A stretch of DNA of 64,000 bases, from contig JAUYHB010000027.1 in the NCBI GenBank assembly GCA_030690305.1, forward strand, positions 15,670-79,669, given 5' to 3'. The stretch comes from a bacterium. GTDB lineage: Bacteria; Patescibacteriota; Minisyncoccia; Phycocordibacterales; JAGLPS01. Positions 1 to 64,000 of the stretch are shown here, piece after piece. The number at the start of each line of letters is the position of its first letter. The first letter of the stretch is position 1. The position numbers were made by a program, and so were the translations under genes. Under the pieces are notes generated by a model. The model had not been told where the DNA came from, did not search any database, and was given only the letters and a program-made list of their open reading frames with translations.

Positions 1-215
1 CCACACCGAGCCGGGGTGAGAAGCGAATACATGAAGCTTCGCAAGACCGGACTGAACGAAGGTGAAGGAGGTGGGCTCGCAGGTTTTGCCAGTGGGCAAA
101 AACCTGTGAGGTAAGATTTTTCCATCAGGAAGTTTTTCGTGTCCGTAGGTTTGACAATTAGAATGAGTTAGGCTCTAATTGTCTGCAGAAGGTATCTCTT
201 TGAAAGGAGGCTTCT

Positions 216-482
216 ATGCTTGCTACTAAAGCAATCGAACGTGAAGTTTTTCAAAAAGGGGATCCAATAACAATATTGTTCGCCGGGACGGTTAGATTAA
301 AGGGTGTAGTAAAAGAAGATCTCGGGAAAAAAGTGCGGGTGACATTACATACCCCTATTTTAATCAGAGAAAAAGTGGTTTTTCAAAGTGGCATTTTGGG
401 GGTGAGTTATTCCTACGAAGCTCCTCTCAAAGAAGACTTTACCCGCGAAGTCGAAGTAAGTCCCGACTGTATCAATGTGTAA
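216..482 (+). CDS. hypothetical small protein (88 aa)
   Basis: ORF with GAAAGGAGG Shine-Dalgarno about 8 nt upstream and a hairpin terminator just downstream; no family recognised by eye. Confidence 0.55.
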   Translation: MLATKAIEREVFQKGDPITILFAGTVRLKGVVKEDLGKKVRVTLHTPILIREKVVFQSGILGVSYSYEAPLKEDFTREVEVSPDCINV

Positions 483-500
483 AGTGTGTGAAAAATGAAA

Positions 501-534
501 AAAGGCCTTGCGAATTTCGCAAGGCCTTTTGTTT
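501..534. terminator. rho-independent terminator between convergent genes
   Basis: GGCCTTGCG-aattt-CGCAAGGCC hairpin followed by TTTTGTTTG; lies between the 3' ends of the 216..482 (+) and 541..1050 (-) genes. Confidence 0.6.
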
Positions 535-540
535 GAACAA

Positions 541-1050
541 TTACTTCAAAACACAAAAACGTGAAAGGGATTTTATAATAGCCACTTTCTCGTCAGGGAA
601 CATACGTATCCCGTCTTCGGGTTTGAACGCCCTGTCTTCGTAAGAAAATGAACCATCGGTTCGATATGCGCGCATATCCCTGACCTTTTCCATATCTTCC
701 AGGGTGAAAGGAACAAGGTGGGTTTTTTGCATTATAAGGATGACTTTAGGCCAGGGAATTACGGACATAAAAATTACTTTTTGGTAATCGTCGAACACCT
801 GTGTTTTATGTACCTCCTCGAGATTGGTAAGAAAACCAAGCCCGGTTTCCTCTCCAAACTCCCGCAAGGCACACTGGTGGAAATTCCCATTATCGACTGA
901 CTCCATTTTTCCCACGGCCGTAATCTGATATCCCCCGGCCCATGACTCAAAGTCTCCTTTCTCGGAATTCCACAAAGGCCGTTTGGAAAGAAATGCGTAC
1001 CACTCCCTGTTGATTTCGGACAAGACAACTATTCCAGCAAACAATTTCAT
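541..1050 (-). CDS. Nudix hydrolase
   Basis: Nudix box GX5EX7REUXEEXGU visible as ...ALREFGEETGLGF...; AAGGAGG RBS upstream on the minus strand. Confidence 0.8.
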   Translation of the reverse strand: MKLFAGIVVLSEINREWYAFLSKRPLWNSEKGDFESWAGGYQITAVGKMESVDNGNFHQCALREFGEETGLGFLTNLEEVHKTQVFDDYQKVIFMSVIPWPKVILIMQKTHLVPFTLEDMEKVRDMRAYRTDGSFSYEDRAFKPEDGIRMFPDEKVAIIKSLSRFCVLK

Positions 1051-1191
1051 TACGCGCCTCCTTTTTTGAGATGGTATTTAATCCCACATCTTTCAAATTC
1101 TAGTCCTAATTATACCATATAAAATGATAAATGACAATTTATTATTTCACCTTTTTCATATTTTGCTGTATTATCCTTACATTGAAAGATA

Positions 1192-1265
1192 GGGCGGATA
1201 GTTCAGTTGGTTAGAACGTACGGTTCACATCCGTAAGGTCACAGGTTCGAATCCTGTTCCGCCCA
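1192..1265 (+). tRNA. tRNA-Val (anticodon CAC)
   Basis: Manual cloverleaf: acceptor GGGCGGA/TCCGCCC, U8A9, D-stem GTTC/GAAC, anticodon stem TACGG/CCGTA, loop TTCACAT, T-arm ACAGG-TTCGAAT-CCTGT, discriminator A. Confidence 0.85.
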
Positions 1266-1287
1266 CAGCGCGGAATGTGGAAAATTC

Positions 1288-1387
1288 TTTTTAGAGTCGG
1301 GATGTAGTGTAACGGTAACATGCACGCTTCGGGGTTAATTTTAGTGTCGGGATGTAGTGTAACGGTAACATGCACGCTTCGGGTGCG
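1288..1387 (+). repeat. tandem duplication (2 x 50 nt) of the 5' half of tRNA-Pro(CGG) plus about 10 nt of upstream flank
   Basis: 1288-1333 and 1338-1383 are identical except for one base (ttttag[a/t]gtcgggatgtagtgtaacggtaacatgcacgcttcggg). The first copy ends at tRNA position 37 and the second continues into the complete tRNA. Confidence 0.7.
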
Positions 1388-1419
1388 TGAGACTCCGGGT
1401 TCAAATCCCGGCATCCCGA
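1348..1419 (+). tRNA. tRNA-Pro (anticodon CGG)
   Basis: Acceptor CGGGATG/CATCCCG, U8A9, D-stem GTGT/ACAT with AACGGTA loop, anticodon stem CACGC/GCGTG, loop TTCGGGT, T-arm CCGGG-TTCAAAT-CCCGG, discriminator A. Confidence 0.8.
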
Positions 1420-1465
1420 CACTGGGATTAACCGGAAGTCCGGGGGACTTCCGAGGCTCGAAGAG

Positions 1466-1579
1466 GTGAGACTCCGGGTGAGATATGCTGGGGGCATATC
1501 GCAAGACCTTTTGAGATAATTTCTGAATTATCCAAAAGGTGTACAGAATCTGTAAGATTCAAATCCCGGCATCCCGACT
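1466..1579 (+). pseudogene. tRNA-Pro 3'-half copy (anticodon-stem 3' strand through acceptor 3' end) interrupted in the T-loop by a 78-nt hairpin-rich insert; probable tRNA fragment or pseudogene
   Basis: gtgagactccgggt (1466-1479) and ttcaaatcccggcatcccgac (1558-1578) are identical to the authentic tRNA-Pro 3' half (1386-1420). Between them lies a 78-nt insert (1480-1557) with two hairpins, GAGATATGC/GCATATC and CCTTTTGAGATAAT/ATTATC-CAAAAGG. The candidate 5' segment CTGGGAT-TA at 1422-1430 continues into an extra 9-bp hairpin (CGGAAGTCC/GGACTTCCG, 1433-1453) and no anticodon arm can be drawn, so a clean cloverleaf cannot be built. Confidence 0.45.
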
Positions 1580-1589
1580 CTGAAAAGAA

Positions 1590-1663
1590 GGGCCTGTAGT
1601 AAAGTGGTATTACACAGCATTCGCATTGCTGAGGCGGGGGTTCGATTCCCCCCAGGTCCACCA
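1590..1663 (+). tRNA. tRNA-Ala (anticodon CGC), CCA encoded
   Basis: Acceptor GGGCCTG/CAGGTCC with G3:U70 (the Ala identity pair), D-arm GTAA-AGTGGTA-TTAC, anticodon stem CAGCA/TGCTG, loop TTCGCAT, T-arm GGGGG-TTCGATT-CCCCC, then ACCA. Confidence 0.85.
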
Positions 1664-1665
1664 AA

Positions 1666-1736
1666 CGGGCTGTAGTACAACGGTAGTATATACGCATGGG
1701 GTGCGTATGACCCGGGTTCAACTCCCGGCAGCCCGA
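1666..1736 (+). tRNA. tRNA-Pro (anticodon GGG)
   Basis: Acceptor CGGGCTG/CAGCCCG, U8A9, D-arm GTAC-AACGGTA-GTAT, anticodon stem TACGC/GCGTA, loop ATGGGGT, T-arm CCGGG-TTCAACT-CCCGG, discriminator A. Starts 2 nt after the CCA of the preceding tRNA. Confidence 0.8.
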
Positions 1737-1780
1737 TAGTTGAGAGCGTTGTTTTTATTTGTTTAAATGAAACTTGTTAC

Positions 1781-1851
1781 GGGCCTATAGTATAGTAGTA
1801 GAACGCTTCCATGGCATGGATGAGGCGGGGGTGCGATTCCCCCTAGGTCCA
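1781..1851 (+). tRNA. tRNA-Ala (anticodon GGC), atypical and possibly degenerate
   Basis: Acceptor GGGCCTA/TAGGTCC with G3:U70, anticodon loop ATGGCAT, T-arm GGGGG-TGCGATT-CCCCC. Anomalies: D-loop AGTAGTA lacks the canonical G18-G19 pair, D-stem has an A.A mismatch, anticodon stem has a T.T mismatch. Confidence 0.55.
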
Positions 1852-2061
1852 CAAAAACTAGACACCGGCTTTATGTCGGTTGTTTTGTTTCTGTCGCGAA
1901 GCGTTGGGGAATCACAAGATGAAGCAAGCGCAAGCGTGCGAGCTGAGGTCGCGGAAATTGCTAGTAAATAAATATCTGTAACCGATTTCCTACGGATCTA
2001 CATCGACCGGAAAACTTGTGTTTTTGGACAAGAACGTTACTGTTCAATAATCTTTTTTGCA

Positions 2062-2110
2062 CCGCCCCGTGAGACAGGCACAGCCGCCATCTCACGGGGC
2101 TTTTTCTTTT
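2062..2110 (+). terminator. rho-independent terminator
   Basis: GCCCCGTGAGA...TCTCACGGGGC hairpin followed by TTTTTCTTTT; ends an about 200-nt non-coding stretch downstream of the tRNA cluster. Confidence 0.65.
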
Positions 2111-2145
2111 CAAAAAATATTAAGTGCTGTGTTACAATAGGGGGA

Positions 2146-3111
2146 ATGGAAGAATCTATAATCGGTTTTCCGGAACAATTTTCTTTTCACCCAGTCATTG
2201 AAAATGCAGACGCGCTCCGTCCGGCGGAACATTTTATTTTATGCGGCATGGGCGGTTCCCATCTTGCCGCGGGGCTCATAAAACTGTACGACCCGACGCT
2301 CAATCTTTCGGTTCACTATGACTATGCATTGCCTCAATACCCGCACGCGAAATTGAAAGAAGGCCTTCTTATCGCCAGTTCGTTTTCCGGAAATACCGTT
2401 GAAACGATTGATTTTGCACAAAAAGCCTTTGACCAGAAACTCAATCTGATAATTATCGCGTCCGGAGGAAAACTTCTCGAATTTGCGAAAATAAACAATA
2501 TACCGTATATCGCTCTTCCGGCCGTGCGTATTCAGCCGAGAAACGCCGTCGGGTATTCGTTGCTTGCCCTTGCCGAAGCGACATCGAATAAAATGCTTCT
2601 TAATACGTTATGGGGCATGCGGGGGAACTTGGATGCCATGCGGTTTAAGCAGGACGGAGAAATGCTTGCCGAAAAGTTGCAGGGAAAGGTTCCGGTGATT
2701 TATTCCTCAAATAACAACCACTCACTTGCATACAATTGGAAAATAAAATTTAACGAAACCGCGAAAATCCCCGCCTTTTTCAATATGTTTCCGGAACTCA
2801 ATCACAATGAGCTCGCGGGTTTTGACACGACCGAAGAAAAAAAAGCACTCATGCGTCCGTTTCATTTTATTTTTCTTCGGGATTCCAACGACCATCCTGC
2901 AATCATAAAAAGAATGGACATCGCGAAAGACTTGTATCTTACGCGGGGTTTCGATGTGGAGGAGGTGATGCTTACGGGCTCGCATGTCCTTGAAAAAGCA
3001 TTCAACTCGATTTTTCTTGCGGACTGGACGGCATTTTCCCTTGCTTCTTTTTACGGCGTTGACCCGGAACAAGTGCCTCTCATTGAGGAATTCAAAAGTC
3101 TTATCGCATAA
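2146..3111 (+). CDS. pgi: SIS-domain bifunctional phosphoglucose/phosphomannose isomerase (archaeal-type PGI/PMI)
   Basis: SIS motif ...ILCGMGGSHLAAG...; about 320-aa two-SIS architecture typical of PGI/PMI; sits next to a glucokinase-like gene. Confidence 0.75.
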   Translation: MEESIIGFPEQFSFHPVIENADALRPAEHFILCGMGGSHLAAGLIKLYDPTLNLSVHYDYALPQYPHAKLKEGLLIASSFSGNTVETIDFAQKAFDQKLNLIIIASGGKLLEFAKINNIPYIALPAVRIQPRNAVGYSLLALAEATSNKMLLNTLWGMRGNLDAMRFKQDGEMLAEKLQGKVPVIYSSNNNHSLAYNWKIKFNETAKIPAFFNMFPELNHNELAGFDTTEEKKALMRPFHFIFLRDSNDHPAIIKRMDIAKDLYLTRGFDVEEVMLTGSHVLEKAFNSIFLADWTAFSLASFYGVDPEQVPLIEEFKSLIA

Positions 3112-3114
3112 AAC

Positions 3115-3957
3115 ATGTACATGCTTTTCGACATTGGCGGAACAAAGATGCGTATCGCCGTCTCCGACGGGGGCCGTCAACTTGGAGAATATAAAATCGT
3201 TGAAACCCCGAAAGACTTTAACGAAGGAATGTCGCGGTTTGCATCCGTCGTCGCGGAATTAACTCACGGAAAAAAAGCCCAGGGCGCCGCGGGAGGTATC
3301 GCGGGCACTTTCTTGAAAGAAAAAAAAGAACTTGTCCGTTCTCCCCATTTGCGCGCATGGGTGGGAAAGCCCATTCAGGAAGAGTTGGAGAAAATTATCG
3401 GAGGAAAAGTGTTTATTGAAAACGATGCGGCTATTGTGGGGTTGGGAGAAGCGTTATACGGGGCGGGCAAAGGACACAATATTGTCGTATATGTCACTGT
3501 AAGCACCGGTGTCGGCGGAGCGCGCATTGTCAAAGGAATTATCGACCCTTCAACTGCCGGTTTTGAACCCGGACATCAGGTCATAGATATCGCTTCGGCC
3601 ATTGACCCAGTTGATAATCCTAACGGTACGCTTGAGAATTTCATATCTGGTTCGGCTATGGAAAAACGGTTCGGTGTTCCTCCGTGGGAAGTTACCGACA
3701 AGCATGCGTGGGAAGAAATGGCGGAGTGGCTGGCCTACGGTCTTTTCAACACCACATTATATTGGTCCCCTGAGGTCATCGTTTTGGGCGGCCCCATGAT
3801 AGTCGGGCGTCCGGGCATCGATGTTCATCTGACGACGCTGTATCTAAAGAAACTTCTTGAAGAGTTTTCATATATGCCCCTTATCAAAAAGGCACAGCTT
3901 GAATCTATCGGAGGCCTCTACGGGGCGCTTGCCCATTTGAACAGAGTAATAAGATAG
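3115..3957 (+). CDS. ROK-family sugar kinase (glucokinase-like)
   Basis: N-terminal DIGGTKMRIAV actin-fold phosphate-1 motif and ENDAAIVGLGEALYGAGKG ROK signature. Confidence 0.8.
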   Translation: MYMLFDIGGTKMRIAVSDGGRQLGEYKIVETPKDFNEGMSRFASVVAELTHGKKAQGAAGGIAGTFLKEKKELVRSPHLRAWVGKPIQEELEKIIGGKVFIENDAAIVGLGEALYGAGKGHNIVVYVTVSTGVGGARIVKGIIDPSTAGFEPGHQVIDIASAIDPVDNPNGTLENFISGSAMEKRFGVPPWEVTDKHAWEEMAEWLAYGLFNTTLYWSPEVIVLGGPMIVGRPGIDVHLTTLYLKKLLEEFSYMPLIKKAQLESIGGLYGALAHLNRVIR

Positions 3958-3965
3958 TGTAGTCT

Positions 3966-4223
3966 TTGAAGACTATTAAGATAAAAATATCGCCCATTAT
4001 GTTTGGAAATTTTTTGCTTAAACAATTTATCAAATCAAAACTGAAAGGGGTGCCCGATTCCGAAATCGACAGACTTATTTCCATTGTTGAAAAAAACCCC
4101 GATTTTTTCAAAAAAGTCGCTACCGAAGTGGAACAGAAGGTAAAAGGAGGACAAGACCAGAGCGCGGCGATGGCCGAGGTTATGAAAAAATACGAATCGG
4201 AATTGAAAAATATCGCCCACTAA
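3966..4223 (+). CDS. hypothetical small protein
   Basis: Open frame filling the glucokinase-ychF gap. Start is uncertain: TTG at 3966 or ATG at 3999. No family recognised. Confidence 0.35.
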
Positions 4224-4233
4224 ATCATTTATC

Positions 4234-5334
4234 ATGCTTTCAATCGGAATTGTCGGGCTTCCAAATGTCGGAAAATCAACGTTGTTTAACGCGCTGACCC
4301 TCAAGTCTGTTCCCGCGGAAAACTTTCCTTTTTGCACCATTGACCCATCGGTAGGCATTGTTGCCGTGCCGGACGAACGGTTGTGGAAACTTACAACATT
4401 CAGCACATCGGCAAAAACCATTCCTGCCGCCATTGAATTTGTCGATATTGCCGGGCTTGTCAAAGGAGCCTCGGAAGGCGAAGGCCTTGGCAACCAATTC
4501 TTAAGTCACATCAGGGAGGTTGATGCCATTGCGGAAGTGGTGCGTATTTTTGAAGACCAAAACATCATTCACGTTGACGGGAAAATCCAGCCGCTGTCCG
4601 ACATTGAAACAATCAATCTCGAGCTTGTTTTGGCAGATTTGCAGACGGTTACGAAACGTAAGGGAAGTATTGAAAAAGACGCACGGCGAGGAGACAAAGT
4701 CGCGCTCATCGAATCGGGGGTATTGAATAAAATCGAGCCGGTTCTTAAAGAGGGGAAACCCGTTTCCACGCTCCAGTTTACGGAAGAAGAAAAACCCGTG
4801 CTTAGAAATCTTCACCTTCTGACCTCAAAACCGATTATGTATGTTCTCAACAAAAAAGGCGGGGGAACGAACCTTGATGAACTGAAAGACGAGCGCTGGA
4901 CGGCACTTTTAAAGTTTTTTGAAGACACTAACGCCAAGTGGACGATTGCCGACGCAAAAATCGAGGACGAACTCAAAGAACTTGTTGGAGAAGAAAAAGA
5001 AACGTTCCGCAAGGAACTTGGGGGAAAAGATGACGGTATCGACACGCTCATCAAAAAGGGATACGAATTGCTGAATCTCATTACGTTTTTTACCACGGGA
5101 GAAGACGAAAGCCGCGCATGGACGATACGCCGCGATTCAAAAGCGCCCGTTGCGGGCGCCGCAATCCATACCGACTTTCAGCACAGATTCATTTGTGCCG
5201 AAGTCATTCCGTGGAACACGCTTCTCGAAGCCGGCTCATACGGCACCGCCCGGGAAAAAGGCCTTCTGCGCACCGAAGGGAAGGAATATGTCGTTAAAGA
5301 TGGTGATGTGATTGAGTTCAAAATTGGTGCGTAG
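4234..5334 (+). CDS. ychF: ribosome-binding ATPase YchF (Obg-like ATPase)
   Basis: G1 motif [18 protein letters not shown]; C-terminal TGS-like end ...[14 protein letters not shown]; about 365 aa. Confidence 0.9.
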
Positions 5335-5404
5335 CTTGCTTACGTACCCTTTTTTTATCGTTAAAAAAGGAATATACTATACGTATATTCAATAAGTAAT
5401 TACT

Positions 5405-6349
5405 ATGGATACAACGCAGCCAACACAAAAACCCCGTACAACAGCCGCCGACTTCTTTCTCCATCTCGGAGTTATTGTCGCCTTGTACGTAACGGTAATC
5501 AGTTTTCTCAATCTCGTTTTCAGCCTTATTAACTATGTATATCCGAACTTGCCGCTTGAACAGGGGGTTCCGACAAGCGACCTGAGTATCCCCGTGTCTG
5601 CGCTTGTTATTTTTGCCCCGTTGTACATTTTTCTTTCATGGCTTCTCAATAAGCAATATGGCACCAACCCTTACAAGCGTGAGTTGGGAGTGCGAAAATG
5701 GCTGGTGTATCTTACGCTTTTTATCTCCGGTCTGGCGATTGCTATCGACCTTGTTGTTCTGGTGTACAGTTTCGTGAGCGGAGAATTAATCACTCTCGGT
5801 TTCCTCCTTAAGGTCTTGTCGGTCTTTACTGTTTTAGTCGCCGTTTTTTGGTATCATATTGCCGATTTGAAGGACAAAATAAACGCATCACAAAACAAAA
5901 AACTCGCAATTGCTCTTTCCGTTGTCATTATCGGCTTCATTTGTTTGAGTTTTGCCATTATGGGCTCGCCGTTTAAGCAAAGACTTCTGAAAATCGACGG
6001 TCGTCGAGTTTCCGACTTGCAAAACATTCAATATCAAGTGCTTAACTACTGGCAGTCAAAAGAGAAATTACCGACAACACTTGATGACCTTGTCGATTCT
6101 CTTTCGTACAACAAGGTTCCTGTCGACCCTGCTACCCAGTCCCAATATGAATATCGTGCAATTCCGCCCTTTTCCTTCGAATTGTGTGCTACCTTTGATC
6201 TTCCAAGTGAGGAAAGTGTAAAAAGTATTGCACAGCCCGAGTTTGTCAGCGACTATGAATTTGAAAACTGGAAGCATGAAAAGGGAAGAACCTGCTTTGA
6301 ACGCACTATTGACCCGGACAGGTATCCTCCGTATACCAAAGTAAGATAG
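5405..6349 (+). CDS. polytopic membrane protein, function unknown
   Basis: Several hydrophobic helices in the N-terminal 200 aa and a soluble C-terminal domain; no catalytic motif recognised. Confidence 0.6.
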   Translation: MDTTQPTQKPRTTAADFFLHLGVIVALYVTVISFLNLVFSLINYVYPNLPLEQGVPTSDLSIPVSALVIFAPLYIFLSWLLNKQYGTNPYKRELGVRKWLVYLTLFISGLAIAIDLVVLVYSFVSGELITLGFLLKVLSVFTVLVAVFWYHIADLKDKINASQNKKLAIALSVVIIGFICLSFAIMGSPFKQRLLKIDGRRVSDLQNIQYQVLNYWQSKEKLPTTLDDLVDSLSYNKVPVDPATQSQYEYRAIPPFSFELCATFDLPSEESVKSIAQPEFVSDYEFENWKHEKGRTCFERTIDPDRYPPYTKVR

Positions 6350-6361
6350 CTAAAAGAAGAG

Positions 6362-6392
6362 AAAGCGGCGGGAAAATCGCCGCTTTTTTCTG
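6362..6392 (+). terminator. rho-independent terminator
   Basis: AAGCGGCG-ggaaaat-CGCCGCTT hairpin followed by TTTTTTCT. Confidence 0.65.
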
Positions 6393-6406
6393 TATACTAG
6401 AGCAAT

Positions 6407-8845
6407 ATGGCGCAGGAATATAACCATTTGTCCATAGAAAAAAAATGGCGGGAGAAATGGGCAAAAGAAAAAATCTATAAAACAACGGAATTAGGTGACA
6501 AGCCAAAAGCCTATATTTTGGACATGTTCCCATACCCTTCAGGTGTGGGACTTCATGTCGGGCACCCAAAGGGCTACATTGCAACCGATATCTACTCACG
6601 TTTCAAGCATATGAACGGCTTCAATGTCCTGCATCCAATGGGGTGGGACGCATTCGGTTTGCCCGCGGAAGAATATGCCATTAAAAACAAAATTCATCCG
6701 CGCGTTGCCGTAGAGCAAAATATCAAACGCTACAAAGAACAGCTGGAAATTCTCGGATTCAATTATGACTGGGAGCGGGAAATCGATACTACCGACCCGA
6801 AATACTATAAATGGACGCAATGGATTTTTCTGCAGATGTTTAAAGACGGTCTTGCTTTCGAGTCGCACGAGCCGATTAACTGGTGTCCGTCATGTAAAAC
6901 AGGTCTTGCTAACGAAGACCTGGAAGGAGGAAAGTGCGAACGCTGCGGTTCGATTGTCGAAAAACGTCCGATTCGCCAGTGGGTCTTGAAAATCACCGAT
7001 TATGCGGAAGATTTGCTTGCCGACCTGAAAGATTTGGCATGGCCCGAATCCATAAAAGAATCCCAGCGAAACTGGATAGGGAAAAGTGAGGGAGCGGAAT
7101 TTGACTTCGAACTTGTGGATATTCCCGGCCAGCCCGATGGCAAACATAAGGTAAAAGTATTCACTACACGCCCCGACACGCTGTTCGGTGCGACCTTTGT
7201 AGCGATTTCCGCAGCGCGAGCGAAACTCTGGCTTGATATCGGCTGGAAAGCGAGCGAAGAAATAAAAAAATTCATCGAAAAAACTCTTGCCAAGGAAGCG
7301 GTTCGCGCGCTTAATGAAGTTCCGGAGAAGGAGGGAATGTTTACGGGCATATACGCAAAAAATCCCGCGAACAGAGAAAAAATTCCCGTATGGATTGCGA
7401 ATTACGTTCTCTCGGATTATGGAAGCGGGGTAATTATGGCAGTACCCGCCCACGATGAGCGTGATTTTGAGTTCGCCAAGAAATTCTCTATAGAAATTCG
7501 TCCTGTTGTTCTTTCAGGGGGTAGCGTCCAAATAGGTTGGACCATGGAAAAATATGCTGAAGAATGGAATGACCACTACGCTAAAAATGGCAAACTTTGG
7601 AATTCAGGTGAGTTTACTGGCATGGAAAGTGAGGAAGCGAAAAAGGAAATTATAAAGTTTGCAAAAGGAAAAGAAAAAATTCAGTACAAACTCAAAGATT
7701 GGGTATTCTCCCGTCAGCGATATTGGGGTGAACCTATTCCTCTCATCCATTGCAAAAAATGTGGTGTAGTTCCCGTGCCTGAAAAAGATTTGCCGGTGGA
7801 ATTGCCTGATGTGAAGTACTACGAACCGACCGGAACGGGGGAATCACCTCTCGCAAACATTTCAGAGTGGGTGAATGTGAAATGTCCGAAATGCGGCGGG
7901 GAAGCCAAGCGCGAAACAAATACAATGCCGCAGTGGGCCGGCTCGTGCTGGTACTACCTGCGCTACATGGACCCGAAAAATGACAAGGCGCTCGTTGACC
8001 CCAAAAAGGAAAAACACTGGGCTCCTGTGGACATGTATGTGGGAGGTACAGAACATGCCACGCGTCACCTTATCTATGCCCGTTTTTGGCATAAGTTTCT
8101 CTATAAAATAGGCGCAGTAAGCACCAAAGAGCCCTTCATAGCCCTTCGCAACCAAGGCCTTATCATGGGTACGGACGGACGAAAAATGAGTAAGCGGTTC
8201 GGAAATGTCGTTAATCCCGACGATATAGTTGCGCAATTCGGCGCGGACACCATGCGTGTATATGAAATGTTTATGGGTCCGTTTGAAGCGTCAATCTCAT
8301 GGAGTACGGACAATCTCGTGGGCTCACGGCGTTTCGTTGAGCGTGTCTGGAATCTCGCGCAAAAAGTTTCAAAAGAAGGAACCGTTTCGGACGAAACTCT
8401 TTTCAACCGTACCGTAAAGCAGGTGACCGAGGATATAGAAAATTTTCGTTTTAATACCGTCATATCGGACATGATGATATTGTTGAATTCTCTTGAAAAA
8501 GAAGAAAAAATTCCGCAAGCGATTTTTGAAACATTTATTACCCTTCTGTCTCCGGTTGCTCCACATATCACCGAGGAATTATGGCAGGCCTTGGGCTACC
8601 AAACCTCAATCCATCTTCAGCCGTGGCCGACATTTGACGTTGCAAAACTCGTATCCGAAACGGCCACAATTGCCGTGCAGGTAAACGGAAAAATCAGGGG
8701 GGAATGCACTGTCTCAAACACCGCAACAGAAGATGAAATTAAAACACAGGCACTTTCTTTAGAGTCCGTAAAAAAATGGACGGAAGGCAAGGAGATTAAA
8801 AAGACCATTTTCATAAAAGGAAAACTCATCAGTTTTGTTGTTTGA
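6407..8845 (+). CDS. leuS: leucyl-tRNA synthetase
   Basis: MFPYPSG...HVGHPKGY (HIGH region), editing/CP1 region, KMSKR (RKMSKRFGNVVNPDD); 812 aa. Confidence 0.95.
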   Translation: MAQEYNHLSIEKKWREKWAKEKIYKTTELGDKPKAYILDMFPYPSGVGLHVGHPKGYIATDIYSRFKHMNGFNVLHPMGWDAFGLPAEEYAIKNKIHPRVAVEQNIKRYKEQLEILGFNYDWEREIDTTDPKYYKWTQWIFLQMFKDGLAFESHEPINWCPSCKTGLANEDLEGGKCERCGSIVEKRPIRQWVLKITDYAEDLLADLKDLAWPESIKESQRNWIGKSEGAEFDFELVDIPGQPDGKHKVKVFTTRPDTLFGATFVAISAARAKLWLDIGWKASEEIKKFIEKTLAKEAVRALNEVPEKEGMFTGIYAKNPANREKIPVWIANYVLSDYGSGVIMAVPAHDERDFEFAKKFSIEIRPVVLSGGSVQIGWTMEKYAEEWNDHYAKNGKLWNSGEFTGMESEEAKKEIIKFAKGKEKIQYKLKDWVFSRQRYWGEPIPLIHCKKCGVVPVPEKDLPVELPDVKYYEPTGTGESPLANISEWVNVKCPKCGGEAKRETNTMPQWAGSCWYYLRYMDPKNDKALVDPKKEKHWAPVDMYVGGTEHATRHLIYARFWHKFLYKIGAVSTKEPFIALRNQGLIMGTDGRKMSKRFGNVVNPDDIVAQFGADTMRVYEMFMGPFEASISWSTDNLVGSRRFVERVWNLAQKVSKEGTVSDETLFNRTVKQVTEDIENFRFNTVISDMMILLNSLEKEEKIPQAIFETFITLLSPVAPHITEELWQALGYQTSIHLQPWPTFDVAKLVSETATIAVQVNGKIRGECTVSNTATEDEIKTQALSLESVKKWTEGKEIKKTIFIKGKLISFVV

Positions 8846-9030
8846 CCTGTTTTCTTCGCGTTTGAGCGAGAATCCACTTTTTCCAAACCTTGCGGAGTCC
8901 GGAAAGTATGAGCAGAGAAAAATCCAACAGGATTTTATCGTGTTTGGAAAAAGTGGGTTGGAGCGGGCATTTGACATTTCCTTGACTTTCTTTTAGTGTA
9001 GTGATACAACGTAGTGAATAAATAAACCTA

Positions 9031-10077
9031 TTGAACATGTCCGAAAAAATTACAGTAGCGTTTAAGCCCAAACAAGTTGTCAAAAAACTCCTTGCTGTTC
9101 TCGTTCCCAGGGCAAAAGACGTCATTGTAAGTCGTTATGGTCTCGGAAATGAAAGCGCCCGTCTTACTCTCGAAGCTATCGGGAAAAAATACAACATTAC
9201 CCGCGAGCGCGTGCGACAAATAGAAAACTACTCTCTCGACCACATTCGAAAATCCAAGGAATACAAAGAAACCCTTCCGGTTTTTGAAGAGCTCAAGGAA
9301 TCCATGCATTTAATGGGCGGACTTGTTCCGGAAGAAGAATTTTTAACGACGCTTGCCAAGGACAAGAGTACCCAAAACCATATCCACTTCCTTTTAGTTG
9401 TCGGTGAACATTTTACCCGTTACAAAGAAGATGACCACTTTAAAACCCGTTGGCACGTCGACAATGAACTTGCCGAACAGGTGCACGGGTCTTTGAAGAA
9501 ATTGTACGAAAATCTTTCCGACGATGACCTCATATCGGATCCAGACTTTATCGAATCTTTTCTGGAACAACTCCATGAGCTCGCCGAAAAATATAAAAGT
9601 GATGAAATCATGAAGCGCTGGCTTTCGCTTTCAAAGAAAATCGGACGCAATCCTCTTGGCGAATGGGGCAAATCAAGTTCCTCAAATATCAATGCCCGCG
9701 GTATGCGCGACTATGCATTCCTGGTTATCCGTAAACACGGTTCACCAATTCATTTTCGAGAAGTAGCCGAAGCAATTACCAAAATTTTCAATAAAAAGGC
9801 CCACGTTGCGACGACCCACAACGAACTTATCAAAGATTCCCGTTTTGTTCTTGTCGGCCGCGGCTTGTACGCCCTTTCCGAATGGGGATATATGAGTGGT
9901 GTCGTTAAAGATGTTATTCGCAAAGTGCTTGAGAAAAACGGCCCTCTTACCAAGCAGGAAATTATCGACAAGGTCTTGAAGGAACGATATGTTAAAGAAA
10001 ACACCATTGTCGTTAATCTTCAGAATCCGAAGTTTTTCAAAAAAGACACCCAAGGCCGCTACGCTCTCGCCAAATAA
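9031..10077 (+). CDS. DNA-binding protein with an N-terminal sigma-70 region-4-like HTH and two C-terminal HARE-HTH-like winged-helix domains
   Basis: TLEAIGKKYNITRERVRQIE matches the sigma-70 region 4.2 HTH. C-terminal ...IHFREVAEAI...DSRFVLVGRGLYALSEWGY and ...GPLTKQEIIDKVL...GRYALAK resemble HARE-HTH repeats. The start is TTG at 9031 or ATG at 9037. Confidence 0.65.
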   Translation: MNMSEKITVAFKPKQVVKKLLAVLVPRAKDVIVSRYGLGNESARLTLEAIGKKYNITRERVRQIENYSLDHIRKSKEYKETLPVFEELKESMHLMGGLVPEEEFLTTLAKDKSTQNHIHFLLVVGEHFTRYKEDDHFKTRWHVDNELAEQVHGSLKKLYENLSDDDLISDPDFIESFLEQLHELAEKYKSDEIMKRWLSLSKKIGRNPLGEWGKSSSSNINARGMRDYAFLVIRKHGSPIHFREVAEAITKIFNKKAHVATTHNELIKDSRFVLVGRGLYALSEWGYMSGVVKDVIRKVLEKNGPLTKQEIIDKVLKERYVKENTIVVNLQNPKFFKKDTQGRYALAK

Positions 10078-10113
10078 TTAAATCTACACCCATAGGTTTT
10101 TAGACGGTGCAGC

Positions 10114-10136
10114 TTACCCCCTTTTGGGGGTTTTTC
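10114..10136 (+). terminator. rho-independent terminator
   Basis: ACCCCC-TTTT-GGGGGT hairpin followed by TTTTCC. Confidence 0.6.
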
Positions 10137-10166
10137 CTTGTCTTTTTCATAATGTATACTTAAAAC

Positions 10167-11396
10167 GTGCTATTTGAACAATTCACGTCGTCATTCGGAG
10201 ACAGCATCTCACAAGCGCTCGATATTTTGCGTCGAACCGTATTCGTGTGGCTTCCGATTCTTTCGGGAACCGCGCTTTTTCATACGTGGATAAACTACAT
10301 ACGCGCGCGTTGGATACGTGAACAGGGCACCGTGTTGCTTGAAATCAAGCTTCCGACCGAAATTTTCCGCTCACCGGCGGCAATGGAGCTGGTGCTCACC
10401 CAGTTGTATCAGGCGGCAAATCCCACATATATTGACGCATATCTTATAGGAAAAGTGCGTCCGTGGTTTTCTCTTGAACTTGTTTCTCTCGGCGGGGAAG
10501 TCCATTTTTACATTTGGGGGCACCGAAAGTTCAAAAAATTCATTGAAAATCATATTTATGCCCAATATCCGAATGTGGAAATTTACGAGGTTGAGGATTA
10601 TGCGAAAAGATTTCCTTTCGACCCCGAAAACTATCCTTTTTGGGCCACCTATTTCAAACTTACCAAGGCTGATGCCTATCCGCTAAAAACCTATATCGAA
10701 TACGGCCTCGATAAAGACCCAAAGGAAGAATTTAAAATCGACCCCATCACGTCGCTTATTGAATATCTCGGAGGGCTCAGGAAGGGAGAGCAGGCGTGGA
10801 TTCAGATTCTTATCCGGGCCCACAGAAAAGAAGGATTGAAAGATTTACGGCTTGCAAGACCCGACTGGCAAAAAGACATTGAAAAAGAAATAAAAAAAAT
10901 TATGACGGAAGCAGTGGTGGACGAAGAAAAGCAAATGCCTTCCCTCATGCTTCTTGATGAGGAGCAGAGGAATCTTATTACTGCGATGCGTCGTAACATG
11001 GGAAAGTTTGCGTTTGATTCGATTGTGCGGGGTTTTTATCTTGCCGAAAAACCTTCCTTTGACGGCAGTAATATCAGTGGTTTGATAAGCAGTGTCAGGC
11101 AATTCAGCTCAAATACCCGCAACGGATTCAAGCTCGGAAAATTCAGCGCCTTTGAGTATCCATGGCAAGACTTTCAGAATATGCGCCGCCGTGTTATCGA
11201 GAGAAAAATGCTTGATTCCTATAAGCACCGTTCTTTCTTCTATCCTCCCCACACGCATTTCCGCGCCCAGCCTTACATTCTGACGACGGAAGAACTCGCA
11301 ACGATGTTCCACTTCCCGGGCAAAGTTGTCGGCACTCCGACGGTCACTCGTATTACTTCAAAGAAAGCCGAAGCGCCTTCAAATCTTCCTATATAA
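10167..11396 (+). CDS. hypothetical protein with an N-terminal TM helix (409 aa)
   Basis: GTG start behind a TATACT -10-like box; one hydrophobic segment near the N-terminus; no motif recognised. Confidence 0.55.
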   Translation: MLFEQFTSSFGDSISQALDILRRTVFVWLPILSGTALFHTWINYIRARWIREQGTVLLEIKLPTEIFRSPAAMELVLTQLYQAANPTYIDAYLIGKVRPWFSLELVSLGGEVHFYIWGHRKFKKFIENHIYAQYPNVEIYEVEDYAKRFPFDPENYPFWATYFKLTKADAYPLKTYIEYGLDKDPKEEFKIDPITSLIEYLGGLRKGEQAWIQILIRAHRKEGLKDLRLARPDWQKDIEKEIKKIMTEAVVDEEKQMPSLMLLDEEQRNLITAMRRNMGKFAFDSIVRGFYLAEKPSFDGSNISGLISSVRQFSSNTRNGFKLGKFSAFEYPWQDFQNMRRRVIERKMLDSYKHRSFFYPPHTHFRAQPYILTTEELATMFHFPGKVVGTPTVTRITSKKAEAPSNLPI

Positions 11397-11408
11397 ATTT
11401 CCTCGCTC

Positions 11409-12449
11409 ATGCGCTTTTCTTTCCCCGACATTTCAAAATTTTTTATTTCGACATTTCTGCCAGCGGTACGAAATGTTTTTAATCTGTTCTTTTTGTGGAT
11501 AAAGCGAAATGACACCGCGCTTATCAAAGGTGCCGTGGCGGTTGTGCTTACTTACGCTCTTTTCTACGCGTCATTTTTCAGCGCTCCTCGGGAATTTCCC
11601 GCGCAAGCGATTACAACGATTGAAGACGGGAAAACGCTCAATCAGGTGTCTATGTTTTTTGCCGAACAAAACATTATCCGTTCTCCGTTCTGGCTTAAAG
11701 TATTTGTGACCGTATTCGGGGGGGACAAGCGTATTTATGCCGGCGATTATTTTTTCAAAGATCCTTCTTCCGTCATTACCGTCGCCCGTCGCATCACAAG
11801 CGACGACCACGGCCTCACTTCGACTCGCATGACAATCCCCGAGGGCCTCAATGTATTCGAAATTGCGGATTTGGTGGCCAAAAAGTTTAAGAAATTCGAC
11901 CCGGAAAAATTTATCGCCATCGCGCCCGAAGGCTACCTTTTCCCTGACACATATTTTTTTCTTCAAAACGTCGAAGCTGAGTTTGTCGTAGCGGCCATGA
12001 AAAAAAACTTTGATGAAAAAATTCAAGGGATTATGCCCCGGATAGAAGAGTTCGGGCGTCCGTTTGAGGACGTGATTATCATGGCCTCAATCATAGAAAC
12101 CGAAGCGCGACAAAAAAATACCCGGCGTATGATTTCCGATATCTTGTGGCGTCGCATCGATATCGGTATGCCTCTTCAAGTCGATGTTTCCTTTAAATAC
12201 GTTAACGGCAAGGTAACGCCTGATTTGACGCTTGACGATTTGGAAATCGATTCGCCGTACAATACGTATAGATACGCCGGGTTGCCTCCGACGCCCATTG
12301 CAAATCCCGGTCTTGGGGCGATTGAAGCGGCGGTTACTCCCATTAAAAGCAGTTATCTGTATTTTCTTTCCGGTCACGACGGCGTAATGCATTATGCCCG
12401 CACGTTCGAGGAACATAAACAAAATCGGCGACTCTATCTTGATAGGTAA
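11409..12449 (+). CDS. mltG: endolytic murein transglycosylase MltG (YceG family)
   Basis: N-terminal TM helix plus YceG-like C-terminus with ...YNTYRYAGLPPTPIANPGLGAIEAA...YLYFLS. Confidence 0.85.
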   Translation: MRFSFPDISKFFISTFLPAVRNVFNLFFLWIKRNDTALIKGAVAVVLTYALFYASFFSAPREFPAQAITTIEDGKTLNQVSMFFAEQNIIRSPFWLKVFVTVFGGDKRIYAGDYFFKDPSSVITVARRITSDDHGLTSTRMTIPEGLNVFEIADLVAKKFKKFDPEKFIAIAPEGYLFPDTYFFLQNVEAEFVVAAMKKNFDEKIQGIMPRIEEFGRPFEDVIIMASIIETEARQKNTRRMISDILWRRIDIGMPLQVDVSFKYVNGKVTPDLTLDDLEIDSPYNTYRYAGLPPTPIANPGLGAIEAAVTPIKSSYLYFLSGHDGVMHYARTFEEHKQNRRLYLDR

Positions 12450-12495
12450 TATTTTCCTTTGCGCTCCCGCCGGTCTTGTGTAAACTAACGGCTAC

Positions 12496-13596
12496 ATGGA
12501 GAAGCGAAATAAAAAAGTTTTTGTAGGCATGTCGGGCGGGGTGGACAGCTCCGTTTCCGCCGCATTGCTTAAGAAAGCCGGCTATGACATCACGGGCGTG
12601 TTCATCAAAGTATGGCATCCGGATTTCCTGCCGTGCGATTGGAAAGAAGAACGCAGGGATACGATGCGTGTCTGCGCCGCTCTCAATATTCCTTTTCTCA
12701 CCTTTGATTTTGAAGAAGAATACAAGCGCGAGGTGGTGGATTATATGCTCTCGGAATACAAACGGGGAAGGACACCGAACCCCGATGTTATGTGCAACCG
12801 CTATATTAAATTCGGCTCATTCCTAAAAAAAGCGAAAACGATGGGCGCGGATATGATTGCCACCGGCCACTACGCCATTCGCGAGGAAGTAGGCAAGGGG
12901 TCACAGAAAGTTTTCCTTCTCAAGGAATCAAAAGATAAGGAAAAAGACCAATCGTATTTTTTATGGACACTGGGCCAAGAAGAACTTTCCCAAAGCCTGT
13001 TTCCTGTCGGTGGGTATGAAAAAAAGGAAGTACGTGCGCTTGCACAGAAGTTCAATCTTCCCACATTCGAAAAAAAAGACAGCCAGGGATTGTGCTTCTT
13101 GGGGAAAATTGATTTTCGGGAATTCTTGGCCGCCTATCTTCCCGTAAAGCGGGGGCATGTCGTCAACCTTAAGGAAGAAATTATCGGTATCCATGATGGC
13201 GTGCATCTGTATACCATTGGACAGCGCCATGGTTTTACCATAACGAAAAAAGGCACCTCCGATACCCCTTTATATGTAATTGATAAAGACGTGGCCAAAA
13301 ACAGGCTCATTGTTTCCGACAAGAAAGAAGCGATTTATGAAACAGTCAAAACAAAAAAAGTTACACTTTCCGATACGCACTGGGTTTCCGGCGCATTTCC
13401 TTCGCTGAATCGGGATTATAATATCCGTTTCCGTTATCACCAAAAACCGATATCGGGATTTTTGACAAAAGAGGGGAGGAAAACCGTCGCGGTTTTTAAA
13501 ACCTCTCAGGATAGCGTGGCCCTCGGGCAATCGCTGGTTTTTTATACGAAGGACGACGTATGCCTTGGTGGCGGGGTTGTCGATAGGATTGCCTAA
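12496..13596 (+). CDS. mnmA: tRNA-specific 2-thiouridylase MnmA
   Basis: PP-loop GMSGGVDSSV and catalytic cysteines (...LPCDW..., CNRYIKFGSFL). Confidence 0.9.
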   Translation: MEKRNKKVFVGMSGGVDSSVSAALLKKAGYDITGVFIKVWHPDFLPCDWKEERRDTMRVCAALNIPFLTFDFEEEYKREVVDYMLSEYKRGRTPNPDVMCNRYIKFGSFLKKAKTMGADMIATGHYAIREEVGKGSQKVFLLKESKDKEKDQSYFLWTLGQEELSQSLFPVGGYEKKEVRALAQKFNLPTFEKKDSQGLCFLGKIDFREFLAAYLPVKRGHVVNLKEEIIGIHDGVHLYTIGQRHGFTITKKGTSDTPLYVIDKDVAKNRLIVSDKKEAIYETVKTKKVTLSDTHWVSGAFPSLNRDYNIRFRYHQKPISGFLTKEGRKTVAVFKTSQDSVALGQSLVFYTKDDVCLGGGVVDRIA

Positions 13597-13656
13597 AGCC
13601 GTTGGACTGTTTCATGTGTTTTTAGACTTTCGCTTTCGCGGTATAATGATGGTCAT

Positions 13657-14487
13657 ATGAACGGAAACATTTATGTTATCAAGGCGCACGGGGACAAAGA
13701 ACTTTTTGCGCCCGAAAAACTTATACGCTCCTTAAAAAACTCCGGTGCTTCCGACGAGATGGCTTCCGATGTTTTGAAGTCCATCGAAAGCTTGCTTCAG
13801 GATGGGATGAAGACTTCCGATATTTACCGTCTCGCGTTTTCTTTGTTGCATAAGAAAGAAAGGGTGGCGGCGATGCGATATTCTCTTAAACGGGCGCTTA
13901 TGGACCTTGGGCCGAGCGGCTTTCCGTTCGAAAATTTTCTTTCAGAGGTTTTCAAGCGGAAAGGTTTTACCGTTGAGCGCGACATGATTGTTTCGGGGAA
14001 TTGCGTTGACCATGAGGTCGACCTTGTGATTTCTTCTCCGGAAAAAAGAATCATGGTTGAGGTTAAATTTCATAATGAAATCGGCATCAAGTCGGATGTG
14101 AAAGTCGCACTGTACGTTGCCGCCCGGTTTGAAGATATTTTTATAAAACAAGGAGGGCCGACCGACACGAAAAAAGAAGAGGGCTGGCTTATCACCAACA
14201 CAAAATTTACCCAGGCGGCTATCGAGTACGGAATGTGCAAAGGACTGACAATGATAGGGTGGAATTATCCTTCCAAAGGAAATCTCCAACAACTCATTGA
14301 AGAAAGCGGCCTCCATCCTTTGACGTGTCTTTCAACATTGACCACGTCGCAAAAGCAAACCCTCCTCTCCGAAGGTGTCGTGCTGTGCCGCGATGTTGTT
14401 GACCACCCGCGCCTTCCGTCTCTTGGCGTAAATGATGCCAAACTTAAGAAAGTTATTGACGAGGCGCGTTCTCTCTGCGGTATTTAA
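13657..14487 (+). CDS. ATP-cone domain protein fused to an Mrr-like (restriction-endonuclease-fold) domain
   Basis: N-terminal NrdR-like ATP-cone (IYVIKAHGDKELFAPEKLIRSL). Central ...FENFLSEVFKRKGFTVERDMIVSGNCVDHEVDLVI...EVKFHN resembles the Mrr catalytic D...(D/E)xK core. Confidence 0.6.
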   Translation: MNGNIYVIKAHGDKELFAPEKLIRSLKNSGASDEMASDVLKSIESLLQDGMKTSDIYRLAFSLLHKKERVAAMRYSLKRALMDLGPSGFPFENFLSEVFKRKGFTVERDMIVSGNCVDHEVDLVISSPEKRIMVEVKFHNEIGIKSDVKVALYVAARFEDIFIKQGGPTDTKKEEGWLITNTKFTQAAIEYGMCKGLTMIGWNYPSKGNLQQLIEESGLHPLTCLSTLTTSQKQTLLSEGVVLCRDVVDHPRLPSLGVNDAKLKKVIDEARSLCGI

Positions 14488-14492
14488 AACAT

Positions 14493-15311
14493 ATGTCTCC
14501 ACTGCCCTACAACGCCAAAAGAAAAAAAATTACTTTCAACCCCGAAAGCAATGCCGCTCACCGGCTTAGCCGCTCAAAAGTGGATTTGTTTTTTGAATGT
14601 CCGCGTTGTTTTTATCTGAATGAAATTCTAGGTATCGGGCGTCCGTCCATGCCCCCGTTTACGTTAAATGTCGCGGTTGACCATCTGTTGAAAAAGGAAT
14701 TTGATGTCCATAGGACGGAAGGGACCGCGCACCCGCTTATGAAAGAGTATGGAATCGATGCTGTCCCTTTCAACGACCAAAAAATCGAAGAATGGCGAAA
14801 TAATTTCAAAGGAGTAACCCGTTTCCACAAGGAAACCAACCTGACTTTTTTTGGAGCCGTTGACGATGTGTGGGTTAATCCGAAAGGGGAATTGATTGTC
14901 GTTGATTATAAAGCGACAAGTAAAGCGGGTAAAATTGATCTTTCCGGCGGGTGGGGCCCGCAATACAAACGGCAGATTGAATTTTATCAATGGCTTTTGC
15001 GCGGCAATGACTACCGGGTTTCCAATACGGGATATTTTGTTTACGCAAACGGCATTAAAGACAGAGCGGTGTTTGATAAAAAACTTGAATTTGAAGTGGA
15101 AATCATTTCTCATACCGGAGACGATTCGTGGATTGAAAAAACCGTAACGGATGTCAAATCGTGCCTTCTGCAAAAAATGTTGCCGGAAGCGGGAGAACTG
15201 TGTGAACACTGTTCATATCGCGAATCCGCCGGAAAAGCCATTCGGGGCTTGTACGGGCAAAAAATCGATGAAAAAAAAGACGATGACACAAAATCGGGCC
15301 GCCTCTTTTAG
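14493..15311 (+). CDS. PD-(D/E)XK nuclease superfamily protein, Cas4/RecB-like with a Cys cluster
   Basis: N-terminal CPRC and C-terminal CEHC cysteines (Fe-S-like, as in Cas4/AddB nuclease domains); VVDYKAT provides the D-x-K motif. Confidence 0.6.
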   Translation: MSPLPYNAKRKKITFNPESNAAHRLSRSKVDLFFECPRCFYLNEILGIGRPSMPPFTLNVAVDHLLKKEFDVHRTEGTAHPLMKEYGIDAVPFNDQKIEEWRNNFKGVTRFHKETNLTFFGAVDDVWVNPKGELIVVDYKATSKAGKIDLSGGWGPQYKRQIEFYQWLLRGNDYRVSNTGYFVYANGIKDRAVFDKKLEFEVEIISHTGDDSWIEKTVTDVKSCLLQKMLPEAGELCEHCSYRESAGKAIRGLYGQKIDEKKDDDTKSGRLF

Positions 15312-15552
15312 ACATAGGGTTTTTGCGGTTGTAAAGAACATTCCTGCGGGCAAAACGCTTTCTTACAAACAAGTGGCGCAAAGGGCGGGCCATCCGAAAA
15401 GTTTCAGAGCGGTGGGGAATGTGCTCAACGGCAATTACGACCCGGATATTCCATGCCATCGGGTTATCCGTTCCGACGGCACGATAGGAGGATATAACAG
15501 GGGCAACAAAGAGAAAATCAAAAAACTTCGCGAGGAGGGCGCGCTTATATGA
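15268..15552 (+). CDS. ogt: methylated-DNA-protein-cysteine methyltransferase-like (Ogt/MGMT DNA-binding domain) protein
   Basis: ...YKQVAQRAGHPKSFRAVGNVLNGNYDPDIPCHRVIRSDGTIGGY... with the PCHR active-site motif. The listed ORF (15151) overlaps the upstream gene; internal ATGs at 15268 or 15283 are more plausible starts. Confidence 0.7.
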   Translation: MKKKTMTQNRAASFRHRVFAVVKNIPAGKTLSYKQVAQRAGHPKSFRAVGNVLNGNYDPDIPCHRVIRSDGTIGGYNRGNKEKIKKLREEGALI

Positions 15553-16172
15553 CAGAGGAAAATAAAGAAAAAACACCGCTTTTAAAACAGATTCGTGACG
15601 AGGTAGTCAAACTTTCCGCCTCGCCTCTTTATTCGGAGCGGGTAAAAAATAAAGTTTTCCCCGTTATCGGCGAAGGAAGTCATGATGCGTGCATTATGTT
15701 TGTCGGGGAAGCGCCGGGAAGAAATGAGGCCGCAACAGGAAGGCCGTTTTGCGGGGCGGCGGGAAAACTGTTGGATGAGATGCTTGCGTCAATCAATATT
15801 CCCCGCACGGACGTGTATATCACAAATATCGTCAAAGACAGACCCACGGAAAATCGCGATCCAACTCCGCAGGAAATTGAGATATACGCGCCGTTTCTTG
15901 ACCGGCAGATAGACATCATTCAGCCGAAAGTCATAGCGACCCTTGGCCGTTTCTCAATGGCATATCTTTTCAATAAATTCGGTCTTGAGTTCGAGCTTGA
16001 ACCGATAAGCCGCATTCATGGAAAAACTTTTAAGGCGGCCGTCTCATACGGAGACATAACCATTATTCCCCTCTATCATCCTGCTGTTGCCATTTACAAC
16101 ATACACATGAAGGAAACGCTCTTTAAAGACTTTGAGATACTTAAAAAATACCACCTGGACGCATCACAATAA
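15549..16172 (+). CDS. udg: uracil-DNA glycosylase, family 4
   Basis: GEAPGRNEAATGRPFCGAAGKLL family-4 UDG motif; the start ATGA overlaps the ogt stop. Confidence 0.85.
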   Translation: MTEENKEKTPLLKQIRDEVVKLSASPLYSERVKNKVFPVIGEGSHDACIMFVGEAPGRNEAATGRPFCGAAGKLLDEMLASINIPRTDVYITNIVKDRPTENRDPTPQEIEIYAPFLDRQIDIIQPKVIATLGRFSMAYLFNKFGLEFELEPISRIHGKTFKAAVSYGDITIIPLYHPAVAIYNIHMKETLFKDFEILKKYHLDASQ

Positions 16173-16209
16173 AACTCGTATAGTAACTCTATTGCCTAGC
16201 GCAGTGAGT

Positions 16210-16239
16210 GAAATGAGAATGTTCGTACATTCTCATTTC
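16210..16239. repeat. perfect 13-bp inverted repeat (GAAATGAGAATGT-tcgt-ACATTCTCATTTC)
   Basis: Seen directly. No T-tract follows, so it could be an operator or a weak terminator after udg. Confidence 0.5.
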
Positions 16240-16271
16240 TGAGCCAGCGACGGCAAAAAAACACACCTTTT

Positions 16272-16511
16272 ATGTTTCCGATGTTTCCCTACAACATTCT
16301 TATTATGGCTTCCACCCTCCGTCTCGTGGGGGAAATTCTCATAGCAATAGTTTTGTTCTCTCTTCACAGTCATGTGATGAAAGAAGAAAAAACCAATGCC
16401 GAACGACTGGCCGTAATGAGTCGGGAGCGCCTCTATATTGTCGTCGGCCTTACCGCTATTTTTGCCGCGTACGCTGTTGAACTGTATGCCAGAGCGAGAG
16501 GATACGTTTAA
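16272..16511 (+). CDS. small hydrophobic protein (79 aa), hypothetical
   Basis: Two predicted TM segments; ends 4 nt before the alaS start; coding status uncertain. Confidence 0.35.
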   Translation: MFPMFPYNILIMASTLRLVGEILIAIVLFSLHSHVMKEEKTNAERLAVMSRERLYIVVGLTAIFAAYAVELYARARGYV

Positions 16512-16514
16512 ACC

Positions 16515-18260
16515 ATGCAATCGGAAGAAATACGTTCTCGTTTCCTAAAATTTTTTGAAAAGAAAGGACATGCCATTGTTCCTTCTTCTTCGCTTGTGCC
16601 GCAAAACGACCCTTCGGTTCTTTTTACAACCGCCGGAATGCAGCAATTCAAGCCCTACTATACCGCTCCCGAAAATGCCATCAAAGATTTTGGGAATAAA
16701 AATATTGTGACTGTCCAGAAATGCGTGCGCACCGGGGATATTGATGAAGTGGGAGACGAAACACACCTTACCTTTTTTGAAATGCTCGGTAATTTTTCTT
16801 TCGGCGGATATTGGAAAAAAGAAGCGATTGAATATGCTCATGAATTTATCACCAAAGAACTCGGGCTTTCGATAGATTACGTTTCCGTGTTCAAGGACGA
16901 AGTGAGTGGCATACCTGCCGACGAGGAATCCCGTGCTATTTGGGCTGGAATCGACCCTAATCTTGTAATAAAAGAGCACAATCGTCAGGATAATTTCTGG
17001 GGTCCGACGGGGGACGAGGGTCCTTGCGGTCCGACAACTGAAATTTATGTTAATGGCGTAGAAATTTGGAACATTGTATTCAACGAATACTACAAAACCC
17101 GAGAAGGGAAATATGAACCGCTTGCGGTAAAGGGAATTGATACAGGCATGGGGCTTGAACGTCTTGCGGTACAAGTACAGAAAAAAAATGATGTGTACGA
17201 GACTGATTTGTTTGAACCAATTATTTCTTTAATAAAGCAAAAGAGAGAACAGATTCCCGCTGTTTCTATATTAAAAGGAGATCCTAAAAATGATAGTCGT
17301 GAAGAAAGAATAAATCGTATTTTCACTGATCATTTAAAAACAAGCACCTTTTTAATTTCTGATGGTGTTTTACCAAGTAATAAAGACAAGGGCTATATTT
17401 TGAGAAGACTAATGCGTAGGACTATGGGTGAGACACTTTTAGCCCCATTTCACAAAGAAGCTTTTCAGAAAATTGAAAAAATATATAAAAAAACAAACTA
17501 CAAAATTAATCTTCAGATTGTCATTGAGGTCTATGAAAAAGAGTTGGAAAATTTTAAATCTAATCTGGAGAGGGGATTGAAAGAAATAAATAAGAATATC
17601 AACGCTGGTGGGATTGTTACAGGTCAAGAAGCTTTTAATTATTTCTCCACTTACGGGATACCGAAGGAAATGTTTTTAGATTCAATAAGCCACTTAATTT
17701 ATAGTAAAGATGAGAATTTTGAGCAGGACTATGAATTTTCTTATAAAAGGCACCAAGAACTCTCTCGCACATCGTCTGCGGGAATGTTTAAGGGTGGTCT
17801 TGCTAATCACAACGAGAAAACAATCAAGCACCACACCGCACATCACTTGCTCCTGGCTGCGCTTCAGGAAGTGCTGGGCAAAAGTGTAAAACAGAAGGGA
17901 AGTAATATCACCGAGGAACGTCTGCGTATGGATTTTTCTTTCGAAAGGAAAATGACGGATGAGGAAAAAAAGAAAGTTGAGGAAATCGTAAATAATTATA
18001 TTTCCCAAAATCTTTCCGTGATACGGAAAGAAATGCCCCTTGCAGAGGCGGAGAAAATCGGCGCAGAAATGGAGTTTGGCGCAAAATATCCCGATATTGT
18101 TTCCGTTTATCTTATTGAAGATAAACAAGGCAATCCCATCTCTAAAGAATTTTGCGGCGGACCTCATGTTGAGAACACCGGTATCTTAGGAAAATTTAAA
18201 ATTCTCAAAGAAGAGGCGGTTTCCGCCGGGGTACGCAGGATTAAAGCCGTACTTGAGTAA
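16515..18260 (+). CDS. alaS: alanyl-tRNA synthetase, short form (catalytic, tRNA-recognition and editing domains; no C-Ala domain)
   Basis: N-terminal FTTAGMQQFKP class-II core, DTGMGLERLAV, editing-domain HxxxH (HTAHHLL) and CGGPHV. Only 581 aa. Confidence 0.85.
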   Translation: MQSEEIRSRFLKFFEKKGHAIVPSSSLVPQNDPSVLFTTAGMQQFKPYYTAPENAIKDFGNKNIVTVQKCVRTGDIDEVGDETHLTFFEMLGNFSFGGYWKKEAIEYAHEFITKELGLSIDYVSVFKDEVSGIPADEESRAIWAGIDPNLVIKEHNRQDNFWGPTGDEGPCGPTTEIYVNGVEIWNIVFNEYYKTREGKYEPLAVKGIDTGMGLERLAVQVQKKNDVYETDLFEPIISLIKQKREQIPAVSILKGDPKNDSREERINRIFTDHLKTSTFLISDGVLPSNKDKGYILRRLMRRTMGETLLAPFHKEAFQKIEKIYKKTNYKINLQIVIEVYEKELENFKSNLERGLKEINKNINAGGIVTGQEAFNYFSTYGIPKEMFLDSISHLIYSKDENFEQDYEFSYKRHQELSRTSSAGMFKGGLANHNEKTIKHHTAHHLLLAALQEVLGKSVKQKGSNITEERLRMDFSFERKMTDEEKKKVEEIVNNYISQNLSVIRKEMPLAEAEKIGAEMEFGAKYPDIVSVYLIEDKQGNPISKEFCGGPHVENTGILGKFKILKEEAVSAGVRRIKAVLE

Positions 18261-18379
18261 ATCTATCCACTATCTTTCCTCAGGGTAGTTGATAAAATAA
18301 AAGGTAAAGGGAAGAGGCCGATATGTAATCGACTGAGGTTTTTTGTGTACGGCTCTTTTCAAGTTCCGGTCTTTAACCA

Positions 18380-21300
18380 ATGAACGAAAAGTCCACAATA
18401 CAATTTGTCATCTCGGGAGTATTCGTTTTTGCCATGCTTCTCCCAGGCATCGCTTTTTTGGTAGAGCACAAAGATGCTTATGCGGCAGAAAATCCTCTAT
18501 CCCAATTCGTAGAAAATATCGGACAAAGCGGCAAAAGCACGCTTTCTTTTGTTTCCGAAGTGGCGAGAAGCGGAGCGCAACAAGGGGTAAAACAACTCCA
18601 GGAATCCCGCCGAAGAATTTTTGTGCTTTTTGAAAAAAGTCGGGTCCATCTCCGGAATACCTTTGGGGAATTGTATGTCGGTGCTTTCATGCGTGCGCAA
18701 CCCGATTCCAAGGGAAACTTTTTTCTTCGTGCGAATGTTTTCGAAGCAATAGGGGAAATGTTCAATAATCTTTCTATTGGTTTATATAAAGGAGTCAATG
18801 AAATTTTTTCCAGTTTCTTCTCAAGTGAAGAATCATATATCCAGAATAAGGCACCCATAGTACAAGAACCTGTTTCTCCCGCGCCGGTCGCGGAAGAAAA
18901 GGCTGACGAGTCCGCCGCACAAAAAAGCGATTCTTTTCAGGAAACAGCGGAGCAATCCCCGACAGTTGTATATGTTCAGGCTCCACCCAAAACACAACCT
19001 CCTCAAACTGTTACAACTATCATCAAGGAAGTCCCTGCTCCCGACTCTGTTTCCAAAAGCGAATTGGAATCCCGTCTTTCCGCCCTCGCGGCGACGTTGT
19101 TGAGTAAAATTTCTTCAGCCCAAAATACTGCCGTTCAATATTTCTATCCCTCGGTTCCGCAACCTGTTCAACTTCTGAACAAAATAGACAACCTTTCCGG
19201 TGTTACTATCACTTCTTCCTCAATTATCGGTGGAACATGGAGTGATGTTGATATTACAAGCGGTTCAGGGGGTTTCGGAACACTTTCAAGCGATACATTT
19301 TCTAGTGGCGCTGTCACTGTAAGTGGCAGTCTCACATTAAGTACAACAACATCGGGATGTCTTGAGGCAACAAGTAGCGGAGTGGTATGGATTACCGGTA
19401 CCGCTTGCGGAACAGGAAGCGGAGGCGGTTCTTCCTTCGGTCAAGCCTTTGAAATCACCACTAACATTTTCTCCCAAGCTTCTCTCAAGGCAACCTCAAC
19501 AGCCGTTCACAACCTGGTCATTGATGGCACCGGTACATCCACTTTCTCCGGAGGCCTTGAAGTCTGGAGACAAATTGCTGCTCCGTACTTCCAGGCAACA
19601 TCGACCACTATCGCATCACAATTCCCATACGCTTCAACGACGGCACTTACTATCTCGGGTACTGCCTACATTAGTTCTCTCACAGGCCCTCTTCAAGCGC
19701 TGAGTGGTACCGTTTCTGCAACCACAACACTTTCTGCCGCATACGGAGGAACGGGACTCTCGACACTCCCTTCATACGGACAAATTCTCTTAGGTAATGC
19801 GTCAAGCGGATATACCTTAAATGCCACCTCCTCACTTGGCTTTATCGGTGCTGACTACAGAGATTGGAATTTGACCACGAACATCTTTAACCAATCCGTT
19901 CTCGCGCCAACGACAACACAAAACATTCTTGTCTCCGGCACCGGTACCTCCACCTTTGCAGGAAGCATTGAAGCCTGGAGACAAATCGCCGCTCCGTACT
20001 TTCATGCGACTTCTTCTACGGCGACGAGTACGTTTGCGGGGGGACTTACGGTAGATGGTTCAACATTCGTTGTTGACTATTCATCAGGGAATGTGGGCAT
20101 CGGGACGGCAACTACAACTGCCCTTTTCACAGTGTATGGAACAAATCCGATAGCCCACATAAGAAGTTCCAGTCTTAACGATAATGCCAACTCTCCAGCG
20201 ATTGAGCTTACTGAATCTACAGGAACCGAGGACTATGGTTTTCAAATCAAATACCTTGCACAATCAAATCGTTTTGAGATAAATACGGACAGCAGTGGTT
20301 CTAATGGCTTCGGACAGAACGCAGTGTCCATAATGAGAGAGACTCATAATTTTGGTCTTGGTTCCACATCTCCCTACGCCAAATTCTCTGTTGCGGGGAA
20401 AGACACCACTACCACCTTGATAGGAGCGGATGCCGTCTCTGGATTTTCCGGGAACCTTCTTGAACTTAAACTGGCCTCTACTACTGTCTTTATGGTGGAA
20501 GGAGATGGAGATGTACAATTTTTAGATGCTAAAGGAATTTACTTTAATTCTGCGGCCAATGATGCAAATTGGGGTATCGGAAGAAACATTGTGGAAGACA
20601 CCGGTGGGTTTCTCACAAGTAATAACCTTCAGCTAAAAATATACGGCAACTCTACTCCACAGACACAAGGTTTACAGGTAGTGAACCACAACAATGTTGT
20701 GTTGATGGAAATATCGGGGAGTGATGGAAAAACCGTATTTAACGGAAGTGGAAATATAGGTATTGGTACAACTTCACCTTATGCAGTGCTTTCAATACAC
20801 GCAACCTCAACTTCAAATTATGAAAATACCCTTTTTGCTATTGCTTCCTCTACGGCCTCTTTCGCCACCACTACCCACTTTGTTGTTACCGCTGGGGGCA
20901 ACGTCGGCATCAGTACAACAAGTCCGTACGCGAAGTTATCTGTCATCGGGCAAACTGTCGCTGCATACTTTACTGCCACCACAACCTCGGACAACACTTT
21001 CCCAAATCTTCTTTCAACAAATTCAACAACGACAAACGCCACCACCACAACCGCCTCATTCACCACTGCTTCCACAACTAATTTAATTGTCAGCAGTGCG
21101 GGCGGTTCTGCAGGCTGCGCACAATTCAGTATCACAGGCCTTATTTCAAATTCAGGTTCAGCCTGTGGCACGGGCGGAGGATTGTCTTCTTATGACGCTT
21201 GGACACATCCGATAGTGGGGCAATCGGCCACAACTTCTTCGATTGTCGCAGCAGGATTCTTTACAAACTCTAACTCAAACTTCAACGCATCAGTCGGCAT

Positions 21301-22714
21301 CGCATCTTCAACTCCGTGGGCTAAACTCTCCGTCGGTACTCACAACCTCGCCATCGCCACTCCTTCTTTCGTTATTGCTTCTTCTTCAACGGGAGTGGCA
21401 ACGACGACACAATTTATTGTCAAGAATGGTCAGGTAGGCATTGGAGCAACGGCTCCAAATACCGAGAAACTCTATGCCTTTGACAACACAGACTCAACAT
21501 TTGGTGTCATCAGTGCACGCACTGAATCCACTAACTCAGACAATATTGCCATCAATGCTACGGTCGCAGGAGCCGGGACTAATAACATCGCTCTGTATGG
21601 ATGGGCCTCTGATGCAGTAACCAATAACTGGGGTTTGTATATCGAAAGTGGTAACGCACACATTGAAGGCCTTCTTGAAATTGCAACGTTTGCCGCATCT
21701 GATGATAATTCCCGTTGGGTGTGTATCGATGCTTCAGGCGCGTCTACTTTGCAGGCGGGTGTTAACGCTTCCAGTGGCGATTGCGACACTTCCTCTGCCC
21801 GATTTAAACACAATATAGAAACACTTGAAGTCTCGGCTTTGTCCTTGGTTTCCGGGTGGCGACCTGTTTCATTTATATACAATGAGGATCTGGAAGAAAC
21901 AATTATGTGGGGTTTTATCGCGGAGGAAATGGCTTCCAGCAGTCCACAATTGGCATTTTACGATAGTTTAGGTCGTCCCAGAGGACTTCAAAAAAATGCC
22001 ATACTTTCCGTATTGGCCAAAGCGATTCAGGAGCTTAATCTCAACCTGGATAATATTGCCTCTACGACTGCCACATCTACACCGGAATCACAATCATTTG
22101 CAACGAGCTTCTTTAATAATCTCTTCAAGCGATTCACAACATGGTTTGCGGACGCGGCGAATGGCATTGGGGATGTGTTTGCCCGTTCATTCCGCGCAAA
22201 AGAAGAAATTTGTGTGGATGACCAGTGTCTCACGAAAGAGGACGTTCGTTCCCTGCTTACGCTTGCTAACGGCAGCACTGCTTTTGTTGGCGGAGGTAAC
22301 ATTGGCGACGAGGGTGGAAATGTCTCCGGTGACATTTCAGGAAATGGTGGAAACCAAGAGCAAGAAGCCTCCGATACCACTCCTCCTATCATTCTCATCC
22401 AAGGCAATAATCCTGCGGAAATAGCGATAAACACAAGTTACGCCGACCTCGGGGCGTTGATTACTGACGACCAGGACGAAAATCCAACGACGTATACCTA
22501 CCTTAATGGAGCAACCACTACAAGCATTTCAATCGACACATCGGTTGCCGGCACACACACGGTTACATATACCGCGACCGATGACGCTGGAAATACCACG
22601 ACCGTAGAGAGAATTGTAAACATTATGGAAGTGCAGAAAACTGACGATACATCTCCGAACAATAACGCCACGACGACGCAGGAAACCGCAACGTCAACAG
22701 AAAACGTAATATAA
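18380..22714 (+). CDS. giant secreted/surface fibre-like protein (1444 aa) with internal repeats, an internal peptidase-S74 intramolecular-chaperone domain and a C-terminal Ig-like (DUF5011-type) domain
   Basis: N-terminal TM/signal anchor; Ser/Thr/Gly-rich. Repeated NxGIGTxSPYAKLSV-like units (6 or more) and a duplicated GTGTSTF(A/S)G..E.WRQIAAPYF.ATS block. SSARFKHNIE...WGFIAEE...LQKNAILSVLAKAIQEL matches the SDxRxKxNI autoproteolytic chaperone motif of phage tail-fibre/endosialidase C-termini. ...TTPPIILIQGNNPAEIAINTSYADLGALITDD...GTHTVTYTATDDAGNTTTVERIVNI matches the DUF5011 Ig-like fold. Confidence 0.8.
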   Translation: MNEKSTIQFVISGVFVFAMLLPGIAFLVEHKDAYAAENPLSQFVENIGQSGKSTLSFVSEVARSGAQQGVKQLQESRRRIFVLFEKSRVHLRNTFGELYVGAFMRAQPDSKGNFFLRANVFEAIGEMFNNLSIGLYKGVNEIFSSFFSSEESYIQNKAPIVQEPVSPAPVAEEKADESAAQKSDSFQETAEQSPTVVYVQAPPKTQPPQTVTTIIKEVPAPDSVSKSELESRLSALAATLLSKISSAQNTAVQYFYPSVPQPVQLLNKIDNLSGVTITSSSIIGGTWSDVDITSGSGGFGTLSSDTFSSGAVTVSGSLTLSTTTSGCLEATSSGVVWITGTACGTGSGGGSSFGQAFEITTNIFSQASLKATSTAVHNLVIDGTGTSTFSGGLEVWRQIAAPYFQATSTTIASQFPYASTTALTISGTAYISSLTGPLQALSGTVSATTTLSAAYGGTGLSTLPSYGQILLGNASSGYTLNATSSLGFIGADYRDWNLTTNIFNQSVLAPTTTQNILVSGTGTSTFAGSIEAWRQIAAPYFHATSSTATSTFAGGLTVDGSTFVVDYSSGNVGIGTATTTALFTVYGTNPIAHIRSSSLNDNANSPAIELTESTGTEDYGFQIKYLAQSNRFEINTDSSGSNGFGQNAVSIMRETHNFGLGSTSPYAKFSVAGKDTTTTLIGADAVSGFSGNLLELKLASTTVFMVEGDGDVQFLDAKGIYFNSAANDANWGIGRNIVEDTGGFLTSNNLQLKIYGNSTPQTQGLQVVNHNNVVLMEISGSDGKTVFNGSGNIGIGTTSPYAVLSIHATSTSNYENTLFAIASSTASFATTTHFVVTAGGNVGISTTSPYAKLSVIGQTVAAYFTATTTSDNTFPNLLSTNSTTTNATTTTASFTTASTTNLIVSSAGGSAGCAQFSITGLISNSGSACGTGGGLSSYDAWTHPIVGQSATTSSIVAAGFFTNSNSNFNASVGIASSTPWAKLSVGTHNLAIATPSFVIASSSTGVATTTQFIVKNGQVGIGATAPNTEKLYAFDNTDSTFGVISARTESTNSDNIAINATVAGAGTNNIALYGWASDAVTNNWGLYIESGNAHIEGLLEIATFAASDDNSRWVCIDASGASTLQAGVNASSGDCDTSSARFKHNIETLEVSALSLVSGWRPVSFIYNEDLEETIMWGFIAEEMASSSPQLAFYDSLGRPRGLQKNAILSVLAKAIQELNLNLDNIASTTATSTPESQSFATSFFNNLFKRFTTWFADAANGIGDVFARSFRAKEEICVDDQCLTKEDVRSLLTLANGSTAFVGGGNIGDEGGNVSGDISGNGGNQEQEASDTTPPIILIQGNNPAEIAINTSYADLGALITDDQDENPTTYTYLNGATTTSISIDTSVAGTHTVTYTATDDAGNTTTVERIVNIMEVQKTDDTSPNNNATTTQETATSTENVI

Positions 22715-22754
22715 CCAAAGAATCTTTTTAAAAATTGTTGTACTATTTATAATC

Positions 22755-23951
22755 ATGAGTTTCCTTAAGAAAGAATCAAAATCAGAACCCTCCATCATTT
22801 TTGATATCGGTTCCGCCTCCATAAACGCTTCAATAGTTATCTTTTCGGAAACACACCTTCCCCATGTCGTGTATTCTTTAAGGCTTGGTTTGCCGATTAC
22901 CGAACACCCCGATTCCGACAGAATGCTCACTTCTATAGTGAGCCTGATAAAGGATGCTCTCGCGCAACTTGAAAAAGAGGGAATTCCTCTTTTGCACTCC
23001 TATCATCTTTCGGGAAAAGCAATTCGCCATATCCATTGCGTTCTTGCCTCACCTTGGTACGTTTCGCAGACAAAAACTCTTGAAGTGGAACGCAAGTCGC
23101 CGATTGTGATTTCCGAAGATTTTATTTCCGAAATTACCGGAAAGGAAGAAAAGGCGTTCGAAGACTCTATCGCGCATTCCGCATATGCCGACACATTCGA
23201 CAAAAATGTTGTTCTGGCCGAACAAAAAGTAATCCATATCAAACTCAATGGGTATGAAACGAAAAATCCTTATGGCAAAAAATCTTCTCACATTTCTTTT
23301 TCATTTTTCTCAAGTCTTGTGTCAAAAAAGGTAACGGAAAAAATAACCGAAGTTATTTCAAGCTCTTTTGATAAGGACAAAATCAAATTCCACAGTTTTT
23401 GCCTCGCATCGTTCGGCGCCTTTACCGAACTCTTTTCCGAAGTAAAAGATTTTTTGATGATGGATATTACGGGGGAAGTAACCGATGTTTCGCTCGTGCG
23501 AGGGGGAATCATACTTGAAACCGCATCGTTTCCCTCTGGCAGAAATTTTCTCGCGCGACGCATTATGAAGAAAATGAATACGAATGCCGAAGTCGCTCTT
23601 TCGTATCTTTCTTTGTACGCGAACAAAACCGCCGAACCCGCTTTGGCCGTAAAAGTAGAGCAAGTCATAAAAGAAGTCGAAGAGGAGTGGGTGATTTATC
23701 TCAATGAAGTGGCGAAGGACCTTGCCGGTCAAGGCAACGTACTTCCGAGGAAGGTATTTCTCACCGTTGATGACGACGTCGCTCCGGTTTTTCTTTCATA
23801 TCTTAAAAGAAGCGCGTATCCTCTGGACACGTTACCTCTCAACGAAAAACAAACCTCTCATATTGTCGCGATGGAAAAAGGAATGAAAGCCGATCCGTTT
23901 ATCGCGCTTGAAGCCGTATATTTAAACAAAATATTTCATAACAAAAATTAA
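22755..23951 (+). CDS. actin-fold ATPase, FtsA/PilM-like
   Basis: Phosphate-1 motif IIFDIGSASINASIV and phosphate-2-like LMMDITGEVTDVSLV; about 400 aa; followed 15 nt later by a single-pass membrane protein gene. Confidence 0.6.
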   Translation: MSFLKKESKSEPSIIFDIGSASINASIVIFSETHLPHVVYSLRLGLPITEHPDSDRMLTSIVSLIKDALAQLEKEGIPLLHSYHLSGKAIRHIHCVLASPWYVSQTKTLEVERKSPIVISEDFISEITGKEEKAFEDSIAHSAYADTFDKNVVLAEQKVIHIKLNGYETKNPYGKKSSHISFSFFSSLVSKKVTEKITEVISSSFDKDKIKFHSFCLASFGAFTELFSEVKDFLMMDITGEVTDVSLVRGGIILETASFPSGRNFLARRIMKKMNTNAEVALSYLSLYANKTAEPALAVKVEQVIKEVEEEWVIYLNEVAKDLAGQGNVLPRKVFLTVDDDVAPVFLSYLKRSAYPLDTLPLNEKQTSHIVAMEKGMKADPFIALEAVYLNKIFHNKN

Positions 23952-23966
23952 AGGTATAATAGACGT

Positions 23967-25262
23967 ATGGCAAGAAATATCGTTCAAGATGTATTACCTC
24001 CCGATAGGCGCTCCATAAGGGATATTCCGCTACCGAACCGCCGAAAAGAAGAAAGAAAGGCAGAGCCTCCCAAGCAATCCTCCTCACCTTCATCACCGGA
24101 AAAAAACGAAAAGAAAACCCATGTCGCTATTTGGGTTATCGCGGCGCTGTCGGTTATCGTGCTCCTTTTTGCGGTGGCTTCCTTATTTGTCGGTGCAACC
24201 GTTAAAGTTACCCCCCAAACTCAGGAGGTTTTATTCAATAACGCCATCATTCTCTCCGCTTCCCGAGATGCTCTCAATACAAATGCGGCCGCATTTGAAA
24301 TCATGACCCTGAACAAAGAAAAGGGGAAAGAGGTGCCGGCAACCAAAGAAGTGGACGCCCGAGTGAAGGCGTCGGGAACCATTGTAATTTACAACAATCA
24401 CAGCGCGGAAAGTCAGAGGCTGGTTAAAAATACCCGTTTTGAGACTCCCGAAGGTCTTGTATACCGCGTTGCCGAATCGGTGGTTGTGCCCGGAAAAACA
24501 ACCAAAGACGGGAAAACAACGCCCGGTAGTGCGGAATCCGTCGTGTATGCCGATGAACCCGGAGAAAAATACAATATAGGCCTCGCGGATTTTACGATAC
24601 CCGGTTTCAAAGGCTCTCCTCAATACAGCAATTTTTATGCGCGTTCGAAAACACCGATGACGGGAGGGTTTGTCGGTAAAATTAAAGAAGTGGAACAGGG
24701 AACGCTCGCGGAAACAAAACAGGAAATTCAAGGAGCACTCATGTCCGAACTTCTCACCGAAGCGAAAGACCAAATCCCTGAAAATTTCATTCTTTACGAC
24801 GGTGGAGTTTTTTATTCTTTTGAAGATTTACCACAGGGGGCGGGGAGCGCGACTTCCGCCGAAATCCGCCAGAAAGGCACACTATATGGAGTTATGTTTA
24901 AACGGGGCGATTTCATAAATTACCTCGCGCAAAGCATGGTGCCCGAATTCGGTTCCGAAGCGGATTTTCTGGGACTTGATGACCTTGTTCTTTCCATCAA
25001 AGAAAAGAACAATACCAATCCCGAAAGAATGACCGAATTTAAATTTACTTTTGAGGGAAATGGCGTTTTCGTGGCTTTATTTGAAGCTGAAAAGCTGAAA
25101 GTCGACCTTTCCGGAAGAGAACGAAGCGTGGCAAAGGAAATTTTTGGCACCTACTCCTCCATAGCCGAAGCCACGGTAACGGTGATGCCTTTCTGGAGAA
25201 GTATGCTTCCCGAAGACCCCAATAAAATAAAGGTTGAAATCGTTTTACCCGGACGTCGATGA
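23967..25262 (+). CDS. single-pass membrane protein with a basic cytoplasmic N-terminus and a large extracytoplasmic domain (431 aa)
   Basis: Lys/Arg/Pro-rich N-terminus, one TM helix (HVAIWVIAALSVIVLLFAVASLFVGA), then an about 350-aa domain; topology resembles FtsQ/PilN-type partners of actin-like ATPases. Confidence 0.55.
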   Translation: MARNIVQDVLPPDRRSIRDIPLPNRRKEERKAEPPKQSSSPSSPEKNEKKTHVAIWVIAALSVIVLLFAVASLFVGATVKVTPQTQEVLFNNAIILSASRDALNTNAAAFEIMTLNKEKGKEVPATKEVDARVKASGTIVIYNNHSAESQRLVKNTRFETPEGLVYRVAESVVVPGKTTKDGKTTPGSAESVVYADEPGEKYNIGLADFTIPGFKGSPQYSNFYARSKTPMTGGFVGKIKEVEQGTLAETKQEIQGALMSELLTEAKDQIPENFILYDGGVFYSFEDLPQGAGSATSAEIRQKGTLYGVMFKRGDFINYLAQSMVPEFGSEADFLGLDDLVLSIKEKNNTNPERMTEFKFTFEGNGVFVALFEAEKLKVDLSGRERSVAKEIFGTYSSIAEATVTVMPFWRSMLPEDPNKIKVEIVLPGRR

Positions 25263-25267
25263 GAGGG

Positions 25268-25297
25268 TTGACGAACCCTTGCACTTTTTGTTAGTAT
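25268..25297 (+). promoter_or_regulatory. sigma-70-like promoter upstream of a long infA leader
   Basis: TTGACG - 18 nt - TAGTAT, about 130 nt upstream of infA. Confidence 0.35.
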
Positions 25298-25422
25298 GTT
25301 CTCCATTACTTCGCTGAGCGAGGAGCGCCGCGAAAACTTCTTAGTTTTCATGGTGTCCGAGTGATGGCGAAGCAAGGGTAAATGTATCACGGCAAGCCCC
25401 GAGGCACCTTTACTTTAACGTA

Positions 25423-25653
25423 ATGCAGCTTTCAAAAGGAAAAAACTCGGAACTTGAAATTGTCATTGGGACTGTTATTGAAGCGTTGCCAAATACCCAG
25501 TTTCGAGTGGAGGTTCCGGGGAAGGAAAATCTGATACTCGCATATCTTGCGGGGAAGATGCGTATGCATAAAATACGTGTTCTTATCGGAGACAGAGTTG
25601 AAATGGTGCTTGATTTATACGGCGAAAAAGGACGTATTACGAAAAGGTTATAA
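25423..25653 (+). CDS. infA: translation initiation factor IF-1
   Basis: ...[16 protein letters not shown]...GKMR...[16 protein letters not shown]... S1-like fold typical of IF-1; 76 aa. Confidence 0.9.
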
Positions 25654-25655
25654 AT

Positions 25656-25772
25656 ATGCAGGTAAAATCTTCAATAAAAGCAAGAGGGGCGGGAGACAAA
25701 GTCGTCCGAAGACGAGGGCGTCTATACCGTATTAACAAACTTAAGCCGCGCAATAAGGCCCGTCAGGGTTAA
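25656..25772 (+). CDS. rpmJ: 50S ribosomal protein L36 (zinc-free type)
   Basis: 38-aa [41 protein letters not shown], 2 nt after the infA stop; matches the L36 pattern MKV+.S+K.....K.++R+G+..+I....+.KQRQG without the Cys ligands. Confidence 0.75.
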
Positions 25773-25807
25773 GCGTGCCTTTATAATTTTTTAATGTAAC
25801 TTTAGAC

Positions 25808-26188
25808 ATGCGTATTTTGGGTATTACCATACCGGATAACAAGAGAATAGAAATCGCCTTGACGGCTCTCTACGGAGTCGGCCGTTCGCGTGCGCACGCC
25901 GTTTTGGATGAAGCGAAAGTCGAATATGGAAAGAAAGCAAAAGAATTGAATGTTGAAGAGGAAAATGCGATACGAAAAGTACTTGAAAAATTTCAGCTTG
26001 AAGGTGATCTGAAACGCACCGTTTCCGGAAATATAAAACGACTCAAGGACATCTCGTCATACCGCGGCGCGCGTCACACAAAAGGTCTTCCCGTTCACGG
26101 ACAGAACTCGCGGACCAACTCCCGAACAAGACGGGGTAACGTAAGAAAGACGATGGGTACCGGAAGACGTAAACTTGAGAAGACATAG
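25808..26188 (+). CDS. rpsM: 30S ribosomal protein S13
   Basis: MRILGITIPDNKRIEIALTALYGVGRSRA... canonical S13 N-terminus. Confidence 0.95.
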   Translation: MRILGITIPDNKRIEIALTALYGVGRSRAHAVLDEAKVEYGKKAKELNVEEENAIRKVLEKFQLEGDLKRTVSGNIKRLKDISSYRGARHTKGLPVHGQNSRTNSRTRRGNVRKTMGTGRRKLEKT

Positions 26189-26196
26189 AAATAAAT

Positions 26197-26631
26197 ATGG
26201 GAAAGAAACGAATTGTTAAAAAAACAGAAACGATAAGCGAGGACGCGGCAAAGAAAGGCGCGGTTCCTTCGATTCCGAAAAAAACTGTAAGTGCCGCGAT
26301 TTTGAACGTTGAAGCAAGCTATAACAACACAAAAGTCGTATTAACCGACACGAGCGGGAAGGTTCTCTGCTGGTCTTCAAGCGGAAGCTTGGGTTTTTCC
26401 GGGGCCAAAAAAGGAACGCCGTTTGCTGCCGCAAAAGTAGGGGAGCTTCTTGCCGATAAAGCCCAAATCATGGGAGTCAACGATGTTTCGGTTGTCATTA
26501 AGGGGGTTGGATCGGGAAGAGAGTCGGCGGTTCGTGGTTTCATCTCGAAGGGTTTTAATTTATTGTCGATAAAAGATATCACGCCGGTGCCTTTTAACGG
26601 GCCTCGTGCTCCCAAACCGCGTCGCGTATAA
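26197..26631 (+). CDS. rpsK: 30S ribosomal protein S11
   Basis: ...ASYNNTKVVLTD.SG....WSSSGSLGFSGAKKGTPFAA... S11 signature. Confidence 0.95.
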   Translation: MGKKRIVKKTETISEDAAKKGAVPSIPKKTVSAAILNVEASYNNTKVVLTDTSGKVLCWSSSGSLGFSGAKKGTPFAAAKVGELLADKAQIMGVNDVSVVIKGVGSGRESAVRGFISKGFNLLSIKDITPVPFNGPRAPKPRRV

Positions 26632-26645
26632 GGAATAAAAATTTT

Positions 26646-27254
26646 ATGAAAATCGGACCAAAATACAAAATTGCACGAAGACTCAAAGCGCCTGTGTTTG
26701 AAAAAACCCAGACGCAGAAGTATGTGTTGTCTGAAGCGAAAAAAACAAAAGTTGAAAAACGGCGAGGGGCAATGAGTGATTACGGACGCCAGCTTATTGA
26801 AAAACAAAAAGCCCGCTACACGTACCTTCTCTCCGAAAGACAATTTTCAAAATATGTTGCGGAAGCCATGAACCGAAAAGGAATGAAAAACGCCGACGCG
26901 CTGTATGAAAACCTGGAACGACGTCTTGATAACGCCATCTTCCGTCTCGGATACGCGCCGAGCCGCCCAATGGCCCGCCAGCTTGTCTCCCACGGCCACA
27001 TTCAAGTAAACGGGGTCAGAGTAACACGCCCTTCCTATCAGATGAAAATCAACGACAAGATAAAGATAAGAGAATTGAGTCTTGCGAAGCCCTTATTTGC
27101 AAAACTCGACGAACGTCTGCAGGGAATCAACGCTCCGATATGGTTCAAATCCGATACGGCAAAGAAGGAAGCAGACATTGTCAGTTTGCCAAAAAGGGAC
27201 GGAGCGGACATGTTGTTTGACCTCAATTCGGTGCTCGAGTTCTACAGTAGGTAG
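26646..27254 (+). CDS. rpsD: 30S ribosomal protein S4
   Basis: S4 N-terminal domain and S4 RNA-binding domain (LERRLDNAIFRLGYAPSRPMARQLVSHGHIQVNG). Confidence 0.95.
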   Translation: MKIGPKYKIARRLKAPVFEKTQTQKYVLSEAKKTKVEKRRGAMSDYGRQLIEKQKARYTYLLSERQFSKYVAEAMNRKGMKNADALYENLERRLDNAIFRLGYAPSRPMARQLVSHGHIQVNGVRVTRPSYQMKINDKIKIRELSLAKPLFAKLDERLQGINAPIWFKSDTAKKEADIVSLPKRDGADMLFDLNSVLEFYSR

Positions 27255-27322
27255 GTTTCTTGCCGAGTTTGATATTTTAAGGTATAATTTACAAGTTAAT
27301 TTTTTAAGCGCAAAGCTTCCAT

Positions 27323-28291
27323 ATGCCGGACTACACCATCGTTTTGCCCTCAAAACCGAAAATAATTTCGGAAGAGGAATTCAAAGGCGTCTACGAAATA
27401 GACGGCTTATACCCCGGGTACGGCCACACCCTGGGTAATTCGTTGCGAAGAATTATTCTCTCTTCGCTTCCCGGCGCCGCTATCACTTCCGTAAAAATCG
27501 CGGGAGTAAGCCATGAGTTTTCCGTTCTTGACGGCGTTAAGGAAGACATGATTACCCTTCTTCTCAATTTAAAGAGGGTAAGAATCAAAATGCTTACCGA
27601 CGAGCCCCAAACTCTCCGATTCAATGTTAAGGGGGTAAAAGAAGTCACGGCGGGAGACATCGAGAAGATGGGACAAGTGGAAATTCTCAACCCGGAACTT
27701 TCTATCGCCAATCTTACGAGCGCGAACGCAGTGCTTGATGTGGAAATGACCGTTGAACGTGGCTTGGGCTTCATCTCAAAAGAAACTCTTCAGAAAGGAA
27801 AAGTGGATATCGGTACCATTGCGCTTGATGCCATCTTTACTCCCATCCGCCGCGTCAACTATGAAGTTGAAAACATGCGTGTCGGAGACAGAACCGATTT
27901 TAATCGTCTAAGAATTTTTGTTGAAACCGACGGAACAATCAGCCCCAAAGACGCCCTTGAACGTTCAATTGAAATAATGATTAACCAGCTCAAGGCCATT
28001 GTCGGATTCAAAGAGGAAGACTTGGAAGAATTAAAAGCGGAAAAAGAAGTGGAGACCGAAGAAAAAAAGAAAGCCAAGGACGTTGACCCCGAAGTGCTCA
28101 AAACAAGAATAGAAACACTCGCCCTTTCCGCACGTACCATGAACGCTTTGCTAAACGGCAATGTAAGAACCGTGGGAGGTTTGGTGCGAAAGAAAGAAGA
28201 CGATGTATTAAACATTGAAGGCATCGGAGCCAAAGGTATCGAGGAAATCAAAGAAGCTCTTACCGCCCTTAACCTTTCCCTAAAAGACTAA
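27323..28291 (+). CDS. rpoA: DNA-directed RNA polymerase subunit alpha
   Basis: ...GHTLGNSLRRIILSSLPGAAITSVKIAGVSHEFSVLDGVKED... alpha N-terminal domain; C-terminal alpha-CTD helix-hairpin-helix. Confidence 0.95.
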   Translation: MPDYTIVLPSKPKIISEEEFKGVYEIDGLYPGYGHTLGNSLRRIILSSLPGAAITSVKIAGVSHEFSVLDGVKEDMITLLLNLKRVRIKMLTDEPQTLRFNVKGVKEVTAGDIEKMGQVEILNPELSIANLTSANAVLDVEMTVERGLGFISKETLQKGKVDIGTIALDAIFTPIRRVNYEVENMRVGDRTDFNRLRIFVETDGTISPKDALERSIEIMINQLKAIVGFKEEDLEELKAEKEVETEEKKKAKDVDPEVLKTRIETLALSARTMNALLNGNVRTVGGLVRKKEDDVLNIEGIGAKGIEEIKEALTALNLSLKD

Positions 28292-28336
28292 CGATAGACA
28301 CGAAAGAGAAAACGGGTATTATATCCTTTTACACAT

Positions 28337-28684
28337 ATGCGACACCATAACGCCAACAAAAAATTAAGCAGAAAAGCCGGACCACGCAGAGCCCTCATAC
28401 GCTCTCTTGCCCGTTCCTTGGTGCTTAAAGAAAAAATGAAAACGACCGTTACAAAAGCAAAGGTGGTGAAACCGTTTGTAGAGCGTCTTGTTACATATGG
28501 AAAGAAAGGTACTCTTGCCGCCCGCCGTCTTGTCATCAAAGAAATCGGAAACGAGGGAACAAAGAAGATATTTTCCGTTATTGCTCCAAAATACGAAAAG
28601 AGAACGGGAGGTTATCTTCGCATTGTTAAATTGGGCAGACGCCTTTCGGACAGCGCGCCTATGGCACATATCGAATTTGTATAA
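28337..28684 (+). CDS. rplQ: 50S ribosomal protein L17
   Basis: MRHHNANKKLSRKAGPRRALIRSLARSLV... canonical L17. Confidence 0.95.
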   Translation: MRHHNANKKLSRKAGPRRALIRSLARSLVLKEKMKTTVTKAKVVKPFVERLVTYGKKGTLAARRLVIKEIGNEGTKKIFSVIAPKYEKRTGGYLRIVKLGRRLSDSAPMAHIEFV

Positions 28685-28689
28685 ATAAC

Positions 28690-29034
28690 ATGAAGCACAC
28701 GATTGACGCAACAAATCAAAAGATGGGGCGCTTGGCGAGTAAAATCGCTGCGATGCTTTTGGGAAAAACAACACCCGCATTCAAACGAAACGAAGTAGCG
28801 GAAATTTCCGTTGAAGTCCTCAATGCTTCAAAAATGAGCATTGCCCCAAAAAAGAAAGAGGATACGATATATAACCGATACTCAGGCTACCCGGGCGGGC
28901 TCCGTCACGAGTCAATGAAGCAAATCATAGAAAAGAAAGGGTACGGGGCGGTACTTCAGGAAGCGGTGTACGGAATGTTGCCCGGAAACAAATTAAGAGG
29001 GGAACGCATGAAGCGCCTCACCATCAGCGAATAA
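28690..29034 (+). CDS. rplM: 50S ribosomal protein L13
   Basis: ...IDATNQKMGRLASKIAAMLLGK... L13 N-terminal signature; GMLPGNKLRGERMKRL. Confidence 0.85.
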   Translation: MKHTIDATNQKMGRLASKIAAMLLGKTTPAFKRNEVAEISVEVLNASKMSIAPKKKEDTIYNRYSGYPGGLRHESMKQIIEKKGYGAVLQEAVYGMLPGNKLRGERMKRLTISE

Positions 29035-29039
29035 ATATT

Positions 29040-29450
29040 ATGGAAACAACGAAAGGAACAAAAGAATACATAGAAACGGTAGGAAGACGAAAAACCTCTA
29101 TTGCCCGCGTGCGGCTATATCCTGCCGGCAAAACAACTTTTGTCGTCAATGAGAAAGATCTTTCGACTTATTTTCCGACGCAAGAATTGCAATTAATAGT
29201 CAAAGATCCTTTTACACAGGTAAAATCGGAAGGAAAATTCAAAATAAGCGTACTTGTTAAGGGTGGAGGCATTCACTCCCAAGCCGAAGCGGTTCGCCAC
29301 GGAATCAGCCGCGCACTCATAGAGGGCGATATACAACTTCGCGGAACATTAAAGAAAGCCGGCCTTTTGACACGCGACCCTCGAATGAAAGAACGACGCA
29401 AATTCGGTCTCCGGAAAGCCCGAAAATCCAAACAATGGTCCAAGCGTTAG
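29040..29450 (+). CDS. rpsI: 30S ribosomal protein S9
   Basis: ...GRRKTSIARVRL..G.......GGG...QAEAVRHGISRAL...DPRMKERRKFGLRKARK... with the Lys/Arg C-terminus ending KR. Confidence 0.95.
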   Translation: METTKGTKEYIETVGRRKTSIARVRLYPAGKTTFVVNEKDLSTYFPTQELQLIVKDPFTQVKSEGKFKISVLVKGGGIHSQAEAVRHGISRALIEGDIQLRGTLKKAGLLTRDPRMKERRKFGLRKARKSKQWSKR

Positions 29451-29518
29451 TCTTTGGTTTTCTTCCCGGATTTTTTCAATTCAATATTGTCGGTTTAGCT
29501 TGCTAAGCACTTTTTTCT

Positions 29519-30094
29519 ATGGATAAAGAAAATAAAAAAAAGGAAATGGAAGAAGAAACGGAATCCATACAGGAATCCGAAGACGTGGTCTTTGAAGAAG
29601 ATCCCCGCGACCTCATAAAAAAACTCAAAGAGAAACTGAAAACGGCCCAGGAAGAAAGACAGGCCTACCTTGAAGGATGGCAACGTGATAAAGCGGATTT
29701 TATAAATGCCCGAAAAGATGATGAGAAACGCAATGTTGAATTGCTTAAGTTCGCCAAGGAAGGCCTGATTGAAGAAATCATTCCCGTGCTTGACAGTTTT
29801 GAACTTGCGGTAAAAAATCCTTCCTGGGGTTCCGTTTCTCCGGAATGGCAGGCTGGAGTGGAACATATCTACTCTCAGCTTAAGAATGTGCTCTCAACTA
29901 ACGGCATTGCCGAAGTTGACCCTCTCGGAGAGAAATTCAATCCTCGGGAACACCATGCCATGGGAATAATTGCTGTTTCCGATGAAGAAGAGGACGGAAA
30001 AATTCTTGAAGTTGTTCAAAAAGGGTATACACTTAACGGAAAGATTGTACGCACGGCGAACGTAAAAATAGGGGAATTTAAAAAAGGTCAATAA
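29519..30094 (+). CDS. grpE: nucleotide exchange factor GrpE
   Basis: Acidic N-terminus, coiled coil, C-terminal ...HHAMGIIAVSDEEEDGKILEVVQKGYTLNGKIVRTANVKIG GrpE beta-domain. Confidence 0.9.
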   Translation: MDKENKKKEMEEETESIQESEDVVFEEDPRDLIKKLKEKLKTAQEERQAYLEGWQRDKADFINARKDDEKRNVELLKFAKEGLIEEIIPVLDSFELAVKNPSWGSVSPEWQAGVEHIYSQLKNVLSTNGIAEVDPLGEKFNPREHHAMGIIAVSDEEEDGKILEVVQKGYTLNGKIVRTANVKIGEFKKGQ

Positions 30095-30132
30095 AATAAA
30101 TTTAAATATAAGTTAATTTTTTATCAAAACAT

Positions 30133-32061
30133 ATGTCAAAAATCATAGGAATCGATCTAGGCACAACATACTCCGCAGTCGCCGTAATGGAAGCCGGTAG
30201 TCCGAAAATCATCGAGAATGCCGAAGGTGCTCGAACGACCCCTTCGATTGTTGCCATGTCCAAGACGGGAGAAAGGCTGGTGGGACTTCTTGCCAAGCGG
30301 CAGGCGGTTACAAATCCCCACAATACGATTTTCGGAATTAAGCGCTTCATGGGGCATATTTTCGAAGAACCGGGAGTTCAGAAAGACAAAGCGGCTGTCG
30401 CATACGAAGTTATAAAGGGTGCAGACGGCGGTGCGCTTGTTAAAATGGGCGACAAACAATACCGTCCGGAAGAAATTTCCGCGATGATTTTGCAAAAACT
30501 GAAAAACGACGCCGAAGCCCGTCTCGGTGAAAAAATTACCGAGGCCATTATTACCGTTCCGGCCTATTTCAATGACAGCCAGCGTAAAGCGACAAAAGAC
30601 GCGGGACAAATCGCGGGGCTTGATGTAAAACGCATCATTAACGAACCGACGGCCGCCGCGCTTGCATATGGATTTGATAAAAAGAAAAATGAAAAGATTG
30701 TCGTCTTTGACTTTGGGGGCGGAACATTCGATATTTCCGTTCTTGAAGTCGGCGACGATGTCGTCGAAGTAAAAGCGACGGACGGAGACAGCCACCTCGG
30801 CGGGCGCGACATCGACCAAAAAATCGTCGGCTGGCTCGCTGACGAATTCAAAAAAGAATCGGGGATAGACCTTCGCAAGGACCCGCTTGCTTTACAGCGT
30901 CTCGATGAGGGTGCCGAAAAGGCGAAAATCGAACTTTCTTCCGCGGTTGAGACCGAAATCAATCTTCCGTTCATTTCTTCGGACGCTTCCGGACCCAAAC
31001 ACCTTGTCAAAAAAATGACCCGGGCAACGCTAGAAAGTCTTGCGGGAGAATTTTTAGACCGCGCCCTTACAATCACCAAACGGGCCATGGAATCTTCTCC
31101 GTTTAAAGTTGCCGATATAAATGAAATCGTTCTTGTTGGGGGACAGACCCGAATGCCGAAAATGATTGAAGCGGTGAAGCAGTTTTTCGGAAAAGAACCG
31201 AACCGCTCGATTAACCCGGACGAGGTTGTGGCTGCAGGAGCCGCCATTCAGGCCGGTATTTTACAGGGCAATGTCCGTGACGTCCTGCTTCTCGACGTTA
31301 TTCCTCTTTCTTTGGGGATAGAAACGATGGGTGGAGTTGCGACAAAAATCATAGAAAAAAACACCACCATTCCGGCATCCCGTTCGCAGGTGTTTTCAAC
31401 GGCCGCTGACAACCAAACCTCCGTTGAAATTCACATTGTTCAAGGTGAACGTGCTATGGCGTCGGACAACAAAAGCCTCGGGCGTTTTATCCTCGATGGT
31501 ATTCCTCCCGCGTCCCGCGGTGTTCCTCAAGTTGAGGTGGCATTTGATATCGATGCAAACGGCATTTTAAGCGTTAAAGCCAAAGATAAAAGTTCAAACA
31601 AAGAACAATCAATCAGAATCGAGGCAAGCTCCGGACTTTCAAAAGAAGAAATCGAACGGATGAAACGGGAGGCGGAAACAAGCGCTTCCGACGACGCGAA
31701 GAAAAAAGAAGTTGTTGAAGTGCGTAATCTTGCCGACCAGATGCTCTATACGGCGGAAAAATCTCTCAACGACTACAAAGACAAAATTTCCGAAGGACTT
31801 AAAAACTCCGTCACGGAAAAAATAAATACTCTCAAGAAGGAGAAGGACACGGATAATATTGAAAATATCAAGTCATCTACCTCCGCCCTTTCTTCGGAAT
31901 TGCAGAAAATCGGGGAGGAAATATCAAAACAGCAACAGACAAGTGGGCAACCTTCGGGCAGTTCCACAGAAAATAAAAATGACTCCGGAAACGTCCGCGA
32001 TGCCGACTTTGAAGAGAAAAAAGACGATAAGGACGGAAAAGAAGACAATACGGCAAAATAG
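30133..32061 (+). CDS. dnaK: molecular chaperone DnaK (Hsp70)
   Basis: [38 protein letters not shown] Hsp70 signatures; 642 aa. Confidence 0.97.
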
Positions 32062-32077
32062 GATAGTATAAGCTTAT

Positions 32078-33160
32078 ATGGCCAAAAATTACTACGAAAT
32101 TCTTGGTATTGAAAAAAGCGCAAGCAAAGACGATATAAAAAAAGCGTTCCGCAAGCTTGCCCACAAATATCACCCCGACAAAAAGGGCGGTGATGAAGCA
32201 AAATTCAAAGAAGCGAGCGAAGCGTACGGCGTTCTTTCCGACGATAAAAAGCGTGCCCAATATGACTCATATGGGAGGGTATTTAACGATGCGGGAGGAT
32301 TCAGCCAAGGCCAAGGACAGGGTTTTGAAGGCTTTGATTTCTCCGGTTTCGGTAACGCCGGTTTCAATTTTGAAGATGTAGACCTCGGGGACATTTTCGG
32401 AGACTTTTTTGGTGGTACCCGTGGCGGGCGCCCCAAACGCGGCCGCGATATTTCCATCGATCTCGAACTTTCCTTTGAGGAAAGTATTTTCGGCGTTGAG
32501 CGAAAAGTGCTTGTAAATAAAATTTCTTTCTGCGAAACGTGCAAAGGAAGCGGGGCCGAAGAGGGTTCCGAGTTGGTAACCTGCGCTCAATGTGGCGGCA
32601 AAGGAAAAGTAAAGAACGTTCGGCACTCGATTTTAGGTTCGTTTGCTACAGTCCAGGAATGTACCGACTGTCATGGCAAAGGAAAAACTCCGAAGAAAAA
32701 ATGCAATGTCTGCAAAGGCATGGGTATTTTGGACAGACGCGAAGAAATCCGCATCAAAATTCCGGCGGGAATTGAAGATGGTGAAGCAATCCGACTTTCC
32801 CAAAAAGGGGAAGCTGTTGCAGGTGGTATAGCCGGCGACTTGTATGTCCGTATCCGTACCAAAAAGCACCCGATTTTCAGGAAAGAGGGTCACAACCTCT
32901 CAATGACCCTCAATGTCCGCCTTACAGACGCCCTCTTGGGCGGTAAATACACCGTACGGACGCTTGATGGGGATATTATCGTCAAAATCCCCGAGGGGGT
33001 GGCATTTGGCGAGATTTTGCGCATCAAGGGCAAGGGAGTGCCTTACGAGGACGGTAAAACGCGCGGCGACATTCTCATAAAGATTGCCGTGGAACTTCCA
33101 AGAAAACTCTCCAAAAAATCAAAAGAAAACATCGAAAAACTCCGAGAAGAGGGGATTTAG
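32078..33160 (+). CDS. dnaJ: molecular chaperone DnaJ
   Basis: J-domain with HPD (AHKYHPDK), Gly/Phe-rich linker, four CxxCxGxG zinc-finger repeats. Confidence 0.95.
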
Positions 33161-33277
33161 CCTCTATACAATTTGGCAAAAATCTGCTATAATTGTGGGT
33201 ATAGTGAAGTATAGGGAAATACAGAGTATTCAGAGTGGATTATTGATGATTCTTTCATTTATATTTTAAGTATTGTC

Positions 33278-33305
33278 TAAAACGCCTTTATGGGCGTTTT
33301 TTGTT
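33278..33305 (+). terminator. rho-independent terminator after dnaJ
   Basis: AAAACGCC-tttat-GGGCGTTTT hairpin followed by TTGTTT. Confidence 0.65.
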
Positions 33306-33311
33306 TAATAC

Positions 33312-34082
33312 ATGGCAACAAGTTTAGCTACAAAACCAAAATTAAGGGCGGTACCGGAGATATTTGCCGTGGCTGATTTTCAGGAAGAACAGAAATTTCT
33401 TCCGGCGTACCGTTTATTCCCGACAATTTTTCAGGCGTTTCTCACTCCCGTTATGCGCCTGTTTTTTTACATATTCGGAAGAATTGAAATAAAAGGTCTT
33501 GAAAATCTTAAACATATTCCTCACGGTGTGATTCTCGCCTCAAACCACATTAGCGAACTCGACCCTATTATTATTCCGGCTGTGCTACCGCTGTCTTCCC
33601 GTTTACGGCCTCTTTTCTTCACCTCCAGGCAACGAAAAACATACGTCCATAATCCTCGTTTTAGCTGGCGTGGTTATTTTTACGGAGGCTTATTGTTTAA
33701 ACTTCTTGGTGGGTATCCGGTTATAATCGGTATTCACAATTATGAGCAATCTCTTGCCGCGCATATCAAACTTGTTGACGAGGGCCGCACTGTTGTTATT
33801 TTCCCTGAAGGAACACGAACGCGCGACGGTAATTTGCGGGAAGCCAAAGGGGGAGTGGCGTATCTTGCGTACAGAACCAATGCTCCAATCGTCCCGATTT
33901 CAATTGACGGGTTATATAACATAAACCTTTTTGAGCTTCTTACGTTCAAAAGAAAAATAAAAATTTCTTTCGGAAAACCTTTTTTTGTCATGGATATTTT
34001 ACCTTCGCGAGAAGTTGAAATTCACGACTTCCATATTGCCGCCCAGGAAGTGATGAAGAAGATTAAAGAATTAAAGGGCTAA
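33312..34082 (+). CDS. plsC: lysophospholipid (1-acyl-sn-glycerol-3-phosphate) acyltransferase family protein
   Basis: NHISELD (HX4D) and FPEGTRTRDG acyltransferase motifs. Confidence 0.8.
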   Translation: MATSLATKPKLRAVPEIFAVADFQEEQKFLPAYRLFPTIFQAFLTPVMRLFFYIFGRIEIKGLENLKHIPHGVILASNHISELDPIIIPAVLPLSSRLRPLFFTSRQRKTYVHNPRFSWRGYFYGGLLFKLLGGYPVIIGIHNYEQSLAAHIKLVDEGRTVVIFPEGTRTRDGNLREAKGGVAYLAYRTNAPIVPISIDGLYNINLFELLTFKRKIKISFGKPFFVMDILPSREVEIHDFHIAAQEVMKKIKELKG

Positions 34083-34084
34083 AT

Positions 34085-34789
34085 ATGTTGGACACAAGAT
34101 TCTGGAAAAAATATTTCGAAGTATACGACCTACTCAATATCCTCGAGCCGTATCAGACACTGCTTCAAGATATCCGTGAACCCCTTGGCGAGATAGAAGG
34201 AATGAAAATTCTTGATGCGGGAGCTGGAACTGGTAACTTGGCGATTTTGCTTTCCCGAGAGGGTGCCGACGTTGTCGCTCTTGATTTTTCACAGGAAGGA
34301 CTTGGAAAATATCTTGAGAAATTTCCCTCGGGAAAAACTGTGCTTCATGACCTCACAGAACCGCTTCCGTTCGATTCCGAAACCTTTGACACTATTGTCT
34401 CGAATAATACGATTTACACTTTACCTAAAGAAACTCGTCCGTATGCATTTAAAGAGTTTTACCGAATTTTGAAACGAGGTGGAAAAATTGTCGTTTCAAA
34501 CGTGCATACTGGCTTTAAACCGATAAAAATTTATTTTGCCCACATTGGATGGAGTTTAAAAAACAAAGGTTTGGGGAAAACCATGGGGGAAGTGCTAAGT
34601 CTCTTAGTGCCGACAATGAAGATTTTTTACTATAATTCTCTTATCATAAAAGAGCATAAAGGTAATAATTTTGCTTTTATAGGCGAAAATGAGCAGAAAG
34701 AACTCCTCGAAAGCACGTTTTTCAAAGAAATTTCTCAAAACAAGTCCACGTATGCCAATCAGGCAATCCTTAATCACGCGATAAAATAA
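34085..34789 (+). CDS. class I SAM-dependent methyltransferase
   Basis: ILDAGAGTGNLAILL motif I and downstream motif II/III spacing. Confidence 0.75.
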   Translation: MLDTRFWKKYFEVYDLLNILEPYQTLLQDIREPLGEIEGMKILDAGAGTGNLAILLSREGADVVALDFSQEGLGKYLEKFPSGKTVLHDLTEPLPFDSETFDTIVSNNTIYTLPKETRPYAFKEFYRILKRGGKIVVSNVHTGFKPIKIYFAHIGWSLKNKGLGKTMGEVLSLLVPTMKIFYYNSLIIKEHKGNNFAFIGENEQKELLESTFFKEISQNKSTYANQAILNHAIK

Positions 34790-34843
34790 GCCATTCTAAA
34801 ATGGCTTGTTTTCTAATACAATTTACCTAATTCTCCAAGAGCT

Positions 34844-35596
34844 ATGAAGATTTACAAAAAACTTAAATTAGCAATAAAAGAAGGAGAAAAAGAAGTTATC
34901 TTTGGTGAAACTGAAACTGTAGATGAACTAAAACAAGTTTATGAATTCCGTTTTAAAGAATATTCGAGAAAAGGGTATATCATTCCCTCCCAGTTTCCCG
35001 ACAATCAAGAAAGTGACGAGTATGATAAATCTAGAAAATGTAAGTATTTTGTAGCAATTGTAGATAATAAAATTATTGGAACAGTTCGTCTTATCATTAC
35101 TGACCCTCTTCCTACGGAGAGTGTTTATCATTTTATCGAACCCGTTGAAATGCTAAAAATTCCTCGTGACAGAAGAGGGGAGCTGGGACGTCTGATTATT
35201 GTTCCCTTAGACCGTGAGAAGAAAATCTATCTTCCAAGAGGTCTCGTTCTACTTATGATGTTGGATATGTTGGCTGATTATGGTACACGAAATAATATTC
35301 AGGGAGGGTATGCATTTATTAAAAAAAGTCTTGAGCAAAAAATGAAATTACTCCGTTTTCCTTTTAATCCTATTAAAAAATTTGAATATATTGATTTAGC
35401 GACCAACACTATTCGTAATTATTTTCATCAACCTAATGACCCTGCCTTACCAATTTTTTATTTGACTGTGGATTTTAAAAAATATATTTCAAAAATTATT
35501 TATAATCCGTGGTTGTTCAAAAAAGAAAAAGATAACACCCTAATTCTTAGAAAAAACCTATATTCTTTTTTCCTCAAGGTTCTAGGGATAATTTAA
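34844..35596 (+). CDS. GNAT-fold N-acyltransferase of the autoinducer-synthase-like (LuxI/FeeM N-acyl amino acid synthase) type
   Basis: ...VYEFRFKEYSRKGYIIPSQFPDNQESDEYDKSRKCKYFVAIVDNKIIGTVRLII... and ...ELGRLIIVP... resemble the R-x-x-VF/E-x-D-x-D and GxxRL/ExSRL blocks of LuxI/FeeM-type acyl synthases. AT-rich gene. Confidence 0.55.
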   Translation: MKIYKKLKLAIKEGEKEVIFGETETVDELKQVYEFRFKEYSRKGYIIPSQFPDNQESDEYDKSRKCKYFVAIVDNKIIGTVRLIITDPLPTESVYHFIEPVEMLKIPRDRRGELGRLIIVPLDREKKIYLPRGLVLLMMLDMLADYGTRNNIQGGYAFIKKSLEQKMKLLRFPFNPIKKFEYIDLATNTIRNYFHQPNDPALPIFYLTVDFKKYISKIIYNPWLFKKEKDNTLILRKNLYSFFLKVLGII

Positions 35597-35623
35597 GTTA
35601 TAATGAAAGGAATAATAATTTAA

Positions 35624-37186
35624 ATGGAAAATTTGATTGTACCAATTTTATATATCGTGGTGGCAGTTAATGTTATTCTCGCTTTTGTTATTTTCTCTCG
35701 AGGTCTTAAGAATTTAAAAAATCTTCTTTTTGCACTGATTGCTCTTACGACAGCAATATGGAGCGTTGCTATTATAGGTTTTTTTTCACCAGAATATCGA
35801 AGTTTTTTTGAGTGGATACGTCTAACCCACATCTCCGCTCTTTTAATTGCATTTGTGTTTTTTCATTTTTCGTTAGTTTTTCCTCAAAAAGTCTACAGAA
35901 GTTCATTGATAGCTTATTTATTCAGCATACCCTGCTTGGTTGCTTTATACTTTTTGTTTTTTACAAATCTGATAGTGAGTAACAGTGGTACAGGTGTCGC
36001 ATACGGCATTGAGGGTGGTTATATATTTTATGGCTTACTTTTGACATTCTACTTTTTCTCTGGTTATTTTTTCTTAGACGTCCAGTATAAACGCGCAAAA
36101 ACCGAAGAACAAAAAGGTCAAGTGAAGTATGTTTTTATTGGTTCCTTACTTACTTCTGCACTAGCCATAGTACCTGATTTAATTTTCCCTTTTTTTAAAA
36201 TTTTTGATTATACATGGTTAGGCCCGATATTCACCTTATTTTTAGTCGTGTCAATCTTTATTGCCATGGTTAGATTCCAGCTTTTCAATATTAGAATCAT
36301 TTTAACTGAGCTTTTTACAGGAGTAATTATCATTGTAATGATGATAGATTTATTCCTTTCAAGCTCTACCTTCGACCTATTAGTAAAATCAGGGATATTG
36401 GTATTAATTACATTTTTTGGTTTCTTATTAATAAAAAGTGTTTATAGGGAGGTTGAACAGAGAGAACATATTGAAAAACTGGCGGGGGAGCTTGAGGAGG
36501 CCAACAGACGCCAGGAGAGCCTTCTGCACTTCATAGGGCATGAAATCAAGGGATACTTCACCAAGAGCCACTGGGCGCTTTCCTCAATGATTGACGGAGA
36601 CTACGGAGAAATTGCTCCTGATTTAAAGATGCTTACCACCCAGGCCCTAGACGACACCAGGCAGGGCATTGATATGGTTGATGGTATTTTAAAGGCTGGT
36701 AATTTTAAAAAAGGGACAGTGAGTTTCAACATGAAGCCTTTCGATTTCAAGGGCGAGCTTAACAATGTTATTGGGATGCTTAAGCCTAATATTGAGACGA
36801 AAAAACTGGCCCTCCAACTTAATATTGACGAAAACCAGGATTATACGCTAAATGGCGACGGAGAGCAGATAAGCAAGCACGTCCTAAGAAATCTTATTGA
36901 TAACGCGATTAAATACACGCCTTCCGGAACCATTACAATCAGCCTTTCAAAGAAAGACAGCAAAATTCTTTTCTCTGTTAAAGATTCTGGGGTAGGAATT
37001 AAAGAAGAAGATAGAAAATTGCTGTTTACCGAAGGTGGACGAGGCAAGGATTCGGTAAAAATAAACGTCCACAGCACCGGCTACGGCCTCTTTATCGCAA
37101 AACAAATTGTAGACGCCCACAAAGGGCGCATTTGGGCTGATTCTACCGGCCCCAATCAGGGCTCCACTTTCTCTATAGAGATTTAA
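35624..37186 (+). CDS. sensor histidine kinase with an N-terminal 7-TM-like membrane domain; no adjacent response regulator
   Basis: About 7 hydrophobic helices (aa 1-280), HisKA H-box LHFIGHEIKGY, HATPase_c N/G boxes (LIDNAIKYT, VKDSGVGI, GTGYGLFIAKQIV...GSTFSIEI). Confidence 0.85.
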   Translation: MENLIVPILYIVVAVNVILAFVIFSRGLKNLKNLLFALIALTTAIWSVAIIGFFSPEYRSFFEWIRLTHISALLIAFVFFHFSLVFPQKVYRSSLIAYLFSIPCLVALYFLFFTNLIVSNSGTGVAYGIEGGYIFYGLLLTFYFFSGYFFLDVQYKRAKTEEQKGQVKYVFIGSLLTSALAIVPDLIFPFFKIFDYTWLGPIFTLFLVVSIFIAMVRFQLFNIRIILTELFTGVIIIVMMIDLFLSSSTFDLLVKSGILVLITFFGFLLIKSVYREVEQREHIEKLAGELEEANRRQESLLHFIGHEIKGYFTKSHWALSSMIDGDYGEIAPDLKMLTTQALDDTRQGIDMVDGILKAGNFKKGTVSFNMKPFDFKGELNNVIGMLKPNIETKKLALQLNIDENQDYTLNGDGEQISKHVLRNLIDNAIKYTPSGTITISLSKKDSKILFSVKDSGVGIKEEDRKLLFTEGGRGKDSVKINVHSTGYGLFIAKQIVDAHKGRIWADSTGPNQGSTFSIEI

Positions 37187-37202
37187 CCTGAAGTGGTTTT
37201 TC

Positions 37203-37231
37203 TTGACAAAGCAAGAAAAAGATTATATTAT
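37203..37231 (+). promoter_or_regulatory. near-consensus sigma-70 promoter for the rSAM-peptide operon, followed by a palindrome
   Basis: TTGACA - 17 nt - TATTAT; downstream GTCTTTG-ACA-AAAGAC inverted repeat (37245-37260) and AAAGGAGG RBS before ATG 37295. Confidence 0.6.
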
Positions 37232-37294
37232 ATGAGGAAGTTGGTCTTTGACAAAAGACTTTTGAATCTCTAGACAGAAAGGAGGATAGATGAC

Positions 37295-38350
37295 ATGAGT
37301 TCATTCCAAGTGAAAATTGTTGGTGATTTCTGTAACATCCGTTGTACATATTGCAGAAACCGTGACTTTGATCAAGATACGAATGTTTTGATGTCTGTGG
37401 CCAATCTAGAAAAACTTTTTGTTTTTCTAGATTCGTTACCACAAGCACGAATTCGTGTGAATTGGCACGGGGGCGAGCCATTGCTGGCAGGAAAAAAGTT
37501 TTTCCATCATATCTTGAGACTGGAAAACCAATATAAGCAAAAAATATGGATGAATGCTGTTCAGACAAATGCCATGTTGATTGATGATGATTGGGCTAAA
37601 CTTTTCCATGATAACCACTTTGATATCGGAGTAAGTATTGATGGAAGTGAACAAACGCATAACAGTGACAGAATAAATGTTGCTGGACGTGGAACATATA
37701 AGGAAGCGATGCGTGGTGTGGAAGCTCTTCGTCATAATAGCATTCATCCCGGCGTTATCTGTACTGTTACTAAAAAGACTGTCAGATACGCAAAAGAGAT
37801 GCTTCTTGATCTAGTGGATGCTGGGTTTAAAAGCATTGCTTTCAATGCTTTCTATAACACAGCGTCAGATTGTGATGGTGATACGTACGGACTAACAGAC
37901 ACAGAATGGCTGGCGTTTCTCATAGAAATATTTGAAACGTGGCTCGTACTTAATGATCCCACAATTCGTGTTCGCGAGTTGGATAGCATGCTTGCATGGA
38001 CCAAATCAAAAAGTGCTAATTCTTGCGTGTATAAAGGTACCTGTTATCAGTGGTTCGCTATCCATTACACTGGCGACATTTATCCTTGTGAAAGGCTGGG
38101 TAAATCTACCCATTTTGGAAGTATTGACTCCCTGAGAACTTTTCAGGACTTAGTGAATACTCCTGTTTTCCTTAATTGGAAAGAGTCAATTGGCCAACTT
38201 CCTCAAAGGTGTCGCACTTGCAGTTTGCAGTCATTGTGTCATAATGGTTGCGTTAGCCATCGGAAAGCAGATGAAGAGGGGGTGCCTCTTTACAGGTATT
38301 GTGAAAGTAGGCTCGGTTTCTATGATTACATCAAGGAAAGACTTAAATGA
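37295..38350 (+). CDS. radical SAM enzyme with a C-terminal SPASM domain (peptide-maturase type)
   Basis: CNIRCTYC (CX3CX2C) radical-SAM cluster motif. C-terminal auxiliary-cluster cysteines CVYKGTC...YPCE...CRTCSLQSLCHNGC are typical of SPASM (anSME/PqqE/MftC/AlbA-like) enzymes. Confidence 0.85.
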   Translation: MSSFQVKIVGDFCNIRCTYCRNRDFDQDTNVLMSVANLEKLFVFLDSLPQARIRVNWHGGEPLLAGKKFFHHILRLENQYKQKIWMNAVQTNAMLIDDDWAKLFHDNHFDIGVSIDGSEQTHNSDRINVAGRGTYKEAMRGVEALRHNSIHPGVICTVTKKTVRYAKEMLLDLVDAGFKSIAFNAFYNTASDCDGDTYGLTDTEWLAFLIEIFETWLVLNDPTIRVRELDSMLAWTKSKSANSCVYKGTCYQWFAIHYTGDIYPCERLGKSTHFGSIDSLRTFQDLVNTPVFLNWKESIGQLPQRCRTCSLQSLCHNGCVSHRKADEEGVPLYRYCESRLGFYDYIKERLK

Positions 38351-38365
38351 AAGGGGGTAAGGACC

Positions 38366-38551
38366 ATGTCACGTAAGAGTAGTTCTTTAGTTAATGAACG
38401 GCAGTCATCGCTATCTGGAAATCTCGCGCTTCAAGGTTCATTTAGCCGGATTGAGGATGGTAGTCGTTTTTCATCAAAAATACCGGAAGTCACGAATTAC
38501 GATGACTATCAGTATTCCGATTGCGACTACGATGACAGTGGAAAAAACTGA
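38366..38551 (+). CDS. putative RiPP precursor peptide (61 aa) with a Tyr/Asp-rich C-terminal core
   Basis: ATG 15 nt after the rSAM stop with AAAGGGGGT RBS. Sequence MSRKSSSLVNERQSSLSGNLALQGSFSRIEDGSRFSSKIPEVTNYDDYQYSDCDYDDSGKN. A strong terminator follows. Confidence 0.55.
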   Translation: MSRKSSSLVNERQSSLSGNLALQGSFSRIEDGSRFSSKIPEVTNYDDYQYSDCDYDDSGKN

Positions 38552-38574
38552 CACGAAGTAAGTTTTTAGTTAGC

Positions 38575-38610
38575 CAAGAGCGGGTTTGCAAAAACCCGCT
38601 CTTTTTTTTA
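38575..38610 (+). terminator. strong rho-independent terminator ending the rSAM-peptide operon
   Basis: GAGCGGGTTT-gca-AAACCCGCTC hairpin followed by TTTTTTTT. Confidence 0.75.
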
Positions 38611-38623
38611 ATATGAATACATT

Positions 38624-39409
38624 GTGAATAAAGATTTGTTAATGTCTTATGATCAGTACTCGAAAATTAAGCATGAAACTCCATATTTTTACATTGCCAA
38701 ATCAACAAAACAATCAATCTACTATTTTGGTTCCAGTCATTCCCATGATCCCAATCATCCGCAATTTGAATTATTAAAAGCGAAATGGAACGAATTTCTT
38801 GATGAAACTAAGGGACTGAAAACAGTAGTTCTTGTAGAAGCACATGAAATGCCAGAGCCAGAAGCTACACTGGAAAAAGAAATTATTAAACATGGTGAGT
38901 CAGGTGCGGGAGCCTATCTAGCGTATAAAAATAAGGCGCTGCTTATCTTTGGAGAACCTCAAAACGATAAAATAATTGTCCATCTGCTTCAATATTTTTC
39001 TAAAGAAGAGATTCTTTTTTGGTATGAATGCCAAGCTATAAAATTTTGGCAGCAACACAAAAAGGGAAGAAGCATACATGAATTTCTTTCAAATCATACT
39101 GAGAAATATCGTAAATTATTTAAATGGCCGGATTTGGTTATATCTTTAGAACTTGTTAATTCGATATATAAAAAATTATTTAATCAAGAGTTGAATATTG
39201 ATGACGAAGAATTATTCTCTCAAATTACCACTCCAATAACTGTTTTATCAAGAATTAATGAATTGTCCAGAAGCCAATCTATCTACAGAAATGAGCAGAT
39301 ATTGGTGCAAATAGAAAAATATTGGAAAGAGGGAAGTAATATTTTTGTTATCTATGGTGCTGGTCATGCGGTTATGCAGGAATCCGCCATCCGTAGTTTA
39401 GTTGGCTAG
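38624..39409 (+). CDS. TraB/GumN (Tiki-like) family protein, putative metalloprotease
   Basis: N-terminal ...IYYFGSSHSHDPNHP... and C-terminal ...FVIYGAGHAVMQESAIRSLVG match the two conserved GxxH blocks of TraB/GumN/Tiki proteins. GTG start; very AT-rich. Confidence 0.55.
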   Translation: MNKDLLMSYDQYSKIKHETPYFYIAKSTKQSIYYFGSSHSHDPNHPQFELLKAKWNEFLDETKGLKTVVLVEAHEMPEPEATLEKEIIKHGESGAGAYLAYKNKALLIFGEPQNDKIIVHLLQYFSKEEILFWYECQAIKFWQQHKKGRSIHEFLSNHTEKYRKLFKWPDLVISLELVNSIYKKLFNQELNIDDEELFSQITTPITVLSRINELSRSQSIYRNEQILVQIEKYWKEGSNIFVIYGAGHAVMQESAIRSLVG

Positions 39410-39432
39410 ACAATTCTTAAGGAATATATTTA

Positions 39433-39903
39433 ATGATACTACGACAAAGAGTAGCTGCGATTGTGGTTAAAGAAGATACGGTGCTTCTAATGCATCGTAT
39501 TAATGATGGAAAGGAATATTATTCTTTTCCTGGTGGTGGCAAGGAAGAAAATGAAAGTCTAGAAACAGGAGCGCTTCGAGAACTTTCTGAAGAAACGACA
39601 GTTGATGCAATAATTGACCGTTTGGTGTATAAGGTTATATGGGATAGCGGTGATGAGAACTACTTCTATCTTTGTAATTACATTTCAGGAGAACCAAAAC
39701 TAAGAGAGGATGCCGAAGAGCTAAAAGAGATGGCTGACGGAAAACAGGCGTATAAGCCGGAATGGGTTTATATTTCCGATTTACCCAACACCCTTTTATA
39801 TCAGTTAGAAATCAGAGATTTACTTATAAAAGACTTAAAAAATGGCTTTCTCGAACATCCTCAAGAACTCTTTATAAAAGTTGAAGAAAGACGTCGGATA
39901 TAA
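39433..39903 (+). CDS. Nudix hydrolase
   Basis: Nudix box GGGKEENESLETGALRELSEETTV. Confidence 0.8.
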   Translation: MILRQRVAAIVVKEDTVLLMHRINDGKEYYSFPGGGKEENESLETGALRELSEETTVDAIIDRLVYKVIWDSGDENYFYLCNYISGEPKLREDAEELKEMADGKQAYKPEWVYISDLPNTLLYQLEIRDLLIKDLKNGFLEHPQELFIKVEERRRI

Positions 39904-39908
39904 ATTAA

Positions 39909-40664
39909 ATGAAAGAAAATACTTCATGGGGAAATGTTGCGGATTGGTATGATACGCACCTTGAACAGGGCGGGGATACGTATCAGCGCAAAGTAATATT
40001 GCCGAATTTGCTTCGGGTGCTTGATTTGAAAGCGGGGGAAAGCGTGCTTGATTTAGCCTGCGGGCAGGGATTTTTCTCCCGTGAATTCGCAAATGCCGGT
40101 GCCAAGGTCATTGGGACCGACATTTCAAAGGAACTTATTGGGTACGCACAAGAACATTCTCCCAAAGAAATTACTTTTCATGTTTCTCCCGCCGACAATC
40201 TTTCTTTCGCTAAAGATGCTGAATTTGATGTGGTTACGATTATTCTTGCAATTCAAAATATTGAAAATATTTCGGGAGTTTTTTCTGAAGTAAAACGTGT
40301 TCTTTCTCCGCAAGGCGGGCTAATCATGGTGCTCAACCACCCGGCATTTAGAATCCCGAAGCAATCGGAATGGGGATGGGACGAGGAAAAGCAAATTCAG
40401 TACCGCAGAATCGACCGCTATCTTTCTCCTCAAAAAATTTCCATTGAAATGCATCCGGGGGAAGAAAAAGGGGAGCAAACGATTTCTTACCACCGTTCCT
40501 TACAGGACTTTTTCAAAGCATTGTCCAAAAACGGTTTTGCAATATCCAAACTTGAAGAATGGATTTCCCACAGAGAAAGCCAGGAAGGCCCGCGTCAGAA
40601 AGCGGAAGACACCGCCCGCAAAGAAATCCCGCTATTTCTGATGCTTGAGGCTAAAAAGATGTAG
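39909..40664 (+). CDS. class I SAM-dependent methyltransferase
   Basis: VLDLACGQGFFSREFA motif I, acidic motif II (GTDIS), IMVLNHPAF. Confidence 0.75.
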   Translation: MKENTSWGNVADWYDTHLEQGGDTYQRKVILPNLLRVLDLKAGESVLDLACGQGFFSREFANAGAKVIGTDISKELIGYAQEHSPKEITFHVSPADNLSFAKDAEFDVVTIILAIQNIENISGVFSEVKRVLSPQGGLIMVLNHPAFRIPKQSEWGWDEEKQIQYRRIDRYLSPQKISIEMHPGEEKGEQTISYHRSLQDFFKALSKNGFAISKLEEWISHRESQEGPRQKAEDTARKEIPLFLMLEAKKM

Positions 40665-41285
40665 TTGGTATTCTCAAACAAAAAATCTTGTATGTCACAC
40701 AATGTATCGTGGGAAAAATATATTAAGAAAACCGAGTCAAACCCACCCCGAGTTTTACTTACTGAAGCAGTAGAACATGTGCGGAATAAAGATGAGGCTC
40801 TTGATTTGGGAGCTGGAGCAATGAACGATTCAAAATACCTTTTATCAGTTGGTTTTAAACATGTAACGGCAATTGACAGTGATATCGCTGCCCAAGAAAA
40901 GGCAAAAGACATCTTAGGAGATAAGTTTTCTTTTTTCTTAAGTAGCTTTGAAAATTTTTCTTTTCCTCATGAGACGTATGACTTGATAAATGCTCAGTAC
41001 GCTTTACCGTATAATTCTCCAAAAACATTTAACAGTTTAATAAAGAACATTACTCTCTCACTTAAACCTAAAGGTGTGTTTGCAGGTCAACTATTTGGTA
41101 ATAAAGATTCTTGGAATACTGAAAACAGTGGTAAAACCTTTCATACAAAAGAAGAGGCTGAAAAGTTATTTTTAGATTTTAAGATAATCAAATTTATAGA
41201 GGAAGAAAATGATAAACCGAGTGTTCTTGGAAAACCAAAACATCAACACCTGTTTAATTTTATAGTTTCAAAACCAGAAAAATAA
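40665..41285 (+). CDS. class I SAM-dependent methyltransferase (small, TehB/TPMT-like size)
   Basis: ALDLGAGAMNDSKYL motif I and AIDSD motif II. Begins immediately after the previous stop (TTG at 40665 or ATG at 40692); AT-rich. Confidence 0.65.
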   Translation: MVFSNKKSCMSHNVSWEKYIKKTESNPPRVLLTEAVEHVRNKDEALDLGAGAMNDSKYLLSVGFKHVTAIDSDIAAQEKAKDILGDKFSFFLSSFENFSFPHETYDLINAQYALPYNSPKTFNSLIKNITLSLKPKGVFAGQLFGNKDSWNTENSGKTFHTKEEAEKLFLDFKIIKFIEEENDKPSVLGKPKHQHLFNFIVSKPEK

Positions 41286-41316
41286 AAAGAGCAGAGAAAA
41301 AATCTCTGCTCTTTAG
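41286..41316. terminator. bidirectional terminator between convergent genes
   Basis: AAAGAGCAGAG-aaaaaat-CTCTGCTCTTT hairpin. Confidence 0.6.
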
Positions 41317-41331
41317 TAAATGGGAGGGGGA

Positions 41332-41553
41332 TTAATTTAACCAGGAAAGCCATAACGGAGATGTTGACGCTTTCAATTTCTTTTCATTCCAGCGGGGAAT
41401 GTGTCTTTGCCCGACCCACGACATATCGTGGAAAAACTGGGCACGGGCTCTTTCTGTTGTGGCCACTTCTTTGGGAGAAGCGACCTTGGTGCAGGCCCTG
41501 TGTGGCCTTTCAGCCTGGGCAATGTCTTCCATAATTCTGGTCCTTAAACTCAT
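41332..41553 (-). CDS. small Trp-rich hypothetical protein (73 aa)
   Basis: Start chosen at the ATG preceded by AAAAAGGAGGATATATG (minus strand), not the longer 41628 ORF; consensus promoter upstream. Confidence 0.5.
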   Translation of the reverse strand: MSLRTRIMEDIAQAERPHRACTKVASPKEVATTERARAQFFHDMSWVGQRHIPRWNEKKLKASTSPLWLSWLN

Positions 41554-41599
41554 ATATCCTCCTTTTTGAAGGTGCAAAAACTTTTCTAACCTAATTCTA

Positions 41600-41629
41600 A
41601 TTATACTATTATTTTTATGTAAAGTCAAG
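41600..41629 (-). promoter_or_regulatory. consensus sigma-70 promoter (minus strand) for the 41332..41553 gene
   Basis: Reverse complement reads TTGACT - 18 nt - TATAAT. Confidence 0.55.
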
Positions 41630-41687
41630 GCACTTATTATCTTTTTGCTTTCAAAAAAGGCCTTATTTTGGTATTATTTCTCCATAT

Positions 41688-42671
41688 ATGACTTCAGGCA
41701 AGAAAATTTTGATTTCAGGTCTTAAGCCTACAGGAAGGCCCCATATCGGAAACTATTTCGGCGCGATGAAGCAATTTGTCGACCTCCAGAGTGACTACAA
41801 TTCGCTCATATTCATCGCCGACCTTCATGCCCTTACTTCGGTTGCAAACAAGCAAGAACTCGCGCAGAGCACCTTGGATGTCGCCATAGACTATCTGGCC
41901 ATCGGCCTTGACCCAAAGAAGGCTCTCATTTTCAAACAATCAGATACTCCGCAAGTGGCCGAACTTGCATGGGTTTTTAATTGTCTTACCACCATGCCGT
42001 ATCTTATGCGTGCGCACGCATTCAAGGATGCGGAAGCAAAAAACAAAGATATCAATGTCGGAATTTTCCAATATCCATTGCTTATGGCGGCTGACATTCT
42101 CTTGAATAATGCCGATGTCGTGCCCGTAGGCATGGACCAGGAACAGCATTTGGAAATCGCTCGCGACACCGCCCGCGCTTTTAATCGTGCGTATGGAGAA
42201 ACATTCAAAGAACCTAAAGCGCTTATTCTGGAAGACGTGAAAACCGTCCCCGGAACAGACGGGCAGAAAATGAGCAAGAGCTACGACAACACCATTCCAC
42301 TTTTTGCGATAAAAGAAGAAATTGAAAAAGCCGTAATGAGCATTCCGACGGATTCTAAAGGCATTGATGAACCAAAAAACCCGGAGCAGGACAAAATATT
42401 CGCTTTGCACAAACTATTTGCGTCGGGAATGCCTCTTGATGAAATCAGAGCGCGGTACGAAAAGGGAGGTATCGGCTACAAGGAATCAAAAGAAATACTT
42501 ATCAGAAACATCGAATCTTTCGCGGCTCCGTTGCGCGAAAAACGAGAAAAAATTGCCCAAGACAAGGAGTACGTAGTCGACCTGCTTTCGGAAAATGGGA
42601 AACGGGCTTTTGAACGGGTGGAAGAAAAGATGAAGGAAGTAAGGGAAAAGGTTGGTTTGACACTTTCATAA
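41688..42671 (+). CDS. trpS: tryptophanyl-tRNA synthetase
   Basis: HIGH-region variant PTGRPHIGNYFGA and KMSKS (QKMSKSYDN); 327 aa. Confidence 0.93.
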   Translation: MTSGKKILISGLKPTGRPHIGNYFGAMKQFVDLQSDYNSLIFIADLHALTSVANKQELAQSTLDVAIDYLAIGLDPKKALIFKQSDTPQVAELAWVFNCLTTMPYLMRAHAFKDAEAKNKDINVGIFQYPLLMAADILLNNADVVPVGMDQEQHLEIARDTARAFNRAYGETFKEPKALILEDVKTVPGTDGQKMSKSYDNTIPLFAIKEEIEKAVMSIPTDSKGIDEPKNPEQDKIFALHKLFASGMPLDEIRARYEKGGIGYKESKEILIRNIESFAAPLREKREKIAQDKEYVVDLLSENGKRAFERVEEKMKEVREKVGLTLS

Positions 42672-42672
42672 C

Positions 42673-44013
42673 ATGGAACGTACATACATCAACAATCTTA
42701 AAAATGAAATTGGCAAGGAAGTTTTGATTTCCGGATGGGTGGACATTCGCCGCGACCACGGAAAACTTATTTTTCTTGACCTGCGGGACGCGAGCGGAAA
42801 GGTGCAATGTGTTACCTCGGCAAAAGATGCGGCATACGCGACTGCAAACGAGCTTCGTTCGGAGTGGGTGATTTCCATAAAGGGGAAAGTAAATGCCCGT
42901 CCGGAAAAGATGGTAAAAACCGACGAAGAAAATGGTTCTGTGGAAATTTATATCGAAGAAATCTCCGTGTTGGGAAAAGCCAAAGAATTGCCTTTTGAAT
43001 TGAGAACGGAACTTAATATCGATACATATCTTGACCATCTTCCGCTCACACTGCGGACTCCCAAAGGCAAGGCTATTTTTAAGGTGCAGGCAACAATCAT
43101 CAACGCATTTCGAAAATTTTTGATAAACGAAAATTTTGTTGAGATTCAAGCACCGAAACTCATCGGCGAAGACGCCGAAGGGGGCGCCAACTCTTTCAAT
43201 GTCGAGTATTTCAAACATACCGCGCATTTAGCTCAAAGCCCTCAGTTCTACAAGCAGATTATGGTTGGCATATTTGAAAAAGTATTTGCAACAGGAAACG
43301 TGTACCGTGCCGAAAAACATTCGACAACACGCCATCTCAACGAATACACAAGCCTTGACCTCGAAATGGGCTTCATCAAAGACCATACGGACATAATGAA
43401 GCTTCAGAATAGATTGCTCGCTTTTATAATGGAAGAACTGAAAACTTCTTGTGAAAAAGAGTTCAAGTTGCTTGGTGCGGAAATTCCGTCCGTACCCGAA
43501 ACAATACCGTCTCTTAAACTTAAAGAAGCTCAGGAGGTACTCAAAAAAGAATATGGAATTGATTGTGGCACTGCTCCCGACCTTGACCCAGACCATGAAC
43601 GCAAACTGTGTGAGTACTCAAAACAAAAATACGATTCGGATTTCATATTTGTTACCCATTTTCCGATGAGTAAGCGCCCGATGTATACGTATGAAGACGA
43701 AAGCGACCCGGGATACGCCAAGGGTTTTGACCTTCTTTTTCGGGGCGTTGAAATAACCACAGGAGGACAACGTATTCACGACCACGACGTTCTTGTAGAA
43801 GCTATGAAAAAGAAAGGTCTTGACCCGGAAAAGTTTTCTTTCTACCTGCAAGCCTTTAAATACGGAATGCCACCGCACGGGGGACTGGGCTTAGGCCTTG
43901 AGCGTATTACGGCGAAACTTCTCGGACTTGAAAACGTCAAAGAAGCGACTCTTTTTCCGCGGGACCTCAACCGCATCGACATTCTTCTCTCCAAAGACGA
44001 TGGAGGAAAATAA
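42673..44013 (+). CDS. aspS: aspartyl-tRNA synthetase, archaeal/eukaryal type (class IIb, probably non-discriminating)
   Basis: OB anticodon-binding N-domain, class II motifs (FRAE.HSTTRHLNEYTSLDLEM; GFDLLFRGVEITTGGQRIHD...GMPPHGGLGLGLERI...LFPRD). Length 446 aa and C-terminus match archaeal-type AspRS rather than bacterial AspRS or AsnRS. Confidence 0.85.
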   Translation: MERTYINNLKNEIGKEVLISGWVDIRRDHGKLIFLDLRDASGKVQCVTSAKDAAYATANELRSEWVISIKGKVNARPEKMVKTDEENGSVEIYIEEISVLGKAKELPFELRTELNIDTYLDHLPLTLRTPKGKAIFKVQATIINAFRKFLINENFVEIQAPKLIGEDAEGGANSFNVEYFKHTAHLAQSPQFYKQIMVGIFEKVFATGNVYRAEKHSTTRHLNEYTSLDLEMGFIKDHTDIMKLQNRLLAFIMEELKTSCEKEFKLLGAEIPSVPETIPSLKLKEAQEVLKKEYGIDCGTAPDLDPDHERKLCEYSKQKYDSDFIFVTHFPMSKRPMYTYEDESDPGYAKGFDLLFRGVEITTGGQRIHDHDVLVEAMKKKGLDPEKFSFYLQAFKYGMPPHGGLGLGLERITAKLLGLENVKEATLFPRDLNRIDILLSKDDGGK

Positions 44014-44749
44014 CTCATTCAAAATAAAGACGGAGGTTTTCGAAGGGCCCTTAGACCTTCTGCTTTCTCTTATTGAAAAACGGAAACTGCTCATCAACGA
44101 TATTTCGCTTGCTCAAGTTACGGACAATTTTATTTCCTATATAAAAAGTTTTTCGGATTTTCCGATAAAGCAGAGCGCGGATTTTATTCTCGTCGCTTCA
44201 ACTCTGGTGCTTATCAAGTCAAAGTCATTGTTGCCGACACTTGAACTTTCCGATGAGGAACAGGGAAGTATTGAAGACTTGGAGCGCCGTCTCAAACAAT
44301 ATAAGCGAATCAAGGAACTAAGCCATCATGTCAAAACACGGTTCGGGGATAAAGTCCTTTTTATGAGAAACCCGAACAAAAACGTGGAGCCTGTTTTTTC
44401 CCCGACAAAAGAAATTACCGTTTCGGCCATGCTTTCATCTATCCGCGATGTTTTAAAAAACTTGCCAAAGGTGGAGCAGCTCGCGAAAGCTGTTGTTGAA
44501 AAAGTAATCAGCCTTGAAGATATGATAGGCCGGCTCATGGAACGTGTTACTTCCAATTTAAAAATGACCTTCAAAGAATTTTCCAAGCACGGAGATATGA
44601 AAACAAAAGAACAAAAAGTGCATGTTGTAGTCAGTTTTCTTGCCCTGCTCGAACTTGTCAAACAAGGGGCGATTAAGGCGGTTCAGGAAAATCTTTTTGA
44701 GGATATTCATCTGGAATCAAATAAAATTAAAACGCCGAATTATACGTAA
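44000..44749 (+). CDS. scpA: segregation and condensation protein A
   Basis: FEGPLDLLLSLIEKRKLLINDISLAQVTDNF ScpA N-terminal signature. Start moved to the internal ATG at 44000 (14-nt overlap with aspS). Confidence 0.85.
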   Translation: MEENNSFKIKTEVFEGPLDLLLSLIEKRKLLINDISLAQVTDNFISYIKSFSDFPIKQSADFILVASTLVLIKSKSLLPTLELSDEEQGSIEDLERRLKQYKRIKELSHHVKTRFGDKVLFMRNPNKNVEPVFSPTKEITVSAMLSSIRDVLKNLPKVEQLAKAVVEKVISLEDMIGRLMERVTSNLKMTFKEFSKHGDMKTKEQKVHVVVSFLALLELVKQGAIKAVQENLFEDIHLESNKIKTPNYT

Positions 44750-44759
44750 TCAAAAAAAT

Positions 44760-45086
44760 ATGAATACGCACATTATTATCATCACCACGTGTCCGAATTT
44801 GGAAGAATCAAGAAAGTTGGCTCAAGGTCTCGTACAGCAGAAACTTGCCGCCTGTGTTCAGCTCGGCCAGATTGAAAGCGTGTACCGTTTTGAGGGTAAA
44901 GTCGAGGATGAAAAAGAATATCGTTTGTATATCAAGACCAAGCGCGACCTTTTCGACCAAGTGAAAGAATATATTCTTTTACACCACTCATACAAATTGC
45001 CTCAAATCGTCGCCATATCCATCGTTGAGGGTTTTGACAAATACTTGCAGTGGATTGATGCAAACACCGCGGAAAGTATACAATAG
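44760..45086 (+). CDS. cutA: divalent-cation tolerance protein CutA
   Basis: About 108 aa, MNTHIIIITTCPNLEESRKLAQGLVQQKLAACVQ....YRFEGKVEDEKEYRLYIKT... CutA1 fold signature. Start at the internal ATG 44760. Confidence 0.8.
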   Translation: MNTHIIIITTCPNLEESRKLAQGLVQQKLAACVQLGQIESVYRFEGKVEDEKEYRLYIKTKRDLFDQVKEYILLHHSYKLPQIVAISIVEGFDKYLQWIDANTAESIQ

Positions 45087-45091
45087 GCCCT

Positions 45092-45655
45092 ATGTCTCTC
45101 GCGCAACGCATTGAAGCGATATTGTTTTTTAAAGGTGAGCCGGTTTCAACGAAACGACTCTCGGAAATGCTTTCCGTTTCGGAGGAAGAAGTTTTGGCCG
45201 CGCTGACCGAGTTGGAATCCTCTCTTTCCAATCGCGGCATTACGCTCATGCGCAAAGAAAAAGAGGTTATGCTTGCGACAGCCAAAGACGCAAGCGAACT
45301 TATTGCGAAAGTCGCCAAAGAAGAATTGTCCCGCGAGCTTGGAAGGGCGGGGCTTGAAACTCTTACCATTGTCCTATATCGTTCTCCTATAAGCCGTCGT
45401 GAAATCGACTATATACGAGGCGTCAACTCGGCCTTTATAGTAAGAAATCTTATGGTTCGCGGGCTTGTTGAACGCATACAAAACGAAAAGGACGAGCGGG
45501 TATTTTTATACAAACCTACATTCGAACTTCTTTCGTATCTGGGCATTTCCCGCGTGGAAGATTTGCCGGAATATGAAACGGTGCGGCAGGAAATTGAAAG
45601 TTCGCAGAAAGCCGCCGAGGAACAGGAAAAAGAGGAACAACCAAGCTTATTATGA
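45092..45655 (+). CDS. scpB: segregation and condensation protein B
   Basis: Two winged-helix repeats; ...IEAILFFKGEPVSTKRL... and ...LYRSPISRREIDYIRGVNSAFIVRNLMVRGLV... ScpB signature. Confidence 0.85.
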   Translation: MSLAQRIEAILFFKGEPVSTKRLSEMLSVSEEEVLAALTELESSLSNRGITLMRKEKEVMLATAKDASELIAKVAKEELSRELGRAGLETLTIVLYRSPISRREIDYIRGVNSAFIVRNLMVRGLVERIQNEKDERVFLYKPTFELLSYLGISRVEDLPEYETVRQEIESSQKAAEEQEKEEQPSLL

Positions 45656-46617
45656 ACAGACCGAAATTCCCACAACTTGAGACACTTGAAACGCACGAAC
45701 TGGTGGCGTGTTTTCTCATTACGTTTGCGACCATGCTTTCCTTTTATACTATTTTCCCCCGTGCCACTCACTTTGTTTTTGCCGACGATGTTTCAACTTT
45801 AACGGCAGAAAAAATCAATCCGTATCAAACAATTACTCTTTCTGCAAAAGCGGCGTATGTGTACGACTTGGCGGAAAACCGACCGCTGTATTCTTCAAAC
45901 GCCGATGAACCGTTGGCACTTGCGTCACTGACCAAAGTAATGACCGCGCTTACCGCCATAGAACTTATTCCCGCGTATACCGTTGTGACAATCGGGAATG
46001 ACGATTTGGCCGAAGAGGGGGACAGTGGGTTGTTCGGAGACGAACGGTGGAAACTCAAAGACCTCCTTGATTACAGTCTTGTCGTTTCTTCAAACGATGG
46101 CGCCCGGGCGGTTGCTTCCGTCGCGGGAAGTGTTGATTTAGGGACTGAAAAAAGCCAATTGGGACGCGAAGGATTCATTGCGCGGATGAACGAAAAAGCG
46201 AAAGAAATCGGTCTTTTGGAAACTCATTTTTCAAACGAGAACGGTCTTGACGTCGCGGAAGCATCGGGAGGAGCCTACGGCTCGGCGCGCGACATGGCAA
46301 AACTTTTTGGTTATATCATCGAAAACCATCCTGAACTTCTCGAAGCGACGCGTTATGACACCCTCACATTTACTTCGTTAAGCAACCTTGTCCATGAAGC
46401 AAAAAATACCAACACAAAAATAGGAGAAATTCCCGGCCTTGTCGCTTCCAAAACCGGCTTTACCGATTTGTCCGGAGGAAATCTTGTTATTATTTTCAAT
46501 TCGGAGGTCAACCGCCCCATTGCTGTTGTCGTTTTGGGTTCCACATATGAGGGCCGTTTTGATGACGTGCTGTCCTTGGTCAAAGCGACTTTCCAGACAA
46601 TCGCTCAAACTGACTGA
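45652..46617 (+). CDS. D-alanyl-D-alanine carboxypeptidase (serine-type, PBP5 family)
   Basis: N-terminal TM anchor; SLTK (ASLTKVMTA) active-site motif; SxN (SSND) and KTG (SKTGFT) motifs. Confidence 0.85.
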   Translation: MNRPKFPQLETLETHELVACFLITFATMLSFYTIFPRATHFVFADDVSTLTAEKINPYQTITLSAKAAYVYDLAENRPLYSSNADEPLALASLTKVMTALTAIELIPAYTVVTIGNDDLAEEGDSGLFGDERWKLKDLLDYSLVVSSNDGARAVASVAGSVDLGTEKSQLGREGFIARMNEKAKEIGLLETHFSNENGLDVAEASGGAYGSARDMAKLFGYIIENHPELLEATRYDTLTFTSLSNLVHEAKNTNTKIGEIPGLVASKTGFTDLSGGNLVIIFNSEVNRPIAVVVLGSTYEGRFDDVLSLVKATFQTIAQTD

Positions 46618-46679
46618 AGGAGAGAGGGCTTTAAAAACAGTCATTCCCAAATGGCCATCTCCCCGCTATAATCTAGTCA

Positions 46680-47756
46680 ATGGAAGTTTTAGACATAGTT
46701 AAAGTGCTTTTTCCCACAGTCGTATCTTTCGGCGTGGGAATTTTGATTACCCCGGCGGTAACTCATTTCCTTTACAAGCACAAAATGTGGAAGAAAAAGT
46801 CCGGAAAAGTGGACATGGACGGGACCGAAACGCCAATTTTCAACGCACTGCACAAAGACAGGGAGGTAAATACCCCTCGAATGGGTGGTCTTGTCATTTG
46901 GGTATCTTCCCTTATCACCATCCTCGGTTTTTGGCTCTTCGCCAAAGTTTTTCCTTTCGATTTTTTCTCAAAACTTGATTTCTTGAGCCGCGACCAAACA
47001 TGGATTCCTTTGTTTACACTTATCGCGGGAGGTATTGTCGGAATGATTGACGATGTTTTGGAAATCCGGGGCAATGGAGGCCGTTTTTCCGGAGGACTTT
47101 CTTTAAAAAAACGTCTCGGAGTCGTAACGGTCATCGGTATTCTCGCGGCATCGTGGTTCTTTTTTAAACTTGATGTTATAGGCCTTGGGCTCCCTAATGG
47201 CGGGATAATAGAACTCGGCTGGCTTTTCATCCCTGTTTTTGTTGCCATAATGCTTTTCATATATGCCGGCGGAATCATAGACGGCATTGACGGCCTTGCA
47301 GGAGGAGTGTTTGCAACGACATTTCTTGCGTATTCAAGTGTCGCTTTTCATCAGGACCAAATCAACCTTGCCGCTTTCTGCGCTATGCTTGCCGGTTCCA
47401 TCCTCGCATTCTTGTGGTTCAATATTCCTCCCGCGCGATTTTATATGTCCGAAACGGGAACGATGGGGCTCACACTCACGCTTGCCGTTGTCGCTTTTCT
47501 GACCGACTCCTTGGGCGAAGGCTACGGGGTACTTGTGCTTCCCGTTATCGCACTGCCATTAGTACTGACAACGCTTTCGGTTATTATTCAGGTTCTCTCA
47601 AAACGTTTCCGTAAAGGGAAGAAAGTGTTTTTGTCCGCTCCCGTGCACCACCATTTCGAAGCTATCGGCTGGCCGCCGTATAAAGTGACGATGCGGTATT
47701 GGATTATCAGCATCATCTTTGCGCTCCTTGGAATGGTGTTGGCATTTATCGGTTAG
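46680..47756 (+). CDS. mraY: phospho-N-acetylmuramoyl-pentapeptide transferase
   Basis: 10-TM protein with DD (IDDVLEIRG) and ...IDGIDGLAGG motifs of the MraY/WecA family. Confidence 0.92.
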   Translation: MEVLDIVKVLFPTVVSFGVGILITPAVTHFLYKHKMWKKKSGKVDMDGTETPIFNALHKDREVNTPRMGGLVIWVSSLITILGFWLFAKVFPFDFFSKLDFLSRDQTWIPLFTLIAGGIVGMIDDVLEIRGNGGRFSGGLSLKKRLGVVTVIGILAASWFFFKLDVIGLGLPNGGIIELGWLFIPVFVAIMLFIYAGGIIDGIDGLAGGVFATTFLAYSSVAFHQDQINLAAFCAMLAGSILAFLWFNIPPARFYMSETGTMGLTLTLAVVAFLTDSLGEGYGVLVLPVIALPLVLTTLSVIIQVLSKRFRKGKKVFLSAPVHHHFEAIGWPPYKVTMRYWIISIIFALLGMVLAFIG

Positions 47757-47937
47757 AAATCGTTCAACTATATTTTTTGCAAAGTGCTCACCCGCTTCCA
47801 GCGGCGGGTTTGCTAAACTCGGAAAATTTTCGGCTAAGAGCCGAACCAAGCAAATTTTCCTGCGAACATTGCAAAAAATATAGTTTCGCTCTAACGGCCA
47901 GAGGGAGGGGGAAGGGGAAAATGCTATTATTGCTACA

Positions 47938-49038
47938 ATGCCACGGGCTAGAACCGACAATTTATTTTTTATCTCCGTTGCCGTGCTTGTGGCGGCAGGC
48001 CTTTTGGTATTCTTGTCCGCTTCCATGGGATTGTGGAACCGTGAGGGGATTGACCCGGTAAGCATCACTGTCAAACAAATTCTCATCGGTCTTGTCGGAG
48101 GAATTATCGCGTGTAATTTTACCTCCCGTCTAGATTACAAATTATGGAGAAAATGGTCACCTCTGCTTTTTTTGGGAAGCATCATTCTCACACTTCTGGT
48201 TTTTGTCCCCGGCATCGGATTGGATTCCGGCGGAGCGCGTCGCTGGATAGACCTGAAAATTATTTCTTTTCAGCCTTCCGAATTTCTTAAAATTTCTTTC
48301 ATTATTTATTTTGCCGCTTTGCTTTCAAAATTTCGGGGAACAACACGTTCATGGACCGAAAGCCTCTTGCCGTTTGCGATACTTTCGGGCCTTGCCGGAG
48401 CGGTGCTCGTGCTTCAGCCGGACATAGACACATTTGCCGTTATCTGTTTTTCGGGAATAGCGATGCTTATTGTTGCGGGCGCGAAATGGCGGCACATTGG
48501 TCTTATCATTCTTATCGGCCTTATAGGCATCGGAGCATTATTTTATATTAAGCCCTACATTAAAGACCGAATTCTTACTTTTCTTGACCCGGCGCGCGAC
48601 CCCCACCGTTCCGGATACCAAATTCAACAATCTCTCATCGCCATAGGCTCGGGAGGCCTTTCCGGAAGGGGATTCGGGCAAAGCATTCAGAAATTCGGCT
48701 CGCTTCCGGAACCTATCGGCGACTCGATTTTTTCCGTAGCCGCTGAAGAATTCGGCTTTATTGGCACAACCGCTCTTGTATTTCTATATATGTTTTTCTT
48801 TCTGCGGGGCCTTAAAATAGCCTCACACGCGGCCGATTCGTTCGGTAGACTGATAACCGTAGGAATTGTTATACTGATAGTATCCCAGTCATTTCTTAAT
48901 ATTTCCGCCATGCTGGGACTGTTTCCTTTGTCCGGTATCCCGCTTTTATTCATAAGCCACGGAGGAACGGCATTATTTGTCACTCTTGCCGAAATAGGTA
49001 TCATTTTTAACGTATCTAAGTACGGCTCGCGAGTGTAA
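47938..49038 (+). CDS. ftsW: SEDS-family peptidoglycan glycosyltransferase FtsW/RodA
   Basis: Polytopic; ...IDLKIISFQPSEFLKI... and ...FIGTTALVFLYMFF... SEDS conserved blocks; sits between mraY and murG. Confidence 0.88.
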   Translation: MPRARTDNLFFISVAVLVAAGLLVFLSASMGLWNREGIDPVSITVKQILIGLVGGIIACNFTSRLDYKLWRKWSPLLFLGSIILTLLVFVPGIGLDSGGARRWIDLKIISFQPSEFLKISFIIYFAALLSKFRGTTRSWTESLLPFAILSGLAGAVLVLQPDIDTFAVICFSGIAMLIVAGAKWRHIGLIILIGLIGIGALFYIKPYIKDRILTFLDPARDPHRSGYQIQQSLIAIGSGGLSGRGFGQSIQKFGSLPEPIGDSIFSVAAEEFGFIGTTALVFLYMFFFLRGLKIASHAADSFGRLITVGIVILIVSQSFLNISAMLGLFPLSGIPLLFISHGGTALFVTLAEIGIIFNVSKYGSRV

Positions 49039-49042
49039 GCAC

Positions 49043-50170
49043 ATGAAAATACTCTTTACAGGAGGCGTCACAGGCGGTCATTTCTATCCGATCATTGCCG
49101 TCGCCCAGGAAATAAACAAACAAGTAAAAGAAAACAAACTCTTCGGGGTGGAACTTTACTACATATCAACCTCTCCGTACAACGAAGGAATCTTGTATGA
49201 AAACGGAATCATATACAGGAAAAATCCGGCAGGGAAAATACGCGGATATTTCTCGTTGCTTAATGTTTTTGACGTGTTTAAAACCGCATGGGGAGTAATC
49301 CGGGCGCTTTTCGTCGTGTTTGATATTTTTCCCGATGTTATTTTCGGCAAAGGGGGGTACGCGAGTTTTCCCGCCTTACTTGCCGGCCGTATCCTAAAGA
49401 TTCCCGTCGTTATACACGAATCCGATACTGCGCCCGGAAAGGTAAATGCGTGGGCGGGAAAATTCGCCCGTCGCATTGCGCTTTCATATCCGGAAACCAT
49501 CTCATATTTTCCCAAAGAGAAAGTGGCCATAACCGGCAATCCCGTTCGAAAAGAAATGCTTGAACCCGCAACGGAAGACGCCGAAGAATATTTTAATCTC
49601 GAAAAAAATGTTCCCGTCATTCTCGTGCTCGGAGGTTCCCAGGGCGCGCAAATTGTGAATAATGCCATCATCGACTCTTTGCCCCAACTGGTAGAGCGCT
49701 ACCAGGTCATCCACCAGACCGGGAAGAAAAATCTCGAGGAAGTGAAAACCACCGCCGATGTTTTGCTTTTGCAAAATCAAAATAAATACAGACACAAGCC
49801 GTATGATTATTTGGATACCAAAGAATTGCGCATGGCCTCTCAAATGGCCGATCTTGTCATTTCCCGCGCCGGTTCGACGATTTTTGAAATCGCCGCGTGG
49901 GGCAAGCCTGCGGTTCTCATTCCCATCACCAACTCAAACGACGACCATCAGCGCAAAAACGCTTTTGCCTACGCGAGAGCCGGAGCGGCATTCGTTATTG
50001 AAGAAAAAAACTTGAGCGCCAATATTCTTTTGTCGGAAATAGAACGCATACTCGCAAATCCGGAAGAAAAAACAAAAATGGAAAAAGCGGCCAAAGATTT
50101 TTTCAAACCGGACGCGGCGGAAAAAATCGCGCGAGAAATTCTTTCAATAGGAGTTGAACATGAAGGCTAA
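49043..50170 (+). CDS. murG: UDP-N-acetylglucosamine--N-acetylmuramyl-(pentapeptide) pyrophosphoryl-undecaprenol N-acetylglucosamine transferase
   Basis: MKILFTGGVTGGHFYPIIAV N-terminal G-loop motif, GT-B fold, C-terminal GGSQGA. Confidence 0.92.
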   Translation: MKILFTGGVTGGHFYPIIAVAQEINKQVKENKLFGVELYYISTSPYNEGILYENGIIYRKNPAGKIRGYFSLLNVFDVFKTAWGVIRALFVVFDIFPDVIFGKGGYASFPALLAGRILKIPVVIHESDTAPGKVNAWAGKFARRIALSYPETISYFPKEKVAITGNPVRKEMLEPATEDAEEYFNLEKNVPVILVLGGSQGAQIVNNAIIDSLPQLVERYQVIHQTGKKNLEEVKTTADVLLLQNQNKYRHKPYDYLDTKELRMASQMADLVISRAGSTIFEIAAWGKPAVLIPITNSNDDHQRKNAFAYARAGAAFVIEEKNLSANILLSEIERILANPEEKTKMEKAAKDFFKPDAAEKIAREILSIGVEHEG

Positions 50171-50172
50171 TT

Positions 50173-51522
50173 ATGGAAAAAAGCGACACATATTCTACGC
50201 AAATTGTTGTTACCCGTTTCGCCCCCTCTCCAACAGGGTTTTTCACTCTTGGTAATTGCCGCACCGCGCTGTTTAACTATATTTACGCCCGCCAACATGA
50301 GGGCAAGTTTATTCTCCGTATCGAAGATACCGACAAGGAACGCAGCAAGAAAGAGTACGAGGACGACATTCTGGAAAATTTCAAATGGCTCGGCTTTTCC
50401 CACGATGAGTTTTACAGACAATCAGAAAGAGGGGACGTATACAGACGATATCTGGAGAAACTCATTACCGAAGGAAAAGCATACGTTTCCAAAGAAGAGA
50501 TGGTAAAAGAAGGGGACAGGAGTGAGGTCATCCGTTTCAAAAATCCGGGCACGAAAATCTGTTTTGCCGACCTCATCCGAGGAGAAGTCTGTTTTGACAC
50601 GACGGAGCTGAAAGACTTCGTCATTGCAAAAAGTCTCGACGAACCCGTATTTCATTTTGCCGTTGTTATAGACGATTTTGAAATGGGCGTAACCCACGTT
50701 ATTCGCGGAGAAGACCATATTTCAAACACTCCGCGACAAATTCTTGTGCAGGAGGCCATCGGCGCTCCTCGTCCGGCATACGCGCACCTTCCTTTGATTC
50801 TCGCGCCGGACCGTTCGAAGCTTTCCAAAAGAAACGGGGGAATGTCCATACGCGAATGCAGAGAGCGGGGCTACCTTCCGGAAGCCGTCATCAACTACCT
50901 CGCCCTTTTGGGTTGGAATCCGGGAACCGACCAGGAGAAACTCTCCCTTGAAAATCTTATCCTCCAATTCCGTCTTAATAAGATACAGAAGGGCGGCGCC
51001 GTCTTTAACCCCGAAAAGTTCAATTGGGTAAACAAAGAGTACATACGGGACCTTCCCCAGGAAAAAATGACCGAGATTATCGGGCAATACGCGGCAGCGG
51101 CGGGAAAAACGCTTCCCGGAGAAATGGCGGTAAAAATAACCCCGCTTGTAACCGAGCGCGTTGAAAAATTGGAAGACCTCAAAGCCATGTTTGATTCCGG
51201 AGAACTCGATTTCTTTGTCGGGACACCCGAATATCCGGCCGAAAAACTTTCCTGGAAAGATACGCCGAAAGAAAAAACAATCACCAATTTAAAAACGGCG
51301 CTCACCATACTTTCAACTCTTTCTGAAGAAGAATTCAATGCGACGGAAGTAAAAGAGGCGTTGTGGGAATATGCCGAGAAAGAGGGGCGGGGAAACGTGC
51401 TGTGGCCCATACGGTTTTCATTATCGGGAAAAGACAAATCTCCCGACCCGTTCACCCTCGCAAGCGTGTTGGGGAAAAAAGAAACCTTGGCCCGCATATC
51501 AAGCGCGATTCAAAAATTATAA
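50173..51522 (+). CDS. gltX: glutamyl-tRNA synthetase
   Basis: RFAPSPTGFFTLGNCRTAL (HIGH-region variant), KLSKR (SKLSKRNGG); 449 aa. Confidence 0.92.
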   Translation: MEKSDTYSTQIVVTRFAPSPTGFFTLGNCRTALFNYIYARQHEGKFILRIEDTDKERSKKEYEDDILENFKWLGFSHDEFYRQSERGDVYRRYLEKLITEGKAYVSKEEMVKEGDRSEVIRFKNPGTKICFADLIRGEVCFDTTELKDFVIAKSLDEPVFHFAVVIDDFEMGVTHVIRGEDHISNTPRQILVQEAIGAPRPAYAHLPLILAPDRSKLSKRNGGMSIRECRERGYLPEAVINYLALLGWNPGTDQEKLSLENLILQFRLNKIQKGGAVFNPEKFNWVNKEYIRDLPQEKMTEIIGQYAAAAGKTLPGEMAVKITPLVTERVEKLEDLKAMFDSGELDFFVGTPEYPAEKLSWKDTPKEKTITNLKTALTILSTLSEEEFNATEVKEALWEYAEKEGRGNVLWPIRFSLSGKDKSPDPFTLASVLGKKETLARISSAIQKL

Positions 51523-51524
51523 CA

Positions 51525-52832
51525 ATGAAATTTTCATGGCAAAAGATTTTCATATTGACGCTCGCTGTCGCACTAACATTTGCTCCACAAAGCAAAGGGG
51601 CTACCGTTGAGGAACTCCAAGGAAAAATCACCGACAAAAGCACCCAGATAGAGCAACTGGAAAAAGAAATACAGCAGTACCAAAAAGAACTTACGGAAAC
51701 AGGTAAACAGGCCCAAACGCTCCAGAATGCGGTCAAAACGCTTGATACGACGGCTAAAAAGCTTGCCGCCGACGTCAGACTAACCGAACAAAAAATCAGT
51801 GTCGCAAATGACAGCATTAGTGACCTTAGTGACGGGATTTCTGTTAAGGAAGAGGAAATTTTGCAGAATCTCGCCGCTATTGAAAAAACGTTGCGGAATA
51901 TCAATGCCGCTGATGATGCGACCTTGATTGAAATATTTCTTTCAAATACCGACTTATCGGAATTTTGGAACGAAATTGAAAACCTTCAGCGTTTCCAGAT
52001 CGGGGTGCGCGAAAAACTCGGCGAATTAAGAAACTTGAAAGTAGACCTGCAGGACAAGAAGACAAGTGAGGAAAAAAGAAAAAAAGAACTGGTTTTTCTT
52101 AAAAGCCAGCTTGCCGACCAGCAAAAAATCGTGACCGCGAATAAACTGGAAAAGAGCACGCTGCTCAAACAGACACAAAACAAAGAATCGGAATACAAAA
52201 AACTTCTCACGGAAAAGCAGAAGCAAAAAGAAGCGTTCGAGAGGGAACTGGCCCAGTACGAATCCGACCTCAAAATCGCCATTGACCCGAATTCCATTCC
52301 CAAAGCTTCGGCTATTTTTACCTGGCCGTTTGACACTTCCAAAGTTAAACCCCTTTCAATCATTACCCAGCTTTTTGGCGGCACCGAATTCGCCAAATTG
52401 AACCCCCAGGTCTACGGCAGACCGTTCCACAATGGCACGGACTTCGGTATGCCTGTAGGAACCCCGATTTTAAGCGCCTTAGGCGGAGTGGTGGAAGATT
52501 CCGGCAATACCGACGCTTTCCCGGGCTGTTATTCGTACGGGAAATGGGTCTTGGTTAAGCACTCAAACGGCCTTTCAACCCTTTATGCACACCTTTCCTT
52601 GATAAAAGTAACCCCGGGCAGCCAACTTTCAACCGGCTCGCTTCTCGGGTACAGCGGCAATACCGGTTACAGCACCGGGCCGCACCTCCATTTCACCGTG
52701 TATCTCACCAAAGGCGTGCAGGTTATCCGTTTCGGCGAAGCGAAAAAAGTTACGAACTGCGCCGACGCTCGAATTCCCATCGCTCCGTACGATGCGTACC
52801 TTGATCCTATGCTATACTTACCATCGAAATAG
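51525..52832 (+). CDS. M23-family peptidoglycan metalloendopeptidase with an N-terminal coiled-coil (EnvC-like architecture)
   Basis: Signal/TM, long coiled coil, C-terminal HNGTDFGMPVGTPI...HLHFTVY LytM/M23 HxxxD and HxH motifs. Start set to ATG 51525 (MKFSWQKIF...). Confidence 0.85.
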   Translation: MKFSWQKIFILTLAVALTFAPQSKGATVEELQGKITDKSTQIEQLEKEIQQYQKELTETGKQAQTLQNAVKTLDTTAKKLAADVRLTEQKISVANDSISDLSDGISVKEEEILQNLAAIEKTLRNINAADDATLIEIFLSNTDLSEFWNEIENLQRFQIGVREKLGELRNLKVDLQDKKTSEEKRKKELVFLKSQLADQQKIVTANKLEKSTLLKQTQNKESEYKKLLTEKQKQKEAFERELAQYESDLKIAIDPNSIPKASAIFTWPFDTSKVKPLSIITQLFGGTEFAKLNPQVYGRPFHNGTDFGMPVGTPILSALGGVVEDSGNTDAFPGCYSYGKWVLVKHSNGLSTLYAHLSLIKVTPGSQLSTGSLLGYSGNTGYSTGPHLHFTVYLTKGVQVIRFGEAKKVTNCADARIPIAPYDAYLDPMLYLPSK

Positions 52833-52889
52833 AATTTAATGAAAAAATTAATTTAAATTTTAATTTTATTCGCCAAAAAAGTTATCAAC

Positions 52890-53144
52890 ATGTACAAAAG
52901 AGGATTCATTAGGGATATAATCATAATTGTCATTGCGGTCCTTGCCTTGGGTTACTTCGGTTTCGATATCAAAGGATGGCTCGACTCTCCTGAAGTGAAA
53001 GCGGTAGTCGGACCGGCGCTTGAATTCATCGAAAACATTTGGACTAACTACATTCAAGGATTCGCAGACTACCTGTGGAACGATATTATCATAGGGGTCG
53101 TCTGGCAGTGGATTCTTTCGATTATAGAAACAATCAAAAACTAA
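52890..53144 (+). CDS. small membrane protein (84 aa), hypothetical
   Basis: Two hydrophobic helices; paired with the next small membrane ORF. Confidence 0.45.
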   Translation: MYKRGFIRDIIIIVIAVLALGYFGFDIKGWLDSPEVKAVVGPALEFIENIWTNYIQGFADYLWNDIIIGVVWQWILSIIETIKN

Positions 53145-53165
53145 TTTTACGGACACGAAGTTCAG

Positions 53166-53366
53166 GTGAAAGCGATTAAAATTCTACTTTTTATCCTTGC
53201 TGTTCCAATTCTCGCGCCTTTAATGTGGCTTTCTCACCAGGCAGACCAATACTGGAGAGAGGGCAAAGAAGCGCCGTTTTGGTATTACCTCCTTTTCATA
53301 TTTATTGCTCCCGCTAACGCGGTTTTATATGTCGTCGAGGAGCATTGGGAGGAGCTTTTGGATTAG
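53166..53366 (+). CDS. small membrane protein (66 aa), hypothetical
   Basis: Two hydrophobic helices. Confidence 0.4.
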   Translation: MKAIKILLFILAVPILAPLMWLSHQADQYWREGKEAPFWYYLLFIFIAPANAVLYVVEEHWEELLD

Positions 53367-53463
53367 CTTTTTGCAAGCATCTTAAACCCTCGTAATATTT
53401 CAACCGTTATAGGGGATTTTATTTTTGTGCTAAAATACAGGACTATATTTAGCCATTACTACA

Positions 53464-54168
53464 ATGTACAAAATCATCTTATTGCGGCATGGCCTTTCAG
53501 ATTGGAATAAACAGAACCTTTTTACAGGATGGGAAGATATCGATTTAAATGAAGAGGGAATTCAAGAGGCCCATGAAGCGGCAGAGCTCCTCAAGGAAAA
53601 TGGTTTTACATTCGATCTGGCTTTTACGTCTGTTTTAAAACGGGCAATTAATACCCTCTCAATTCTTTTGAGCGATATGCATTTAACCGGCATTCAGATA
53701 GAAAAATCATGGCGTCTCAATGAGCGTCATTACGGGACTCTCCAAGGTCTTAATAAGGATGAAGTTAAACGGCAATATGGTGAAGAACTATTCAAGGCAT
53801 GGCGCAGAGGTTACGCTACCCGACCTCCAGCAGTGTTAAAAACGGACAAAAGATATCCTGGAAATGATCCTCTATATGGAGACCTTTCTCCTTTGGAATT
53901 ACCGACCAGTGAGTCTCTTAAAGACACGTACGACCGATTCTTGCCATATTGGCACGAGGAGATCGCTCCTCAGATAAAGAAAAGGAAGAAAATAATCATC
54001 TGTACCCACGGCAATCTTATCCGGGCTCTTGTTAAATATCTTGATAACGTCTCAGACAACGATATTGCCGAATTCAGTATTGAGACAGGAATTCCGCTTG
54101 TCTATGAACTTGATGAAAAGTTGGCTCCCATCAGGCACTATTATTTGGAAAAAAAGGTTAAAGTGTAG
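53464..54168 (+). CDS. gpmA: 2,3-bisphosphoglycerate-dependent phosphoglycerate mutase
   Basis: LLRHGLSDWN catalytic RHG motif, ...RHYG... second His region; about 230 aa. Comparatively AT-rich gene. Confidence 0.88.
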   Translation: MYKIILLRHGLSDWNKQNLFTGWEDIDLNEEGIQEAHEAAELLKENGFTFDLAFTSVLKRAINTLSILLSDMHLTGIQIEKSWRLNERHYGTLQGLNKDEVKRQYGEELFKAWRRGYATRPPAVLKTDKRYPGNDPLYGDLSPLELPTSESLKDTYDRFLPYWHEEIAPQIKKRKKIIICTHGNLIRALVKYLDNVSDNDIAEFSIETGIPLVYELDEKLAPIRHYYLEKKVKV

Positions 54169-54221
54169 AGTAAAAGCCCCTCATAAATTGATTGAGGGTC
54201 TTTTTATTGTAAAATAAACAC

Positions 54222-55265
54222 ATGTCAAAAGTTTTTGTGACTGGAGGAACAGGCTTTGTCGGCTCGGCCCTCGTGCGGGCACTTGTTGCGCACGGGGATG
54301 AAGTAACACTTCTTGTTCAAAAAAACGACTCCCAAGCCAAAAGTGTTGACGGTCTTGCGATAAAAATAGTTGAGGGAGATATTTTAAACCTCGACAGTTT
54401 TAAAGTTGCGGCGCAGGGGACTGAAGTCTTCTATCATGCCGCTTTTTTGTACACACTTCCGGCTATAGGGATTAGAAAAGAACCCCGAATGGACGCAGTC
54501 AATCTACAAGGCACAAAAAATGCCGTGGAAGTGGCTCAAAGTGTGGGAGTAAAAAAGTTTGTATTTACAAGCTCCGTATACACCATAGGACAGTTGGGAA
54601 AACACATTACCGCCGACGAGAAAGACCATATCCCTCCGGGAAAAGAAATTGGCTATTACGGGCGAACAAAAAGAATTGCGGAAGATTATGTTCTTACAAA
54701 GGCTCGCGCGGAGGGATTTCCCGCGGTAGTCGTCAATCCATCGGCAATTTTCGGACCGGGGGATTCGCGCCCCACACCGTCCGGGGAAATTGTCATTAAA
54801 TTCCTTCAAAAGAAATATCCGGGGTATTTTGACGCGCTTGTCGCCGTTGCCGATGTTGATGATGTCGCACAAGGTCATATCCTTGCCGCGGAACGCGGAA
54901 AAATAGGAGAACGATATATTTTATGTAATGAGAAAAATTACACGGAAAAAGAATTATTTGAAATATTTGAAAAAGTATCAGGTATTCCTGCTCCCAAAAC
55001 AAAATTTCCCGTATGGTTCATGAACATATTCGTCCAAGCCGACGAATGGATCAGAAGATTCTTCCCGAAGCACAAGGTGCTCATATACTGGGACCATTTC
55101 CGTCTTGCCAAGGATTTTGTCGCATTTAGCAACAAAAAGGCCGTTATGGAGCTTGGCTGGACTACAAAACCATTCGAAGAAACGGCCCGGAAGGCGGTTC
55201 TGTGGTACAAAGCACACGGTATGTGGCATAAAGCCGGCATATCAGATTCGGGGGACATGAAATAA
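54222..55265 (+). CDS. NAD-dependent epimerase/dehydratase (extended SDR)
   Basis: VTGGTGFVGSALV Rossmann motif, YxxxK (YGRTKRIAE). Confidence 0.85.
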   Translation: MSKVFVTGGTGFVGSALVRALVAHGDEVTLLVQKNDSQAKSVDGLAIKIVEGDILNLDSFKVAAQGTEVFYHAAFLYTLPAIGIRKEPRMDAVNLQGTKNAVEVAQSVGVKKFVFTSSVYTIGQLGKHITADEKDHIPPGKEIGYYGRTKRIAEDYVLTKARAEGFPAVVVNPSAIFGPGDSRPTPSGEIVIKFLQKKYPGYFDALVAVADVDDVAQGHILAAERGKIGERYILCNEKNYTEKELFEIFEKVSGIPAPKTKFPVWFMNIFVQADEWIRRFFPKHKVLIYWDHFRLAKDFVAFSNKKAVMELGWTTKPFEETARKAVLWYKAHGMWHKAGISDSGDMK

Positions 55266-55449
55266 TAAAAATAAATTTTTCGTCCCGAATAAAAAATTTT
55301 ATCTCGATAGAGGAGTGGAGGTTCGATAATACCGCCATAGAGTCGTATACAAAAAGAAGACTTAAAGGGGGTGTCAAAAGAGGTCTCCTTATTTGCCCCT
55401 ATGGTAACGTCGCAAAAGATATATTGTGCGACGTTCCAGAGTTATCCAC

Positions 55450-55476
55450 AGGGGCTTTACAAAGCCCCTTTTCTTC
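55450..55476 (+). terminator. rho-independent terminator after the epimerase gene
   Basis: GGGGCTTT-aca-AAGCCCC hairpin followed by TTTTCTTC. Confidence 0.65.
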
Positions 55477-55596
55477 AGTATTCCCTAACCCAGCCGAATT
55501 CGATGTGAATCTAAACTGTAAATGTTCTTGATGACTTCACTATACAGTTATCATCGAGAGATGCAAGCCAAGCCCTGTGGATATTAATGAACAATG

Positions 55597-56622
55597 CTAC
55601 GCAACGGCAATAACGCCTTCACCCGGCATGACCCCCCTTCCCCACTCGTTGTCCTCAAAAATTTTTCTATACGTTTCTTCGATCTCAAGTCTGCTTAATT
55701 TCGTATAGTGAGCAATCGTATGAGGCGTAGAATGTCCCACCAACAATGCAATGATGGCATCAGGCACTCCTTTCTTCGCTAATCGATGTATGAATCCGTG
55801 CCGGAAAGAATGAGGACAAATTATCCTTTCTATCCCGGCCAATCGTGTCGTTTCCTTAACCATTCTCTCCACTGAGCGAGAAGTAATTCCATCTCTAAAA
55901 TTTCCCTTCAGCCCAATAAATAGGGCGCTAGTCAGTTTTGCACTTTGGCAGAATTGGGTTCGCGCTATCATATATTCCTTTACTACACGAGCAGTCTCAT
56001 CTGTCCAGAACACTCTTCGTTTGCGGGTAGTCTTTTCTGTTTTGATCACTGCGGTTCCTTCCTCCATATCCTCGATGTTCAAAGCACATAACTCTCCTAC
56101 TCTCATTCCAGTGTCGTGCAGAAGACGGATAATACACTGATTCCTGAGATCAAAAATTCCATACTCCTGCAAGGCCGCTAACATCTGTTGATATTCATCT
56201 TCCGTAATCGCATTATGCGAATTGGCGATAGCAGTTGGAACCTTCACCAGATATAGAGGAAGAGATAATTTGCCTTGTTCCTTCCAGAATCGAAGATAGT
56301 TGTAAATGATGTTCATGCCATACTCTACATTCTTCGGTGAGTATACCGCTTGGATCATCCTCATGAACATCGTGATATCAGATAATTCAAGTTTCTCTGG
56401 ATCCTTTCCTACAAAACTCTGAAACCGCTCAACCCATATTCTGTACGCCTTAAAGGCTGTCCTTGAATGAGTCTCTTTCCACATTAAGTATTCTTCTACC
56501 GGCCCATGCGTGGTTGTGATAATCTTCTGGCCTAATCTCCGTCGGATGTTTATCAGCCTATCTAAAGCTACGTAATCTTTTTCTATTTGCATAAAGTTTT
56601 CAAATAAGGCGGGTAATAGCAC
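55597..56622 (-). CDS. tyrosine-type site-specific recombinase/integrase
   Basis: C-terminal catalytic residues in ...HSFRHGFIHRLAKKG...LVGHS...AHYTKLS (R-H-R-Y tetrad context); N-terminal SAM-like core-binding domain; GTG start. Confidence 0.88.
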   Translation of the reverse strand: MLLPALFENFMQIEKDYVALDRLINIRRRLGQKIITTTHGPVEEYLMWKETHSRTAFKAYRIWVERFQSFVGKDPEKLELSDITMFMRMIQAVYSPKNVEYGMNIIYNYLRFWKEQGKLSLPLYLVKVPTAIANSHNAITEDEYQQMLAALQEYGIFDLRNQCIIRLLHDTGMRVGELCALNIEDMEEGTAVIKTEKTTRKRRVFWTDETARVVKEYMIARTQFCQSAKLTSALFIGLKGNFRDGITSRSVERMVKETTRLAGIERIICPHSFRHGFIHRLAKKGVPDAIIALLVGHSTPHTIAHYTKLSRLEIEETYRKIFEDNEWGRGVMPGEGVIAVA

Positions 56623-57076
56623 ATTAACCCTCGGTGAGTGAACATCAGGTACTGCTTTTAGGCACCCTTAATTAAGGTTGACTGTGCTCCCACTGCTAAT
56701 TAAAGCAGCGGGAATTATTACCACCTTAGAACTTCGGTTTACCGGCCTCTTGATCTTAGGTAGGCAAAACAAAACCATCCACCTCTACGTTCAATTTACC
56801 GGCCTTGGCGAAAGGTGGCTAGTATACTTGAATTTGTGCCACTCTTCCTGCCCGTTTCCTCATTGGCAGTTGCCCTGTTATCCACAGGTAAGTTAGGGGT
56901 CACAACGTAAAGGCGGCGATCTTGCCAAACGCCATACTACTGTCTTCTCGAATCTTGTCAAAGAACTCAGCATGCCTTACCAATCATATACAAATACCTC
57001 TACATACATGGTATGTAGGACTAACTTGTGGCCTCAATCGGCCAACTATCTCTTAACTGAGGACTGGTTCACTAGT

Positions 57077-57219
57077 TCCCCGCGTGTCGTGCTCGCGCCC
57101 GACTTGCTCTTCTTCCTGACGGCTATCGGGTTTGTCTCCGCACTATCGTTTGAGTCTGCACCAAGAAGCGCAAGTCGGCCGCTCGATTGAGCGTCGACAC
57201 GCGGGGAAAAGCTCAAACG
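57077..57219. repeat. large nested imperfect inverted repeat (candidate oriT/attP-like structured site)
   Basis: CCCCGCGTGTCG...GCGCCCGACTTGC (57077-57106) pairs with GCAAGTCGGCCGC...CGACACGCGGGG (57167-57205). Inner ATCGTTTGAG (57144-57153) pairs with CTCAAACGAT (57210-57219). Confidence 0.55.
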
Positions 57220-57402
57220 ATTAACCACTACGTGCTCACTACTCATTGCCTGCTGGCAATCAATTTTCCATAAGTTATAATTACCCCGGACTCATTGCAC
57301 ATTCCAGTAAGCCGCTCAGGCTTCAAAATCAGCTCCCACTACCCTTTCGGCTCGTTTCTCATACCGTATGTCGGCAAGGGACTGGAAGCTGGCTTTGCAA
57401 CC

Positions 57403-58683
57403 ATGAGTAACGAAATCCTTGCAGGCAAAAGACTTTCTTGGGGAGGGACGGAAACGCTCTTTGGAATCAAGACGGAAGACAGCCGGAGACATGTGTATAT
57501 CGTCGGAAAGACGGGTTCGGGTAAGAGTACGCTCTTACATAATTTTCTCGTTCAACACATCGAAGCCGGCCACGGCATAGGCCTCATCGATCCTCACGGA
57601 GACCTCGCGCATGATCTTCTCGATTACATCCCCTCGTGGAGAACGCGTGATGTCGTCTATCTCAATCCAGCCGACCTCAAATATCCCGTAGGAATTAATC
57701 TCTTTGCCGATATTCCTTTCGACAGACGCCATCAGGCCGCTTCGGGGATTGTCAGTTCGTTTAAAAGTATCTGGCGGGACTCATGGGGGCCCCGTCTTGA
57801 ATATATCCTCTATAACGCAGTCGCCGCTCTGCTTGACTGCGAGAATACGACCATCTTGGGAATTCCAAGACTTCTCACGGATTCTTCATACCGGAAATGG
57901 GTAGTAAAACAGGTGCGTGATCCATTTGTGAAGGCTTTCTGGGTCAATGAGTATGAAAACTACGATAACCGCTTTATGCGGGAGGCTATCGCTCCAATTC
58001 AAAATAAAATCGGCCAGTTTCTTACGACTCCCGCGATTCGCAACATCTTGGGCCAAGTAAAAAGCACCGTTGATTTCCGGTTTATGATCGACAATGAACG
58101 GATTTTCATAGCCAATCTCGCCAAAGGATCTCTTGGCGAAGATAAAGCAAACCTCTTGGGCTCGCTTTTAGTCACTCAATTACAGCTTGCGGTCATGTCC
58201 CGCACGGATATCCCCGAGGAAGAACGAAAAGACTATTTTCTGGTGATTGACGAATTCCAGTCGCTGACGACGGACAGTTTCGCTTCCATTCTCTCCGAAG
58301 CCCGCAAGTACCGCCTCTCCCTCATCCTCAGTCATCAGTACCTTGACCAAATCACACCTGAAGTAAGGCAGGCGATTCTCGGCAACGTCGGCACCATCAT
58401 TTCTTTCTGCGTAGGCAATACCGACGCCGAAATATTGGAAAAGGAATTAGGTAATTCTCATTCAGCCGAGCAGTTCACCGATCTAAAAAGATATGAGATA
58501 ATTGTTAAGCTGCTTGCAGATGGCGAGTACCTTGAGCCGTTCCGGGCAAGAACGCTTTCGAAGATGGGAATTTCGAAATACCATCGAGAAAGGATAGTGG
58601 AACAATCAAGACAACGATATTCCTTAAAAAGAGAAATCGTTGAAAATAAAATCGCCAGATGGCTGCATAGCGCATCAGCATAA
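57403..58683 (+). CDS. P-loop ATPase of the TraD/VirD4-coupling-protein / FtsK-HerA (AAA-like, DUF87-type) superfamily
   Basis: Walker A VGKTGSGKST, IDPHGDL (DPxGD-like), Walker B LVIDEFQSL. No N-terminal TM. Start set to ATG 57403 (MSNEILAGK...) rather than the ORF-track 57295. Confidence 0.7.
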   Translation: MSNEILAGKRLSWGGTETLFGIKTEDSRRHVYIVGKTGSGKSTLLHNFLVQHIEAGHGIGLIDPHGDLAHDLLDYIPSWRTRDVVYLNPADLKYPVGINLFADIPFDRRHQAASGIVSSFKSIWRDSWGPRLEYILYNAVAALLDCENTTILGIPRLLTDSSYRKWVVKQVRDPFVKAFWVNEYENYDNRFMREAIAPIQNKIGQFLTTPAIRNILGQVKSTVDFRFMIDNERIFIANLAKGSLGEDKANLLGSLLVTQLQLAVMSRTDIPEEERKDYFLVIDEFQSLTTDSFASILSEARKYRLSLILSHQYLDQITPEVRQAILGNVGTIISFCVGNTDAEILEKELGNSHSAEQFTDLKRYEIIVKLLADGEYLEPFRARTLSKMGISKYHRERIVEQSRQRYSLKREIVENKIARWLHSASA

Positions 58684-58723
58684 TTTTGTCACAACAAACC
58701 TGCCGAAAACGGGGCGGCGGGTT

Positions 58724-59677
58724 ATGAAATATATGGTATTTATAAGAACCCCGAGGTTCAATCGTTCCGCTAAAACTCAACATATCCGCGTCACTCCACG
58801 CGATCTCCACATCATCCACCACGTCTTCAGATATCGCCTTCTAAGCTCTAAGCAAATTGCGACTCTTACAGAAGGCAGTCATCAAAACTTATTAAGACGA
58901 CTCAAGCTGTTGTACAACAACCGCTATCTCGACCGGCCCATAAGCCAGCTCGACTACTACCGCGCCGGCGGTTCTCATCCGATGATTTACGCTCTCGGCA
59001 ATCGCGGCGCGGATTTGATCCAAGCTAAATTCGGCATTCCAAGGACGGAGATCGATTGGACGGCAAAAAACCGATCCGTCAAACGGCTTTTTATTCAACA
59101 CACCTTATCGGTCTCTGAAATTCTCGTCCGGTTGAAATCCAGATGCCGGGATAGTGATGTGGAATTTCTGGAAAAAGAAAAGGCCCTGCGGAATCTTGCC
59201 GGTACTTCACCAGCACACAAAAAACTTGGCTGGAATGTATCCGTCCCTTTTAATAAGGACGTATTTTCAATTGGAGTGATCCCCGACTACCTATTCGGCC
59301 TGCGCCCCCAAAACGGCACCGATACGGTTTACTTCTTCCTCGAAGTCGATAGAGGCACCATGCCTGTCATGCGGAAGAATTTGAATCAGACTTCATTTTA
59401 TCGAAAACTCCTTGCTTACCATGAGACATGGAGACAAGAGCTTCACACTTCCCTCTTCGGATTGAAAAGATTTCGCGTGCTCGTTGTCGTAAACAGCAAA
59501 GAGCGACTGAGTCATCTCATTGCGGCGAACAAACTGCTTAATGACGGCAAGGGATCAGGTATCTTTCTCTTTGCGAGCATGTCCGATGTTGATTCCTGCG
59601 AAAATATTTTAAATTTGCCCTTTATTGATGGACACGGTGATTCGACTTCCTCTTTACTAACGGACATAGGAAGCTGA
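58724..59677 (+). CDS. replication-relaxation family protein
   Basis: N-terminal winged-helix (...RVTPRDLHIIHHVFRYRLLSSKQIATL...) and C-terminal ...YFFLEVDRGTM... block match the Replic_Relax family of integrative and plasmid elements. Start at internal ATG 58724. Confidence 0.6.
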   Translation: MKYMVFIRTPRFNRSAKTQHIRVTPRDLHIIHHVFRYRLLSSKQIATLTEGSHQNLLRRLKLLYNNRYLDRPISQLDYYRAGGSHPMIYALGNRGADLIQAKFGIPRTEIDWTAKNRSVKRLFIQHTLSVSEILVRLKSRCRDSDVEFLEKEKALRNLAGTSPAHKKLGWNVSVPFNKDVFSIGVIPDYLFGLRPQNGTDTVYFFLEVDRGTMPVMRKNLNQTSFYRKLLAYHETWRQELHTSLFGLKRFRVLVVVNSKERLSHLIAANKLLNDGKGSGIFLFASMSDVDSCENILNLPFIDGHGDSTSSLLTDIGS

Positions 59678-59702
59678 TATTCTCGCATCTTCAGAAAGTT
59701 AC

Positions 59703-59740
59703 AAAAGCCCTGCCATACAGCAGGGCTTTTCTTTCTTCTT
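59703..59740 (+). terminator. rho-independent terminator
   Basis: AAAGCCCTGC-catacag-GCAGGGCTTTT hairpin followed by CTTTCTTCTT. Confidence 0.65.
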
Positions 59741-59838
59741 GTTATCCACACCCCCTCCCTTCTGAACTTCAGTCCCCGGCGTATACTTACGATTGGAACT
59801 GTTCATTTTGAGAAACTCAAATCCAAAGGAGGCGATCT

Positions 59839-60849
59839 ATGTCTGAATCGAATAACGGTTTTGTCGATTTCAAAGCCATTAAACAGTCAGTCTCAATGCT
59901 TCAGGTTCTTGAGTATTACGGGCTCATGCAGAGTCTCAAAAGAAATGTAGATTCTCTGAGCGGTCCCTGCCCTCTTCACAGCGGGCACACAGAGGGACAG
60001 TTTAAAGTCAGCGTTTCCAAAAACTGCTGGAATTGCTTCGGTAAATGCAAATCCGGCGGGAATATTTTGGACTTCGTGAGCCGTAAGGAAAACGTCGGAA
60101 TCCGCGAGGCAGCGATTCTCATTGTGAAATGGTTTGATCTATCGGCAGACACCGCACCGGATAAACAAACAGAAAAAACAAAAGATAAAAACCCGCAAAG
60201 CCAGAAAGACGCCGAAGAATCGGCCGCACCAGAAAGCCAGTCTAAGGAAAATAAACCTCTTGGATTCTCCCTTAAACATCTCGATCCCAATCATACATAT
60301 CTTACTGAAAGAGGATTGTCCCCAGAGACAATCATTGCGTTCGGCTTAGGCCACTGCAAAAAAGGCATCTTGACCGGAAGAATAGCCATCCCAGTCCACA
60401 ACTTGGATGGAGGGCTTGTGGCGTATATCGGTCGCTGGCCCGGACAACCGCCGGAAGGAAAAGAAAAATATAAATTTCCCGAAGGTTTTAAAAAATCGCT
60501 GGAAATATTCAATGTTCACCGTGCGATAAACGAATCTTCAACGGAACCCCTCATCGTGGTACAAGGCGTATTTGACTGCATGAAAATTTGGCAGGAGGGC
60601 TTCCATCGAGTAGTTGCCATTATGGGAAACGCGGTCTCGGAAGAACAGTCAACACTGCTTCTTCAAGCCGTTTCTCCTCAAGGCCGCATCGTCCTTATGT
60701 TCAATGAGGATGAAGCCGCGCAACAGGGCTGTCAAAACGCTCTCATGCGCCTGTCGTCTGCCTGCTATGTCAGAACGATCAAACTCCCTCAAGAAGGACT
60801 GCAATCAGAACATCCGTCTCAAAAAAGATTCATTGAGCTGCTTAAATAA
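59839..60849 (+). CDS. DNA primase-like protein (CHC2 zinc finger plus Toprim)
   Basis: CPLHSGHTEGQFKVS...CWNCFGKCKSGGNILDFV is the DnaG/P4-type CHC2 zinc-binding motif. Toprim-like ...LIVVQGVFDCMKIWQEG...VVAIMGNA... downstream. AAAGGAGG RBS. Confidence 0.75.
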   Translation: MSESNNGFVDFKAIKQSVSMLQVLEYYGLMQSLKRNVDSLSGPCPLHSGHTEGQFKVSVSKNCWNCFGKCKSGGNILDFVSRKENVGIREAAILIVKWFDLSADTAPDKQTEKTKDKNPQSQKDAEESAAPESQSKENKPLGFSLKHLDPNHTYLTERGLSPETIIAFGLGHCKKGILTGRIAIPVHNLDGGLVAYIGRWPGQPPEGKEKYKFPEGFKKSLEIFNVHRAINESSTEPLIVVQGVFDCMKIWQEGFHRVVAIMGNAVSEEQSTLLLQAVSPQGRIVLMFNEDEAAQQGCQNALMRLSSACYVRTIKLPQEGLQSEHPSQKRFIELLK

Positions 60850-61025
60850 CTGTCGGGTCGGGAAGTTCGGGGGCATTCCGAACGGACGTGAAGGGATAAC
60901 CCTTTCATTCTGCCCGTTCCTGCTTGACGAAGCAGACTCGGGCTTTGTTCGTCGGCATGCGGGGGACCCCAAAACTTCCCGGCCCTAATAATTCTTCCGT
61001 CTTACAAAAAACGAAAGGAACGATC

Positions 61026-61289
61026 ATGGCCTACACGCCGGAACTGACTTATAAAGCGAGTTCTACGTTACGCAGGATCGCTTGGTCGCTGAACAAACCG
61101 ATGACCAAAACCATGGAATGGATCCTTACCGACTTAATCAAATTCATTCCTGCTCCCGCCATCTGCGAGGCGTGCAAAGACCAAACGAAATGCGAAACAT
61201 GTCCCTTTAACACGAACGGAAAACCGACAGGAGGCAACATGCCGCCGGATCTTCTAAAACAATCGGAGGAAATCTTATGCGAACGATAA
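61026..61289 (+). CDS. small Cys-rich (zinc-ribbon-like) protein, 87 aa
   Basis: Start at the internal ATG with AAAGGAA RBS; C-terminal CEACKDQTKCETCPF cluster. Confidence 0.5.
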   Translation: MAYTPELTYKASSTLRRIAWSLNKPMTKTMEWILTDLIKFIPAPAICEACKDQTKCETCPFNTNGKPTGGNMPPDLLKQSEEILCER

Positions 61290-61726
61290 AATGTTTTGAG
61301 AGAGATTTGGAGGCGGCTAATACAGCCATTGTCCGGGACACTTTTGGGAACCAAGCATTAATAAGTGCAATCTTCAATATATGGGAATCTCGGACAATGG
61401 GCAAAACAGATCGCGAGTTCGACAAACTCATGCGTAGAACAATGGGCAAGAAGATCTGGAGCCATATGACTCAGGAAGAAAAATTCACAGAGTTTAGAAC
61501 CAGTATTTTAAACGATCTGTGGATTAGTCTGAATGAAATCAGGGAAGGAAACAGAGTCGTGGTTGAATACTTTCTGGATCGCGCCCTTGACCCACTGGAT
61601 CCATTTGCTGGGGTCTATCAGGCGTTCTTGAGAGGACTCGGTGCTGAGATTCTTTATGAAGAAAAAGTTTTTAAAGGTATTCGTTTCCCAAAAGGGGCCG
61701 AAAAACAGACGATTGTTCTCGAATAA
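61277..61726 (+). CDS. hypothetical protein (149 aa)
   Basis: ATG overlapping the previous gene's end; no family recognised. Confidence 0.5.
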   Translation: MRTIKCFERDLEAANTAIVRDTFGNQALISAIFNIWESRTMGKTDREFDKLMRRTMGKKIWSHMTQEEKFTEFRTSILNDLWISLNEIREGNRVVVEYFLDRALDPLDPFAGVYQAFLRGLGAEILYEEKVFKGIRFPKGAEKQTIVLE

Positions 61727-61746
61727 ACCTTCAAAGGAGAAAAACC

Positions 61747-62010
61747 ATGAATATTACCGTCGAAAGAATTTATCGCCAGCCGGAAAGCAAATCACTTAAA
61801 GCCTTTGTTGATCTGTCGATTGACAATGTTTTGCTGATTAAAGGAATCCGTATCGTTCAAGGCCCGAAAGGACTCTTTGTATCCATGCCGCAAGGGCAAG
61901 GAAAAGACAAGCGCTGGTATGATTCCATCCGTTGTCTGGATCAAGAATTCAAGAAACGATTGGATGACGAAGTCATGTCCGCTTATACCAAAGAGATCGA
62001 TAACGAATAA
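61747..62010 (+). CDS. spoVG: SpoVG-family protein
   Basis: MNITVERIYRQPESKSLKAFVDLSIDNVLLIKGIRIVQGPKGLFVSMPQGQGKDKRWYDSIRCLDQEFKKRLDDEVMSAY aligns with the SpoVG consensus (M.VTDVR.....KA.ASI.+D+.FV+HDIRVI+G.NGLFVAMPS......+RDI.HPI....R..I..AV); AAAGGAGA RBS. Confidence 0.75.
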   Translation: MNITVERIYRQPESKSLKAFVDLSIDNVLLIKGIRIVQGPKGLFVSMPQGQGKDKRWYDSIRCLDQEFKKRLDDEVMSAYTKEIDNE

Positions 62011-62067
62011 GAATTTTCTGAAACCGTTGGCAAATACATTGTCCAAACCAGTAAAGGAGGTGATCGT

Positions 62068-62370
62068 ATGTACCCGGAAGTCAATGCGTTATCTAATACA
62101 AAACTGGCAAAGTTTCCCGTGGGACAAATAGTCTCCACTACAAACGCTTTGTCAAAGCTGACGCATCACGACATACTGATAGCATTAAGTCGTCATGTTA
62201 AAGGAGATTGGGGCGAAGTTTGCGAGGAAGACCGTCGAGAGAACGAACTGTCGCTGAAGGAAGGATACAGATTGCTTTCTGTTTATCAGGGAGCCGCCGG
62301 AACAAAATTCTGGATTATCACTGAATCCGACCGATCTGTCACAACAGTTTTACTTCCCGAGGATTATTGA
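62068..62370 (+). CDS. conserved small protein of mobile elements (100 aa), function unknown
   Basis: Strong TAAAGGAGGTGA RBS; ...GDWGEVCEEDRRENELSLKEGYRLLSVYQ....KFWIITESDRSVTTVLLPEDY is a pattern I recall from plasmid/ICE accessory proteins. Confidence 0.55.
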   Translation: MYPEVNALSNTKLAKFPVGQIVSTTNALSKLTHHDILIALSRHVKGDWGEVCEEDRRENELSLKEGYRLLSVYQGAAGTKFWIITESDRSVTTVLLPEDY

Positions 62371-62384
62371 GTTAAAACAAAACA

Positions 62385-62427
62385 CCTCTTCTTAAATTTG
62401 AAGAGGTGTTTTCTATTATGTGTAAAA
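62385..62427. terminator. bidirectional rho-independent terminator between convergent genes
   Basis: AACACCTCTTC-ttaaatttg-AAGAGGTGTT hairpin flanked by A-run and T-run. Confidence 0.65.
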
Positions 62428-62604
62428 ATCATTTGCTCTAAATAATCGTTTAATATGCCAAAAAGAACTTGGGCCCATTGAAATGAATCATATGATTGGG
62501 ATCGGCAATCCAAACTTCTGTTTCCCATATAACACTTGCCCCAACCTTCCCGTGCGCGTGTTAAAAACTTTTGCCGTCTTGAAAGATCGGCAAACTCCCT
62601 TTTT

Positions 62605-63909
62605 CTATTCTGCTGTCCGTCCGTATTTTTCGCGGCGTTTTCTAAAAGCTGTTTTCCCACCTTCTAATATATCCAATCCGTGTTCTCTTATACCTCGTTT
62701 TTCTAATGGTATTTTTGCTTTTTCGCTCACAAATGAGTTTTCAATAGCTCCACTTACATATGAAATACGGGATGGTTGTAAACTTGGGACAGCATCAAAA
62801 TTTGCGACAATGATCTGTTCCGCGTCAGTGTTCAATACCAAGTTAGGATTGTGAGTGATAACAATGACTTGGCGTCGGCGTTTAATTTCTCTAAAGTAAT
62901 CAACCAGCGAAGGGAATACTGATTTATTATCAAGATTTTCTTCGGGTTGGTCTATAACGAGCGGGACACTACCTTCTGTATCTAGCACCAAATACATGAG
63001 CAACAATACTACTCCCTTTTTGCCCGGTGAAAGCAACTCCAAACTCGTTCCTTGATATTTAATATTATAGGCAACTTTAAAATCGCTAGTGTCAAAAAAC
63101 CAATTAGAAAAATCTAATTTTTGTTTTCCTTTGAGTAATTGCGAGCGTATATCCAACTCTTTCCCATCCACATCCTTTTCAAAGCTATTGTAAAAAGTTT
63201 TTATTTCGCCAGATATATTTTCAACCTCACCAAGCTCAATAGATTCGGCAATACCTTTGATCTTCTTAAACAAGTTGTCATTGCCTCTATAATACTTACC
63301 CTTCCTCCCAAAATCTAAAACAGACTGCGCTTTGCGGAAGTATCCTTCCACATCTAATTCAATTCTCGCAAAAAATTCCATCTGATTTTCTTTTTCCTTT
63401 TTCTCTCTATCTTTTAGAGGGGCGTAAAGTTCTTCTAAAGACTTCTTTTCTTCTTTTAATAATTCAAAGTATTGTTTATAGGTTTCATCTCTTAATACTT
63501 CTTTTTTGGGCAGTTCCAATATTTTTACTGTTTCTATATCGGTTATATTTTTTTCAAGTTCCGTTGTCCTTGTTTTAATTTTCGCTATTTTACCGTCGTA
63601 TTCTTTTATAGCTTTGCGAGTAGATTCAACAATGCTTGAAATTGATTCAAGCTTTTTTATCCACTCCTCGGTATCACTCAAAGGCAAGTCTTTGACCAAT
63701 TCTTCTTTTAACTCGTCCAATTTTACTTCTTTATTTTCCGCCGTATCATTTTCCTCCTTGGTTTTGATAGCTCCTTTCAACTTGTTGATTTGCTCATTGA
63801 ACTTCGTTTTTTGCTCATCAAGAGCCGTGAGAAAATCCGGTGTTATAGAAAATTCTATCTTTTCGTAGATTAAACCGATATTTTTAAGATCGTCCTTAAT
63901 TTGCGACAA
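62605..63909 (-). CDS. SMC/RecF/SbcC-like ABC-type ATPase, C-terminal two-thirds (coiled coil plus signature, Walker B and H-loop); no Walker A head in this ORF
   Basis: LSPGKKGVVLLL (ABC signature-like), LVIDQPEENLD (Walker B/D-loop), VIVITHNP (H-loop), long coiled-coil N-terminal part. The ORF starts at TTG just after an in-frame stop, 90 nt from the window edge. Confidence 0.6.
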   Translation of the reverse strand: MSQIKDDLKNIGLIYEKIEFSITPDFLTALDEQKTKFNEQINKLKGAIKTKEENDTAENKEVKLDELKEELVKDLPLSDTEEWIKKLESISSIVESTRKAIKEYDGKIAKIKTRTTELEKNITDIETVKILELPKKEVLRDETYKQYFELLKEEKKSLEELYAPLKDREKKEKENQMEFFARIELDVEGYFRKAQSVLDFGRKGKYYRGNDNLFKKIKGIAESIELGEVENISGEIKTFYNSFEKDVDGKELDIRSQLLKGKQKLDFSNWFFDTSDFKVAYNIKYQGTSLELLSPGKKGVVLLLMYLVLDTEGSVPLVIDQPEENLDNKSVFPSLVDYFREIKRRRQVIVITHNPNLVLNTDAEQIIVANFDAVPSLQPSRISYVSGAIENSFVSEKAKIPLEKRGIREHGLDILEGGKTAFRKRREKYGRTAE

Positions 63910-64000
63910 TTGCTTGTCCGCGTATGTTTTAAGCGTTGAGGTTTTTGTCTTGATATTCTCAACGGTTAATAAGTGAGATTTAAGAATAGCAATTTTATTA

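Follow-up and report, generated by a model that had tools for sequence, protein, structure and literature searches.

The 64-kb window, by which we mean the whole stretch of DNA analysed, carries on its forward strand three consecutive genes coding for a radical SAM (rSAM)/SPASM maturase (positions 37295..38350), a short precursor peptide (38366..38551) and a putative hydrolase of TIKI/TraB/ChaN fold (38624..39409). The maturase is a 351-long protein of anSME-like architecture without N-terminal RRE. Its gene has, on direct reading, the Shine-Dalgarno sequence AGGAGG (37280..37285) 9 nt ahead of its start codon (ATG, 37295). The ORF of the 61-long peptide, which ends in NYDDYQYSDCDYDD, starts 15 nt past the rSAM TGA, behind the ribosome-binding region AGGGGGTAAGGA (38352..38363; GGGGG/AAGGA read directly at 38353..38363), exactly where a preliminary description of this DNA had placed it. 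In five relatives the two ORFs overlap at the rSAM stop, which suggests translational coupling. That description regarded the maturase and peptide genes as a self-contained operon; the unit has to be enlarged, as the third gene, coding for a 261-long protein with a GTG start, also belongs to it.

The enzyme has Pfam matches to Radical_SAM, Fer4_12 and SPASM. Its N-terminal motif is C13-x3-C17-x2-C20 and eight C-terminal cysteines (C244, C250, C265, C306, C309, C315, C319 and C336) align one-to-one with the auxiliary-cluster cysteines of anSMEcpe, so that the CX3CX2C motif and full SPASM set noticed earlier stand. The 11 cluster cysteines are kept across 22 rSAM homologues, ten being invariant and C244 nearly so. 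The best NCBIfam family is anSME (TIGR03942), with 230.5 bits against a cutoff of 349.45; PRK13758 and PRK13745 give 164 and 125 for cutoffs of 441 and 484. DynA (183 bits, cutoff 450), PapB (NF047865; 147, cutoff 340) and AmcB (138, cutoff 425) follow anSME in this order. [quoted passage not shown] The curated 3-CyFE models, AmcB included, score below cutoff: GrrM 130 for 310, YhhB 107 for 445, FxsB 95 for 370 and XyeB 91 for 450. The window enzyme reaches no curated NCBIfam cutoff, those of the 3-CyFE models included, and falls firmly in no curated family; four of its relatives also miss the TIGR03942 cutoff. It ranks in a group with anSME, DynA, DarW, GrrM, AmcB and YhhB, within which known cyclophane synthases are found. 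Against PDB sequences the family profile gives 266 bits to anSMEcpe (4K36) and 103 to ChlB, the latter being a poor reference because it has no aligned AuxI cysteine region. An anti-phage defence identity was also considered for the enzyme and discarded, the similarity to viperin-type proteins being weak and generic.

The top NCBIfam and PDB match, the eight auxiliary cysteines and an acidic residue at the position of D277 would all suit an ordinary anSME acting on a sulfatase encoded elsewhere, with the small ORF next to it incidental. We find this very improbable. Besides the score below the TIGR03942 cutoff, no PS00523-type sulfatase signature is found in a six-frame translation of the 64-kb window, and the annotated neighbourhoods of the cassette (about 15) have neither an annotated sulfatase nor a sulfatase Pfam family. 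The C/S-x-P-x-R motif is absent from every peptide of the family. The small ORF is moreover co-conserved with the enzyme gene, translationally coupled to it, patterned and under purifying selection. The opinion expressed at the outset that the enzyme is not an anSME is thereby reinforced.

E266 aligns with D277, the base of anSME; distant relatives have D or E there. Catalytic site proximity profiling (PMC10288494), applied to positions 1, 5 and 6 only, retrieves R21, E266 and R267. R267 and R339 are arginines in 22/22 enzymes partnered with Asp-type cores; in enzymes partnered with W-D-K-type peptides the first position is Ser (6/6) and the second Leu (5) or Gln (1), and anSME-like enzymes have mostly His, Phe, Tyr or Leu at these positions. 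The role of HtkB D214 toward Lys (PMC11499958) offers a parallel to the one suggested here for R267 and R339 toward Asp.

The peptide is organised in a leader and a core. The leader motif A21-L-Q-G-S-F-S-R28 (38426..38449) follows the family consensus A-[LIV]-x-[GAD]-A-[FLI]-x-R, carried by 54 of the 55 distinct peptides, with R28 invariant in both peptide alignments. The Ser-rich N-terminus initially put forward as the leader is not the conserved element; A-L-x-G-A-F-x-R-I is. The core Y45-D-D-Y-Q-Y50-S-D-C53-D-Y55-D-D57 (38498..38536) contains three aromatic-x-Asp triplets (Y45xD47, Y50xD52 and Y55xD57) and one C-x3-D. Relatives are 36-78 residues long, and their cores consist of [Tyr>His,Phe,Trp]-x-Asp repeats with a free middle position. 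The 55 peptides hold 248 such triplets, where within-core shuffling leads one to expect 74.3 (z = 24.7, a value inflated by the relatedness of the sequences counted). At least three triplets are present in 53 of them, and the range given for the family is 3-9. The core is hypervariable and constrained only to retain the triplets, whose number and spacing vary widely, while flanks such as P-Y-D-D-Y-Q-D are conserved. What defines the core is the repeated aromatic-x-Asp unit, not the abundance of Tyr and Asp that had drawn attention to it, nor the cysteine. Cys is found in 31/55 peptides, always within D-C-x3-D and with at most one C-x3-D per peptide; it is missing from the other 24, and cores that are otherwise the same can have Ser, Ala or Met in its place. 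The pN/pS of the peptide ORF is 0.31-0.63, the reading frame being therefore under purifying selection. The window peptide has no match in Pfam or NCBIfam, and four family peptides give nothing in NCBIfam even at E values up to 1.

The cassette composed of the rSAM enzyme, the Tyr-x-Asp peptide and the TIKI/TraB-like hydrolase is real and conserved in ultra-small CPR/Parcubacteria. The peptide gene lies directly 3' of the rSAM gene in every relative examined (36-84% rSAM identity), which bears out the association foreseen from the single locus, and the pairing is recovered reciprocally when the search begins from a peptide. Together with the conserved, patterned and selected ORF and the complete cysteine set of the enzyme, this upholds the view of a maturase with its precursor. 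The succession of rSAM enzyme, peptide and a protein of ~250 residues is found in the window and at 14 other loci. The hydrolase gene comes third in 15/15 contexts where the rSAM enzyme is at least 46% identical to that of the window, and is missing in relatives with an identity of 44% or below. At 44% identity or more there are at least 108 clusters of rSAM sequences (90% identity), and grouping the family peptides at 50% identity gives at least 33 clusters. Scans of genome and metagenome contigs with the enzyme profile yielded, among the matches listed, mostly distant anSME-like genes, six of the loci listed being informative. More distant anSME-like enzymes of Patescibacteria have alongside them peptides with W-D-K or H/Y/W-x-D repeats. 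NUDIX genes were evaluated as cassette members and rejected, those found nearby not being orthologous.

The third protein is a putative leader or processing peptidase. Its α/β fold with a parallel β-sheet core is that of TraB, ChaN, Ere, RRSP and HopBA1. Pfam PF01963 matches it with 16.8 bits for a gathering threshold of 26.8, and weakly matches 18 of 21 hydrolase homologues (best E value 0.0017). A β-strand precedes each of G36xxH39 and G245xxH248, and these histidines do not vary in the family, nor do E72, E92 and E111; they are candidate counterparts of the 2His/2Glu catalytic motif of TIKI (PMC6254334). Foldseek comparison of the hydrolase model to the PDB gave nothing significant, and the hydrolase profile retrieved from PDB sequences only RGS17, a chance match. 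Relative to the TIKI/TraB/PrgY/ChaN/erythromycin-esterase superfamily, the cassette protein differs by its score below the Pfam threshold and by being soluble, without a membrane domain. TraB, Tiki and PrgY are not named in the text of a 2023 review on RiPP leader peptidases, which therefore holds no RiPP role for the TIKI/TraB fold.

The peptide and hydrolase genes are separated by an intrinsic terminator or attenuator (38576..38611, forward strand), with a stem of 12 pairs (38576..38603; 6 G-C), a loop of 4 nt and a T8 run. In 13/13 cassettes this position is taken by a G+C-rich hairpin with a T-run behind it, the stem sequences differing. It is a conserved internal element, present above chance, and not the end of the unit: the strong hairpin with T8 reported earlier is there, but its stem has 12 pairs and the hydrolase gene lies beyond it. 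A search of Rfam over 36800..39600 identified no known RNA element, giving merely sub-threshold matches to terminator-bearing sRNAs. Upstream of the enzyme gene, the candidate promoter TTGACA-17-TATTAT (37203..37231, forward strand; 11/12 matches) reads as originally noted, but the region has 19 promoter-like sites for 18.3 expected from shuffling, an equally good 11/12 site is found on the minus strand (37254..37227), and the forward site is unaligned in relatives. The palindrome GTCTTT-GACA-AAAGAC (37244..37259), with arms of 6 nt and a second TTGACA box (37249..37254), is located where it was first seen, yet we do not retain it as an operator: it is short, belongs to a common type (151 nt contain six inverted repeats of this kind), and relatives do not preserve the palindromic arrangement. 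Neither the promoter nor the palindrome exceeds what chance would give. A TTGACAAA box ~46 nt ahead of the ATG recurs in two relatives.

The product of the cassette is most likely a ring-crosslinked peptide, the type of crosslink being suggested by analogy from the geometry of the motif. On balance, we lean to a triceptide-like RiPP in which each aromatic ring would be bonded to the Asp two positions further on, through its Cβ, the hydrolase then processing the modified peptide. The RRE-less, anSME-like enzyme would bind the leader and cleave SAM reductively, and the 5'-deoxyadenosyl radical would take a hydrogen off Cβ of the Asp that closes each triplet (position 3). The resulting carbon radical could add to the aromatic ring that opens the triplet, two residues upstream (Tyr, or else His, Phe or Trp), E266 and the auxiliary clusters finishing rearomatisation, to give one three-residue cyclophane (-2 Da) per triplet in the fashion of triceptides. 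R267 and R339 are the candidate ligands of the Asp carboxylates. Where Cys is present, in D-C-x3-D, an additional thioether from Cys-S to Asp-Cβ may form. The cytoplasmic TIKI-like hydrolase would remove the leader or cut the modified core, and the internal terminator might keep transcripts of enzyme and peptide well in excess of that of the hydrolase. Several observations weigh against this reading: the enzyme resembles anSME far more than ChlB and is under all 3-CyFE cutoffs, Asp at X3 is without precedent among the triceptides of the searchable literature, relatives with 44% rSAM identity or less have no hydrolase gene, and the surroundings offer no conserved transporter or immunity gene.

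The same cassette could perform another chemistry, namely a Tyr-O-to-Cβ ether, Asp β-oxidation or decarboxylation, Cα epimerisation or mainly a ranthipeptide-like Cys-S-to-Asp-Cβ thioether, a possibility that we regard as unlikely though a serious one. It takes its force from the nearest characterised relative, anSME, which oxidises Cβ and forms no C-C bond, and from the presence of PapB, a Cys-X3-Asp thioether synthase, among the top families (147 bits), all core cysteines lying in D-C-x3-D; related rSAM/SPASM enzymes form ethers too, for example in daropeptides (PMC9055067). The i/i+2 spacing of aromatic residue and Asp around a free X2 is, however, the signature of a pairwise link, and the family has no conserved core Ser or Cys for an FGly-type oxidation. 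As Cys is absent from 24/55 peptides and replaced by Ser, Ala or Met, a thioether cannot define the family.

SPASM enzymes also make Tyr-based cofactors: PqqE acts on Glu-Tyr for PQQ and MftC on Val-Tyr for mycofactocin. By a similar logic the peptide might be a sacrificial scaffold from which the hydrolase excises crosslinked Tyr-Asp units used as an intracellular cofactor, chelator or signal, which appears improbable to us. A conserved transporter or immunity gene is found in none of about 15 neighbourhoods, neither hydrolase nor peptide has an obvious signal sequence, the repeated units would provide several copies per peptide, and the cassette is kept in streamlined genomes, all of which would fit this scheme. 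PqqE and MftC models are, on the other hand, outside the top NCBIfam matches of the enzyme, the cassette has no further conserved tailoring enzymes such as oxidases, and the variable number and spacing of units between conserved flanks (P-Y-D-D-Y-Q-D) suit better an intact multi-ring peptide. Service of such excised blocks to the cell or to a host-symbiont pair, following the PQQ/mycofactocin precedent and possibly with sensing by 7TM histidine kinases, is likewise a scenario to which we give little credit. Genes for 7TM histidine kinases repeatedly adjoin the cassette.

CPR/Patescibacteria, with their minimal genomes, have for the most part not been cultured, and to our knowledge little work has been devoted to their natural products. 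The cassette is compact and widely conserved, and its three genes suffice for heterologous expression. If the preferred crosslink between aromatic ring and Asp holds true, Asp would join the crosslink acceptors of three-residue cyclophanes, the cassette would yield Tyr/Asp peptides with several rings and extreme acidity, and a TIKI/TraB-fold enzyme would enter the repertoire of RiPP processing enzymes. R267/R339 (Asp) versus Ser/Leu (W-D-K-type enzymes) are candidate specificity determinants for engineering. The annotation of CPR anSME-like genes as sulfatase maturases should be avoided. In the searchable literature no triceptide with Asp at X3 is documented, 'YxD' is nowhere mentioned alongside cyclophane or radical SAM, and rSAM peptides of CPR bacteria are the subject of no paper retrieved; the precursors of this family may already be listed in the main survey, Sugiyama et al. 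2022 (JACS 144:11580). The undescribed RiPP class suggested in the preliminary description thus agrees with the absence of any description in databases and searchable papers, but its place is next to triceptides, as a variant of them.

Several known systems share part of these features. The His-Xaa-Ser system associates a precursor of repeated residue-x-residue tripeptides (HxsA) with rSAM/SPASM enzymes, but it has the rSAM pair HxsB/HxsC and HxsD where the cassette has a single rSAM enzyme, scoring 103 for a TIGR03978 cutoff of 370. In PapB/freyrasin ranthipeptides the Asp Cβ is the radical site, which recalls the C-x3-D of the core Cys here; their multiple Cys-X3-Asp motifs contrast with the one Cys at most of the present peptides and its absence from many, and the enzyme is well under the PapB cutoff. 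DynA and DarE/DarW, which are rSAM/SPASM enzymes of anSME-like type, connect an aromatic ring with the Cβ located two residues away. In NCBIfam DynA ranks second for the window enzyme, far from its cutoff, while dynobactin and darobactin precursors of Proteobacteria are built around one short Trp-based core and lack Tyr-x-Asp repeats. DarE is closest to AnSME by full-length sequence and yet makes cyclophanes (PMC10288494). anSMEcpe itself (PDB 4K36-4K39; TIGR03942) is the best sequence match of the window enzyme, over the full length and with the same architecture, all rSAM and auxiliary-cluster cysteines aligned and D277 matched by an acidic residue. The differences are the lack of a sulfatase partner in the surroundings searched, the co-conserved peptide devoid of C/S-x-P-x-R, and R21, R267 and R339 in place of hydrophobic or aromatic residues of the anSME type.

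The closest parallel is with triceptides, whose aromatic1-X2-X3 motifs have the ring joined to X3-Cβ by RRE-less rSAM/SPASM enzymes and whose protease is expected to cut ahead of the first ring (PMC11499958; PMC12912966). In the cassette X3 is nearly always Asp, while the motifs characterised in the accessible literature have Lys, Arg, Asn, Ser or Ala; the hosts are CPR bacteria, the accessory hydrolase is of TIKI/TraB fold, the crosslink is a predicted one, and the enzyme, below every 3-CyFE HMM cutoff, is much nearer to anSME than to ChlB. Both have an RRE-less rSAM/SPASM maturase adjoining a small precursor, and a core with one to many aromatic1-X2-X3 motifs in which X2 is free and all four aromatic residues are in use.

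The radical SAM/SPASM gene of the cassette (37295..38350, plus strand, preceded by AGGAGG) encodes a 351-residue protein with a C13-x3-C17-x2-C20 motif and the full C-terminal SPASM cysteine set reported in the preliminary description. Pfam detects Radical_SAM, Fer4_12 and SPASM domains. In the alignment, C244, C250, C265, C306, C309, C315, C319 and C336 match residue by residue both auxiliary-cluster sets of the structurally solved anSMEcpe; all 22 homologues keep 10 of the 11 cluster cysteines, and C244 is almost invariant. E266 occupies the position of the anSME acidic base D277, directly after an AuxI cysteine, and the invariant R267 comes next. The extreme N-terminal location of CX3CX2C indicates that the enzyme has no RRE domain. 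It sits in the anSME/DynA/DarE/3-CyFE sequence neighbourhood, with NCBIfam scores of 230 bits for anSME (TIGR03942; cutoff 349), 183 for DynA (450), 147 for PapB (340), 138 for AmcB (425), 133 for DarW (650) and 130 for GrrM/OscB (310). No NCBIfam family reaches its cutoff for this enzyme or for four relatives. Compared with solved structures, the family profile gives 266 bits to anSMEcpe, 106 to CteB and 103 to the triceptide synthase ChlB. Resemblance to anSME along the whole sequence leaves the chemistry undecided: the cyclophane-forming DarE, too, is reported to have AnSME as its closest full-length match (PMC10288494). That the enzyme is a plain anSME is highly improbable: its score lies below the cutoff, the peptide co-evolves with it and the sulfatase is missing, with no sulfatase signature in the six-frame translation of the 64-kb window and no sulfatase gene in any annotated neighbourhood.

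The 61-residue ORF described downstream was found on the plus strand, starting 15 nt past the enzyme stop; its ribosome-binding site is G-rich. A database search returns 232 enzyme homologues at E ≤ 1e-10, and those with names belong to Parcubacteria-group CPR (Zambryski-, Yonath-, Yanofsky- and Pacebacteria). The pair co-occurs in all relatives with downstream sequence (enzyme identity 36-84%), a same-strand small ORF of 36-72 aa following the enzyme gene in each, as had been anticipated for a precursor-maturase system. Reciprocally, a search from the family peptide P0161, present in 16 contigs, places an enzyme gene immediately upstream in the four contexts shown. Among 13 cassettes that have the third gene as well, the spacing between enzyme stop and peptide start varies between -38 and +58 nt, with overlap in five. 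The pN/pS of the small ORF in five close relatives is 0.31-0.63 with synonymous change near saturation, indicating that its frame is translated and constrained. The peptide matches no model in NCBIfam or Pfam.

The 55 distinct peptides, gathered from the loci and from genes called in profile searches (21 indexed-database matches and 33 exhaustive-search cluster representatives), share the leader motif A-[LIV]-x-[GAD]-A-[FLI]-x-R in 54 cases, its Arg being invariant in both peptide alignments. The Ser-rich N-terminus, previously taken as a leader feature, is not conserved across the family. A variable spacer separates the leader from the core, which strings together [Y/H/F/W]-x-D triplets, at least three in 53 of the 55 peptides; those of the window peptide are Y45-D-D47, Y50-S-D52 and Y55-D-D57. 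The set holds 248 triplets against 74.3 expected when each core is shuffled (z = 24.7, a value that overstates independence because the sequences are related). The aromatic residue is Tyr in 200, His in 18, Phe in 17 and Trp in 13, the middle position is unconstrained (D, V, S, Q, P among others), and the pattern recurs in otherwise unalignable cores such as YSDYSDYSD, YVDCPYDDYQD, WDDQWDHWD and FVDFPD. Only 31 of the 55 peptides have Cys, with Ser, Ala or Met instead in otherwise identical cores (YVD[C/S/A/M]PYDD); a core Cys, when present, always lies in D-C-x3-D. Ether formation, β-oxidation or a thioether on the same aromatic-x-Asp units is a rather unlikely outcome, though one to keep in mind, and a thioether cannot define the class since Cys is dispensable.

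The geometry is invariant: an aromatic residue at i, Asp at i+2 and a free residue between, repeated, beside an RRE-less SPASM enzyme. This resembles triceptides, the three-residue cyclophane RiPPs, whose substrate motif aromatic1-X2-X3, with the ring joined to X3 Cβ (PMC11499958; PMC12912966), the aromatic-x-Asp repeats fit. All 22 enzymes paired with these repeats have Arg at positions 267 and 339. In the six enzymes paired with W-D-K repeats, position 267 is always Ser and position 339 is Leu (five) or Gln (one); in anSME-like enzymes both are mostly His, Phe, Tyr or Leu. The "catalytic site proximity" set of PMC10288494 includes position 267, and the pattern resembles the case of HtkB D214, the residue governing Lys at X3 (PMC11499958). 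The W-D-K and H/Y/W-x-D repeat peptides next to more distant enzymes, together with the 267/339 covariation, support a reaction that would be centred on the third triplet residue. Geometry, enzyme type and the 267/339 pattern lead us to propose hydrogen abstraction followed by ring addition: the enzyme would abstract hydrogen at Asp Cβ, the radical would add to the aromatic ring two residues upstream, and rearomatisation, helped by E266 and the auxiliary clusters, would leave -2 Da per triplet. A Cys-S-to-Asp-Cβ thioether could optionally form wherever D-C-x3-D occurs, and the TIKI-like hydrolase would then remove the leader. Analogy with triceptides inclines us, with modest confidence, towards a RiPP of that kind, carrying one aromatic ring-to-Asp-Cβ link per triplet and subsequently processed by the hydrolase.

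Genes for more remote anSME-like enzymes of Patescibacteria, with 27-31% identity to that of the window, precede genes for peptides with W-D-K or H/Y/W-x-D repeats. The W-D-K genes lie in Saccharibacteria and Parcubacteria loci (L011 5059..5223; L012 5111..5275; L013 5111..5260; L092 1346..1507; L093 4100..4273; L095 1344..1514) and encode peptides of ~50 aa with a leader …PKVLLQAKKEA… and a repeat core (…PWDKAWDKGPWDKGHWANRK), apparently a second, uncurated family of aromatic-x-X repeat peptides. H/Y/W-x-D peptides such as HSGYSDAGYNDSHSDSGGPGWGDQWNDGSEHSDSWSD are encoded in loci L091 (1295..1492) and L047 (5140..5388); that of L006 (5076..5183) has W-K-N and W-L-R triplets instead. These three loci have in common a 316-344-aa protein with the motif NLFHFxSNLTxWHxSxR (1573..2556, 5412..6446 and 5214..6164, respectively), which in L091 and L047 stands where the TIKI-like gene would be.

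The unit had been called self-contained with two genes, but a third belongs to it: a 261-aa TIKI/TraB-like hydrolase (38624..39409, plus strand, GTG start) with the N-terminus MNKDLL, matching MNKNLL in relatives. Its gene follows the peptide gene in 15 of 15 contexts with an enzyme at least 46% identical, and none was seen in the fetched flanks of relatives at 44% identity or less. In L169, a 44%-identical cassette, a 239-aa protein with an HExxH-like HEYIH motif (4366..5085) replaces it; HExxH enzymes cleaving RiPP backbones have been described beside triceptide-type genes (PMC12636437, PMC12912966). The hydrolase has no curated match, with weak Pfam TraB_PrgY_gumN matches in 18 of 21 members. 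Two GxxH motifs (H39, H248), E72, E92, E111 and R222-N223 are invariant, and these His and Glu residues fit a putative 2His/2Glu hydrolytic motif. The AlphaFold model, built with 21 homologues as input, has a mean pLDDT of 94 and finds no significant Foldseek match, which points to a distant superfamily member. The terms TraB, Tiki and PrgY are absent from a 2023 review of RiPP leader peptidases. A cytoplasmic hydrolase, and likewise the absence of any conserved transporter, is compatible with the peptide serving as a scaffold from which a small molecule is excised in the manner of PQQ or mycofactocin, a reading that gains no positive support and that we judge improbable.

The genes and terminator of the window unit are solid, its promoter plausible and its operator unsupported. 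The near-consensus promoter exists as an 11/12 match (TTGACA-17-TATTAT, 37203..37231, plus strand), but shuffling predicts 18.3 promoter-like sites for the region, where 19 occur, and an equal 11/12 site on the minus strand (TTGTCA-16-TATAAT, 37254..37227) overlaps it, directed into the 3' end of the histidine kinase gene. The supposed operator palindrome, GTCTTT-N4-AAAGAC, consists of 6-nt arms, shares a stretch of 151 nt with five other repeats of the kind and does not persist as a palindrome in relatives. The hairpin with its T8 is present (38576..38611, plus strand, 12 pairs) but does not close the unit, as the hydrolase gene comes after it. A G+C-rich hairpin and T-run, differing in stem sequence, lies at this same place between peptide and hydrolase genes in 13 of 13 cassettes, making the "closing" terminator a conserved internal element. 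Most simply, it would be an attenuator that holds hydrolase expression down in relation to that of enzyme and peptide; it may instead be a transcript boundary, the hydrolase being started from a TAATAT box downstream in several relatives. A conserved TAATAT(G/A)AA box of this kind stands right after the T-run in the window (38604..38623) and in L171, L172, L173 and L167, ~10-20 nt before the hydrolase start; with no Shine-Dalgarno there, the transcript of the hydrolase may begin at the box and be leaderless or have a short leader.

Upstream of the cassette lie a FeeM/N-acyl amino acid synthase-like gene (34844..35596; Pfam FeeM E 2.8e-10, weak autoinducer-synthase match) and, directly after it, a 7TM sensor histidine kinase gene (35624..37186; HisKA_7TM and HATPase_c) ending 108 nt before the enzyme gene. 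In L161, L173 and L168, too, histidine kinases adjoin the cassette; a response regulator was not seen nearby. NUDIX hydrolase genes border the cassette on either side in four different contexts (window 39433..39903; L167 2337..2846; L174 1302..2311; L164 1462..1944). They are only distantly related to each other (BLASTP E 1e-15 to above 0.1), so in genomes rich in NUDIX genes their adjacency may be due to chance. An ATP-grasp MvdD-like (microviridin-type) gene is found upstream in L164 (1..57) and L165. The Pacebacteria locus L170 has a second Radical_SAM gene (5748..7001), 1.5 kb downstream from its cassette. The L170 peptide is nearly identical to that of L003, a record titled Methanosarcinales archaeon (…GENAVLGALKRIEGQSINKS…YPFDNYDDFVDFPDATPPK), so this "archaeal" contig probably reflects mis-binning of CPR sequence or a recent transfer.

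The proposal of an undescribed RiPP candidate holds, with no curated model for the peptide and none at cutoff for the enzyme clade. In the literature searched, which left the main triceptide survey outside, no paper on aromatic-x-Asp repeat precursors or CPR radical SAM peptides was found. By analogy, triceptides appear to be the functionally closest known systems: the cassette has their enzyme type and their aromatic1-X2-X3 motif, and its enzyme lacks the curated-model match. It is a good, experimentally tractable lead for genome mining rather than a categorically new system.

Follow-up and report, generated by a model that had tools for sequence, protein, structure and literature searches.

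A candidate triceptide-like precursor family encoded next to an anSME-like radical SAM/SPASM enzyme in Parcubacteria-type bacteria

A gene for a 61-residue peptide lies directly behind a gene for a radical SAM (rSAM)/SPASM enzyme in a stretch of bacterial DNA of 64,000 nucleotides, hereafter called the window. The peptide belongs to a family in which aromatic residues and aspartates are kept two positions apart in acidic C-terminal tails. With moderate confidence we favour the reading that it is a triceptide-like precursor, that it would acquire three Tyr-Asp cyclophanes and possibly a fourth link on Y48-x-Y50, and that it would be released by the TraB-like hydrolase encoded next to it.

The three-gene cassette and the peptide family

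The genes for the enzyme, the peptide and the hydrolase form a three-gene cassette. Its features and those of its immediate surroundings are as follows (window coordinates, strand, description).

35624..37186, forward: 7TM-receptor histidine kinase (Pfam HisKA_7TM and HATPase_c), loosely associated and of uncertain membership in the cassette
37203..37231, forward: sigma-70-like promoter candidate TTGACA-17-TATTAT upstream of the rSAM gene, 11/12 positions matching
37295..38350, forward: radical SAM/SPASM maturase, 351 aa, anSME-like, with Pfam Radical_SAM, Fer4_12 and SPASM above cut-offs
38351..38362, forward: Shine-Dalgarno region AAGGGGGTAAGG, with AAGGGGG 8 nt upstream of the ATG
38366..38455, forward: leader of the peptide, residues 1-30, holding the conserved motif N19-L-A-L-Q-G-S-F-S-R-I-E30
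38456..38494, forward: linker, residues 31-43, DGSRFSSKIPEVT, variable between clades, presumed cleavage region
38495..38548, forward: core, residues N44-N61, with Y45-D-D47, Y48-Q-Y50, Y50-S-D52, C53 and Y55-D-D57
38576..38613, forward: intrinsic-terminator-like hairpin with a 12-bp stem (6 GC pairs), then the T-run TTTTTTTT
38624..39409, forward: TraB/TIKI/ChaN-fold hydrolase, 261 aa, putative leader peptidase; translation may in fact begin at M7 (38642)

Translation of the open reading frame at 38366-38551 on the forward strand yields MSRKSSSLVNERQSSLSGNLALQGSFSRIEDGSRFSSKIPEVTNYDDYQYSDCDYDDSGKN, and the residue numbering in a preliminary description of this DNA, with Y45-D-D, Y48-Q-Y, Y50-S-D, Y55-D-D and a lone cysteine, C53, proved exact. 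The gene starts 15 nt behind the rSAM stop codon, and the stem with its T-run was located at 38576-38603. Nearly every homologous locus has AAGGAGG 6-10 nt upstream of the peptide ATG as well as a hairpin (-15 to -29 kcal/mol) and a T-run behind the peptide stop codon. The 61-aa open reading frame is a genuine gene, because a homologous small open reading frame with Shine-Dalgarno sequence and terminator recurs behind the rSAM gene. An overlapping frame of 55 aa (38394-38561) was rejected as a by-product of stop-free Asp/Tyr codons. A scan of 36800-39600 against Rfam returned sub-threshold matches only, all on the terminator hairpin, and was discounted as a sign of a known RNA element. The promoter candidate, identified purely by its match to the consensus, is the best promoter-like site within 33000-41500, where the total number of such sites is no higher than in shuffled sequence. 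The 9-nt sequence TACGATGAC is present twice in the core-coding DNA, at 38498 and 38528.

No model of the peptide was matched in Pfam or NCBIfam. A word-index protein search returned the peptide itself as its sole match, and phmmer against 1.84 billion representatives returned four true small homologues; long repeat proteins that were also hit were set aside as chance or low-complexity matches. Since direct protein searches were thus poor, the family was recovered from the DNA downstream of rSAM homologues. The window rSAM has 272 homologues, and every named one stems from a metagenome-assembled genome of Parcubacteria-type CPR bacteria (Zambryski-, Yonath-, Yanofsky- and Pacebacteria). Fifteen loci from genomes and 43 from metagenomes were compared. 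Wherever a locus extends far enough, a small open reading frame almost invariably stands shortly behind the rSAM stop codon. When a profile of 33 such peptides was applied to the 50 loci that continue for 330 nt or more beyond the rSAM gene, it matched exactly one small open reading frame, right behind that gene, in 46 of them; three more peptides were recognized by eye, and locus L058 is a degenerate remnant. The adjoining homologues are 51-72 aa long, and their adjacency to the rSAM gene stays strict while rSAM identity falls from 85% to 38%.

All members share one layout, i.e., a conserved leader, a variable linker and an acidic tail, with net charges of the tails or cores between -4 and -14. 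In the alignment of the 33 peptides the leader motif reads N-x-A-L-x-G-A-F-x-R-I/V-E/D. The linker varies in length and sequence, with RFSSxIPxxT in the window clade and [LF]PxP in other clades, and we place the likely cleavage site within it. The C-termini are variable and never end in V-Y.

The aromatic-x-Asp register and the predicted cross-links

Taken by itself, the window peptide is weakly non-random: its last 25 residues contain three aromatic-x-Asp triplets versus 0.94 expected, and 3% of composition-preserving shuffles reach three. In 37 distinct peptides taken together, the C-terminal 25 residues hold 127 such triplets versus 39.8 expected from shuffles, a comparison that does not count independent events since the peptides share ancestry. 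Other spacings are unenriched, with raw counts of 36 for aromatic-Asp and 9 for aromatic-x-x-Asp, the expectation having been computed for aromatic-x-Asp only. The register persists between clades whose rSAM enzymes are merely 44-50% identical. Its aromatic positions swap among Y, F, W and H only and Asp is fixed at the third position (X3), while the middle position (X2) is free (Q/H/V/K, S/D/P/N and D/S/T/P). Since aromatics interchange, X2 is free and X3 is Asp, the substitution pattern matches the ring-forming aromatic-X2-X3 motif, and the window peptide and its family carry the motifs expected of a triceptide precursor core. The core of the window clade, judged from 7 aligned peptides plus P0151, reads Y-D-D-[YFW]-x-Y-x-D-C-[GD]-[YH]-x-D; its [YFW]-x-Y element is conserved there and also present in several other clades.

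The preliminary description had proposed several cyclophanes installed by the adjacent rSAM/SPASM enzyme and had suggested an alignment of homologous peptides as a check. The Y-x-D spacing is indeed conserved, and the retention of aromatic residue and Asp at i/i+2 with a varying X2 supports the proposal without proving it. Homologous loci devoid of the peptide or of the Tyr/Asp pattern had been named as the outcome that would count against it; the comparison gave the opposite, both in the recurrence of the peptide and in the excess of the triplets over expectation.

Related cassettes with more distant enzymes follow the same design. In locus L050 the rSAM scores 424.9 bits on the NCBIfam model of the cyclophane synthase AmcB (cut-off 425), and this AmcB-type gene is followed by one for a 63-aa aromatic-x-Asp peptide ending in KFDDTPWNGEWKNYTDR and then by a TraB-like gene. 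Locus L059, whose rSAM is 38% identical to that of the window, encodes a peptide that shares the leader and has NYDDFVDFPD as its core; the family profile detects this peptide with an E-value of 3.8e-5 though it lies outside the training set. In L061 (rSAM 33% identical) the peptide core is SSWGQGWYDGWHQGR. Aromatic-x-x triplets are the theme common to these three peptides, with other aromatics in distant clades.

Triceptides carry a bond between an aromatic carbon and the Cβ of the residue at i+2 of aromatic-X2-X3 motifs (PMC11499958), and the characterized motifs include HTK, HAA, HNR, YDR, YSK, HAS and FTK. According to the account in PMC11002830, which cites Sugiyama et al. 2022, YxdB links Tyr-C3 to Asp-Cβ and OscB links Trp-C7 to Asn- or Asp-Cβ. 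Our preference for a triceptide-like, multi-ring product derives from the fact that a three-residue cyclophane between Tyr-C3 and Asp-Cβ is already documented for YxdB. The locus would then specify a RiPP, i.e., a ribosomally made and post-translationally modified peptide. We propose that the neighbouring rSAM/SPASM enzyme binds the leader through N-x-A-L-x-G-A-F-x-R-I-E and that a 5'-deoxyadenosyl radical abstracts hydrogen from Cβ of the third residue, Asp, of each aromatic-x-Asp triplet. The resulting Asp carbon radical would attack the ring of the Tyr (or F/W/H) located two positions before it, and oxidation by an auxiliary Fe-S cluster together with deprotonation would restore aromaticity. 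One three-residue cyclophane (-2 Da) would be formed per motif, which in the window peptide predicts rings at Y45-D47, Y50-D52 and Y55-D57. Y48-x-Y50 may receive a fourth link, either as a C-C bond or as an ether, as in the aromatic-x-aromatic motifs of the darobactin type. Finally, the downstream TraB/TIKI-fold hydrolase would probably remove the leader.

The radical SAM/SPASM enzyme and other possible outcomes

The enzyme of the window reaches 60.2 bits with Pfam Radical_SAM and 27.0 bits with Pfam SPASM. Its CX3CX2C motif (C13/C17/C20) is conserved in the family. Eight further residues, C244, C250, C265, C306, C309, C315, C319 and C336, all of them conserved, align with the cysteines of anSME that we take to be the ligands of its auxiliary clusters. 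The enzyme therefore possesses both hallmarks of SPASM proteins, the CX3CX2C motif and a Cys-rich C-terminal domain for two auxiliary [4Fe-4S] clusters. Neither an N-terminal RRE domain nor an RRE gene in the cassette was found in the scan with Pfam and NCBIfam models. The NCBIfam models compare as follows (score, cut-off).

anSME (TIGR03942): 230.5 bits, cut-off 349.45
DynA: 183 bits, cut-off 450, second-best model
PapB: 147 bits, cut-off 340
AmcB: 138 bits, cut-off 425
DarW: 133 bits, cut-off 650
GrrM/OscB: 130 bits, cut-off 310
DarE: 122 bits, cut-off 650
YhhB: 107 bits, cut-off 445
FxsB: 95 bits, cut-off 370
XyeB: 91 bits, cut-off 450
SCIFF: 66 bits, cut-off 425

The models for PqqE and MftC are not among the best 25 NCBIfam matches, there is no RRE partner corresponding to PqqD or MftB, and a C-terminal V-Y is missing from the peptide, which sets the locus apart from those for PQQ and mycofactocin. 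The closest structure in the PDB by sequence is that of anSME (4k37; 146 bits with the single sequence, 229 bits with the family profile), followed by CteB (59 and 99 bits) and the triceptide synthase ChlB (9gm3; 49 and 89 bits). The window enzyme is thus far closer to anSME than to ChlB, stays below all cyclophane-synthase cut-offs and is related to the recognized families of three-residue cyclophane synthases at the superfamily level only. This counts against the triceptide-like reading.

With anSME (TIGR03942; PDB 4k36-4k39) the enzyme shares its length, the lack of an RRE, the CX3CX2C motif and the eight auxiliary-cluster cysteines. It differs in falling below the cut-off of the model and in having a 61-aa peptide as its partner instead of a sulfatase with the motif C/S-x-P/A-x-R; this motif is absent from the peptide, Cys is dispensable in the peptide family, and no large sulfatase-like open reading frame lies beside the cassette. 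The closeness to anSME is evidence neither for formylglycine chemistry nor against the triceptide-like reading, because TIGR03942 also retrieves DarE, a cross-linking enzyme that makes C-C and C-O links and produces formylglycine on Ser variants only (PMC10705402). Some residues diverge from those of anSME. The invariant Glu266 aligns with Asp277 of anSME, the proposed general (catalytic) base of that enzyme, and is followed by an invariant Arg267; Arg21 and Arg23 take the place of F23 and H25, which flank the position of Tyr24 in anSME beside the cluster motif. Judged from this alignment, Arg21, Arg23 and Arg267 would suit a carboxylate-bearing, acidic substrate. In the cyclophane synthases HtkB and HaaB the residue of X3 specificity is D214 and H204, respectively.

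Known cyclophane synthases (XncB/XyeB, OscB/GrrM, MscB/FxsB, YhhB, HaaB, HtkB, ChlB, MicB and AmcB) modify aromatic-X2-X3 motifs, of which a single peptide often contains several. They accept every aromatic residue, and most are related to anSME and, like the window enzyme, lack an RRE. In contrast, the window enzyme scores 91-138 bits against cut-offs of 310-450 for these families, and its cores are polyanionic with X3 almost exclusively Asp. The nearest parallel is YxdA/YxdB, which, as far as the account in PMC11002830 describes it, likewise combines an rSAM/SPASM maturase with a Tyr-x-Asp core and for which the documented link is the one proposed here. The window enzyme is set beside YxdB (WP_226048651.1) by description only. 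The window cassette departs from that system in that its precursor family lies outside Pfam and NCBIfam, the named homologues of its enzyme all come from metagenome-assembled CPR genomes and its partner is a hydrolase of the TraB/TIKI fold.

In principle, the same aromatic-x-Asp/Tyr triplets could be processed to something other than an aryl-carbon to Cβ bond: a Tyr-O to Cβ ether, a darobactin-type ether on Y48-x-Y50, epimerization of Asp or Tyr, dehydrogenation or a decarboxylative reaction. We regard this as unlikely. In its favour, DarE and DynA, members of the same anSME-like branch, make C-O, C-N and C-C links, and DynA is the second-best model. The outcome of DarE is under substrate control, an ether arising when the residue from which hydrogen is abstracted is aromatic (PMC10705402), and the [YFW]-x-Y-x-D of the window clade has the topology of W-N-W-S-K in darobactin (PMC9055067). 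Epimerases of the rSAM/SPASM type exist as well (EpeE). On the other hand, a non-aromatic X3 such as Asp leads to a C-C bond to Cβ in all characterized cases that we found, the Tyr-C3 to Asp-Cβ bond is directly documented, and the matches to DarE, DarW and DynA fall far below their cut-offs. The resemblance to daropeptides, with DarE, DarW and DynA from the anSME-like branch and a fused aromatic-x-aromatic-x-X segment in the substrate, extends to the [YFW]-x-Y element conserved in the window clade, at scores of 122/650 for DarE and 133/650 for DarW. The window rSAM nevertheless lacks the N-terminal extension of DarE, its match starting at position 83 of the DarE profile, and the cassette lacks the BamA-targeting context and the DarBCD transporter of darobactin loci.

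A second possibility places the chemistry on C53, the sulfur of which might be joined to an Asp Cβ as in ranthipeptides or by QhpD-like chemistry (for instance C53 to D57, a C-x3-D arrangement), or which might be converted to formylglycine as by anSME; Tyr and Asp would then serve recognition or function. We consider this improbable. PapB-type enzymes do attack the Cβ of Asp, the ranthipeptide model PapB is among the top matches (147 bits), every sequence measure ranks anSME as the closest family, and some cyclophane synthases, SjiB and DarE among them, can turn Ser into formylglycine. Moreover, Cys is invariant in the window clade and occurs in 29 of the 37 tails, many of which have a single one at most. 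It stands in the context D-C-D-Y-D in the window peptide and D-C-P-Y-D in other clades. Against this, eight of the 37 peptides have no Cys in their last 25 residues, and in clades where rSAM, leader and Y-x-D motifs are all retained its position is taken by S, A, I or N (YVDSPYDDYQD, YVDAPYEDYHD, YPDIQYGD and YIDNDPD). Since Ala and Ile are incapable of forming a thioether or formylglycine, neither modification can be the chemistry that defines the family, and the conserved donor Cys of ranthipeptide and sactipeptide cores is missing. The sulfatase motif does not occur around C53 either (C53-D-Y-D-D), and the PapB and anSME models are matched below cut-off. The single Cys emphasized in the preliminary description therefore holds for the window peptide but not as a feature of the family, and the single Cys thioether offered there as an alternative loses ground. 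In view of the invariance of Cys throughout the window clade, an additional Cys-based step may nevertheless take place in the window peptide, beside the Tyr-Asp cross-links that we favour.

The hydrolase, the gene neighbourhood and implications

Of the 37 loci that reach 1300 nt or more downstream, 34 have the third gene next after the peptide gene. Its product has 25 homologues in the word-index search, all unannotated. Pfam PF01963 (TraB_PrgY_gumN) matches the window protein with 16.8 bits (gathering threshold 26.8), aligning with its C-terminal 38 residues only; 14 of 16 members of the family match this model at E-values up to 1, the best being 0.0017. A PDB search by sequence returned nothing meaningful and a fold search was used instead. 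The protein shows the fold and the paired G-x-x-H motifs with conserved Glu and Arg typical of the TIKI/TraB/PrgY/GumN superfamily, its invariant elements being YYFGxxH39, YGAGH248, three Glu and two Arg. It is predicted to be soluble, the structural model containing no membrane segment. On the basis of fold and motifs, we take the protein to be a hydrolase and probably the leader peptidase. The superfamily also includes esterases and a haem-binding protein, which counts against a firm label as a peptidase, and our literature search found no demonstrated RiPP leader peptidase among its members. HExxH proteins encoded beside L059 and L061, which match no family, were considered as support for a displaced peptidase and rejected, as the αKG-HExxH enzymes known from triceptide clusters either hydroxylate or cleave oxidatively.

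That the peptide is an unmodified small acidic protein, such as a metal binder or regulator, sharing an operon with an rSAM that targets something else is highly improbable: an anSME-like enzyme and a cassette in which neither an RRE domain nor an exporter gene was found are compatible with it, but the strict adjacency of the two genes, the leader/core organization typical of RiPP precursors, the parallel cassette around the AmcB-type cyclophane synthase in L050 and the lack of a sulfatase gene in the window cassette all speak against it. Note that the missing exporter is also a point against the triceptide-like reading. The window neighbourhood contains no gene for a sulfatase or another evident rSAM substrate beside the cassette. 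Nor does the window have an ATP-grasp gene close to the cassette, so that a graspetide locus was rejected. Tiki/TraB and SPASM genes have been described together in ATP-grasp loci of CPR bacteria, where precursors were not found (Makarova et al. 2022, PMC8939145). In about 12 of the 58 loci, several of them redundant, a homologue of the histidine kinase is encoded no more than a few kb away from the cassette, be it on the same or the opposite strand.

The more far-reaching idea that the product is a CPR-specific signalling or host-interaction peptide, polyanionic, multiply Tyr-Asp-stapled, freed by a cytoplasmic TIKI/TraB enzyme and sensed by the 7TM kinase, or else that the enzyme forms an unprecedented rSAM bond on Y-x-D, is in our estimate rather unlikely. 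If it were true, the TIKI/TraB superfamily would have its first RiPP leader peptidase in this enzyme. In enterococci, TraB/PrgY proteins handle peptide pheromones, and the role proposed for the hydrolase would echo that.

As a Tyr-Asp link made by YxdB is documented, the predicted bond itself is not new. As far as the databases searched show, what is new are the precursor family, an enzyme clade below the curated cut-offs (with YxdB compared by description only), the confinement of the named homologues to CPR bacteria and the TraB/TIKI partner. Standing between anSME and the cyclophane synthases, the window enzyme is a useful test case for the switch from formylglycine to C-C bond formation. 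CPR bacteria (Patescibacteria) have tiny genomes and few recognized natural-product pathways, yet the cassette recurs in several of their Parcubacteria-type groups. If the prediction holds, the triceptides would gain a large unannotated precursor family together with a new enzyme clade, the CPR gene pairs for SPASM and Tiki/TraB proteins known from earlier comparative work would obtain a concrete precursor, and the TIKI/TraB superfamily would be tied to RiPP processing.

Reading frames around the peptide gene

In the window, the rSAM gene and the gene for the putative RiPP precursor peptide (37295-38551) share one frame: only five codons (KGVRT) lie between the TGA that ends the first and the start of the second. 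Because both spacing and frame vary among the other loci, with some rSAM genes overlapping the peptide start, the in-frame arrangement in the window looks incidental and not like a read-through fusion. A further reading frame covers much of the peptide gene:

38394-38561, + strand: overlapping ORF of 55 aa, in another frame than the peptide gene

ORFs of this kind are present in many of the homologous loci and are most likely a by-product of the Asp/Tyr codons, which keep the shifted frame free of stops. One homologous locus, L058, contains a degenerate cassette:

L058 545-646: ORF of 33 aa

Here, the C-terminal motif of the rSAM enzyme (FCHNGCVAHR) is fused straight onto the peptide core (VDCPYDDYQDYNDSRTEDD), as if the intervening region had been lost by deletion. 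The gene for the TraB-like protein, a putative leader peptidase, is retained 3' of this ORF.

Variation among homologous loci

The loci with no TraB-like gene downstream are L005/L026, L013 and L033. The contig of L005/L026 carries the label Candidatus Scalindua sp., and several TPA assemblies with cassette loci are labelled 'Saccharibacteria'. Neither label seems to fit the Parcubacteria-type distribution of the other loci; mis-binning or coarse taxon labels may be the cause.

In L050, a second, RiPP-like cassette resides upstream of the main match:

L050 115-3735: second cassette
L050 1270-1461: 63-aa peptide
L050 1540-2370: TraB-like gene
L050 2505-2828: fragment 3' of the TraB-like gene, weak match to RimK ATP-grasp (E 0.003)

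The rSAM enzyme of this cassette is of the AmcB type; it scores 424.9 bits, and the cut-off is 425. Also located 3' of its TraB-like gene is an ORF of 247 aa with GEIHG and GHLH motifs, for which a search for a family match returned none; it may encode another ChaN/TraB-like protein.

The more distant rSAM clades represented by L059 and L061 have a neighbour of about 300 aa with an HExxH motif (WHETIH, HELIH), and neither protein matched a Pfam or NCBIfam family:

L059 4328-5236, - strand: HExxH protein
L061 4396-5295, + strand: HExxH protein

A second rSAM protein in L059 (5748-7001, + strand) is PapB-like (136 bits), and a methyltransferase-like gene lies downstream in L061.

Genomic setting of the window cassette

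Two genes upstream of the cassette in the window are set side by side:

34844-35596, + strand: GNAT-like protein of 250 aa
35624-37186, + strand: histidine kinase (Pfam HisKA_7TM), directly 3' of the GNAT-like gene

In Pfam, the GNAT-like protein hits FeeM (N-acyl amino acid synthase) with an E-value of 2.8e-10 and, more weakly, Autoind_synth; it also matches the model for the PEP-CTERM-associated acyltransferase. The other cassette loci yielded no homologue of it. No response regulator was seen adjoining the kinase gene in the window. A HisKA_7TM kinase is encoded, on either strand, no more than a few kb away from the rSAM-peptide-TraB genes in about 12 loci, some of them redundant (window, L001, L002, L003, L004, L005, L015, L021, L025, L027, L031, L032 and L036).

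Nearly all large ORFs of the window (1-64000; 44% GC) lie on the + strand and are housekeeping genes, among them those for ribosomal proteins, grpE-dnaK-dnaJ just upstream of the cassette, and trpS and aspS downstream. The cassette sits within the core genome and in no obvious island.

What the first reader, a model, noticed from the sequence alone, without database searches (positions are those of the whole stretch)
38624..39409. TraB/GumN (Tiki-like) putative metalloprotease directly downstream of the peptide operon
The TraB/PrgY family is known from enterococcal pheromone plasmids, where it handles small peptide signals. Tiki proteins of the same superfamily are metalloproteases that cleave N-termini. 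A member placed immediately after a rSAM-peptide operon is a plausible leader-peptidase or immunity/processing component. The gene is strongly AT-rich relative to its neighbours, which suggests separate acquisition.
Basis: partly seen in the sequence, partly recalled or inferred. Interest (0 to 1): 0.55.

Follow-up and report, generated by a model that had tools for sequence, protein, structure and literature searches.

The report
Distant TraB/Tiki-like hydrolase beside rSAM peptide genes
The gene is real and encodes a soluble, very distant relative of the TraB/Tiki hydrolases that almost always sits just after one radical-SAM enzyme and its small acidic peptide in tiny-genome (CPR) bacteria, so it is probably the enzyme that cuts or controls that peptide, though nothing has been tested biochemically.

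Summary
The ORF at 38624-39409 (+) is real. It encodes a soluble cytoplasmic protein of 261 aa (255 aa from the alternative ATG).

Family assignment holds only at the remote-homology level.
- Pfam TraB_PrgY_gumN scores 16.8 bits against a cut-off of 26.8.
- Both GxxH blocks, two Glu and an Arg are near-invariant.
- They align colinearly with the H/E/RN/H motifs of bona fide TraB/GumN proteins.
- The protein belongs to a large unannotated family of about 1,600 clusters, mostly from Candidate Phyla Radiation bacteria.

Linkage is strong in one direction.
- Starting from the rSAM, 25 of 27 resolvable non-redundant loci carry this gene on the same strand 120-330 nt downstream.
- Only about 8 of 33 species-level TraB-like loci carry an rSAM.

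The gene is not in the peptide operon. A covarying 12-bp terminator hairpin follows the precursor. Its invariant loop (TTGCAA) plus TAATAT 17 nt later looks like the gene's own promoter.

The AT-richness is real (GC 0.33 against 0.44). It is shared by other genes of the same low-GC stretch and recurs in relatives. Separate acquisition is therefore not supported.

The most likely role is leader or processing peptidase of the rSAM-modified peptide (about 0.4). Self-protection or signal shutdown, and an unrelated housekeeping role, are the rivals.

The parts
38624..39409 (+). CDS of the TraB/Tiki-like hydrolase (261 aa from GTG; alternative ATG at 38642 gives 255 aa). Soluble, no TM segment, pI 6.4.
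   Evidence: AF2 model pLDDT 91.9.
38729..38740 (+). First GxxH block (G30-S-S-H33, numbered from ATG 38642), at the end of the second beta-strand.
   Evidence: Invariant in 25 close homologues and at least 90% conserved in 134 relatives. Aligns with GSIH of YbaP and other TraB/GumN proteins.
38837..38839 (+). Glu66 at the end of the third strand (VVLVE), candidate catalytic or metal-binding Glu.
   Evidence: At least 90% conserved in A2. Aligns with invariant E67 of TraB/GumN.
38897..38899 (+). Glu86 (GESGAG motif), second near-invariant Glu.
39287..39292 (+). Arg216-Asn217 in the long helix before the last strand. R216 is the only fully invariant residue of the wide family.
   Evidence: Aligns with the R228-N229 motif of TraB/GumN. 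A conserved Arg is needed for substrate recognition in the TIKI-superfamily protease RRSP (PMC6254334).
39356..39367 (+). Second GxxH block (G239-A-G-H242).
   Evidence: This is the stretch that gives the Pfam PF01963 hit.
38576..38611 (+). 12-bp hairpin (38576-38603) followed by a T run. It is the intrinsic terminator of the rSAM-precursor unit.
   Evidence: Present in 26 of 34 distinct intergenic regions. In 18 relatives, 9 of 12 pairs covary, 95.4% of cells are paired, and 0 of 500 shuffles reach this.
38586..38614 (+). Putative promoter of the TraB-like gene: TTGCAA (38586-38591, the hairpin loop), 17 nt, TAATAT (38609-38614). The start codon follows 9 nt later, which suggests a leaderless or near-leaderless mRNA.
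   Evidence: Inference from near-invariant loop and -10-like columns while the stems vary. Spacing to the start codon is 6-10 nt in the seven relatives read by eye. The element is kept in L018, where the rSAM and peptide are replaced. It falls below the threshold of the consensus scan. Not tested experimentally.
38366..38551 (+). Precursor peptide (61 aa): leader with LALQGSFSRIE, and an acidic aromatic C-terminal core NYDDYQYSDCDYDDSGKN.
   Evidence: 27 distinct homologous precursors. No Pfam or NCBIfam hit.
37295..38350 (+). Radical SAM/SPASM peptide maturase (351 aa), below the cut-off of every named NCBIfam maturase family.
37203..37231 (+). Promoter-like site (TTGACA-17-TATTAT, 11 of 12 matches) upstream of the rSAM gene.
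   Evidence: consensus match only.
35624..37186 (+). HisKA_7TM sensor histidine kinase, a loosely associated partner of the module. No response regulator was found among ten other window ORFs scanned.
   Evidence: Homologue present in 9 of 15 representative loci of at least 7 kb, in variable position and orientation.
39433..39903 (+). NUDIX hydrolase gene 24 nt downstream. It may be co-transcribed with the TraB-like gene in this genome, but it is not conserved in relatives.

Best explanation
The gene encodes a soluble cytoplasmic hydrolase. It belongs to a previously unannotated, mainly CPR-restricted branch of the TIKI/TraB/PrgY/GumN superfamily.

Its candidate active site is two His (the two GxxH blocks), two Glu and one Arg.

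In one clade of this family the gene has become the fixed third member of a small module: radical SAM/SPASM maturase, then an acidic aromatic precursor peptide, then a terminator, then the TraB-like gene.

The rSAM and precursor are transcribed together and stop at a conserved hairpin. The TraB-like gene appears to be read from its own promoter. That promoter's -35 element lies in the hairpin loop, and the start codon follows the -10 element by 6-10 nt.

The most likely job of the protein is to hydrolyse the rSAM-modified peptide, that is, to remove the roughly 35-40-residue leader or otherwise trim it before release.

Shown: the ORF, residue conservation, remote homology, the linkage statistics and the hairpin covariation.

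Inferred: hydrolase activity, the peptide as substrate, the cleavage role, the promoter and the leaderless mRNA.
For: Homology and active site:
- Sub-threshold but consistent PF01963 hits in 22 of 25 and 27 of 134 relatives, best E 3.7e-6.
- The TraB/GumN HMM scores family members at 13-24 bits, against 2.7 bits at most for shuffles.
- hhalign is colinear over 227-230 columns and superposes GxxH, E, RN and GxxH.
- G30, H33, E66, E86, R216, G239 and H242 are near-invariant across 134 diverse relatives.
- The AF2 model (pLDDT 91.9) has the same order of strands and helices as a model of E. coli YbaP.
- A 2His/2Glu site plus an Arg is the active site described for TIKI-superfamily proteases (PMC6254334).

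Linkage:
- rSAM, precursor and TraB-like gene are adjacent in loci at 75, 65 and 55% identity while other neighbours differ.
- 7 of 33 species-level loci carry the orthologous rSAM and 1 more carries another rSAM. These are concentrated in one clade of the protein tree.
- From the rSAM side, 25 of 27 resolvable non-redundant clusters are linked.
- Identities of the two proteins co-vary, from 84.6/74.9 down to 48.3/26.1%.
- rSAM (32 of 33) and the TraB-like gene (31 of 33) are the only near-universal genes. No other peptidase or transporter recurs.

Localisation: no signal peptide or TM segment.

Precedent: Tiki/TraB-family proteins were noted next to SPASM rSAM genes in CPR graspetide loci and proposed as leader peptidases (PMC8939145).
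Against: - No assay exists. The substrate and even peptidase chemistry are inferred; superfamily members include esterases and a haem-binding protein.
- The protein fails Pfam's gathering threshold.
- Foldseek found no PDB relative. The YbaP control shows that this test is nearly blind for the family.
- A conserved terminator separates the gene from the precursor, so co-expression is not guaranteed.
- About three quarters of the wider family sit in unrelated contexts: methionine aminopeptidase, UvrD, SufB, ABC transporter and others.
- Two rSAM-precursor loci lack the gene nearby (L063, L070).
- In L018 the TraB-like gene and its hairpin persist although the orthologous rSAM and peptide are replaced.
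- No conserved cleavage motif was identified at the leader-core junction.
Confidence: 0.4

Rival explanations
1. Self-protection or signal shutdown. The hydrolase destroys or inactivates the cell's own mature peptide, or unmodified precursor, inside the producer. This would parallel PrgY/TraB limiting endogenous pheromone in enterococci, or (from my own knowledge) immunity peptidases such as MccF. It would be expressed independently of the rSAM-precursor operon.
For: - The gene has its own putative promoter and a terminator separates it from the precursor.
- A HisKA_7TM sensor kinase recurs near the module, in 9 of 15 long loci. This is compatible with a peptide-signalling cassette.
- PrgY is described as a Tiki-like peptidase that degrades endogenous pheromone (PMC7117660).
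- The gene persists in L018 with a swapped rSAM module.
Against: - PrgY/TraB are membrane proteins thought to act outside the cell. This protein has no TM segment or signal peptide.
- No response regulator or importer is linked.
- No bioactivity of the peptide is known.
- The near-obligate adjacency fits a biosynthetic role equally well.
Confidence: 0.2
2. A housekeeping CPR hydrolase with no functional tie to the peptide. The adjacency would reflect conserved synteny of a variable low-GC stretch upstream of trpS, and the hairpin would simply be the terminator of whatever lies upstream.
For: - The family is large: 1,610 clusters at E<1e-3.
- It is mostly found in unrelated contexts.
- A separate transcription unit is indicated.
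- L018 keeps the gene without the orthologous rSAM.
- L063 and L070 keep the rSAM and peptide without it.
- The stretch lies upstream of trpS in several relatives.
Against: - 25 of 27 resolvable rSAM clusters are linked, down to 45-48% rSAM identity. These include a second, distant clade with a different hairpin.
- Flanking genes are shuffled on both sides while same-strand adjacency at 120-330 nt is kept.
- The two proteins co-diverge.
Confidence: 0.2
3. A non-peptidase role within the pathway. It could be an esterase or amidohydrolase acting on a further modification, for example an acyl or methyl ester. The low-GC stretch also encodes a FeeM-like N-acyl amino acid synthase, an acyltransferase and methyltransferases. 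Alternatively it could be a non-catalytic peptide-binding partner of the rSAM, which lacks an obvious recognition domain.
For: - The superfamily includes erythromycin esterases and the haem-binding ChaN (PMC6254334).
- FeeM-like, PlsC-like and methyltransferase genes are nearby.
- Methyltransferases recur in some relatives.
Against: - The acyl and methyl enzymes are not conserved with the module; each is present in 5 of 33 loci at most.
- Near-invariant His, Glu and Arg residues argue for catalysis rather than mere binding.
Confidence: 0.1

Closest known systems
TraB/PrgY/GumN family (Pfam PF01963), e.g. E. coli YbaP
   Same: - Similar length, about 260 aa.
- Same order of motifs: GxxH, strand-terminal Glu, R-N in the penultimate helix, GxxH. 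All superpose in a colinear profile-profile alignment.
- Same order of secondary-structure elements in the AF2 models.
   Different: - Scores 10 bits below the Pfam gathering threshold.
- hhalign probability is only about 10%.
- It has an extra near-invariant Glu (GExG) and its own helical middle region.
- It forms a separate family, mostly in CPR bacteria, with no Pfam or NCBIfam model.
Enterococcal PrgY (pCF10) and TraB (pAD1, pPD1), pheromone shutdown proteins
   Same: - Same superfamily.
- Genetically tied to a small ribosomal peptide.
- A sensor system is encoded nearby (PMC7117660).
   Different: - PrgY is a membrane protein thought to act extracellularly on an unmodified lipoprotein-signal-derived heptapeptide on a conjugative plasmid.
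- Here the protein is soluble and cytoplasmic, chromosomal, in CPR bacteria, and paired with an rSAM-modified peptide.
Tiki1/2 (Wnt N-terminal protease) and RRSP (Ras/Rap1-specific endopeptidase), TIKI superfamily
   Same: - The predicted His/Glu active site and a conserved Arg.
- RRSP cleaves Tyr|Asp within a very acidic stretch (PMC6254334). This resembles the Tyr/Asp-rich cores here, but that is a lead only.
   Different: - No detectable sequence or Foldseek similarity to RRSP or the other solved superfamily structures.
- Different domain context.
- Metal dependence is unknown. Tiki is metal-dependent and RRSP is metal-independent.
Tiki/TraB-family genes in CPR 'branch 2' graspetide loci (Makarova et al. 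2022, PMC8939145)
   Same: - CPR bacteria.
- Co-location with SPASM rSAM maturases and methyltransferases.
- Proposed leader-cleavage role.
- L087 shows an ATP-grasp-like ORF (by eye) plus a second GxxH...GxxH protein next to this rSAM.
   Different: - There is no ATP-grasp ligase in this window or in most related loci.
- The module here is rSAM, acidic aromatic precursor and TraB-like gene.
- I could not establish that the published cluster is the same protein family. The supplements gave no match.

Membership tests
Pfam PF01963 TraB/PrgY/GumN | Whole-protein score at or above the curated gathering threshold (26.8 bits) | tested here: not met
   16.8 bits, E 0.0066, C-terminal 38 residues only. 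The best of 134 relatives reaches E 3.7e-6.
Pfam PF01963 TraB/PrgY/GumN | Two GxxH blocks, one near the N-terminus after a beta-hairpin and one at the last strand | tested here: met
   G30-x-x-H33 and G239-x-x-H242 are invariant in 25 homologues and at least 90% conserved in 134. They align to GSIH and GALH of TraB/GumN.
Pfam PF01963 TraB/PrgY/GumN | Conserved strand-terminal Glu and R-N motif in the helix preceding the second GxxH | tested here: met
   E66 aligns with E67, and R216-N217 with R228-N229, in the hhalign alignments. R216 is invariant.
Pfam PF01963 TraB/PrgY/GumN | Statistically significant full-length profile similarity | tested here: inconclusive
   hhalign P 0.003-0.004 but probability 9-10%. 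The TraB HMM gives 16.9-23.9 bits against 2.7 at most for shuffled sequences.
TIKI superfamily (Tiki, TraB, EreA, ChaN, PMT, RRSP) | Parallel beta-sheet core flanked by helices, with the His/Glu residues clustered | tested here: inconclusive
   The confident AF2 model has the same element order as a YbaP model. Foldseek against PDB finds nothing. The YbaP control also fails to retrieve RRSP or Bcr135-like structures significantly. BFVD gives 'TraB family' viral proteins only at E 0.08-0.22.
TIKI superfamily (active enzymes) | 2His/2Glu catalytic set plus substrate-recognition Arg (PMC6254334) | tested here: met
   H33, E66, E86, H242 and R216 are near-invariant at the sequence level. Catalysis itself was not tested.
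PrgY/TraB pheromone-shutdown proteins | Membrane anchoring with an extracytoplasmic catalytic domain, on a pheromone-responsive plasmid | tested here: not met
   No hydrophobic segment: maximum Kyte-Doolittle average over 19 residues is 0.77. The context is chromosomal and CPR, between dnaJ and trpS. Only about 10 of 174 family members have an N-terminal anchor or signal.
RiPP leader or processing peptidase (functional class) | Conserved co-location with maturase and precursor | tested here: met
   25 of 27 resolvable non-redundant rSAM clusters. It is the only near-universal partner gene.
RiPP leader or processing peptidase (functional class) | Co-transcription with the biosynthetic genes | tested here: not met
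   A covarying terminator hairpin lies between the precursor and this gene. A separate promoter is inferred. Read-through cannot be excluded.
RiPP leader or processing peptidase (functional class) | Site-specific cleavage of the precursor | not testable with these tools
   Needs an enzyme assay or co-expression with mass spectrometry.

The most novel reading that the evidence does not exclude
The protein founds a new class of RiPP-processing enzymes, a cytoplasmic Tiki/TraB-superfamily peptidase dedicated to rSAM-cyclised, Tyr/Asp-rich peptides. Together with the recurrent 7TM histidine kinase, the module would be a modified-peptide signalling cassette in CPR episymbionts. The TraB-like enzyme would either mature the signal or, like PrgY, keep the producer from responding to itself.
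Probability: 0.3. Interest if true: 0.65.

Novelty: new variant of a known kind. Interest (0 to 1): 0.45.

Why it matters
To my knowledge no TIKI/TraB-superfamily enzyme has been shown experimentally to process a RiPP. The proteases of most rSAM-cyclised peptides are also unknown.

This module is compact: maturase, precursor and one candidate hydrolase. Its linkage is near-obligate, so it offers a directly testable three-gene system.

It also gives a first functional handle on a protein family of about 1,600 clusters, mostly from CPR bacteria, that Pfam and NCBIfam leave unnamed.

It hints at peptide-based communication or antagonism in organisms that cannot yet be cultured alone.

The terminator-embedded promoter would be an unusually clear regulatory element for CPR genomes.

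Tried and rejected
- Profile search of PDB sequences with both family alignments gave only chance-level hits: RGS domains and VbhT.
- Foldseek of the confident model against PDB gave nothing below E 0.2. I ran E. coli YbaP as a positive control. It retrieves only a Tetrahymena complex-IV subunit, with RRSP and 2qgm at non-significant E. The negative result is therefore uninformative rather than evidence against the fold.
- Foldseek against BFVD gave one strong match, to an uncharacterised Edafosvirus protein. This adds no function.
- hhalign of the family profile against the single YbaP sequence found nothing. A 7-17-sequence TraB profile was needed.
The genome survey therefore used the close alignment A1.
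- PADLOC and PHROGs gave no meaningful hit. The JetC coiled-coil match at 16.6 bits was rejected as spurious.
- I looked for a response regulator among ten other window ORFs and found none.
- I searched the supplements of PMC8939145 for Zambryskibacteria or TraB entries, to tie this family to their cluster, and found nothing.
- 'Separate acquisition from AT-richness' was considered and rejected.
- A thioether (CX3D, PapB-like) reading of the core was considered. It is weakened because the Cys is not invariant across precursors, whereas aromatic-x-Asp repeats are.
Full report
**1. The observation**

An ORF runs from a GTG at 38624 to 39409 on the + strand (261 aa). An in-frame ATG at 38642 would give 255 aa. 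Database homologues either start at the ATG-equivalent or begin MNK(N/D)LLMSY, which is what the GTG reading gives.

Upstream lie a radical SAM/SPASM enzyme (37295-38350) and a 61-aa ORF (38366-38551). The rSAM matches Pfam Radical_SAM, Fer4_12 and SPASM. Every named NCBIfam maturase family scores far below its cut-off.

Between the peptide ORF and the gene sits a 12-bp G+C-rich hairpin (38576-38603) followed by a T run. It is the strongest terminator-like site in the 8 kb scanned.

The protein has no hydrophobic segment (maximum 19-residue Kyte-Doolittle average 0.77) and a pI of 6.4. It is a soluble cytoplasmic protein.

**2. Is it TraB/GumN/Tiki-like?**

By curated thresholds it is not.
- Pfam PF01963 gives 16.8 bits (E 0.0066) against a gathering score of 26.8, over the last 38 residues only.
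- NCBIfam gives nothing.
- No PDB sequence matches either family profile.

The weak signal is nevertheless consistent.
- 22 of 25 close homologues and 27 of 134 wider relatives hit PF01963 (best E 3.7e-6). A few hit DUF5694, which I recall, without having checked it here, as being in the same clan.
- I built a small profile of bona fide TraB/GumN proteins: E. coli YbaP plus plasmid-borne and other members, all carrying PF01963.
- hhalign between that profile and the 134-sequence family alignment gives one full-length colinear alignment of 227-230 columns (P 0.003-0.004, probability about 10%). It superposes GxxH on GSIH, E66 on E67, R216-N217 on R228-N229, and GAGH on GALH.
- An HMM of the 17 TraB/GumN sequences scores P0001, listed at 100% identity to the window protein, at 16.9 bits and relatives up to 23.9 bits. 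Composition-matched shuffles reach 2.7 bits at most.

Structure prediction agrees but does not prove it.
- An AlphaFold2 model from the 25-sequence alignment is confident (pLDDT 91.9, pTM 0.85). It has the element order beta-hairpin, GxxH, helix, strand ending in Glu, helical region with one strand, long helix carrying R-N, strand with GxxH, C-terminal helix.
- A model of YbaP shows the same order.
- Foldseek found no PDB relative for the window protein.
- The YbaP control also failed to retrieve RRSP (E 4.7) or a Bcr135-like structure (E 7.3). It found only a Tetrahymena complex-IV subunit. That negative result therefore carries little weight.
- In BFVD the best match is an uncharacterised Edafosvirus protein (E 1.3e-8, TM 0.75). 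Two viral 'TraB family' proteins appear only at E 0.08-0.22.

I conclude that the protein is a remote homologue within the TIKI/TraB superfamily and is not a member of PF01963 as curated. Near-invariant G30, H33, E66, E86, R216, G239 and H242 across 134 diverse relatives match the 2His/2Glu-plus-Arg active site described for superfamily proteases (PMC6254334). 'Metalloprotease' is not established, because the superfamily contains metal-dependent members (Tiki) and metal-independent ones (RRSP, EreB).

**3. The family**

The word-indexed search found only 25 proteins, the named ones being Candidatus Zambryskibacteria, and none had a precomputed Pfam domain. The exhaustive profile search found 1,610 clusters (50% identity) at E<1e-3 and 897 at E<1e-10, typically 255-290 aa.

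In species-representative genomes the relatives are mostly CPR/Patescibacteria: Paceibacterota, Nomura-, Yonath-, Woese-, Komeili-, Specht-, Kaiser- and Taylorbacteria, and Saccharimonadia. A few MAGs are labelled Gammaproteobacteria or Thermodesulfobacteriota.

About 10 of 174 members carry an N-terminal signal or anchor. The rest look cytoplasmic.

**4. Linkage with the rSAM-peptide pair**

Contigs encoding homologues at 75, 65 and 55% identity all show rSAM (355-371 aa), a gap of about 300 nt, then the TraB-like gene, while the other neighbours differ. The gaps encode homologous precursors.

Among 33 species-level loci of the TraB-like family:
- 7 have the orthologous rSAM and precursor directly upstream.
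- 1 (L018, 72% identical TraB-like) has a different 448-aa rSAM plus an HExxH protein.
- Seven of these eight fall in one clade of a neighbour-joining tree, where 7 of 10 members are rSAM-linked. L045 is an outlier.
- Elsewhere the upstream genes are heterogeneous: methionine aminopeptidase twice, UvrD, SufB, iPGM plus prepilin peptidase, an ABC transporter, NYN, DUF2130.

The reciprocal test is much stronger.
- I searched metagenome contigs with the rSAM alignment, which is independent of the TraB-like gene. This returned 42 loci in 33 clusters at 95% rSAM identity.
- 25 clusters have the TraB-like gene on the same strand 120-330 nt after the rSAM.
- 2 do not (L063, L070).
- 6 are cut by a contig end.
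- This holds down to 45-48% rSAM identity.

Identities of the two proteins to the window proteins fall together across 8 loci, from 84.6/74.9% to 48.3/26.1%.

In 33 representative loci, rSAM (32) and the TraB-like gene (31) are the only near-universal genes. A HisKA_7TM histidine kinase comes next (11 of 33 overall; 9 of 15 loci of at least 7 kb; variable side and strand). Everything else is at 5 or fewer. No other peptidase or exporter is conserved. An M16 peptidase and a MacB-type ABC system occur in only some relatives.

**5. Transcriptional architecture**

26 of 34 distinct intergenic regions have a hairpin plus T tract after the precursor.

In 18 distinct relatives the 12-bp stem is 95.4% paired, with double-sided changes at 9 of 12 pairs. 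None of 500 shuffles reaches this, and slid controls are far lower.

Unusually for a terminator, the apical TTTGCAAAAA is nearly invariant, and so is a TAnnAT hexamer 16-17 nt downstream. In the eight sequences read by eye (the window and seven relatives), the start codon follows that hexamer by 6-10 nt.

I infer a promoter whose -35 element (TTGCAA, 38586-38591) sits in the terminator loop and whose -10 element is TAATAT (38609-38614). It would give a leaderless or near-leaderless mRNA. It scores 8 of 12, below the consensus scan's threshold, and it is untested.

L018 keeps this element although its rSAM and peptide are different, so the element travels with the TraB-like gene.

A good promoter-like site (TTGACA-17-TATTAT, 37203-37231) precedes the rSAM.

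The module is therefore two adjacent transcription units, not one operon.

**6. The precursor**

27 distinct precursors align. They share:
- a leader with (S/N)xALQGAFxRIE;
- a variable linker;
- a very acidic core with repeated aromatic-x-Asp triplets (YSD, YTD, FTD, HTD, WSD, YVD), often ending Y-x-D-C-P-G-E.

The Cys is not invariant. From my own knowledge of three-residue cyclophane ('triceptide') maturases, the repeats fit that chemistry better than a thioether. Several such families appear among the sub-threshold NCBIfam hits of the rSAM. This is a lead only.

RRSP, a TIKI-superfamily protease, cleaves Tyr|Asp in an acidic stretch (PMC6254334). I note the resemblance and draw nothing from it.

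**7. Base composition**

- The gene's GC is 0.332 (GC3 0.275), 2.6 SD below the window's 57 ORF-derived genes (0.442 +/- 0.042) and below the rSAM (0.405).
- The whole 33.3-41.3 kb stretch between dnaJ and trpS is low in GC. The FeeM-like gene (0.313) and one methyltransferase (0.327) are as low.
- The same rSAM-high, TraB-like-low offset is seen in L004, L017, L020 and L045, where the pair has co-diverged.

The AT-richness is real, but it does not indicate that this gene was acquired separately from the rSAM and peptide.

**8. Mechanism**

Best-supported reading (confidence about 0.4): a cytoplasmic His/Glu hydrolase recruited from a widespread CPR family as the dedicated processing enzyme of the rSAM-modified peptide, most simply its leader peptidase. 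It is the only conserved third gene, it has a protease-family active site, and most RiPP pathways need such an enzyme.

Rivals:
- a PrgY- or MccF-like self-protection or shutdown hydrolase (0.2). The separate promoter and the recurrent 7TM kinase favour this. The cytoplasmic location is unlike PrgY.
- an unrelated housekeeping hydrolase kept nearby by synteny (0.2). The family's broad contexts and L018, L063 and L070 favour this. The 25-of-27 linkage amid shuffled flanks disfavours it.
- a non-peptidase or non-catalytic role (0.1).

**9. Comparison with what is known, and novelty**

Makarova et al. (PMC8939145) noted Tiki/TraB-family genes beside SPASM rSAM and methyltransferase genes in CPR graspetide loci and suggested leader cleavage. 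L087 here shows an ATP-grasp-like ORF (judged by eye) and a second GxxH...GxxH protein next to this rSAM. The general idea therefore has a published precedent.

In my two targeted literature searches I found no description of the following:
- the specific rSAM, acidic aromatic precursor and TraB-like module;
- its near-obligate linkage;
- the terminator-embedded promoter;
- the existence of this large unnamed family.

I rate it a new variant of a known kind, of moderate interest (0.45).

Noticed in passing
window 38576-38614; alignment A6 of 18 relatives: The terminator hairpin after the precursor covaries strongly (9 of 12 pairs), yet its loop TTTGCAAAAA and a TAnnAT hexamer 16-17 nt downstream are nearly invariant. 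In the eight sequences read by eye, the TraB-like start codon follows 6-10 nt later. This looks like a promoter nested in a terminator, driving a leaderless mRNA.
   Followed up: partly
window 38366-38551; 27 distinct homologues in L017-L094: The precursor family has the leader motif (S/N)xALQGAFxRIE. The acidic core has repeated aromatic-x-Asp triplets and often ends YxDCPGE. The Cys is not invariant, which suggests three-residue cyclophane (triceptide-like) chemistry rather than a thioether. The rSAM is below the cut-off of every named NCBIfam maturase family.
   Followed up: partly
window 33312-41285: An 8-kb low-GC stretch (genes at 0.31-0.45 GC, most below 0.42) lies between dnaJ and trpS (housekeeping genes about 0.46-0.48). 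It carries a PlsC-like acyltransferase, three methyltransferases, a FeeM-like N-acyl amino acid synthase (34844-35596, GC 0.313), a HisKA_7TM kinase, the rSAM module and a NUDIX gene. Relatives have the module upstream of trpS with different gene content.
   Followed up: partly
window 35624-37186: The HisKA_7TM sensor kinase has no response regulator nearby; none was found among ten other window ORFs scanned. A homologous kinase recurs near the rSAM module in 9 of 15 long related loci, on either side and either strand.
   Followed up: partly
L018 3450-8399: In a relative with a 72%-identical TraB-like gene, the orthologous rSAM and peptide are replaced. In their place are a 448-aa rSAM, a candidate 50-aa precursor (4522-4674, ending GCGY) and three HExxH-motif proteins with no Pfam match. 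The arrangement resembles FxsB/FxsC-type systems (from memory). The TraB-like gene keeps its hairpin and promoter-like element.
   Followed up: partly
L087 1040-4442: Here the TraB-like gene lies upstream of the rSAM. Between them are an ATP-grasp-like ORF (motif YIFLEINCNGQW, judged by eye) and a 247-aa protein with two GxxH-type motifs (GEIHG, GHLHA). This echoes the CPR 'branch 2' graspetide loci described in PMC8939145.
   Followed up: no
L070 645-3142: An rSAM (63% identical) and a homologous precursor sit in what looks like a higher-GC contig (judged from its translated ORFs, not computed) without the TraB-like gene. A 330-aa protein with a signal-peptide-like N-terminus follows instead. 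This may be a transfer of the pair outside CPR.
   Followed up: no
L007/L020 240-6517: In one Zambryskibacteria relative the module is preceded by a MacA/MacB-type ABC exporter (HlyD-like, ATPase, two FtsX permeases) and an M16 peptidase. These are candidate export and processing genes and are absent from the window.
   Followed up: no
BFVD hit A0A3G4ZS86 (Edafosvirus): The only strong structural match of the model is an uncharacterised giant-virus protein (E 1.3e-8, TM 0.75, 17% identity).
   Followed up: no
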